DNA of 20,704 bases from Candidatus Wukongarchaeum yapensis (GTDB lineage: Archaea; Asgardarchaeota; Wukongarchaeia; Wukongarchaeales; Wukongarchaeaceae). Shown in pieces: positions 1-20,704 of this stretch. The stretch spans positions 1 through 20,704 of the forward strand of contig JAEOSI010000015.1 of NCBI GenBank assembly GCA_016840425.1. The letters are read 5' to 3'. Under the pieces are notes generated by a model that saw nothing but the letters and a program-made list of their open reading frames with translations, ran no database searches and was not told where the DNA came from. The position numbers were made by a program, and so were the translations under genes. Each line of letters starts with the position of its first letter. Positions within the stretch are counted from its first letter, which is position 1.

Positions 1-2057
1 GCGTTCCTTAGCTCATCTGCAAGGTCCATTGTTTCTATTGTTGGTATTAGCCCTGTAACTATCGCTTCACCTTCTTTTTCAAGTTGTCTTACGTCTATTA
101 CTTGTCCTCTATGTCCTGAAATAAGCTTTGTAGCTTCTCCCATCATGTGGAGTGGTAAGCGCATGTCAACTCTGACTACGGGTTCGTACAAGCGAGGTTC
201 TGCTGTGAGGAAACTCATGTTCAACGCTGAACTAGTCATAGTAAATACTTCACTATATCCTGTATGCGCCGGATCTTCATGAACAAAACAGTCTGTAATG
301 ACAATTTTCAGCCCCATTACGGGTTCTCTTGCAAGAGGTCCTCCTTCAACAAAATCATTAATCACGTTTATTATTGCTTGTTTTAGCCGGTCTAATCTCT
401 GAACTCCGGCAGTCATATTTACTATTACGTTGTTTTTGTATATATCCCAAATGTTTCTTGCTTCTTTCATGTTCCATCCTGCCTCTTCTTTAAGAATTCT
501 TGCCCGTTCTTTTTCTGGTTGATCTGCAGTAACTTTTCTTGTCTTAATTAGTTCAAGGGTCTTTTCATCAAGGGGTTCTACATAACCCTTAATCTTATTA
601 TGCCCATTAGAACTCTTAGTGTGAAACTCTTGACCTCTTTGTTCAACCTTTTCTCTGAAAACGACTACAGGTTCACTCATATTTATAGGCACATGATCGT
701 TTATTCTTCTAGCTAATACTTCTAATTGCAAGGGGTCTATGCCACTAATAATCGTTTTCTTAGTCTCTTTGTCGAAAGTGAATAATAACGTAGGATCTGC
801 CAAGGTCCACATTTTAACTATCTCATCTAATTTAGCTATGTCTTGAGGATTAGCTGCTTCAATTGTACGTGAAACAACAGGCTCTACCGCGTACTTAATC
901 TGCTCAAAAGGCGTTAGTTCTATATTTGAGTCTGAAAACGATTCTCCTGCAGGGCAAATAAAGCCGTATATGCTAAACATGTTCCCTGCTTTAATTTCTG
1001 GCATATCAAGAATATCTGTTACTTCCTGAACCCCAACTCTTTTTACCCTTTGAACGCTTTTTCTCGTAAGCAAACGAACTTCTTGACCTGCTTTTAATGT
1101 TCCACTAAAAACTCTGCCTACAAGAAAAGCCCTCAATCTTTTAGGATCCATTACAACTTTTGCAATAACCCCTAAAAGATCCCCGTTTGGGTCAGTATCA
1201 AGCAAGGCTTTTCCAACTTCTGAATCAAGATCCCCCTTCCAAATAGATGGAATTTTATTTTTTTGTCCTGTTTCAGGATCTGGCAAATGATTAATAACCA
1301 TCTCCAACATTGCTTCATGAAGCGGTAAGGTTTTACGTAACCATTCCTTATCCCCTTCGGCGTATTTCTCAAAAACTATTTCTGGGGTAATATTTTTACG
1401 TTTTAAAACAGGAAAAGTAAAAGCCCATCCGTCTTTCGCACTGCCAACAGCTACAGTCCCTTCTTTAAAATTACTAGTCCATTCTTCAGCAAACTGAGGT
1501 GGGGCTACTCTACGTATATAATCATTAACCCCCCTGATTATGGTATCCAAACGCTCATAAGCCGCTTTAGGAGATAATCTAAGCTCAGAAATAAGCCTAT
1601 CCGCTTTATTGATGAACAAAACCGGTTTACACCCTTCTGCACCCACAGAGAGCCTAATATTGGTTTCTGTTTGAGTTAAAATTCCCTCCACTGCACAAAC
1701 TACAAGCACAACCCCATCAGAACAACGCAAAGCCCTTGAAACTTCACCGGTCCAACTAATATGCCCTGGCGTATCATTAACTTCGAGCAAGTATGCCTTA
1801 CCATCATACTCAAACCCTAAATTAATTACGCTACCAAAAATTGTTAACTTTCGTTCCTTTTCGATAACATCCCAATTTGTTAGCAGCTTCCTTCCTGCTT
1901 CTGTATCCGCCATTAACCCTGCTTTGCTCAGCAAATAATCTGTTATTGAGGTTTTTCCATGATGTATATGAGCTACAATGGAGAAAATTCTCCTATTTTC
2001 CATAGGGGTGTTAGCAAACATATCTCTTAGTTCTTCTGGGTCTTTTAATTTCACCAT
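1..2057 (-). CDS. fusA: Elongation factor 2 homolog with HTG diphthamide loop and altered G motifs; 3' end runs off the window
   Basis: Hand translation from ATG at 2057 (GAGGTGG SD upstream): MVKLKDPEELRDMF..IVAHIHHGKTSITDYLL..EKERKLTIF..NDTPGHISWTGEVSRALRCSDG..FINKAD..SGIDPLQLE..GGPLAREP..HEDPAHTGYSE..LYEP. 685 codons lie inside the window with no stop seen. Confidence 0.95.
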   Translation of the reverse strand, partial: MVKLKDPEELRDMFANTPMENRRIFSIVAHIHHGKTSITDYLLSKAGLMADTEAGRKLLTNWDVIEKERKLTIFGSVINLGFEYDGKAYLLEVNDTPGHISWTGEVSRALRCSDGVVLVVCAVEGILTQTETNIRLSVGAEGCKPVLFINKADRLISELRLSPKAAYERLDTIIRGVNDYIRRVAPPQFAEEWTSNFKEGTVAVGSAKDGWAFTFPVLKRKNITPEIVFEKYAEGDKEWLRKTLPLHEAMLEMVINHLPDPETGQKNKIPSIWKGDLDSEVGKALLDTDPNGDLLGVIAKVVMDPKRLRAFLVGRVFSGTLKAGQEVRLLTRKSVQRVKRVGVQEVTDILDMPEIKAGNMFSIYGFICPAGESFSDSNIELTPFEQIKYAVEPVVSRTIEAANPQDIAKLDEIVKMWTLADPTLLFTFDKETKKTIISGIDPLQLEVLARRINDHVPINMSEPVVVFREKVEQRGQEFHTKSSNGHNKIKGYVEPLDEKTLELIKTRKVTADQPEKERARILKEEAGWNMKEARNIWDIYKNNVIVNMTAGVQRLDRLKQAIINVINDFVEGGPLAREPVMGLKIVITDCFVHEDPAHTGYSEVFTMTSSALNMSFLTAEPRLYEPVVRVDMRLPLHMMGEATKLISGHRGQVIDVRQLEKEGEAIVTGLIPTIETMDLADELRN

Positions 2058-2207
2058 TAGCAACCACCTCTCTTTACCATAAATAATTGAAAAGATAAGA
2101 AAAAATGATCTTATTTTTATTTATTTAACCTTAATTTTTTTAATATAATATCTTTACATTAACCTTTCCATAATTATCAAAAAAAATATAATAACCTAAA
2201 ATGATAA

Positions 2208-2459
2208 TTAGGATGCAGCAACTCCTTTATAAATCCTGCATATCAACGTGTCTAATTCTTCGTTGTTTTGGTCCTTTTCAAATTCGAAGAACCAACCTTT
2301 TTCTTCTAAAATAGTCTCTATCATTTCCCGTAGTTCTGCTCTTTCTGGGGATTGTGGCAATTCAAGTTCTTCAAAGACGTCAAACTTTGAAATAGCGTCT
2401 AGGCATGTTTCTATAGTGTCTATCTTGATCTTTTTTCTATCTTTTTCTGCCAAAACCAT
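2208..2459 (-). CDS. Small acidic hypothetical protein (83 aa)
   Basis: ATG start with a purine-rich upstream stretch, E/K-rich helical composition, fills the gap between the two EF-2 genes. No family recognised. Confidence 0.6.
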   Translation of the reverse strand: MVLAEKDRKKIKIDTIETCLDAISKFDVFEELELPQSPERAELREMIETILEEKGWFFEFEKDQNNEELDTLICRIYKGVAAS

Positions 2460-2571
2460 TAGTTATCCCAACCATTACTTATCCCCTTACTTATCCCAAC
2501 AATATATAAAATTGTCTCAATAATATTTACTCTTAATGATCTATCAAGTTTTTTATTTTTAAAGGAGTACT

Positions 2572-5337
2572 TTGAGATTGTCTTCTAAAATCAGACGGCT
2601 TGTAGACGATATAAATAAGATTATGCTTTTTAAAGAAAACATTCGTAATTTCTGCATATGTTCCCATGTTGATCATGGAAAATGTGTTTCTGGTGATTCA
2701 AAAGTTTATGTTAATGGTCAATGGGAGAAAGCTTCTGTACTTTTTGAATCCTTTAAACAATCTCCGATAATTTTTTCTGGTAAAAATGAAACAGTTTTAG
2801 ATGTTTCTTCAAAAGGTTTGCGCACCATATCTCTAGATGTTTCTACTGGATGCATTTTGTGGAAACCCATAACCTATATCTGGCGATTAAAATATGATTC
2901 TAATTTGATTGAAGTTTCATTAGGGAATGGAAGAAAAGTAAAAGTTACTCCTGAGCACAAATTTTTAGTTTTAAACGGTAATAAAATCATAGAAAAAAAT
3001 GCAAAGAATCTGAAAAAAGGAGATTATATAATTGTGCCTAATACGTTGCATGTAACTCCCAATGATCCTGATTTTATTTCTAAAACAATTCCACTTAATA
3101 GCAAAGATATATGTTTTGAAAAAGTGGTTTCAAAAAGTTTAATGTTTGAAAATTATGTTTATGATTTTTCTGTTCCTGATACTCATAATTTAGTTGTGGA
3201 AGGATTTTTCGTACATAATACAACCCTCGCTGACAATTTGTTAGTTGCTGCTGGTCTACTTTCACCAAATGTTGCGGGAAAGGCTCTTGCTCTAGATTAT
3301 TTGGAAGAAGAACAAAAAAGAGGTATAACGATAAAAACAGCTATAATATCTCTTTTACATAAAATCGGCAATAAATCTTACATACTTAATCTGATAGATA
3401 CCCCCGGTCATATTGATTTTAGTGGAAAAGTAACAAGGGCACTGCGAATAATTGACGGTGCAGTAGTAGTTGTAGATGCTTTAGAAGGAATTATGGTTCA
3501 GACAGAAATTGTTACAGAACAAGCGTTAAATGAATGTGTAAAACCTGTACTATTTATTAACAAATTAGACCGTCTTATCCGCGAGTTAAAACTATCTCCC
3601 AAAGAAATCCAAAAACGTTTAAGTTCTATAATTAGCGACTTTAATGGCATCATCGATTCTTATGCAGAGCCAAAATTCATTAAATTATGGAAAGTTAAAC
3701 CTGCTGCAGGATCTGTGACTTTTGGTTCAGCTCTTCATAGGTGGGGTTTTACATTACCAATTGCTAAAGAAAAAGGTGTAAAATTTTCAGACATAATTCA
3801 GTTTTATGCCCAAAATAATGGGTTTTTAAAGCTTAGCACTTTGCTTCCTCTTCATTCTGCTGTACTTGATATGATTGTTAATCATCTTCCTTCTCCTACG
3901 GAGGCTCAGGCTTATCGTATACCTAAACTTTGGCATGGTGACCTTTCTAGTGAAATCGGTCAAGCCATGCTTAAATGTGATTCAAGTTCTCCTCTTGTCA
4001 TTGTTATAAATCATTCTTACATTGATCCTTTAGTTAAAAGTGTTATTTGTATGGGGCGAATTTTTTCTGGTGTTGTCCATGTTGGCGATAAGGTGTTTAT
4101 TCTTTCTAAAAAGAAACGGAACAGAGTTCATCAAGTAAGCATGTTTATGGGTGAAAATCGCATTGTTGTAGACGAGGTTTCTACTGGTAATATAGTGGCT
4201 CTTCTGGGTCTTGAAGAAGCACGTCCTGGGGATACTGTTTGTGATTTATCTATAGCGGATTCTATGGTTCCTTTTGAGTTAATAAAATATGTGAGTGAAC
4301 CTGTTGTCACAGTTGCTATAGAACCTTTAAATCCGAAAGGTTTACCCAAAATGATTGAAATAATGGAAAAAAATCTTGTTATTGAAGATCCTAATCTCAA
4401 AGTTTCTATTAATAAAGAGACCGGAGAATACCTTTTAAGCGGTATAGGCGAGTTGCATCTTGAAATAGCAGCAAAGAAAATTATAGAACATGGCATAGAT
4501 GTTTCAATTTCTCCTCCAATTGTTTCATTTAGGGAAAGCATTACGCAAAAAACTCCTCATCCCATTGTTGTTAAGAGCCCTAATCATTATAATGAAATGT
4601 CTTTGATAGTTGAACCTCTCGAGGAAAAAATTGTAGACTTAATAATTAACACGGGTATAAATGGTCCTTTTACAGAAAAAGAATCGCCGAAATTGGTAGG
4701 AGACTTTATCGATAAAACTTTCCTTGATTTAAGGAAAATTTTGGGATTATCTGCTACAGGAAATATCTTGCTTTTAGATTTTGAAAATTCTCAACTTTTG
4801 TCTGATGTTAAAGATTCCATAGTATCCGGATTTTTGCAAGCTTGTAATTCTGGTCCTTTATGCGAAGAATCTCTTCGCGGGATAAAAATTTTGGTCAAAA
4901 ACTTAAATTATGCTGATGTTATTCAAAAACGGGGAAGTGAAATCGTTCATATGGTTAAAAATGCTATATGGGATGCAATAATCTCATCTGGTCCATCACT
5001 ATTAGAGCCTATTTATAAAATAACGATACGTCTTACTCGTGATTTCATTGGAAAGGTTAAACATGTTCTCTCTAAAAGGAGAGGAACTATTCATAGTATT
5101 AAAGAAAAACCTCCTGTTTTCATTATAACCGGGTTTATACCTGTGGCTGATACCTTTAATTTAGCTTCAGAATTAAGAAGTGAAACTAGTGGAACCGCTC
5201 TTTGGCAAATGAAACTTGATCATTGGGCTTTTGTCCCTAAAAACAAGTTAAAAAACCTCATACTTGAAATTAGGCAACGAAAAGGCCTCTACCCTGACTT
5301 TCCAGAAACTCCGATATTTCTTGATAATATTGAATAA
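2572..5337 (+). CDS. fusA: Elongation factor 2 paralog (aEF-2p-like), intein-containing precursor of 921 aa, about 742 aa after splicing
   Basis: TTG start after AAGGAG. Motifs SHVDHGK/TT, EEEQKRGITIK, DTPGHIDF, NKLD, SGIGELHLE, GPLCEE..LLEP. KRG replaces the HRG diphthamide motif. Confidence 0.95.
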   Translation: MRLSSKIRRLVDDINKIMLFKENIRNFCICSHVDHGKCVSGDSKVYVNGQWEKASVLFESFKQSPIIFSGKNETVLDVSSKGLRTISLDVSTGCILWKPITYIWRLKYDSNLIEVSLGNGRKVKVTPEHKFLVLNGNKIIEKNAKNLKKGDYIIVPNTLHVTPNDPDFISKTIPLNSKDICFEKVVSKSLMFENYVYDFSVPDTHNLVVEGFFVHNTTLADNLLVAAGLLSPNVAGKALALDYLEEEQKRGITIKTAIISLLHKIGNKSYILNLIDTPGHIDFSGKVTRALRIIDGAVVVVDALEGIMVQTEIVTEQALNECVKPVLFINKLDRLIRELKLSPKEIQKRLSSIISDFNGIIDSYAEPKFIKLWKVKPAAGSVTFGSALHRWGFTLPIAKEKGVKFSDIIQFYAQNNGFLKLSTLLPLHSAVLDMIVNHLPSPTEAQAYRIPKLWHGDLSSEIGQAMLKCDSSSPLVIVINHSYIDPLVKSVICMGRIFSGVVHVGDKVFILSKKKRNRVHQVSMFMGENRIVVDEVSTGNIVALLGLEEARPGDTVCDLSIADSMVPFELIKYVSEPVVTVAIEPLNPKGLPKMIEIMEKNLVIEDPNLKVSINKETGEYLLSGIGELHLEIAAKKIIEHGIDVSISPPIVSFRESITQKTPHPIVVKSPNHYNEMSLIVEPLEEKIVDLIINTGINGPFTEKESPKLVGDFIDKTFLDLRKILGLSATGNILLLDFENSQLLSDVKDSIVSGFLQACNSGPLCEESLRGIKILVKNLNYADVIQKRGSEIVHMVKNAIWDAIISSGPSLLEPIYKITIRLTRDFIGKVKHVLSKRRGTIHSIKEKPPVFIITGFIPVADTFNLASELRSETSGTALWQMKLDHWAFVPKNKLKNLILEIRQRKGLYPDFPETPIFLDNIE
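2683..3219 (+). other. Mini-intein (179 aa, no homing endonuclease) in the EF-2 P-loop
   Basis: Interrupts HVDHGK|TT. Begins with Cys (CVSGDSKV), block B TPEH, block F VYDFSV, C-terminal VHN followed by Thr+1. No LAGLIDADG motif. Confidence 0.95.
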
Positions 5338-5422
5338 TATTGTTTATTTTTCTTTTTTCTTTGAAAATCTTTAATGATTTTAGAAATACCGATTTTTGGT
5401 ATTTTAGAAAACATGCACAAAC

Positions 5423-5430
5423 TTATAAAA
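5423..5430 (+). promoter_or_regulatory. Putative TATA box upstream of eno
   Basis: TTATAAAA preceded by A-rich ACAAAC, about 50 nt before the eno ATG. Position-based guess in AT-rich DNA. Confidence 0.4.
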
Positions 5431-5478
5431 GACAAAACTTTCCTTAATTTTGAAAAATATTTTCCAAGGGGTCTTTAA

Positions 5479-6792
5479 ATGAAAATTAAGAAGGTTTATG
5501 CGCGACAAATTCTTGACTCAAGAGGAAATCCCACTGTAGAAGTTGAAGTTGTTTTAGATAAAGGAATAGTGGGTAGGGCCGCAGTTCCAAGTGGTGCTAG
5601 TACTGGAACTCATGAAGCTTTAGAGTTCCGTGATGGTGACAAATCAAAATATCATGGTAAAGGTGTTCAAAAAGCTATAAAAAACATTCATGAACTTATA
5701 ACGCCCAAAATTTTAGAAAAGGAGGCTCAAAATCAATCAGAAATTGATAATATAATGATTGATCTTGACGGAACCCAAAATAAAAGTGTTTTAGGCGCTA
5801 ATGCTATTTTAGGTGTTAGTTTGGCTGTTTCAAGGGCTGCAGCTAAAGCCCAAAATATCCCATTATATGAACATGTTAGAAAAATAGCCGGTTTGCCTCT
5901 TGACGGTTACTTGCTGCCGGTCCCGCTAAGTAATGTTATAAATGGAGGAAAACATGCTGGATCCAATCTTGCTATACAAGAGTTCATGCTAGTTCCTATA
6001 GGCTTTCTTAACATGTTTGAGGGTGTTAGAGGTGTTTGTGAAGTATACCAGCAGTTGAAAGATACTATTAAGCAAAAATATGGTAAAATCGCGGTTAATG
6101 TGGGTGATGAGGGCGGTTTTGCTCCTCCTATGAATACTTCCATTGAAGCATTAGAAACTCTTGTTAATGGAGTAGAAGCTACAGGCTATACTCCTGGTAA
6201 AGATTTTCATTTTGCCCTCGATTCTGCCGCTTCGGAGTTTTATGATAAAAAAACTAGGAAGTATCTTATAGATGGGAAGTCTCTTCCTAAGGAAGAACTG
6301 ATAGATTATTATTTAGAATTAGCTGATCTTTTTCCAGTTAAAATCTTTGAAGATCCTTTTGAAGAAGATGATTTTGAAATATTTGCTGAATTTACGAAAA
6401 AAATAGGGGATAGAGCTCAAATAGTGGGTGATGATTTATTTGTGACAAACATAGGACGTTTAAAAAACGGTATACAGTTGAATGCTTGCAATGCCCTTCT
6501 TTTGAAAGTCAATCAAATAGGTAGTTTAACAGAAGCTATTGAAGCTGCAAAATTATCTTTTGAAAATAATTATTCTGTCGTAGTAAGCCACAGGTCTGGA
6601 GAAACAGAAGATCCTTATATTGCCGACTTATCCGTAGCCTTATGCTGTGGTCAAATAAAGCTGGGTGCTCCTGCAAGAAGCGAACGTACGGCGAAGTACA
6701 ATCAACTTTTACGGATTGAAGAACAATTAGGCAGTAGGAGAGAATATAGTGGAAAATTCTATAGAACTGCATGGAAAAAATATAACTCATAA
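5479..6792 (+). CDS. eno: Enolase
   Basis: DSRGNPTVEVEV, VPSGASTG, GDEGGFAP, LLKVNQIGSLTE, VSHRSGETED, RSERTAKYNQLLRIEE. Confidence 0.99.
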   Translation: MKIKKVYARQILDSRGNPTVEVEVVLDKGIVGRAAVPSGASTGTHEALEFRDGDKSKYHGKGVQKAIKNIHELITPKILEKEAQNQSEIDNIMIDLDGTQNKSVLGANAILGVSLAVSRAAAKAQNIPLYEHVRKIAGLPLDGYLLPVPLSNVINGGKHAGSNLAIQEFMLVPIGFLNMFEGVRGVCEVYQQLKDTIKQKYGKIAVNVGDEGGFAPPMNTSIEALETLVNGVEATGYTPGKDFHFALDSAASEFYDKKTRKYLIDGKSLPKEELIDYYLELADLFPVKIFEDPFEEDDFEIFAEFTKKIGDRAQIVGDDLFVTNIGRLKNGIQLNACNALLLKVNQIGSLTEAIEAAKLSFENNYSVVVSHRSGETEDPYIADLSVALCCGQIKLGAPARSERTAKYNQLLRIEEQLGSRREYSGKFYRTAWKKYNS

Positions 6793-6975
6793 CAGGAAAT
6801 ATAAGTAAAAAAAGTTTCTGCTTTTTTATTTTCAATATCTTTTTTTCAGTTTTTACCCCCCCTCTGCCCTCTCTTTTATATTCTCCTTATCTTTTCTATT
6901 CTTTAGTTATTTTATTTTTTCAACTGTTTTATAGCAGGGTTATTAATTAAAAAATTAATTTTGAGGAGGTTTTGT

Positions 6976-8199
6976 GTGGGCATCAATATAGTTGAAGAGG
7001 AGTTGGGTCGTAAATCTGTTTTTATGAATGAAGAAAAACTTTCAACGGATTATGTTCCCTCTCATTTAATACACAGGGATGCAGAATTACGCCAATTAGC
7101 CCAATTTTTTCGAGTTCTAATGCAGGCTCCTGGCACGTGTAGCAAAACTGTTTCTATTTTAGGGGCTGTTGGTACTGGAAAAACTGCTATTGCAAAAAGA
7201 TTTGGTGCTTTCTTAGAAGAAAGTGCTAGTCTCAGAAATATTAACTTGAAGTATATACATATCAACTGTAGAAAACAAAAAACTAACACTTTAATACTCA
7301 CTACAATCATAAGGAATTTTAGCCCTAATATTCCACTTAGAGGTTTTTCAACAGCCGAACTTTTATACCTTCTTAACGAAGTTTTAGAGAAAAACAATGT
7401 CTTTCTACTTTTAGTTCTCGATGAAGCAGATTATTTGTTACGAAAAAATAATAGTGCCGATTTTATCTATGATCTTATTAGATTAAATGATGATAAATTA
7501 AACGCGATTCAACGGATTTCTCTCATAGTAATAGGCAAAACCATAAATTATTACAACCTTTTTGATATTAGCACCCTTAGCACTTTTCAAAAAAACATAA
7601 TAAGCCTAAACAAATATGCCATAAATCAGCTTAAAGATATTTTATGGGCTAGGATAGAAGAAGCTTTTTATGAGGGAACCGTTCTCTCTGAAACGGTAGA
7701 TTTAATTGCAGATATCGCTTCACAATGGGGTGATGCTCGTCTAGCCTTAGATTTATTATGGCGTGCTGGTAAATACGCCGATAAAAATTTTGAATTAAAA
7801 ATAGCCCCTGAACATGCTCGTAAGGCGAAAGGCGATATATACCCCGTAATAAGGCAAGAAACGGTTAAGACTCTTTCAAAACAACAACTCTTAACCTTAT
7901 TATCAATCGCAAGAACACTAAAAAAAGAAAATAAAGCCTATATCACCATGGGCGACTTGGAAGAAGTTTATACAGTTATTTGTGAGGAATATGAGGAAAA
8001 ACCAAGGGTCCACACTCAGCTTTGGGAATACATCAAAGAACTTGAAATGGAAAGCATTATTGCAACAAAAATCTCTTCAAAAGGATATCGAGGAAAAACC
8101 ACTTTAATCACCATAGCTGACGCTCCTGCAAAAATAGTTGAAAAGAAAATAGAAACAATTTTGGATAAATATTCCGAGAAACAATTAAAAAAAACCTAA
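6976..8199 (+). CDS. cdc6: Orc1/Cdc6 replication initiator
   Basis: DYVP..HRD, Walker A GAVGTGKT, INC, Walker B LVLDEAD, sensor-2 GDAR, C-terminal winged helix. Start moved to GTG 6976 after SD GAGGAGG (ORF track gives TTG 6961). Confidence 0.95.
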   Translation: MGINIVEEELGRKSVFMNEEKLSTDYVPSHLIHRDAELRQLAQFFRVLMQAPGTCSKTVSILGAVGTGKTAIAKRFGAFLEESASLRNINLKYIHINCRKQKTNTLILTTIIRNFSPNIPLRGFSTAELLYLLNEVLEKNNVFLLLVLDEADYLLRKNNSADFIYDLIRLNDDKLNAIQRISLIVIGKTINYYNLFDISTLSTFQKNIISLNKYAINQLKDILWARIEEAFYEGTVLSETVDLIADIASQWGDARLALDLLWRAGKYADKNFELKIAPEHARKAKGDIYPVIRQETVKTLSKQQLLTLLSIARTLKKENKAYITMGDLEEVYTVICEEYEEKPRVHTQLWEYIKELEMESIIATKISSKGYRGKTTLITIADAPAKIVEKKIETILDKYSEKQLKKT

Positions 8200-8229
8200 C
8201 AATATCAAAATAACTTTAAACTTATTTAA

Positions 8230-9516
8230 CGAGAAGTCTCCTTCTGCGAGGGAGGGGATGAATCACGGTGTTTATAAAAGTTTTTAGGAAACTCAAGGTA
8301 GATAAAAATGATAAGTTACAAATTTGGGCTGTATCCAAACCAAGAGCAAGAAAAAAGACTGTTAGAAGTTCTTGATAGGTGTAGGTTTGTCTACAATCAA
8401 ATGTTAGAGGGTTTAAACAAGCAGGAGGGTAAGCCTAATAGGTTGGAGTTGCAAAACTCCATTCCAGAGCTAAAAGAAAAGCATCCAGAGCTGGAAGAAG
8501 TTTACTCTAAAGTTCTCCAATATGAATCGTACAGGTTGTTCTCAAATCTGAGAGGTTTGGCAAGGTTGAAGAAGAACGGTAAAAAAGTAGGGAAACTTAG
8601 ATTTAAGAGTAAAGGATGGTTTAAAACTTTTACATATAATCAGAGCGGGTTTAAAATCATAGAGACTGGTAAGAGACATGACCTGTTACATTTATCGAAG
8701 ATTGGGGATATAAAGATTAGGATGCATAGAACAGTGGAAGGGAAGAAAATAAAACAGGTAACAATAAAGAGATATTGTTCTGGTAAATGGTATGCTTTAA
8801 TTTGTTGTGAACAGACTATACCCGTTAAAAAAGGGGTTGAGAAGAAAGTTGTAGGAATTGATATGGGAATAATCCACTATGTTACCGATATTTGTGGCAG
8901 GCAAATAGAAAACCCTCTTTACCTGAACAAATATTTTAAAAATTTGAGAAAAATACAACGAAAACTATCTAAGAAAAAGAAAGGCTCTAACAACTATCAG
9001 AAACAGAAGATAAGAGTTGCAAAAATGTATGAAAGAATCAAAAATCAGAGGGATGATTTCTTACACAAACTGTCAAGATTTTATGTCCAAAATTATGATT
9101 TTATAGCCGTAGAAAAACTAAACGTAAACGGTTTGATAAGGATTAGTTATAATGCTCGTAACATGATGGATTCCTCTTGGAAAAGATTCACGCAATTTTT
9201 GTCTTATAAGGCTGAAAGAGCTGGTAAGACGGTTTTAGAGGCGGATCCGGGAGGAACTTCACAAGAGTGTTATAAATGCGGTAAAGAAGTAAAGAAAAGT
9301 TTGGCTGTAAGAACCCATAAATGCCCTTACTGTGGTTTAGAAATTGGCAGAGACTACAACTCCGCGTTTGTTGTCTTGAAAAGAGGTTTAGAAGAAGTGT
9401 TAGGGCAGGGACTGTCCGAATTTACGCCTGGGGAGACAGAACCTCTACCGAGAGAAATCTCAGCAAGTTCAGTCGTTGAACCAGGAAACTCCCCCCGATA
9501 GGGAGGAGTAGTTCAC
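8230..9516 (+). mobile_element. IS200/IS605-family (IS1341-like) tnpB-only element
   Basis: Left subterminal hairpin CTCCTTC-tgc-GAGGGAG (8238-8254) after TTTAA (8225-8229). Right hairpin CTCCC..GGGAG (9489-9505) followed by GAGTAGTTCAC. Only tnpB lies inside, no tnpA. Exact ends are inferred. Confidence 0.85.
8308..9501 (+). CDS. tnpB: TnpB RNA-guided endonuclease
   Basis: N-terminal YKFGLYP..Q HTH, RuvC-I GIDMG, RuvC-II AVEKL, zinc finger CYKCG..CPYCG, RuvC-III RDYNSA. Confidence 0.96.
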   Translation: MISYKFGLYPNQEQEKRLLEVLDRCRFVYNQMLEGLNKQEGKPNRLELQNSIPELKEKHPELEEVYSKVLQYESYRLFSNLRGLARLKKNGKKVGKLRFKSKGWFKTFTYNQSGFKIIETGKRHDLLHLSKIGDIKIRMHRTVEGKKIKQVTIKRYCSGKWYALICCEQTIPVKKGVEKKVVGIDMGIIHYVTDICGRQIENPLYLNKYFKNLRKIQRKLSKKKKGSNNYQKQKIRVAKMYERIKNQRDDFLHKLSRFYVQNYDFIAVEKLNVNGLIRISYNARNMMDSSWKRFTQFLSYKAERAGKTVLEADPGGTSQECYKCGKEVKKSLAVRTHKCPYCGLEIGRDYNSAFVVLKRGLEEVLGQGLSEFTPGETEPLPREISASSVVEPGNSPR

Positions 9517-9536
9517 TTCACTTCTAGGTATCACTA
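9340..9536 (+). ncRNA. Putative TnpB omega-RNA (scaffold overlapping the tnpB 3' end, plus flank-derived guide 9517-9536)
   Basis: Hairpins GTTCA-gtcgt-TGAAC and the right-end CTCCC/GGGAG stem. Location follows the known omega-RNA architecture; the 5' boundary is a guess. Confidence 0.6.
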
Positions 9537-9596
9537 ATTTGCCAAACGATTGTTCTTATCATATTTCTCATCGTTGGAAGATCTGGGGGTAAGTTA

Positions 9597-9890
9597 ATGT
9601 TTATGGTGAATAAAATAGAAAAAAATAAAGAAGAGCCTCCTATCGAAGAGGTACTTTCATCTAAAGGTAGGGTAAGGATACTTAGATTATTAGCAGAAGA
9701 AGGAGAGCTTAACATATCTGAAATCATAAACAGGACAAAACTTAATCACACAATAACTCTAAAACACTTAGAACAACTTGCTAAAGCAGGCATAGTACAA
9801 GAAAAAAAATTCGGAAGAATAAGGATTTATCGGTATTGTATTGAACAAACAAGGGCAAGAGCATTAAAAAATTTATTCCAGCTCTGGTAA
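9597..9890 (+). CDS. ArsR-like winged helix-turn-helix protein
   Basis: EVLSSKGRVRILRLLAEEGELNISEI..HLEQLAKAGIVQEKKFGRIRIY, a typical wHTH pattern. Confidence 0.85.
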   Translation: MFMVNKIEKNKEEPPIEEVLSSKGRVRILRLLAEEGELNISEIINRTKLNHTITLKHLEQLAKAGIVQEKKFGRIRIYRYCIEQTRARALKNLFQLW

Positions 9891-9965
9891 TCTGCCCATA
9901 ATCACGCAACCAACTTTTTCTGAAACTTTAGTTATTTTATTTTTTCACTTAAATGAATAATCTTT

Positions 9966-10760
9966 TTATAGACTAATTTTTATTTCTATTTTTTTTATTT
10001 TTGAGCCTTCTGGAACATTTTTTAACGTATGTATTAATGCAAAGTTAATCTCTCGAAAAACATCTTTAACAAATGGTTTTAAAGAGATTCTTTCATCATT
10101 AACTTTAACATTAATGTCTGGTTCTAATATACATTTCAATGAACTTTTCCCTGAAATATAACTTTCAACGTAGCTTTTACAGTCTTTAAATCCACATCTT
10201 CCACAATTTTTCCCTGGAAGTTCTGATAAAAGATGTTTTTTCAAAGTCTCTAAAATATAACTCTTTATTTCTCCTATTGGGATAAATTTATCCATTTTTT
10301 CCATTAGTTCTTCTTCTATTTCTCTATTAGTAGTTGTAACAGCAATAACATTCTTTATTTTTCTTAGTTCATCCAATTCTTTCTCTAGTGATTGTATTAG
10401 AAATATTTTTGGATATTTTAAATGTTTAAATCCTTCCAAAAAAACTATGATCACATCGTCTGAAACTTCTTTAATTCCTTCTAAAACCCTCGTATTTTCA
10501 TCGAATTTTTTTAATTTAATTATTTCTTTATGAGTAACTCCAATAACAGTCTTTGCTCCTGCAATTCTAAATCTTTTAGTGTCTTTTATCTCATTTCCTG
10601 AAATTATTCCTTCCTTTTCTAAATCATATCTTGAATGGATACTCTTAATCACTGCTACAGGAACACTCCTTTTAGAAAGCTCCTCAATTAGATCAACTAA
10701 AATTTTTGTCTTACCCCCTTTCCTGTAAAAACTATTAATTCCTATAATTAATGGTTCCAT
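9966..10760 (-). CDS. mobB: Molybdopterin-guanine dinucleotide biosynthesis protein MobB with C-terminal Fe-S-type Cys cluster
   Basis: P-loop-like KGGKT, VAVIK, DT.RF..AGA, EGFK, then LPGKNCGRCGFKDC..C. Adjacent to moeA. Confidence 0.85.
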   Translation of the reverse strand: MEPLIIGINSFYRKGGKTKILVDLIEELSKRSVPVAVIKSIHSRYDLEKEGIISGNEIKDTKRFRIAGAKTVIGVTHKEIIKLKKFDENTRVLEGIKEVSDDVIIVFLEGFKHLKYPKIFLIQSLEKELDELRKIKNVIAVTTTNREIEEELMEKMDKFIPIGEIKSYILETLKKHLLSELPGKNCGRCGFKDCKSYVESYISGKSSLKCILEPDINVKVNDERISLKPFVKDVFREINFALIHTLKNVPEGSKIKKIEIKISL

Positions 10761-10839
10761 TACCTCTCACCAAACTAGAATATATCCAAAAAACCAAAAA
10801 TCCCATAAACTATGGAAATTAAATTCCATTAAAATCATA

Positions 10840-12102
10840 CTAACAAATAGTTATTGGATTAAATGTATAAACTTCCACGACATTTCCTTCAGTTATACCT
10901 TCTAAATTCTCAGGGATTATTACATATCCATTAGCTGTCCTCATACTACTTATTATTCCAGCCCCTCCTGTACGAACTGGTATTGCGTAAGGTAAATTGC
11001 TTCTATTTTCTTCATATTCCAATTTAACCCGTACGAAGTCCCGTCTTCCGAGAACTGACGGGATATTTCTACTTATCTTTGCATAAATTTTTGGCCAAAG
11101 TCTTCTTTCTTTAACCCCCAGTATTTTTAATAAAGCAGGGATAACAAAAGCCTCAAAAGATATCATAGCTGAAACTGGAAACCCTGGAAGACCAAAAACT
11201 GGTTTATTATTAATCAGTCCAAAACATGTAGGTTTTCCTGGTTTTATATTAACCCCCCGAAACAAAAGTTCCCCCATTTCATTAATAACTTCAGGTACTG
11301 TATCTTTCTTTCCAACTGATGTGCCTCCACTAGTTATTATAACATCGGATGTTTTAATCGCCTTTATAATAGCGCTCATTATATCATCCTTTTCTTCACT
11401 TACTACCCCAAAAATAACAGGAATGCCTCCACACTCTTCAACTAAAAATGCTATCGCATAACTGTTTGAATCATATACCTTACCAAACTCTAAAATCATA
11501 TAAGGTGGTACTATTTCATTTCCAGTAGACAATATCGCAACCTTGGGGAGAGTCATTACTGGAACCTTATAGTAACCACAAGCCGCTAAGATCGCTATAT
11601 CTGTGGCCTTTATTCTCTTCCCTTTTAATACTACTAATTCGCCTTTTTTTACATCTTCTCCCCTAGTAGATACATTCTCTCCAGGAATAACTTGACGATA
11701 TATCTCAATAGTTTCTCCGATTCTTTTCGCATTTTCCACTCTTACTACAGCATTAGTCTCTCGTGGAATAGGCGCGCCAGTCATAACTTCAACTGCCAGT
11801 TTTTCCCCCATTTTGAAAATCTTTTTCCCTCCTTTTTTTGTTAGTCTAAAAGTGATTGGTGCCTGAGTTGAGGTTCCAAAGGTTTCCTCCCCGACTACTG
11901 CAAATCCATCCATTGCAGCTCTATCAAAAGTAGGAACATCCATCTTAGCTTCTAGATCTCTGCCTGCAATTCTGGCAAAACATTTTTCTAAAAAAATTTC
12001 TTCCACTCCCAAAATATCAACTTTTTCCAAAATTTCTTCCACTGCATCATTATAAGTTATAAGTGATTTAAAAACATGAAAATTCTCTTTCCGCGAATCC
12101 AT
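10840..12102 (-). CDS. moeA: Molybdopterin molybdenumtransferase MoeA
   Basis: VPTFDRAAMDGFAV, VMTGAPIP, STGNE, DSNSY, TSGGTSVG, KPGKP, GLPGFPVSA. Start set at ATG 12102 after GGAGGTG (track gives 12111). Confidence 0.96.
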   Translation of the reverse strand: MDSRKENFHVFKSLITYNDAVEEILEKVDILGVEEIFLEKCFARIAGRDLEAKMDVPTFDRAAMDGFAVVGEETFGTSTQAPITFRLTKKGGKKIFKMGEKLAVEVMTGAPIPRETNAVVRVENAKRIGETIEIYRQVIPGENVSTRGEDVKKGELVVLKGKRIKATDIAILAACGYYKVPVMTLPKVAILSTGNEIVPPYMILEFGKVYDSNSYAIAFLVEECGGIPVIFGVVSEEKDDIMSAIIKAIKTSDVIITSGGTSVGKKDTVPEVINEMGELLFRGVNIKPGKPTCFGLINNKPVFGLPGFPVSAMISFEAFVIPALLKILGVKERRLWPKIYAKISRNIPSVLGRRDFVRVKLEYEENRSNLPYAIPVRTGGAGIISSMRTANGYVIIPENLEGITEGNVVEVYTFNPITIC

Positions 12103-12107
12103 ATTTT

Positions 12108-12659
12108 TCACCTCCTTACAATCTTCACCACGTGGCCTATTTCGGGCAAAATCAACTTTTCTACGGCCAATTTAACAGCATTAGGTGAACCAGGGAGACA
12201 AAACACTATTTTCCTATCAATGACCCCCGAAAAAGCCCTAGAAAGAAAAGCCGCAGCTCCTATTTCCTTATAACTAAGATATCGAAAAAGTTCCCCAAAT
12301 CCCTCCAATATTTTACCTAACTTCGGCTTTATAGTTTCAACGGTTATATCCCTTTTTGAAATCCCAGTACCCCCACTAAAAACTATCAAATCAGCACTAC
12401 TTCTAAGAAAAGTCTCAAACTGCTCTTCTATCAACTTCCCGCTATCTGGAACTATCTCATATTTTTCCACAGAGTGTCCTGACTCGACAAAAAGCTTAGT
12501 AATCAAAGATCCCGACAAATCTGCATTTTCTAATCCCTTTACTTTCATTTCATACTTTGAATCACTGACAACTATAACCCACACTTTAACGTGTTTTGGC
12601 GCATCTTTTTTGTGTGCTTTTACCACCGATAAAGTTTCATTTTCTGCCACTTTGAACAT
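12108..12659 (-). CDS. moaB: MoaB/MogA molybdopterin adenylyltransferase family protein
   Basis: VSDS, D.SG, VPD, GGTGISKRDITVE, GFGELFR, LSRA, LPGSPNAV. Start set at ATG 12659 (track gives TTG 12668). Confidence 0.93.
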   Translation of the reverse strand: MFKVAENETLSVVKAHKKDAPKHVKVWVIVVSDSKYEMKVKGLENADLSGSLITKLFVESGHSVEKYEIVPDSGKLIEEQFETFLRSSADLIVFSGGTGISKRDITVETIKPKLGKILEGFGELFRYLSYKEIGAAAFLSRAFSGVIDRKIVFCLPGSPNAVKLAVEKLILPEIGHVVKIVRR

Positions 12660-12769
12660 ACCCCACAACTAATTAGGTTTTTAAGGAAGTTTAAAAATAA
12701 TACCAAAAACATTTCATTTTCTTTTACTTACTGATAAAATATAAATAAGTAGAATTTATGGTGTTTTAA

Positions 12770-13279
12770 ATGGTGGTAAAAAAACCATCTACTATCTCCC
12801 GAAAAGACGAGTTTCAAGGTGGTGAAAAAGTAAAAGCCGACATGGTTGATATAGGAAATAAACCACCAATTCTAAGAGTGGCGAAAGCCGAAGGAGTTAT
12901 TAAGCTTAAACCTGAAAGCATACGTTTAATAAAGGAAGGGAAAGTTAAAAAAGGGGATGCTTTTTCAAACGCCTCTCTTGCCGCTATAAATGCCGTAAAA
13001 AAAACTTCAGACTTAATTTTTTTAGCGCATCCAATACCGATCTTAAATGTTGATGTAGATTTTAAGATAGATGAAGAAGCATCACAAGTATTAGTGTCTG
13101 TTGAAGTGAAAAGCATAGCAAGAACCGGCGTAGAACTCGAAGCATTAAATGGTGTTATGATCGCATTGTTATCGATTTTTGACATGCTTAAATATGTTGA
13201 AAAAGACGAAAAAGGGCAATATCCTAATACTTCCATTGGTGAAATTAAAGTAATTAAAAAACAAAAAGAATTAATCTAA
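12770..13279 (+). CDS. moaC: Cyclic pyranopterin monophosphate synthase MoaC
   Basis: MVDIGNK, R.A.AEG, KKGD, KKTSDLIFLAHPI, TGVELEAL, DMLKYV. Confidence 0.95.
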   Translation: MVVKKPSTISRKDEFQGGEKVKADMVDIGNKPPILRVAKAEGVIKLKPESIRLIKEGKVKKGDAFSNASLAAINAVKKTSDLIFLAHPIPILNVDVDFKIDEEASQVLVSVEVKSIARTGVELEALNGVMIALLSIFDMLKYVEKDEKGQYPNTSIGEIKVIKKQKELI

Positions 13280-14242
13280 TTTTAATCCTAACGATGTTAC
13301 CTTTGCTATAAACGCTAAGAGCTGGATTTCATCATTAGCTCCTTCAGTTAACCTAAAATCTACTTCTCCGCAAATTTCTGCGATCTTTACCTTACTTATA
13401 TCGTCAATTTCTTCTAATTCAAGTAATTCCTTGTGAATCTGTCTAATTAAATCGATTCCTGAAATTCCATATTCGTTTAATAGCGTCCTTAATCTTTTCC
13501 TTGCATCCAAGAAATTACCCTTTGAGGCTGTTAATATTAAGTCTTTGACTTCCTCTGGACTAGCAAGCCCGATAACCCTCAAAACGGACTCTTCACTGAC
13601 GGTTTCTCCTGCTGTTGCTGCTGCTTGCATTATGTTTATTGTTCGTCTTAAATCTCCCTCCACAAAATGTAAAATAACTTTTAACCCTTTAGGTTCCAAT
13701 TTTATACTCTCTTTTTTAGAAATCATTTTTAAATAACTTTCAATATCCTCATCCGAAAGAGGCATAAAACGAAAAATTGCGCATCTAGACTGAATTGGTT
13801 CTATAATTTTGGAAGAATAATTACCAATAAGTATAAACCTGCAAGTACGGGTATATTTCTCCATAGTCCTTCTAAGGGCTTGTTGTGCGTCAGAAGTTAA
13901 ATTATCCGCCTCATCTAAGATCAGAATTTTAAAAGGAACATTTCCCATTGATTTAGTTCGCGCAAACTCCTTTACTTGATTCCTAATAACGTCAATCCCT
14001 CGCGTATCACTTGCATTAAGCTCCAGTAAATTTTGATCCATATACTCTCCAAAAAGTTCATTTGCTAAACATAAAGCAGCCGTAGTTTTACCAGTTCCTG
14101 GTTTTCCACAAAATAGCAAATGCGGCATTTGCCTAGTTTCAACAAAAGAACTTAAGTGTGCTTTAATCTCGTCATGATTCACAACATCTTTTATAAAACG
14201 TGGGCGATATTTTTCTGTCCACACAAAAAAATTTTCATCCAT
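13271..14242 (-). CDS. rfcS: Replication factor C small subunit
   Basis: WTEKYRP, PHLLFCGKPGTGKTT, LELNASDTRGID, ILDEAD, QQALRRTME, IQSRC. No intein. Confidence 0.98.
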   Translation of the reverse strand: MDENFFVWTEKYRPRFIKDVVNHDEIKAHLSSFVETRQMPHLLFCGKPGTGKTTAALCLANELFGEYMDQNLLELNASDTRGIDVIRNQVKEFARTKSMGNVPFKILILDEADNLTSDAQQALRRTMEKYTRTCRFILIGNYSSKIIEPIQSRCAIFRFMPLSDEDIESYLKMISKKESIKLEPKGLKVILHFVEGDLRRTINIMQAAATAGETVSEESVLRVIGLASPEEVKDLILTASKGNFLDARKRLRTLLNEYGISGIDLIRQIHKELLELEEIDDISKVKIAEICGEVDFRLTEGANDEIQLLAFIAKVTSLGLKLD

Positions 14243-14476
14243 TCTTATTCAGCTCTATCTACCCATTTGTCTCAAGTGAAAGTTTCTAAACATCAAAACT
14301 GCATATTTTTTTCGCACATCTTACTATAATTTAATAATAATTTTTCTAAAGAAAACCACTTATTCAATCACCTAACCATTTTCCATTAAATTATCCGAGA
14401 TAATGTTGTATATATATTGAGCAAAAATTGTTGAAAAGTTATCTACTTGTTCCTTATCTAAAATATGGATAAATGC

Positions 14477-15958
14477 TTAACCTTTTACTATGCCAATAGG
14501 TCGCATTTTTGCTACATACTTTCCAATACCAAGTTCATGAGAGACTTTTGCTACATTGTCCACATCTTTGTATGCTCCGCCCGCTTCTTCTGCTAATACT
14601 TTCATCTTTGCTGCTTTTACTATAATCCCTACTTTTTCCATCTTCTCTTTTACAGTCTCTCCCCAGTACCTTTTTATTGAAGCTTTACGGCTTAACAATC
14701 TTCCTGCTCCATGAGCAGTACTTCCAAAAGATATCTCCATGCCTTTTTCACTACCTACAAGTAAATAACTTGCAGTTTCCATAGTGCCTGGAATAAGGAC
14801 CGGTTGCCCCACATTACGGTAATCTGAAGGCACATCTGGATGCCCCGGAGGAAACGCCCTAGTTGCACCTTTTCGATGAAGCACTACCTTTCTTTTAACA
14901 CCATCAATCATGTGTTCTTCAATCTTCGCAATATTATGACACACATCATATATTTGCCTTAAACCTAAATCTTCTGCAGATTGCTTAAATGCCTCTTCAA
15001 AAGATTCTCTTACCCCATGTAAAATCATCTGTCTGTTTGTCCATGCAAAATTCGCCGCACAAGCCATAGCATTTAAATAATCCTGTCCTTCTCTAGTATT
15101 AAAAGGCACACAAGCAAGCTCCCTATCTGGCACTTTTATACCGTATTTTTCCATGGCACGCTCCATGGTTTTTAAATAATCTGAAGCAATTTGATGTCCA
15201 AACCCTCTTGAACCTGTATGGATCATGACGGTGATTTGCCCCTCTTCTTCTATACCAAAGACTTTAGCAGTTCGTTCATCAAAGATTTTATCAACTACTT
15301 GCACTTCTAAAAAATGATTACCACTACCCAAAGATCCAAGTTGCGGAATCCCCCTTTTTATTGCCATGGGAGAAACTTTAGAAGGATCCGCGTTTTTCAT
15401 CGCTCCATTTTCTTCACAATGCTCAATATCCGTTTCCCATCCATAACCGTTTTCTAAAGCCCATTTTAGCCCTCCTATCATAACTTCTCTCAACTGAGAT
15501 TCTGTTACTCTAATCTGCCCCCTACTTCCAAGCCCCGAAGGTACGTTTTTAAAAAGCAAATTTACAATCTCTTTCATATTTGGTTTAACGTCTTCTATTC
15601 TCAAATTTGAGCGAATCATTCTTACGCCACAATTTATATCAAATCCTACCCCCCCTGGGGAAATGACACCTTTCTCCGCATCAATTGCGGCTACACCTCC
15701 GATGGGGAAACCATAACCTTCATGGGCGTCAGGCATAGCTATTGCTTTGGATAAAATTCCTTTAAGAGACGCTACATTTGCTAGCTGATCAAGAGTTCTA
15801 TCTTTAGTAATACTTTGCATCAAATTTTCATCCGCATAAATAATTCCATCAACTAACATGGAGTTTTTATAGGATTTTGACAATTTCCAAGTAAACTTAT
15901 CAATTTTTTCCAATGGGTATTTTAGCGTTTTTTTCATCTCTTTTTTCATTTTTTCCAC
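14477..15958 (-). CDS. rtcB: tRNA-splicing ligase RtcB
   Basis: MPDAHEGYGFPIGGV, VGFDINCGVR, LGSLGSGNHFLE, HTGSRGFGH, HRKGATRA, STAHGAGR, EEAGGAYKDV. Confidence 0.98.
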   Translation of the reverse strand: MEKMKKEMKKTLKYPLEKIDKFTWKLSKSYKNSMLVDGIIYADENLMQSITKDRTLDQLANVASLKGILSKAIAMPDAHEGYGFPIGGVAAIDAEKGVISPGGVGFDINCGVRMIRSNLRIEDVKPNMKEIVNLLFKNVPSGLGSRGQIRVTESQLREVMIGGLKWALENGYGWETDIEHCEENGAMKNADPSKVSPMAIKRGIPQLGSLGSGNHFLEVQVVDKIFDERTAKVFGIEEEGQITVMIHTGSRGFGHQIASDYLKTMERAMEKYGIKVPDRELACVPFNTREGQDYLNAMACAANFAWTNRQMILHGVRESFEEAFKQSAEDLGLRQIYDVCHNIAKIEEHMIDGVKRKVVLHRKGATRAFPPGHPDVPSDYRNVGQPVLIPGTMETASYLLVGSEKGMEISFGSTAHGAGRLLSRKASIKRYWGETVKEKMEKVGIIVKAAKMKVLAEEAGGAYKDVDNVAKVSHELGIGKYVAKMRPIGIVKG

Positions 15959-16088
15959 CTTAGTTTTAGAAAATTATTATTTGATTTAGAATTTAAAAAT
16001 CAAAATAACAGTGGTTTTTAGCTTTATAATAAAAACCACCTGTAAAATTATATAAATAGATTTAAACCTTATCTATTTATTAAAATAT

Positions 16089-16514
16089 TTAAATATCTAA
16101 AATGAATTCTACTATCGTTCTTTTATCTGTAACTTCTATTTTTATCATACCATATGTCATAGCTTTAATCTCTGTTCCTATTTCGTGCCTTGAAGGATCA
16201 AATTCTTCTCCTTTCGCTTTAGCTTTAAGATTCCATTCATTATTATATTTTTCTATCTTAACTTCAAAATCCGAAAAAACAATTTGTTCAACATCAAAGA
16301 TAATAATTATCTCTTCTATCCACCTGTATAATAGTCCTTCAAGATCTTCTGCTTTTACGTAAAATTCCCTCTCAATTTTTGGAACTATTTGATCGACATT
16401 TGTCATAACATTGGTGGTAGCACGTGCAGCTTCTGCAAAAGCTTCCTTCAAACTATTACCATATGCTCTAATATATACATCCGCCGTATGCTCAAGATAT
16501 TCAAACCCTCTCAA
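16089..16514 (-). CDS. Archease (RtcB cofactor)
   Basis: FEYLEHTAD, EIKAMTY, FILDI. TTG start after GGTGAGG. Directly upstream of rtcB. Confidence 0.96.
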   Translation of the reverse strand: MRGFEYLEHTADVYIRAYGNSLKEAFAEAARATTNVMTNVDQIVPKIEREFYVKAEDLEGLLYRWIEEIIIIFDVEQIVFSDFEVKIEKYNNEWNLKAKAKGEEFDPSRHEIGTEIKAMTYGMIKIEVTDKRTIVEFILDI

Positions 16515-16731
16515 TATGCCTCACCGTGTGAATATGAATCGGAAGATTTTAATATAAATTAATAAAAATTAACTTTTTAAAAAGTAGATAATTTATGTAA
16601 AAACTTTTACGCGATAACTTAATAAAGGATTAATAAAACCATATTATCCCCCTTTCAACTGAAATAAGAATAACGAAAAGCTAAAAAAGAAAGAATGAAA
16701 AATTAAAGTGAATAAAAGGAGGCCCAATAAA

Positions 16732-18045
16732 ATGAGTAAAGAAAAACCCCATCTTAACTTGGTTATCACAGGCCATGTAGACCATGGTAAAAGTACGCTG
16801 ATGGGTCACGTATTATATCTGGCAGGCGTTATTGATGATCGTACTATCCGTTCTTTAGAGTCTGAAGCTGAAAAATTAAAAGATCCTTCATTTAAATTTG
16901 CTTTTGTGCTCGATCGCTTAAAAGAAGAACGGGAGCGAGGTCTCACCATTGATTTAGCCTTTTATAAATTTGATACTAAAAAATATTATTTCACAATTAT
17001 AGACTGTCCTGGTCATAGAGATTTTGTTAAAAACATGATTACTGGAACTTCTCAGGCTGATGCTGCGATTTTAACAGTTTCTGCCAAAAAAGGCGAATTT
17101 GAGGCAGGTATCGGTAAAGGAGGACAAACTGTCGAGCATGCAGTTTTAGGGGCAACTCTGGGCGTTAGCCAATTTTTAGTAGCCGTCAACAAAATGGACG
17201 ACATGACAGTAAACTGGTCAAAAGATAGATACGAAGAAGTTAAGAGTAATGTAGATCGTATCTTCAAATTAATTGAGCGCGAATTACAAACAAAATTAAT
17301 AGTTACTTATGTGCCCGTTTCTGCATGGACTGGTGATAATTTAATGGAGCGTAGCTCCAACATGCCCTGGTATGATGGACCAGTCTTTTTTGAAGCTCTA
17401 GATGTCTTTGTAGTGCCTGAAAAGCCTATAGATAAACCTTTAAGAATCCCAGTTCAAGACGTTTATTCAATCACTGGTGTAGGTACAGTTCCAGTAGGGC
17501 GTGTTGAAACAGGAGTACTAAAGGAAGGGGATGTTGTTGTTTTTATGCCTTCAAATAAACAAGGCGAAATTAAAACCCTTGAAATGCATCATACAAGAAT
17601 ACTTAAAGCCGAGCCTGGTGATAACATTGGATTTAATGTGAAAGGACTAGGTAAAAAAGATCTGCGGCGCGGTGATGTCGCTGGTCCCCTGGATAGTCCT
17701 CCCACTGTTGTTAAAGAGTTTACAGGCCGAATATTTGTAATCTATCACCCTACCGCTATTGCTGCAGGATATACCCCAGTAGTACACGCACATACCGCCC
17801 AAGTAGCATGCACAATAAGCGAATTACAAAGCAAAATTGATCGCCGTACTGGCCAGACAATAGAAGCTAATCCATCTCACCTCAAAAGCGGAGACGGTGC
17901 GATGATAAAACTAATTCCTACTCGAGCAATGGTCATCGAAAAATTCTCCGATTTTCCACCTTTAGGGCGGTTTGCAGTACGTGATATGGGCATGACGATT
18001 GCTGTAGGAATCGTAGAAGATGTTGCTCCAAAAAAAATGTCTTAA
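16732..18045 (+). CDS. tuf: Elongation factor 1-alpha
   Basis: GHVDHGKST, ERERGLTID, IDCPGHRDFVKNMITGTSQAD, NKMD, PVGRVETG, LGRFAVRDMG. Start set at ATG 16732 after AGGAGG. Confidence 0.99.
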   Translation: MSKEKPHLNLVITGHVDHGKSTLMGHVLYLAGVIDDRTIRSLESEAEKLKDPSFKFAFVLDRLKEERERGLTIDLAFYKFDTKKYYFTIIDCPGHRDFVKNMITGTSQADAAILTVSAKKGEFEAGIGKGGQTVEHAVLGATLGVSQFLVAVNKMDDMTVNWSKDRYEEVKSNVDRIFKLIERELQTKLIVTYVPVSAWTGDNLMERSSNMPWYDGPVFFEALDVFVVPEKPIDKPLRIPVQDVYSITGVGTVPVGRVETGVLKEGDVVVFMPSNKQGEIKTLEMHHTRILKAEPGDNIGFNVKGLGKKDLRRGDVAGPLDSPPTVVKEFTGRIFVIYHPTAIAAGYTPVVHAHTAQVACTISELQSKIDRRTGQTIEANPSHLKSGDGAMIKLIPTRAMVIEKFSDFPPLGRFAVRDMGMTIAVGIVEDVAPKKMS

Positions 18046-18168
18046 CATCTTTTTCTATCTTTATTTAAATAAAAAACATATCTATTTCTCAAATATCAAA
18101 CAAAAACCTCAAAAAAATTGATTACAACCCAAACAACTAATTATTTTTTAGAATGCTGGTGTAGATTC

Positions 18169-18477
18169 ATGGTTCAAAAAGCTAGGATACGATTATCTGG
18201 CAGAGATCCTTCACGCCTTGACTTTGTCTGCACACAAGTAAAAACTATAGCTAAACGCACAGGAGTCCGTATGTGGGGGCCTGTGCACCTACCTACAAGA
18301 AAATTAAAAGTACCTGTGAGAAAAAGCCCTTGTGGTGAAGGCACTCATAGCTGGGAACGTTGGCAACTAAGAATCCATAAACGGTTAATAGATCTAGACG
18401 CAGATGAACGTACCCTCAGACAAATCATGAGGATACAAGTCCCTGAAGATGTATACATTGAAATCGAGTTAATTTAA
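18169..18477 (+). CDS. rpsJ: 30S ribosomal protein uS10
   Basis: [36 protein letters not shown]. Follows tuf. Start set at ATG 18169. Confidence 0.98.
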
Positions 18478-18737
18478 TTCCCAATTTAGTATCTGCCCTA
18501 CTTTAAGACTCTAGAAAATAAACATTTTTAATTTCTAATTGCCCAAAGAAAACTGATTGTTTACCTTTCATTGTTTTCACATCTAAAAGCAAAGCTAACT
18601 TTTTTAGTTTTCCATCAAGATTTACATCCTTCCTTGACGACTTTGGGGTGAGACGCGGTTCTTAGCAGCTCAAATTCAGGGCGGAAGGGTTGATTTGATT
18701 TGAATTCAGTTCTCTTCCTTTTTTGAGGAGTATCCCC

Positions 18738-19247
18738 ATGCTGTTAGAGAGTCTGAACTCTGTCTCCTTGGCTCGAGTCTCTTACTTGAAGCGCTCGTAC
18801 TCCACAACCTTTTTCAAAGATGTTTTTCTACGTTCTGGAAATGATATAGCTGGGATTTTGTTGTCTACAATCTATGAATTGCTCGAATCCCGAGCCAAAG
18901 AAGCCGAAAAATACGTGCAACGAAGTAAAGGGGCTAAATTAATCTTAAAGATAGCTGGGGCTGTTCGTCTCAATATTGAGACGGCCGATCCCCCGGATCA
19001 AGCTGCTGCTACTATCACGGGAAAAGAGGTCATTGTCTCTCACGAATTGCTAGAAAAACCCCATGCTACAATAAATGGTAAATCCAACGTAATCAAGGAC
19101 TTGATCGCCTCTACTAGGGAAGAAGATATTTCTAAAAGTGCTAAAAACTTTGAAGCTGCTGAAAAGCGTGGAGATGCCAGTATCCAATCACATGGGATCA
19201 AAGGAAAGCTTATCGTTTCAAGAGTGCGAAAAATGCTTCTAGACTAA
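18738..19247 (+). CDS. Hypothetical protein, probable SCP2 (sterol carrier protein 2)-like lipid-binding fold
   Basis: ATG after SD GAGGAG. C-terminal pattern VRLNIE..ATITGKEVIV..PHATINGKSNVIKDLI..AEKRGDASIQ..KLIVSRV resembles SCP2 spacing. Judged by eye only. Confidence 0.5.
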   Translation: MLLESLNSVSLARVSYLKRSYSTTFFKDVFLRSGNDIAGILLSTIYELLESRAKEAEKYVQRSKGAKLILKIAGAVRLNIETADPPDQAAATITGKEVIVSHELLEKPHATINGKSNVIKDLIASTREEDISKSAKNFEAAEKRGDASIQSHGIKGKLIVSRVRKMLLD

Positions 19248-19382
19248 ACTGAAAAGCCCTAGTAACGAGACACGGTTTTCTGCGGGTGAATTATGGGTTT
19301 CTCTTATTTCAGGTTTTTTGATTTTTTCTTTTTTTCTTTGCTCGCCAAAGGATAACACTGATCCCCCCCCCGGCGAACATCT

Positions 19383-19810
19383 GCCGCCTCTGGGGCGGTT
19401 TATGGAAACGCGTTTCGAAGATTCAAAACGCATTCTTCGAAACAACTAAGGGGATACCTTTGAACCTTCGCGGGTTCATCAGACACCTCCTAATTAGAGC
19501 TATTGGCGCTGACAGCGCGCTTCAGCTCGCGCTCTCCTACATAAATAAAAGAGGAGAGACGGAAGTAGAGGCAACCGAACCGTCGGCGGGGTTCCGATCC
19601 TACCTCGGCAACTTAGCCCGTTCGGTCCTCGAAAACGCTGAAGAACTATGTGAGAATCGTAGCACTAGACGCAAACAGTCGTTACGCGTCGTCGTTGACC
19701 TTATAAACAATGAAGGACTATCTACCTTCAAAGGTCAACGATCTAAAGAAAACACCCTCAAAGGATTAAAATCGAAAATAAAGGCCTCAGAGACTTCCGA
19801 GGGCGTTTTC
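19383..19810 (+). ncRNA. Candidate structured RNA of unknown family (array of hairpins upstream of tRNA-Ser)
   Basis: At least nine stem-loops tile the region almost without gaps, with GC-rich stems and several A-rich loops. See findings. Confidence 0.55.
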
Positions 19811-19817
19811 CAGCGGA

Positions 19818-19946
19818 GCCGGGGTCGCCTAGTGGTATGGCGGTAGGCTCGAGTGCTTGATTTCTTGCCTGTCTGAGGGGGATAGGTTTTTTCGGGTTAC
19901 CTGCTGACGCTTGTGCGTCGCGTGGGTTCGAATCCCACCCCCGGCG
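19818..19946 (+). tRNA. tRNA-Ser(CGA) with a 45-nt intron at position 37/38 (19854-19898)
   Basis: Acceptor GCCGGGG/CCCCGGC with discriminator G, D arm GCCT-AGTGGTA-TGGC, anticodon stem GTAGG/CCTGC, anticodon CGA at 19850-19852, long variable arm GACGC-TTGT-GCGTC, T arm GTGGG-TTCGAAT-CCCAC. Splice helix CTCG/CGGG. Confidence 0.93.
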
Positions 19947-20087
19947 TCATAACTATCTCTTTTTTAGTATTGTATCATGAAGAAATAATTTGTAAATCGA
20001 TCTTTTTTTTGATGAAAAAGTTGAAAAAGATAGTTGTGTATGTGTATTTACTTTTCGCTTAGATTAACCTGCTTTTTAGGGAGATTG

Positions 20088-20704
20088 ATGACGATGATAT
20101 CATCTCTAATGGAAAAGTTGGCTGAAATGGAGAGCATACTCCGCGAGCGCTTCGAACGGGGAGGATACAAGTCGGAAATCATAACGGGGCCGGTATCCCC
20201 CGATCATGTGCCGAAAGTCTCGTCGGAAGAACAGGATCGCATCTCATCTTTGTTGGAGGAGAAGGGCAGGATCACAAAGAACATATGGGCGATAACGCAA
20301 ACCCCCGTGGAAGAGGACTTAGACCTCCTTCTAATGGAAGGAAACTACTACTACGACATCCAAAACTTCAGAAAAGCGAGGGAAAAGTTCGAAAAAGTGT
20401 TAAGAATAGACCCGGAAAACGTCAAAGCGCTAATAAACCTCGGGGTAACTCTCGAAGTGCTAGACGAATGGGAAAAAGCCCTAAAACACTTCCAGCGAGC
20501 TCTGAAGATCTTCGGGGAGTTGGGGGACAAGAGTGGTGTGTCCCTCTGCCTCAATAATATGGGCGCCATCTTTTATGATCAGGGTGATTATGGTGATGCT
20601 TTGGAGTACTTCCAGCGAGCTCTAAGGATCAGGGAGGAGTTGGGGGACAAGAGTGGTGTGTCCCTCTGCCTCAATAATATGGGCGCCATCTTTTATGATC
20701 AGGG
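20088..20704 (+). CDS. Tetratricopeptide-repeat protein; 3' end runs off the window
   Basis: Hand translation from ATG 20088 after AGGGAG: MTMISSLMEK..LMEGNYYYDIQNFRKAREKFEKVLRIDPENVKALINLGV..FQRALKIFGELGDKSGVSLCLNNMGAIFYDQGDYGDALEYFQRALRIREELGDKSGVSLCLNNMGAIFYDQG. Confidence 0.92.
   Translation, partial: MTMISSLMEKLAEMESILRERFERGGYKSEIITGPVSPDHVPKVSSEEQDRISSLLEEKGRITKNIWAITQTPVEEDLDLLLMEGNYYYDIQNFRKAREKFEKVLRIDPENVKALINLGVTLEVLDEWEKALKHFQRALKIFGELGDKSGVSLCLNNMGAIFYDQGDYGDALEYFQRALRIREELGDKSGVSLCLNNMGAIFYDQ
20488..20704 (+). repeat. 120-nt near-exact tandem repeat (one 40-aa TPR unit)
   Basis: 20516-20584 is identical to 20636-20704 (69 nt) and 20488-20503 is identical to 20608-20623. The array continues past the window edge. 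Confidence 0.95.

Follow-up and report, generated by a model that had tools for sequence, protein, structure and literature searches.

The Asgard archaeon Candidatus Wukongarchaeum yapensis carries two paralogs of elongation factor 2 (EF-2) on a 20,704-nucleotide stretch of contig JAEOSI010000015.1 (hereafter, the window), and we consider it highly probable (roughly 85%) that they are the two EF-2 genes standard for Asgard archaea without diphthamide synthesis. The minus-strand gene is an aEF-2 of the HTG type, and the plus-strand gene is assigned to the aEF-2p paralogs. According to Narrowe et al. 2018 (PMC6143161), two-copy Asgard archaea and Korarchaeota without dph genes possess an aEF-2 that keeps the His, carries R702T, has E660 replaced with Arg or Lys, and has lost K584; the other copy in Asgard archaea is an aEF-2p in which G1–G5 are kept and the His and the SPHKHN loop are lost. 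The same paper uses EFL1/Ria1, Snu114, and Tet(M)/Tet(O) as an analogy for aEF-2p. The pair itself has already been described, and what is new here is a conserved small open reading frame (ORF) between the two genes, an aEF-2p that appears conservative and basal, and an intein in the paralog. The original prediction that these genes form an aEF-2/aEF-2p pair diverged in complementary regions was borne out by both motifs and trees. Such pairs bear on diphthamide-free translation in Asgard archaea and on the origin of the eukaryotic EF-2 paralogs.

Results

Organization of the locus and genome context

ORF listing, translation, and Pfam searches revealed two EF-2 family ORFs on opposite strands, at positions 3–2057 (minus) and 2572/2578–5337 (plus). 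The interval between the two frames (2058–2571) measures 514 bp, which confirms the initial reading of two divergently transcribed EF-2 paralogs about 510 bp apart. Both proteins contain the five EF-2 domains (GTP_EFTU, D2, EFG_III, EFG_IV, and EFG_C) and align end to end with solved archaeal aEF-2 structures, the minus copy with 8hl1 and 5h7j.

The source genome is a metagenome bin of 2.16 Mb in 277 contigs with 92% completeness, and these two are its only EF-2 genes, although a third EF-2 or a dph gene may lie in the missing part. Searches of this 92%-complete genome for dph2 (PF01866) and dph6 (PF01902) gave no match, with positive controls that matched; dph2 (PF01866) likewise had no match in the congener genome.

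Short contigs of one metatranscriptome matched both EF-2 genes at 98–100% identity. They lie on the minus-strand gene at window positions 161–428 (3 mismatches) and on the plus-strand gene at 3234–3401 (4 mismatches) and 4291–4451 (0 mismatches). Transcription of both genes is weakly hinted at by these contigs, with DNA carry-over possible. This library contains short pieces only, none of them in 1247–3204, and that gap is uninformative on expression.

The minus-strand gene is an HTG-type aEF-2

The minus-strand gene (3–2057) starts with ATG at 2057–2055, and its 3' end is cut by the end of the contig. The last 54 codons were found on another contig (C259), which overlaps the end of the gene with 100% identity and brings the total to about 739 aa. 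The encoded protein has a score of 486 bits to 8hl1 and is presumed to act as the translocase, for which its low dN/dS ratio (0.087) and intact GTPase give indirect evidence. It belongs to a clade of HTG-type aEF-2 that was recovered with 100% support in all three trees (SH-aLRT 100 in the quick trees; 100/100 in the careful tree).

The tip of domain IV bears the changes that define this type. In loop 1 (VHEDPAHTGYSE, VHEDPAHTG; 249–284, minus), the diphthamide-site His is retained and R702 is replaced with Thr, the HTG triplet being encoded at 258–266. The equivalent of E660 is Arg in PLAREP (321–338, minus), a change correlated with R702T, and K584 is not conserved in loop 2, KSSNGHNK (594–617, minus). 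In domain III, GIDPLQLE (720–743, minus) replaces GELHLE, as it does throughout the HTG clade, which it characterizes. The gene resembles the aEF-2 of Narrowe et al. 2018 in R702T, E660R, the lack of a conserved K584, the retained His, and membership of the same strongly supported clade. It differs from that description in this genus in two places, switch I and G1. Switch I reads RKLTI (1839–1853, minus), and since other HTG-type aEF-2 carry RGITI or RNITI, this form is genus-specific. The P-loop, AHIHHGKTS (1947–1973, minus), is intact and contains a D-to-H change; the resulting HIHHGK also occurs in canonical aEF-2 (e.g., P0132). We found no mention of the clade-wide change from GELHLE to GIDPLQ[IL]E in the accessible part of Narrowe et al. 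2018.

This copy had been predicted to show the opposite pattern to the plus copy, that is, a retained diphthamide-site motif and lost GTPase motifs. The expectation held for the retained His, the loss of GELHLE, and the altered switch I, but not for the remaining GTPase motifs, because G1 (AHIHHGKTS), G3 (DTPGH), G4 (NKAD), and G5 (GSAK) are all intact. The further proposal of reciprocal degeneration was not supported. HxDPAH-T, GIDPLQxE (residues G441–E448 of domain III), and the E660-to-Arg change are invariant in eight orthologues from at least six families, and the dN/dS ratio of 0.087 against the congener indicates strong purifying selection. Being invariant and constrained, within a clade of full support, the changes of the minus copy are therefore conserved derived states, some of them already described by Narrowe et al. 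2018. The complementary motif loss is real, but, judged by these comparisons, it is the conserved signature of two clades and involves no decay in this genome.

The plus-strand gene groups with aEF-2p

The plus-strand frame comprises 921 codons from 2572, of which about 740 aa form the extein, and the extein aligns to 8hl1 with 672 bits. TTG at 2572 is the first possible start codon; the precursor probably starts at the conserved TTG at 2578 (2578–5337, plus), because the frame of the congener opens at the equivalent position. Selection on the extein is clear and weaker than on aEF-2 (dN/dS 0.20 against the congener).

The GTPase core is canonical and the tip of domain IV is not. The plus copy carries RGITI, DTPGH, NKLD, GSAL, and the canonical domain III motif GELHLE (4447–4464, plus), and in the spliced protein G1–G5 are all conserved (SHVDHGK/TTL, RGITI, DTPGH, NKLD, and GSAL, where the slash marks the splice junction). 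The initial description of G1, switch I, G3, G4, and GELHLE as intact accordingly stands for all of them except G1, which is split at the DNA level, and interrupted in the precursor, by an intein at 2683–3219. Loop 1 of domain IV (YADVIQKRGSEI, YADVIQKRG; 4909–4944, plus) takes the place of HxDxxHRGPAQ; the diphthamide-site His and the HxDxxHRG motif are lost, and both His of HxDxxH are gone. The reported KRG in place of HRG was found at exactly the codons predicted, 4927–4935 on the plus strand. Loop 2, KSPNHYNE (4573–4596, plus), retains S-P-N and is altered at K584 and H585.

The motifs tabulated for the two copies agree with aEF-2 and aEF-2p as Narrowe et al. 2018 define them. The plus copy resembles the aEF-2p described there in that G1–G5 and the fold are kept, the His of HxDxxHRG and the Lys of SPHKHN are lost, and an HTG-type aEF-2 co-occurs. 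Unlike the other aEF-2p sampled, it is little derived, spans the full length, keeps RG and S-P-N, contains an intein, and adjoins aEF-2.

The trees support the same assignment with one reservation. The quick trees did not resolve the plus copy, and a better tree had escaped the quick search, so we relied on the careful tree (LG+G4). In that tree, the plus copy falls inside a clade that contains aEF-2p only (19 sequences), with 98/97 support, as sister to the other 17. By identity, it is closer to canonical EF-2 (51–53%) than to other aEF-2p (about 36–47%), and its best database matches are canonical EF-2 of Freyarchaeia-like Asgard archaea and Bathyarchaeia (51–53%). An approximately unbiased (AU) test did not reject a grouping of the plus copy with the Freyarchaeia-/Bathyarchaeia-type canonical EF-2 (p = 0.79). 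In the careful tree, the aEF-2p clade adjoins the canonical EF-2 of these same archaea, and this position explains both the 51–53% matches and the AU result. Given the canonical similarity and p = 0.79, the aEF-2p orthology of the plus copy depends on the single LG+G4 tree, and according to this tree and the motifs, the gene is the least-derived and earliest-branching member of the aEF-2p clade.

A mini-intein interrupts the P-loop of aEF-2p

A mini-intein of 179 aa lies between the P-loop Lys and Thr of aEF-2p (2683–3219, plus; PF14890, E = 1.4e-26). The two halves of G1 are encoded at 2662–2682 (SHVDHGK) and 3220–3237 (TTLADN), and the Pfam intein splicing domain spans residues 80–216 of the plus copy. 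The hallmarks of a class 1 intein are present, namely Cys1 (CVSG...), VTPEH in block B, the terminal FFVHN/T, and Thr+1. The homing endonuclease domain PF14528 had no match in the 179 aa, whereas relatives carry it. The intact catalytic residues, a dN/dS ratio of 0.30 for the intein against the congener, and the constraint on the host gene suggest that the intein is competent for splicing.

The insertion site (HGK/C...HN/TT) is that of inteins in many canonical aEF-2. The closest comparisons are with the P-loop inteins found in canonical aEF-2, for instance in the 1142-aa aEF-2 of Methanothermus fervidus DSM 2088, and in aIF5B, which share the site HGK/C...HN/T, homologous splicing blocks, and 30–44% identity; the M. 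fervidus intein is 44% identical. Unlike the inteins of canonical aEF-2, the present one resides in the paralog aEF-2p, is devoid of an endonuclease domain, and is only 179 aa long. Among the aEF-2p sampled, an intein occurs in this genus only, and elsewhere its type turned up solely in canonical HRG EF-2. The P-loop intein of EF-2 has found its way into the paralog in addition to canonical EF-2. Our literature search found no paper naming an EF-2 intein, and EF-2 is not listed in the main text of Novikova 2015.

The adjacency is real and, among the genomes searched, restricted to this genus

The congener shows an identical gene order (Cdc6, enolase, aEF-2p, small ORF, aEF-2). An unrelated mangrove metagenome yielded a contig of 3,544 nt that covers positions 1–3200 of the window at about 98.4% identity, and runs from 11 studies contain near-identical DNA. 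Misassembly had been named as what might undo the adjacency; since the arrangement recurs in both the congener and the independent mangrove contig, the adjacency is real.

It was not seen in any other genus searched, though it may occur elsewhere in the phylum. Among 41 genomes of 25 genera, all listed in full, the EF-2 copies are adjacent in the congener only; in the others, copies that share a contig are separated by 46–556 kb. A contig scan with the aEF-2 alignment, which returned mostly bacterial EF-G and LepA matches, left 12 usable Asgard loci; at 11 further aEF-2 loci of Thor, Odin, and Loki lineages, no second EF-2 was present within flanks of about 0.3 to 10 kb. A synteny survey had been suggested to establish whether adjacency is a general feature; among the 25 genera and 11 further loci it proved to be confined to this genus. 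Conservation of the arrangement across lineages, a mark of a shared bidirectional promoter, was likewise not seen among these genera and loci. When the enolase and Cdc6 of the window and the TFS and AsnB-like neighbours on contig C259 were used as tblastn queries against 39 Asgard EF-2 loci, nothing was found.

With about 2,000 genes per genome, two named genes adjoin by chance in roughly 0.2% of genomes, and since about 25 two-copy genera were sampled, one adjacent case is only mildly surprising. As the aEF-2 of this genus is nested in the HTG clade next to another family (f6) in the quick trees, secondary juxtaposition is the more parsimonious account. Physical linkage of aEF-2 and aEF-2p is not general, and no evidence of co-regulation can be read from it. 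The class to which the window belongs comprises three genomes only. The third of these has dph2 and a single canonical EF-2 in a long, insert-bearing form, which we read as eukaryote-like.

A conserved small ORF separates the two genes

Within the 514-bp gap lies an orphan acidic ORF of 83 aa (2208–2459, minus) in the same orientation as aEF-2. This block is about 94% identical to the congener at the DNA level without a single indel, while both flanks contain several (alignment of 2020–2620). The predicted protein shares 91.6% of its residues with that of the congener, and its dN/dS ratio is 0.26. The independent mangrove contig differs from the window by indels at 2156–2204 and 2543 and by none within the small ORF. 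Its sequence gave no match above noise in Pfam and noise-level matches only in the Atlas, and it had no relative but itself among 5.8 billion proteins. Rfam searches of 1950–2700 detected no family. An ORF on the opposite strand (2248–2523) was set aside, its translation being of low complexity and rich in Ser.

The region upstream of aEF-2 (2058–2207, minus) contains GAGGTGG 6–7 nt before the ATG. Positions 2058–2140 are free of indels, those of the congener and the mangrove contig within 2058–2207 being confined to 2141–2207, and the approximately 80 bp before the ATG form a separately conserved block with the GAGGTGG Shine-Dalgarno sequence. A run of eight T residues (2179–2186, minus), 22–29 nt past the stop codon of the small ORF, is a candidate archaeal terminator. 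Given the small ORF at 2208–2459 and the aEF-2p start at 2578, the true divergent spacer measures 118 bp (2460–2577). This AT-rich spacer carries a TATA-like element (ATATATAAAA, at about 2502–2511) and GGAG (2564–2567); it contains indels and shows the lowest conservation in the region. Both 2058–2207 and 2460–2577 may serve as promoter regions. No shared motif was found, and a triple repeat of TTATCCC (2463–2495) is absent from the congener.

The original prediction of a shared upstream region and co-regulation finds little footing in this layout. The conserved 83-aa ORF and the T run intervene between the two genes, so that the start codons are not free of an intervening gene, as a shared bidirectional promoter would have it, and the two EF-2 genes are served by separate Shine-Dalgarno sequences and proximal AT-rich regions. 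The 514-bp gap is not supported as a shared regulatory region for both genes.

Discussion

In the reading we prefer, the HTG-type aEF-2 would be the working translocase, the tip of its domain IV having been remodelled through R702T and E660R to function without diphthamide. Its partner aEF-2p, in which the G domain and domain III look ancestral, may be a GTPase that depends on the ribosome; as its decoding-centre tip lacks both His, its role is most likely other than translocation. The protein would be made as a precursor, and its Walker A motif would be complete only once the endonuclease-free mini-intein of 179 aa has spliced out. A rearrangement in this genus would have brought both EF-2 genes into the divergent arrangement, on either side of the 83-aa ORF, and each unit is probably transcribed on its own. 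These roles of the two proteins and the separate transcription are predictions from sequence comparison.

Like EFL1/Ria1, Snu114, and Tet(M)/Tet(O), aEF-2p combines the EF-2/EF-G fold and a GTPase core with a diverged domain IV tip, and the likeness is drawn as an analogy. Those proteins are used in non-translocation tasks on ribosomes or ribonucleoprotein particles. In yeast, few of the residues put in place of the diphthamide His reportedly support growth, as Kimata and Kohno are said to have found in 1994. This would fit a non-translocase role for the Lys-bearing aEF-2p.

The identity of the plus copy is the point at which another account deserves the most attention. Rather than an orthologue of the other Asgard aEF-2p, it might be an aEF-2 of canonical type in which the diphthamide loop was lost independently in this lineage; the gene and its P-loop intein might have been acquired as one. 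Outside the genus, it is matched best by canonical EF-2 of Freyarchaeia-like Asgard archaea and Bathyarchaeia (51–53% identity), it retains RG, S-P-N, and the full length, its intein is of a type otherwise restricted to canonical HRG EF-2, and a tree with the canonical grouping is not rejected and scores above the quick tree. Nevertheless, we regard this account as unlikely: the careful tree places the plus copy in the 98/97 clade of aEF-2p only, sister to the other 17; the canonical Freyarchaeia/Bathyarchaeia group next to that clade explains the identity values and the AU result; and the gene co-occurs with an HTG-type aEF-2 in a genome in which dph2 and dph6 were not found, as aEF-2p does elsewhere.

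The arrangement of the genes invites a different proposal, namely that they form a co-regulated divergent module in which the small ORF and aEF-2 are expressed leftward as an operon and aEF-2p rightward, both from 2460–2577, with coupled outputs. In its favour, two species and an independent contig share the divergent arrangement with the small ORF, TATA-like boxes occur in the AT-rich spacer, and one RNA library contains near-identical pieces of both genes. However, the supposed promoter region is the least conserved part and contains indels, the T run lies just past the small ORF, the 80 bp before aEF-2 are a separate conserved block with a Shine-Dalgarno sequence of its own, and the genes are together in no other lineage searched and share no motif that we could find; we judge this proposal unlikely, and slightly less probable than a canonical origin of the plus copy. 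An extended version, in which the pair is a functional module driven from the 118-bp spacer, aEF-2p is gated post-translationally by splicing, and the arrangement maybe goes back to an early state of the EF-2 duplication in Asgard archaea, strikes us as more doubtful again; the thought behind its last element is that this genus holds the least-derived aEF-2p and might therefore preserve that state. That the adjacency is an artefact of assembly or binning is barely conceivable: the bin is fragmented into 277 contigs and the minus-strand gene touches a contig end, but the congener has the identical order, one unrelated mangrove contig bridges 1–3200, and near-identical sequence was recovered in 11 studies. 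The standard two-gene complement of a diphthamide-free Asgard archaeon is the reading with which we proceed, and with it adjacency is a trait restricted to this genus among the genomes searched. Because this aEF-2p is of full length, keeps RG and S-P-N, and appears basal in its clade, it lends itself well to biochemical studies of the role of aEF-2p.

Domain III signature of HTG-type aEF-2 and completion of the gene

The near-universal domain III motif GELHLE is replaced by GIDPLQ[IL]E in all sampled HTG-type aEF-2 proteins of Asgard archaea (alignment A1), including the aEF-2 of the window, where it is encoded at 720-743. No mention of GIDPLQ[IL]E as a clade signature was found in the consulted sections of Narrowe 2018 (PMC6143161). 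Positions 1-142 of the window overlap positions 2-142 of C259 (L003), another contig of the same genome, by approximately 140 bp with 100% identity, and the two contigs are therefore joined. C259 supplies the C-terminus of aEF-2, together with a TFS/RpoM-like zinc-ribbon ORF and an asparagine-synthase-like ORF.

Neighborhood of the aEF-2/aEF-2p pair

An acidic orphan ORF of 83 aa is located on the minus strand (2208-2459); both the congener and an independent metagenome contig conserve it free of indels, and no relatives of it were detectable. Directly upstream of its start, three direct copies of TTATCCC are present at 2463-2495, whereas the congener has a single copy; the repeats thus probably do not represent a conserved regulatory site. 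A plus-strand TnpB/OrfB_IS605-type gene with OrfB_IS605 and Cas12f1-like TNB domains (8308-9501) lies three genes downstream of aEF-2p, beyond the enolase and Orc1/Cdc6 genes, and this nearby mobile element could have contributed to the rearrangement of the locus.

Inserts in the G3 motif of canonical EF-2

In two species of another Asgard genus (G007 and G017), a frameshifting 29-nt insert splits the G3 motif of the sole canonical (HRG) EF-2 between DTPGHV and NFTG (approximately 2140-2168 on the minus strand of L031, G007:C1; approximately 717-745 of L115, G017:C4). The insert has a GTA codon at either side and forms a hairpin fold; the differences between the two species are mostly in the loop or are G-C to G-U changes, and the pairing is therefore preserved. 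Such an insert within an essential gene may represent a mini-intron or an element for translational bypass. Its appearance is not that of a canonical bulge-helix-bulge intron.

G002, the sole other genome in the order of the window, has dph2 and one canonical EF-2, which is of a long, insert-bearing form (approximately 810 codons). The G3 motif of this gene is interrupted at the same position by a 33-nt insert that keeps the reading frame but contains a TAA stop (approximately 1949-1981 of L027, G002:C76; DTPG-L*RTCGSLLNG-HVDFSG). This insert could be either genuine or an assembly artefact. It is associated with a 13-nt direct repeat, one copy of which lies within the insert while the other spans the 3' junction into the exon.

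Follow-up and report, generated by a model that had tools for sequence, protein, structure and literature searches.

The 20,704-nucleotide stretch analysed here (the window; contig JAEOSI010000015.1 of Candidatus Wukongarchaeum yapensis) carries a gene for an aEF-2p-type paralog of archaeal elongation factor 2 (EF-2) whose P-loop is interrupted, exactly between its Lys and Thr, by a 179-aa mini-intein without an endonuclease. The anatomy of this intein, its fold, its homology to inteins at the same site, the loss of its endonuclease, the identity of the host paralog and the purifying selection acting on it are all observed. We further infer that the intein actually splices, that the precursor would be inactive and that regulation is probably absent. 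In our preferred reading, which we hold to be very probable, this is a fixed, degenerate and selfish class-1 mini-intein of the archaeal EF-2 P-loop family that has lost its endonuclease, splices constitutively and serves no adaptive function. Constitutive splicing is assumed in this reading, as inteins with Thr at +1 can react slowly or depend on their context.

The intein occupies 537 nt (179 codons), and the translation across its two ends reads SHVDHGK/CVSGDSKV...VEGFFVHN/TTLADNLL, with slashes marking the splice junctions; an earlier note on this DNA, which had placed an insertion from Cys1 to His-Asn with Thr+1 between the P-loop Lys and Thr, was exact (Table 1). The class-1 signature is complete, comprising Cys1, a block B TxxH (T89-P-E-H92), the block F Asp, His-Asn and Thr+1 (ACA, 3220-3222), the last being splice nucleophile and P-loop Thr in one. 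Nine columns are invariant in an alignment of 46 of 51 same-site EF-2 inteins, which are 28 to 43% identical to this one outside the genus, and all nine residues are present here (C1, G83, T89, E91, H92, V159, D161, H178 and N179). Chance is no explanation for the intein, given a score of 93.6 bits against the Pfam family Intein_splicing (PF14890; cut-off, 35.8; E = 1.4e-26) and matches above the cut-offs of both NCBIfam models, intein_Nterm and intein_Cterm (TIGR01445 and TIGR01443). An AF2 model of the intein reached a pLDDT of 91.1 and a pTM of 0.85, and its best Foldseek matches were the PhoCDC21-1, Pho RadA and TFIIB mini-inteins (TM 0.79, E = 1e-13). With its residues intact and dN/dS at 0.2 to 0.3, the class-1 intein is predicted to be splicing-competent.

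Table 1. Coordinates of the mini-intein, its host gene and the partner aEF-2 gene in the window.
Feature	Position	Strand	Basis
Partner aEF-2, AHIHHGKT and HEDPAHTG, without intein	3..2063	-	Pfam, motifs, tree; runs past window end
aEF-2p gene	2578..5337	+	ORF; start set by congener comparison; Pfam and TIGR00490 matches
N-extein half of G1/P-loop, SHVDHGK, Lys(-1) last	2662..2682	+	Translation, motif table
179-aa class-1 mini-intein, HINT domain only	2683..3219	+	Pfam PF14890, AF2, Foldseek
Block A, nucleophile Cys1 = TGT 2683-2685	2683..2721	+	C1 invariant in 46 same-site EF-2 inteins
Block B GRKVKVTPEHKFLV, Thr89 2947-2949, His92 2956-2958	2929..2970	+	G83, T89, E91, H92 invariant
Linker NTLHVTPNDPDFISKTIPLNSKD, residues 120-142	3040..3108	+	BLAST split of large inteins; low pLDDT
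Block F FENYVYDFSVPDTH, Asp161 3163-3165	3145..3186	+	V159, D161 invariant
Block G VEGFFVHN, His178-Asn179 = CAT AAT 3214-3219	3196..3219	+	H178, N179 invariant
C-extein start TTLADN	3220..3237	+	Translation; same-site comparison
Domain IV loop 2, SPNHYNE (canonical SPNKHN)	4576..4596	+	Motif table; PMC6143161 criteria
Degenerate diphthamide loop YADVIQKRG (canonical HxDxxHRG)	4909..4935	+	Motif table

The host gene encodes a 919-aa precursor that would yield a 740-aa protein once spliced. It begins with TTG, about 10 nt downstream of a GGAG; in the congeneric genome (G001) the homologous TTG comes right after a stop codon, which makes 2578, and not 2572, the most likely start. The product has the domains GTP_EFTU, D2, EFG_III, EFG_IV and EFG_C and scores 714 bits against the aEF-2 model TIGR00490. 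Its GTPase motifs G1 to G4 are canonical (SHVDHGKT after splicing, RGITIK, DTPGH and NKLD), and the His that is modified to diphthamide is replaced. The partner aEF-2 lies head to head with it and is divergently transcribed; its P-loop reads AHIHHGKTS and its switch I is altered, leaving the intein-bearing gene, as the earlier note had it, the sole GTPase-canonical EF-2 in the window.

By the criteria of Narrowe 2018 (PMC6143161), the host is an aEF-2p-type paralog, again as first read. It is the second EF-2 homologue in a genome whose aEF-2 carries HxDxxHTG, and it no longer has the diphthamide His or the SPHKHN loop while keeping G1 to G4, just like the second copies in the EF-2 pairs described for dph-lacking Asgard archaea and Korarchaeota (PMC6143161). 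PF01866 (Dph1/2), the one dph family searched for, was not found in this 92%-complete genome, and archaeal controls were positive. Unlike those pairs (PMC6143161), the two genes here are head to head, and compared with most aEF-2p the host is less degenerate, retaining the D, I and RG of the diphthamide loop. In a FastTree phylogeny, the partner (P0002) falls within a clade of aEF-2 from two-copy Asgard genomes (support 100) and is the aEF-2 of this lineage. The host protein is found on a long branch, placed with weak support among other second copies (G008a, G028a and G018a). The aEF-2p sequences were not monophyletic, as was also the case in Narrowe 2018 (PMC6143161), a paper in which the word intein does not occur.

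Same-site and endonuclease-bearing relatives, which the earlier note had left to a search, proved numerous: the HGK/T site of EF-2 holds inteins in 51 protein clusters. The site pattern occurs in at least 120 archaeal GTDB species genomes, and at 65 of these loci the intein is complete, 10 of the 65 (about 15%) being mini-inteins of 170 to 204 aa like the one described here. The hosts, annotated as "elongation factor EF-2" in public MAGs, belong to DPANN (Woese-, Pace-, Nano-, Iain-, Aenigm- and Micrarchaeota), Bathyarchaeia, Thermoplasmata, Halobacteriales and "Ranarchaeia". With these inteins the window intein shares an identical site (HGK/C...HN/T), homologous splicing blocks (30 to 43% identity) and the nine invariant residues, and it is placed inside their tree. 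It differs from them in that most retain a LAGLIDADG endonuclease, the endonuclease-bearing inteins being 467 to 614 aa long, and nearly all reside in a canonical EF-2 with HEDxxHRG rather than in an aEF-2p. The EF-2 P-loop intein allele is thus common in sequence data and not rare. The earlier suggestion that it might be unreported stands insofar as no paper in the searchable full-text literature names an EF-2 intein, but it does not hold for the sequence databases. The idea that archaeal IF2 inteins use the equivalent site is supported by NF011418, a model of intein-containing IF-2 that matches both the P-loop and the N-terminal end of the intein in register. Two other sets of Asgard ORFs were set aside: those of ~1150 aa that match the intein from residue 34-35, considered as aIF5B P-loop inteins, were assigned to V-ATPase subunit A by NCBIfam, and those of ~1890 aa were assigned to MCM; neither set has any bearing on IF-2. 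Short inserts in relatives' EF-2 genes were also folded for bulge-helix-bulge motifs; the minimum-energy structures were hairpins, with no clean canonical motif.

Within this family the window intein belongs to an isolated lineage, as its relatives outside the genus reach at most about 43% identity. A search with the intein only against 1.84 billion representatives returned 977 matches, none above about 42% identity, and the best scores were to multi-intein proteins, making the search uninformative on the donor. Composition does not argue for recent import, since the gap between the intein (29.2% GC) and the C-extein (34.9%) is too small.

What distinguishes the window intein from its large relatives lies in the linker, where 23 residues stand in place of a LAGLIDADG endonuclease of 300 to 440 aa. 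No LAGLIDADG or HNH domain was detected by Pfam between the splicing halves (no match to PF14528). In BLAST alignments the large relatives match intein residues 1 to ~125 and ~137 to 179 and split at NTLHVTPNDPDFISKTIPLNSKD, so that their endonuclease domains map to the linker. The AF2 model has low pLDDT there (46 to 60, and below 50 for residues 132 to 138), and between the two genomes of the genus residues 121 to 145 have accumulated five nonsynonymous and no synonymous changes. The short linker that the earlier note saw where a homing endonuclease would be is the scar of a lost LAGLIDADG homing endonuclease. In the intein tree, mini forms lie beside large inteins at four separate positions (for example, the 178-aa P0007 adjoins the 535-aa P0022, support 98), indicating that the endonuclease has been lost repeatedly, as expected from the homing cycle.

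Among 400 Asgard genomes, EF-2 inteins were found only in this genus and on one other contig. Both genomes of the genus carry the intein, the congener being labelled Ca. Hodarchaeota, and among 5.8 billion proteins no allele free of the intein came closer than 53% identity. The other carrier is contig JAEOTQ010000163.1 of "Ca. Hodarchaeota YT2_065" (G089:C131), together with a metagenomic protein (P0228). Here too the intein sits at the same P-loop site of an aEF-2p whose domain IV loops are degenerate (SPNGKN and MISSEIAERS), but on the YT2_065 contig it is 526 aa long and carries a LAGLIDADG endonuclease. That intein groups with "Ranarchaeia" EF-2 inteins (support 99), on another branch of the tree than the window intein, and its host is a different aEF-2p lineage, with 54% extein identity to the window host. 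We conclude that it represents an independent invasion. At least two invasions of aEF-2p genes have accordingly taken place, the presumable reason being that the P-loop DNA of these genes has stayed canonical and so offers the endonuclease its recognition site.

Selection on the intein was estimated from one genome pair, the two members of the genus (G000 and G001), which differ by zero indels. The dN/dS of the intein is 0.30, falling to 0.20 when the linker is left out, and that of the C-extein is 0.20; the intein is non-neutral (Fisher p = 0.003). Since its dN/dS equals that of the host protein, splicing appears to be maintained, and the equal purifying selection on intein and extein speaks for a cellular need for the spliced GTPase. 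A purely selfish element would be expected to show the same selection, because it too must splice.

Under our preferred reading of a selfish, constitutively splicing intein, the 919-aa precursor would be made with the HINT domain wedged between the Lys and Thr of G1 and would be unable to bind GTP-Mg properly. An N-S acyl shift at Cys1, attack by Thr+1 and cyclisation of Asn179 would then join the exteins into an aEF-2p of 740 aa whose SHVDHGKTTLADN loop is intact. The intein would persist because the site is so constrained that only precise deletion could remove it, and selection would preserve its splicing residues, as the host cannot do without the spliced GTPase.

The Pyrococcus horikoshii RadA (Pho RadA) mini-intein (PDB 2lqm and 4e2t; ~172 aa), likewise located in a P-loop, gives the best sequence match among solved structures (E = 2e-9; TM 0.79 to our model), although its host is the recombinase ATPase of a hyperthermophile and it has only ~22% sequence identity to the window intein. 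We can soundly infer that GTP binding in the host here would require splicing, since the Pho RadA precursor, whose P-loop also holds an intein, lacks ATPase activity (Topilina et al. 2015, PMC4513877). The Pho RadA intein's splicing is moreover locked by its native exteins and released by heat (PMC4513877). A retained intein might similarly gate the aEF-2p GTPase post-translationally in response to temperature, redox, metal or another cue. Such conditional splicing, which we consider unlikely, would fit the Pho RadA-like architecture, with a mini-intein in the P-loop GK/T and Thr+1, and the purifying selection on the intein. However, conditional splicing has been demonstrated experimentally for Pho RadA, with which the window intein shares architecture only, and both selection and retention are fully explained by the fact that the intein must excise itself from an essential motif. 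Mini-inteins also recur here in EF-2 genes of the ordinary, single-copy kind, and for that reason we regard the mini state as what endonuclease decay normally leads to, rather than as a special adaptation of aEF-2p. A more specific form of gating would involve the unusual N-extein cysteines at -8 and -10, near Cys1 (CICSHVDHGK/C), which could in principle form a disulfide or metal trap. It is decidedly unlikely that the intein was co-opted in this way, with Cys-8 and Cys-10 beside Cys1 trapping the precursor through a disulfide, a metal or extein-intein contacts until release under particular redox, metal or temperature conditions; a Cys at -10 is also present in an intein-free aEF-2p (G025b).

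It is very improbable that the intein no longer splices and that the gene is decaying or encodes a GTPase-dead, unspliced protein with another role. The absence from aEF-2p of the domain IV loops needed for translocation and the long branch of the extein lineage (0.64) would be compatible with such a fate, but all catalytic and invariant intein residues are intact, the ORF is unbroken and collinear in two genomes with a dN/dS of 0.2 to 0.3 in both intein and extein, and the spliced protein would have a canonical G1, switch I, G3 and G4. Continued mobility, with the mini-intein mobilised in trans by an endonuclease from elsewhere, such as that of another intein or of a free-standing gene, is extremely improbable, for although the genome has LAGLIDADG-bearing MCM inteins and a PolD DP2 intein, the target sites of the inteins with those endonucleases are unrelated to this one, no intein-free target allele of this aEF-2p lineage was found and the intein is limited to one genus among the 400 Asgard genomes.

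For annotation, the 919-aa "EF-2" is the precursor of a 740-aa aEF-2p, and the intein should be stripped before Asgard EF-2 paralogs are aligned or modelled. The EF-2 P-loop emerges as a heavily used intein site across Archaea that goes unmentioned in searchable papers. The intein also confirms that this aEF-2p gene is functional. If the intein did prove to be a switch, it would provide the first functional handle on aEF-2p and would connect this enigmatic paralog of an Asgard translation factor with control that depends on stress.

The earlier note had placed an intein at 2683-3219 of the window, 179 aa from Cys1 to His-Asn with Thr+1, and the translated ORF matches this exactly, with an insert of 537 nt (179 codons). 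The Pfam model Intein_splicing scores 93.6 bits against a cut-off of 35.8 and is flanked by the split GTP_EFTU domain and EF-G/EF-2 domains II to V. Both intein termini are recognized by NCBIfam models, and the exteins score 714 bits on the NCBIfam aEF-2 model. Since a stop codon lies immediately 5′ of the homologous TTG in the congeneric genome G001, and a GGAG lies ~10 nt upstream of the TTG both there and in the window's own genome, G000, the true start of the host gene is probably the TTG at 2578. In the N-extein, Cys occupies −8 and −10; the corresponding stretch of canonical EF-2 is GIIAH. Ser instead of Ala ahead of HxDHGK is common to the window gene and Loki/Thor-type copies of the paralog aEF-2p (G004b, G015b, and G025b).

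Positions of the intein landmarks and of other genes in the window
Feature	Position	Strand	Remark
Intein-bearing ORF	2572-5337	+	NFCICSHVDHGK, then CVSGDSKV...VEGFFVHN, then TTLADNLL
N-extein segment	2644-2682	+	NFCICSHVDHGK
Cys1 of intein	2683-2685	+	translation
Linker	3040-3108	+	NTLHVTPNDPDFISKTIPLNSKD; place of relatives' LAGLIDADG module by BLAST split
His-Asn of intein	3214-3219	+	translation
Thr+1 (C-extein)	3220-3222	+	translation
Partner aEF-2	3-2063	-	diphthamide loop HEDPAHTG
TnpB/IS605 OrfB gene	8308-9501	+	
RtcB ligase gene and Archease	14477-16514	-	adjacent to each other
aEF-1alpha and ribosomal protein S10	16708-18477	+	in this order

Two kinds of EF-2 gene have been described in two-copy archaea lacking dph genes (Narrowe et al. 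2018, PMC6143161): aEF-2, in which the diphthamide-loop Arg is universally Thr (HxDxxHTG), and aEF-2p, which retains G1 to G5 but no longer has the diphthamide His or the SPHKHN loop. The two EF-2 family genes of the window stand head to head, as they do in G001 (deposited as 'Candidatus Hodarchaeota archaeon DZ1B.339'). The minus-strand gene falls inside the aEF-2 clade of two-copy Asgard genomes (support 100), and its P-loop region is diverged (AHIHHGKTS). The intein-bearing gene has degenerate domain IV loops (SPNHYNE and YADVIQKRG), its spliced form would have canonical SHVDHGKT, RGITIK, DTPGH, and NKLD, and Dph1/2 (PF01866) was not found in the G000 genome (92% complete). On these features its sequence fits the operational definition of aEF-2p, the identity that had been proposed for it; in the tree it forms a long branch amid other second copies, weakly supported. 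By gene position, the EF-2 genes lie ~11 kb from the usual EF-1alpha/S10 cluster in the window's lineage.

In an alignment of 46 EF-2 inteins from the identical insertion site, nine columns are invariant (C1, G83, T89, E91, H92, V159, D161, H178, and N179), spanning block A, block B TxxH, block F Asp, and block G His-Asn, and the window's intein carries all nine. An AlphaFold2 model built on this alignment is a confident all-beta HINT fold (pLDDT 91.1, pTM 0.85) with one poorly defined segment, residues 121-142. Its top Foldseek matches are the solved mini-inteins PhoCDC21-1, Pho RadA (from Pyrococcus horikoshii), TFIIB, and TvoVMA (TM ~0.79, E 1e-13 to 1e-11), and by sequence the Pho RadA mini-intein comes closest among solved chains (E 2e-9). 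Against large relatives, BLAST splits the query into residues 1 to ~125, matching their N-termini, and ~137-179, matching their last ~43 residues, so their LAGLIDADG modules (300-440 aa) map exactly to the linker. No endonuclease domain was detectable with Pfam, and the earlier description of an endonuclease-free mini-intein is correct.

The host genes of G000 and G001 are collinear, 2760 nt each, without indels. For this one genome pair, Nei-Gojobori dN/dS is 0.30 for the intein (15 nonsynonymous and 13 synonymous changes), 0.20 for the intein without its linker, and 0.20 for the C-extein; the linker region (residues 121-145) has 5 nonsynonymous and 0 synonymous changes. Neutrality is rejected for the intein (p = 0.003), and no difference between intein and extein was found (p = 0.40), so its splicing modules are as strongly conserved as the host protein, and the endonuclease scar is relaxed. 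At the level of substitutions, this one pair shows a functional host gene and selection on splicing competence. Such selection fits a selfish element that must splice and a regulatory intein equally, and does not tell them apart.

We consider it likely that the intein is fixed, degenerate, and constitutively splicing. Thr+1 is the Mg-binding P-loop residue; because of this, and by the Pho RadA precedent, the unspliced precursor would be inactive. The Pho RadA precursor, with its P-loop intein, has no ATPase activity (PMC4513877). That analogy, like the unusual Cys-8 and Cys-10 adjoining Cys1, would also suit a conditional splicing switch, but Cys at −10 is present in one intein-free aEF-2p as well and ordinary EF-2 genes commonly hold mini-inteins at the same site, which makes a switch improbable. 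A dead insertion is highly improbable given the intact catalytic residues and the selection on the intein, and mobilization in trans is scarcely credible, since the other inteins of G000, in MCM and PolD DP2, occupy unrelated sites. Two inteins, at least one of them with both LAGLIDADG and HTH, interrupt MCM (1700 aa), and one interrupts the large subunit DP2 (L136 and L137, G000:C152:12000-17100 and G000:C242:2500-7200, cover both genes).

With the N-terminal 300 residues as query, 5.8 billion proteins yielded dozens of matches to archaeal EF-2 (910-1343 aa) that contain PF14890, most of them PF14528 too. Boundaries could be placed in 51, all HGK/C...HN/T except one HN/S, with inteins of 178-614 aa. 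Wherever the diphthamide loop is legible among the 51 outside the window's genus, it has the canonical form HEDxxHRG, apart from one group with HEDPAHRT. In that group (P0015, P0025, P0031, and P0034; inteins of 602-603 aa) Gly is replaced by Thr, a third variant unlike both the canonical and the HTG forms. A degenerate DNA pattern for A-H-[VI]-[DH]-H-G-K-C-[VI] matched at least 120 species-representative genomes. Among the matches listed, almost all are archaeal (Woese-, Pace-, Nano-, Iain-, Aenigmat-, and Micrarchaeota, Thermoplasmata, Halobacteriales, Methanosarcinales, Hadesarchaea, and Bathyarchaeota), and the whole intein is readable at 65 loci, 10 of them with 170-204 aa. Since mini forms occupy four separate places in the splicing-block tree, each adjoining large inteins (P0007, with 178 aa, and P0022, with 535 aa, are sisters; support 98), endonuclease loss is, on this phylogenetic evidence, recurrent at the site. 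Such loss is how the homing cycle normally ends.

Several Asgard relatives have EF-2 or aEF-2p genes interrupted at conserved GTPase motifs by inserts of ~29-40 nt that hold stops or break frame and look like tRNA-type mini-introns; intein-bearing alleles lack them. In G029a (L028, G029:C151, about 448-480) a 32-nt hairpin-containing insert lies within the Lys codon of HGK/T, one base from the intein site. G007 and G017 (L024 and L051) have 29 nt after DTPGHV(D), the central stem differing between species by a G-U wobble, G002 (L032) has 33 nt in DTPG/H, and G012b and relatives (L046, L114, and L115) have ~40 nt after EEEQRRG. The single EF-2 of G002 (same order; G002:C76) and of genus g36 (L065-L073) is 813-840 aa, with an additional ~70 aa in the G-domain region (C-extein, from query position 184 to 205).

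With N-extein plus intein as query, full-query matches among 40 relatives and then 400 Asgard genomes were confined to G000 and G001. At the same site, an EF-2 on contig JAEOTQ010000163.1 of G089 ('Ca. Hodarchaeota YT2_065'; G089:C131, L075/L055+L064) has a 526-aa LAGLIDADG intein. Two intein-free genes with degenerate domain IV loops (SPNGKN; LSxEPAERS) share 85% and 75% identity with its C-extein, and the near-identical metagenomic protein P0228 includes the endonuclease and the C-terminus of the intein, together with a C-extein that is complete and carries SPNGKN and MISSEIAERS, so that, judged by these loops, a second aEF-2p lineage bears an endonuclease-containing intein. Binning of the contig is doubtful, as it is only 2.9 kb and a single EF-2 is present in the other genomes of its genus. 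In this aEF-2p lineage, the sister alleles free of an intein (L114 and L115) have a putative mini-intron at switch I instead.

The earlier note had suggested that an intein in aEF-2p may be unreported. In the literature searched, no paper names an intein of EF-2, and inteins go unmentioned in Narrowe 2018 (PMC6143161); in the main text of Novikova 2016, aIF2 is among common archaeal intein hosts, and 'EF-2' and 'elongation factor' do not occur. The suggestion holds for that literature but not for public sequence data, where the family is abundant and another aEF-2p has one. In the intein tree the G089-type intein groups with those of 'Ranarchaeia' canonical EF-2 (support 99), while the window's intein lies elsewhere, weakly placed as sister (support 94) to a group with DPANN-type EF-2 hosts. 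The two look like independent invasions of aEF-2p. This is plausible, since the presumed homing site, the canonical P-loop coding sequence, is retained in aEF-2p; the partner aEF-2 has diverged there. The window's element, a mini-intein with an Asgard aEF-2p as host, belongs to the EF-2 P-loop allele, a family that is already abundant and in which mini forms recur.

Follow-up and report, generated by a model that had tools for sequence, protein, structure and literature searches.

Positions 19270 to 19817 (+ strand) of the window, the 20,704-nt stretch of Asgard archaeal DNA analysed here, are best explained, with a probability of about 60%, as a decayed copy of a TnpB-like element that carries an omegaRNA-like scaffold, has the 5' end of the adjoining tRNA gene as its would-be guide, and includes a 3' module that is probably needed for transcription of that tRNA (Table 1). 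An earlier note on this DNA had singled out positions 19383 to 19810 as a stand-alone, unrecognised ncRNA or a leader of tRNA-Ser. The sequence is instead repeated and derived from a mobile element: it is present at 10 sites in the genome and forms the tail of a TnpB-like gene. The 430 nt flagged at that time consist of what is left of a nuclease gene's last ~60 codons and of the non-coding 3' region of the element. What stands of the earlier reading is that the 3' ~200 to 290 nt are conserved, structured on the + strand, and abut the tRNA; what falls is the notion of a stand-alone gene.

Table 1. Parts of the element copy and the adjoining tRNA gene, in window coordinates
Feature	Position	Strand	Basis
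T-rich left-end remnant of the element	19270-19343	+	Homology to other left ends of the family
Decayed end of the TnpB-like ORF, last ~60 codons (about aa 455-518)	19348-19530	+	Homology, codon-position signal
Start of the non-coding 3' region	19531-19620	+	No codon periodicity
197-nt 3' module, candidate omegaRNA-like scaffold	19621-19817	+	In all 15 copies; covariation
Hairpin P2 (GACGC/GCGTC), loop bears the variable box	19668-19690	+	Two compensatory pairs
Variable 6-nt box GTCGTT, 5' strand of the pseudoknot	19678-19683	+	Pairs with 19812-19817
Long hairpin P3 with nested P3b (GAAGG/CCTTC)	19691-19742	+	Alignment, covariation
Hairpin P4/P5 (GAAAACACCCTC ... GAGGGCGTTTTC)	19748-19810	+	91.5% paired, one compensatory pair
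Terminal 6 nt of the element (AGCGGA), pseudoknot 3' strand	19812-19817	+	Covariation
tRNA-Ser(CGA) gene with a 49-nt intron	19818-19946	+	Rfam RF00005, 42.3 bits

A repeat family at the 5' ends of tRNA genes

BLAST searches reveal 10 copies of the sequence in the window's own Asgard genome (G000, 92% complete) and 5 in a sister species of the same genus (G001, 87% complete), with 78 to 95% identity. A covariance model built from the copies (R1) recovers the same 15 (10 in G000 and 5 in G001) and has zero matches in 39 other Asgard genomes. The G000 copies occupy 10 different sites, 9 of which are recognisable tRNA genes. By size, the family comprises full-length copies of ~2.25 kb (C110, C189, G001 C1, C121, C59), copies with internal deletions (the window copy and C89), copies of ~290 nt (C77 and C3), and copies of 197 nt (C259, C268, C123, and C232). 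Left ends are homologous across copies, and the 3' 197 nt (window 19621-19817) are kept in every copy larger than an 11-nt footprint at C70. Orthologous tRNAs of G000 and G001 bear copies of different size classes, which indicates that copies decay in place. The 197-nt copies all have the same first base, equivalent to window 19621; of these, C268 keeps its left end, and C123 is orthologous to a full-length copy in G001.

The right end of every copy abuts base +1 of a tRNA gene, which at C77 is degenerate, and conservation stops there. In the window, the 5' end of the tRNA-Ser gene, GCCGGGGT, is the insertion target of the family. All G000 tRNA genes that start with GCSGGGGT, a grouping defined after the data were seen, carry either the module or the 11-nt footprint, and about 25 G000 tRNA genes with other 5' ends are free of the module. 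Comparison of the filled site at C189 with the empty orthologous site in G001 shows that the insertion duplicated tRNA bases 1 to 14, GCGGGGGTGGCCGA. At C189, an orphan copy of the tRNA start sits behind the native promoter, with the T-rich left end of the element directly 3' of it, and seven other copies have a 10- to 14-bp, partly mutated direct repeat of the start of their own tRNA. The filled/empty pair reveals a true insertion, and the element family is, or was, mobile.

A second GCGGGGGTGACC-type tRNA, on the reverse strand of C70 with its start at 4479, has before it nothing more than an AT-rich box and the final 11 nt of the element (gtttttgagcg), which look like the footprint of a copy that has been almost wholly deleted. 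Together with the empty site in G001, this near-complete loss shows that the target tRNAs can do without the module itself, which counts against the preferred explanation. Some metagenome contigs (run X3) have, at L010 position 3117 (G000 C189:13116), the native leader ...ATGAAGCTAGGC directly before the tRNA start, which suggests an empty-site allele in the natural population, with cross-mapping of repeat copies making this uncertain. In the orphan copies at C268, C89, C77, C259, and G001 C121, 6 of 9 substitutions fall in positions 1 to 5, a bias that is not significant and could reflect chance or an escape from self-targeting.

The sequence 5' of the target tRNAs, where the left flank is variable, shows no conserved TAM-like motif. 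The element holds a single gene, and no transposase for it was identified. The transposase search covered Cas1 and Y1 TnpA; Cas1 (PF01867) has no match in G000 or G001. Canonical IS200/IS605 elements (Y1 TnpA followed by a typical TnpB) are present in G000 in two copies, at C70:7544-8568 and in C117. Their Y1 TnpA was considered as the mobiliser of the tRNA-targeting element and rejected, as the IS that carries it is unrelated to this one in sequence.

Among more distant relatives, no tRNA adjacency was seen in Neobacillus, in a JGI metagenome contig, or (with ARAGORN) in other Asgard genomes, and three copies in genome G013 have neither a tRNA flank nor a duplication. The tRNA genes of G000 are heavily interrupted, Rfam detecting only 25 tRNAs in this genome, and the C110 tRNA (G000 C110:13550-13700) appears to carry a second insert inside its T-loop.

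The parent nuclease gene and its relic in the window

The window copy is an internal-deletion relic in which the left-end remnant is joined to the end of the ORF and the non-coding 3' region. The remnant is 78 to 88% identical to the region 5' of the TnpB-like ORF in C189 (11057-11109), to C89 2276-2344, and to matches on C208, C54, and C109, and it can be aligned to other left ends of the family; the ORF relic is 80 to 83% identical to the ORF 3' ends of C110, C189, and C89.

Intact ORFs of 607 aa in C110 and 615 aa in C189 have the repeat as their 3' end. These ORFs show sub-threshold matches to TIGR01765 (TnpB N-terminal domain), guided_TnpB, and TIGR01766, all below the curated NCBIfam cut-offs, and Pfam searches with the nuclease (P0001), P0002, the 128-aa ORF discussed below, and ORF174 gave no usable match. 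Relatives in the databases contain PF27229 (SSO2105_N), and their names read "IS200/IS605 TnpB-related." In an alignment of 23 sequences, RuvC-I D294 and RuvC-II E356 are invariant, and the place of the RuvC-III Asp is taken by an invariant His (H423, motif HEAAAF). There is no C4 zinc finger, just ~15 residues without Cys pairs between PAYSS and HEAAAF. Replacement of the RuvC-III Asp by His and lack of the C4 zinc finger define the RIIIr-4 clade (Altae-Tran et al. 2023, PNAS, PMC10691335), and, judged by its sequence, the parent protein is a TnpB-like nuclease of this clade. Its AlphaFold model is confident at residues 1 to 449 and disordered past residue 450; the best Foldseek matches of the model in PDB are Cas12f, Cas12k, and Cas12g (E down to 6.5e-10; TM (target) ~0.5), pointing to a predicted TnpB/Cas12 fold of the Cas12f-like kind. 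The intact IS-like element of ~2.25 kb consists of the T-rich left end, its own promoter, the gene for the 607- to 615-aa nuclease, and the structured 3' RNA region. C110 alone has, 5' of the nuclease gene, a 73-aa ORF (L009:1006-1227, G000 C110:11305-11526) with a weak match to ribbon-helix-helix (RHH) proteins (E 0.039), which recalls the published RHH-TnpB pairs.

The limit of the coding sequence was determined by a codon-position test on four full-length copies. Over ORF nt 0 to 1350, third positions change 2.5 to 4 times as often as first and second positions; over nt 1350 to 1560, they change about twice as often, and overall divergence is unusually low; in the last ~280 nt, the third-position excess is absent. 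Because of this excess in the intact copies, and because more distant homologues stop near residue 518, window 19348-~19530 is the relic of a real coding sequence, which was probably also under extra constraint at the nucleotide level. Window ~19531-19817 is non-coding, as it shows no third-position excess, though the frame often stays open. The earlier note had set a possibly conserved 128-aa ORF (19460-19846) against a structured RNA; by the codon-position test, that objection holds for the 5' third of its region, which is coding, and fails for the 3' two-thirds, which is non-coding. This ORF is a relic of the open C-terminal tail of the nuclease gene. It is hardly credible as the gene of a genuine protein or as a C-terminal nuclease domain: the frame does remain open through the module in most copies, but the last ~280 nt are devoid of a codon-position signal, residues 450 to 607 of the nuclease have pLDDT values below 50 and run past the end of its homologues, there is no Pfam match, and the ORF extends 29 nt into the tRNA.

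Structure of the 3' module

With positions recomputed from the sequence, all the stems listed in the earlier note were found where it had placed them, and the 7-nt gap that it gave between the last stem and the tRNA is correct (stem end at 19810, tRNA start at 19818). The anticodon CGA and the long variable arm, both read by eye, bear out the assignment to tRNA-Ser; ARAGORN finds no tRNA in the window with default settings and mislabels the isotype when introns are allowed. Positions 19201 to 20000 are indeed GC-rich (0.475 versus about 0.30 to 0.40 across most of the window), and Rfam searches, both at the gathering threshold and at E <= 10, match the tRNA alone, in agreement with the reported lack of a known-RNA signature. 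The structured region has a minimum free energy of -153.4 kcal/mol, and the folding-energy comparison with shuffled sequences that the note had proposed gives significant z-scores of -5.6 for the + strand and -4.5 for the - strand. Its view that G-U pairs favour the + strand extends to the aligned copies, and the structure is assigned to this strand because of the invariant G-U pairs.

Covariation was found for P2 to P5 and the pseudoknot, within the last 197 nt, and is lacking for the stems at 19383 to 19630. The latter are mostly invariant. In the ORF relic, the hairpins GCCGCC/GGCGGT, GTTTCGAAGA/TCTTCGAAAC, and GCGCT/AGCGC are conserved without covariation, whereas TGAACC/GGTTCA (76% paired) and GAGCT/AGCTC (57%) are broken in most other copies. 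Between 19531 and 19620, CTCTCCT/AGGAGAG and GAGG..ACCGAAC, which pairs with 19620-19630, are conserved but invariant; the equivalent of this segment is found in the long and ~290-nt copies and is missing from the 197-nt ones. The alternative partner GAAAACGC (19631-19638), seen earlier as a hint at a switch, is conserved but does not covary.

The proposed fold, P1 to P5 (stems from 19646 onward) and a pseudoknot, was tested on 14 copies, in which 93.6% of cells are paired. Twelve pairs show double (compensatory) changes, such as GC/AU/CG at columns 49/69 in P2, compared with 5.6 +/- 1.6 in shuffles (none of 500 reaches 12) and at most 6 in slid controls. The strongest covariation signal comes from the pseudoknot between the variable box and the element junction, where 5 of 6 pairs covary and 97.6% of cells are paired in the 14 copies; it also fits two further metagenomic copies. 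In most other copies, this helix uses four bases of the element and the first two bases of the tRNA.

The module also contains TTATAAA (19701-19707), a candidate archaeal TATA box that lies in the internal loop of P3 and is invariant across all copies, and, some 40 nt ahead of the tRNA, a second candidate promoter box, CTCTAAAA. When the columns of the module are compared with tRNA positions 1 to 22, mutual information is at the level of noise, giving no sign of a target-matching guide inside the module, and no bulge-helix-bulge motif was seen by eye at the module edges.

Proposed role, competing explanations, and known systems

By position and architecture, the 3' module would be the omegaRNA-like scaffold of the nuclease, and the first ~14 to 16 nt of the tRNA, directly 3' of it, would be the guide, with the pseudoknot closing the 197-nt fold of five helices onto the element/tRNA junction. 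The element inserts inside GCSGGGGT tRNA genes; as it duplicates bases 1 to ~14 of the tRNA, its right end always has an intact tRNA gene directly 3' of it. Oligo-T runs are archaeal terminator signals, and those of the left end may stop transcription from the native promoter and cut the tRNA off from it. With that promoter blocked, the tRNA would have to be transcribed from within or through the module, plausibly as a co-transcript from which RNase P would separate the module RNA. Such dependence of the tRNA on transcription from the module would explain why the module survives in every decayed copy, including that of the window. Model R1 detects no module next to more distant RIIIr-4 genes, so the case for a scaffold is one of position and structure. 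It is a point against the guide that RNase P cleavage at -1/+1 would sever it from the presumed scaffold. The lack of a visible TAM-like motif, of an Rfam match to a known omegaRNA, and of an identified transposase also counts against the preferred explanation, as does a duplication foreign to IS200/IS605 elements.

The covariation of the module could equally serve single-stranded DNA. The structure might then act as the single-stranded right end of a transposon, with the variable box as an IS200/IS605-type internal guide that marks the cleavage site and with no functional RNA needed. The layout, from a guide box through a hairpin to a cleavage-site-like junction, fits such an end; the most strongly covarying helix lies exactly across the boundary of the element, which has defined ends and is or was mobile, DNA hairpins tolerate G-T pairs, and a Y1 TnpA gene is present in the genome. 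We nevertheless consider this unlikely, since the box is separated from the end by ~135 nt and two more conserved hairpins, whereas in IS608-type ends the guide box is far nearer; since IS200/IS605 elements make no duplication comparable to the 10 to 14 bp seen here; and since the left flank lacks a conserved 4- to 5-nt target, the sole TnpA resides in an unrelated canonical IS, and decayed, immobile copies still keep the whole 197 nt. Similarly improbable is that the module of the protein-less copies is a mere relic, retained as a promoter or leader of an essential tRNA, with an RNA fold that is now functionless. The left-end T runs begin just after the orphan tRNA fragment, the invariant TTATAAA and the second box lie within the module, all copies exceeding the C70 footprint keep it, and C70, where all but 11 nt is lost, has its AT-rich box 32 to 45 nt upstream. 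Against this, helices far from the promoter-like boxes keep compensatory pairing even in protein-less copies, the four short copies retain the entire 197 nt from the same first base, which exceeds the needs of a promoter, and two intact nuclease genes could use the module RNAs in trans.

The repeat family and the link to a nuclease gene largely refute the reading as a stand-alone ncRNA or regulatory leader, possibly a switch, belonging to tRNA-Ser. A strong fold z-score without an Rfam match, proximity to the tRNA, and the conserved alternative pairing spoke for it, but the same sequence precedes 10 sites (9 recognisable tRNA genes), ends a TnpB-like gene, is confined to one genus, and has an alternative helix without covariation, which makes such an RNA very unlikely. 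A bolder version of the scaffold reading, for which we see only a slim chance, is self-retargeting RNA-guided insertion, whereby the scaffold and the adjacent tRNA 5' end would guide the TnpB-like protein to other GCSGGGGU tRNA genes with no separate transposase. The duplication (+1 to ~+14) would then correspond to the length of the guide-target duplex, each new tRNA would become the next guide, and the junction pseudoknot would decide between release of the tRNA by RNase P and production of guide RNA.

Cas12 nucleases descend from TnpB, and the target choice and movement of TnpB elements are still under study. The RIIIr-4 clade, for which a guide RNA encoded by a long 3' region has been proposed, includes an archaeal RHH/MazE-TnpB group, and its RHH-linked archaeal members have been described as non-mobile (PMC10691335). 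The family described here shares with the clade the His in place of the RuvC-III Asp, the lack of a zinc finger, the long 3' region, and, in C110, a weak RHH-like ORF; it differs in that it is or was mobile, is specific for tRNA genes, and mostly lacks an RHH gene. Neither tRNA association nor target duplication is given in that paper (PMC10691335), the main text of which does not contain the word tRNA. A search of the literature on TnpB/tRNA and SSO2105 yielded no tRNA-5'-specific insertion with a ~14-bp duplication and no junction-spanning pseudoknot, and an Asgard tRNA-intron preprint makes no mention of a tRNA-targeting element. Already published are the protein clade and the concept of a guide RNA encoded 3' of the nuclease; for the insertion at tRNA 5' ends with duplication and for the junction pseudoknot, we found no description.

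As in the omegaRNA/reRNA of IS200/IS605 and IS607 elements (e.g., ISDra2), the structured region takes in the 3' end of the nuclease ORF and stops exactly at the boundary of the element, and there are protein-less miniature copies. In the ISDra2 and Cas12f structures, too, a pseudoknot involves bases just before the guide. Unlike the known omegaRNAs, to which it has no sequence or Rfam similarity, the structured region is about 290 to 470 nt long and is always flanked by a tRNA 5' end, so that RNase P would compete with guide formation. IS200/IS605 elements insert on the 3' side of a short fixed target and duplicate nothing, in contrast to the 10- to 14-bp duplication here, and no Y1 TnpA was found inside the element, nor one in trans whose ends match it. 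Casposons resemble the element in making a ~14-bp target duplication and preferring tRNA genes. They insert at the tRNA 3' end, whereas this element is found at the 5' end, with no Cas1 in G000 or G001 and no evident terminal inverted repeats. Asgard TnpBs linked to Cas1 have been reported (PMC10691335).

If the guide scaffold is real, a single transcript would pit guide-RNA production against tRNA maturation, and the family would be a natural case of a guide drifting over a set of similar targets. In IStrons, described by Zedaveinyte and colleagues in 2024, one transcript reportedly has two exclusive fates, host RNA maturation and TnpB guide RNA; there, the competing process is group I splicing, and by analogy it would here be RNase P cleavage of the pre-tRNA. 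The family represents a single-gene RIIIr-4 TnpB element of an Asgard archaeon that lands solely at base +1 of tRNA genes of one defined class. For genome annotation, it accounts for GC-rich "orphan" structured regions 5' of intron-rich Asgard tRNA genes.

The neighbours in the window include the genes for EF-1alpha and ribosomal protein S10 and the intron-rich tRNA. Between the S10 gene and the element lies a 174-aa ORF (18723-19247) that has no Pfam or NCBIfam match, and a TPR-like ORF that runs off the window end (20497-20704) contains a near-identical tandem duplication of ~120 nt (ccagcgagctct...gatcaggg).
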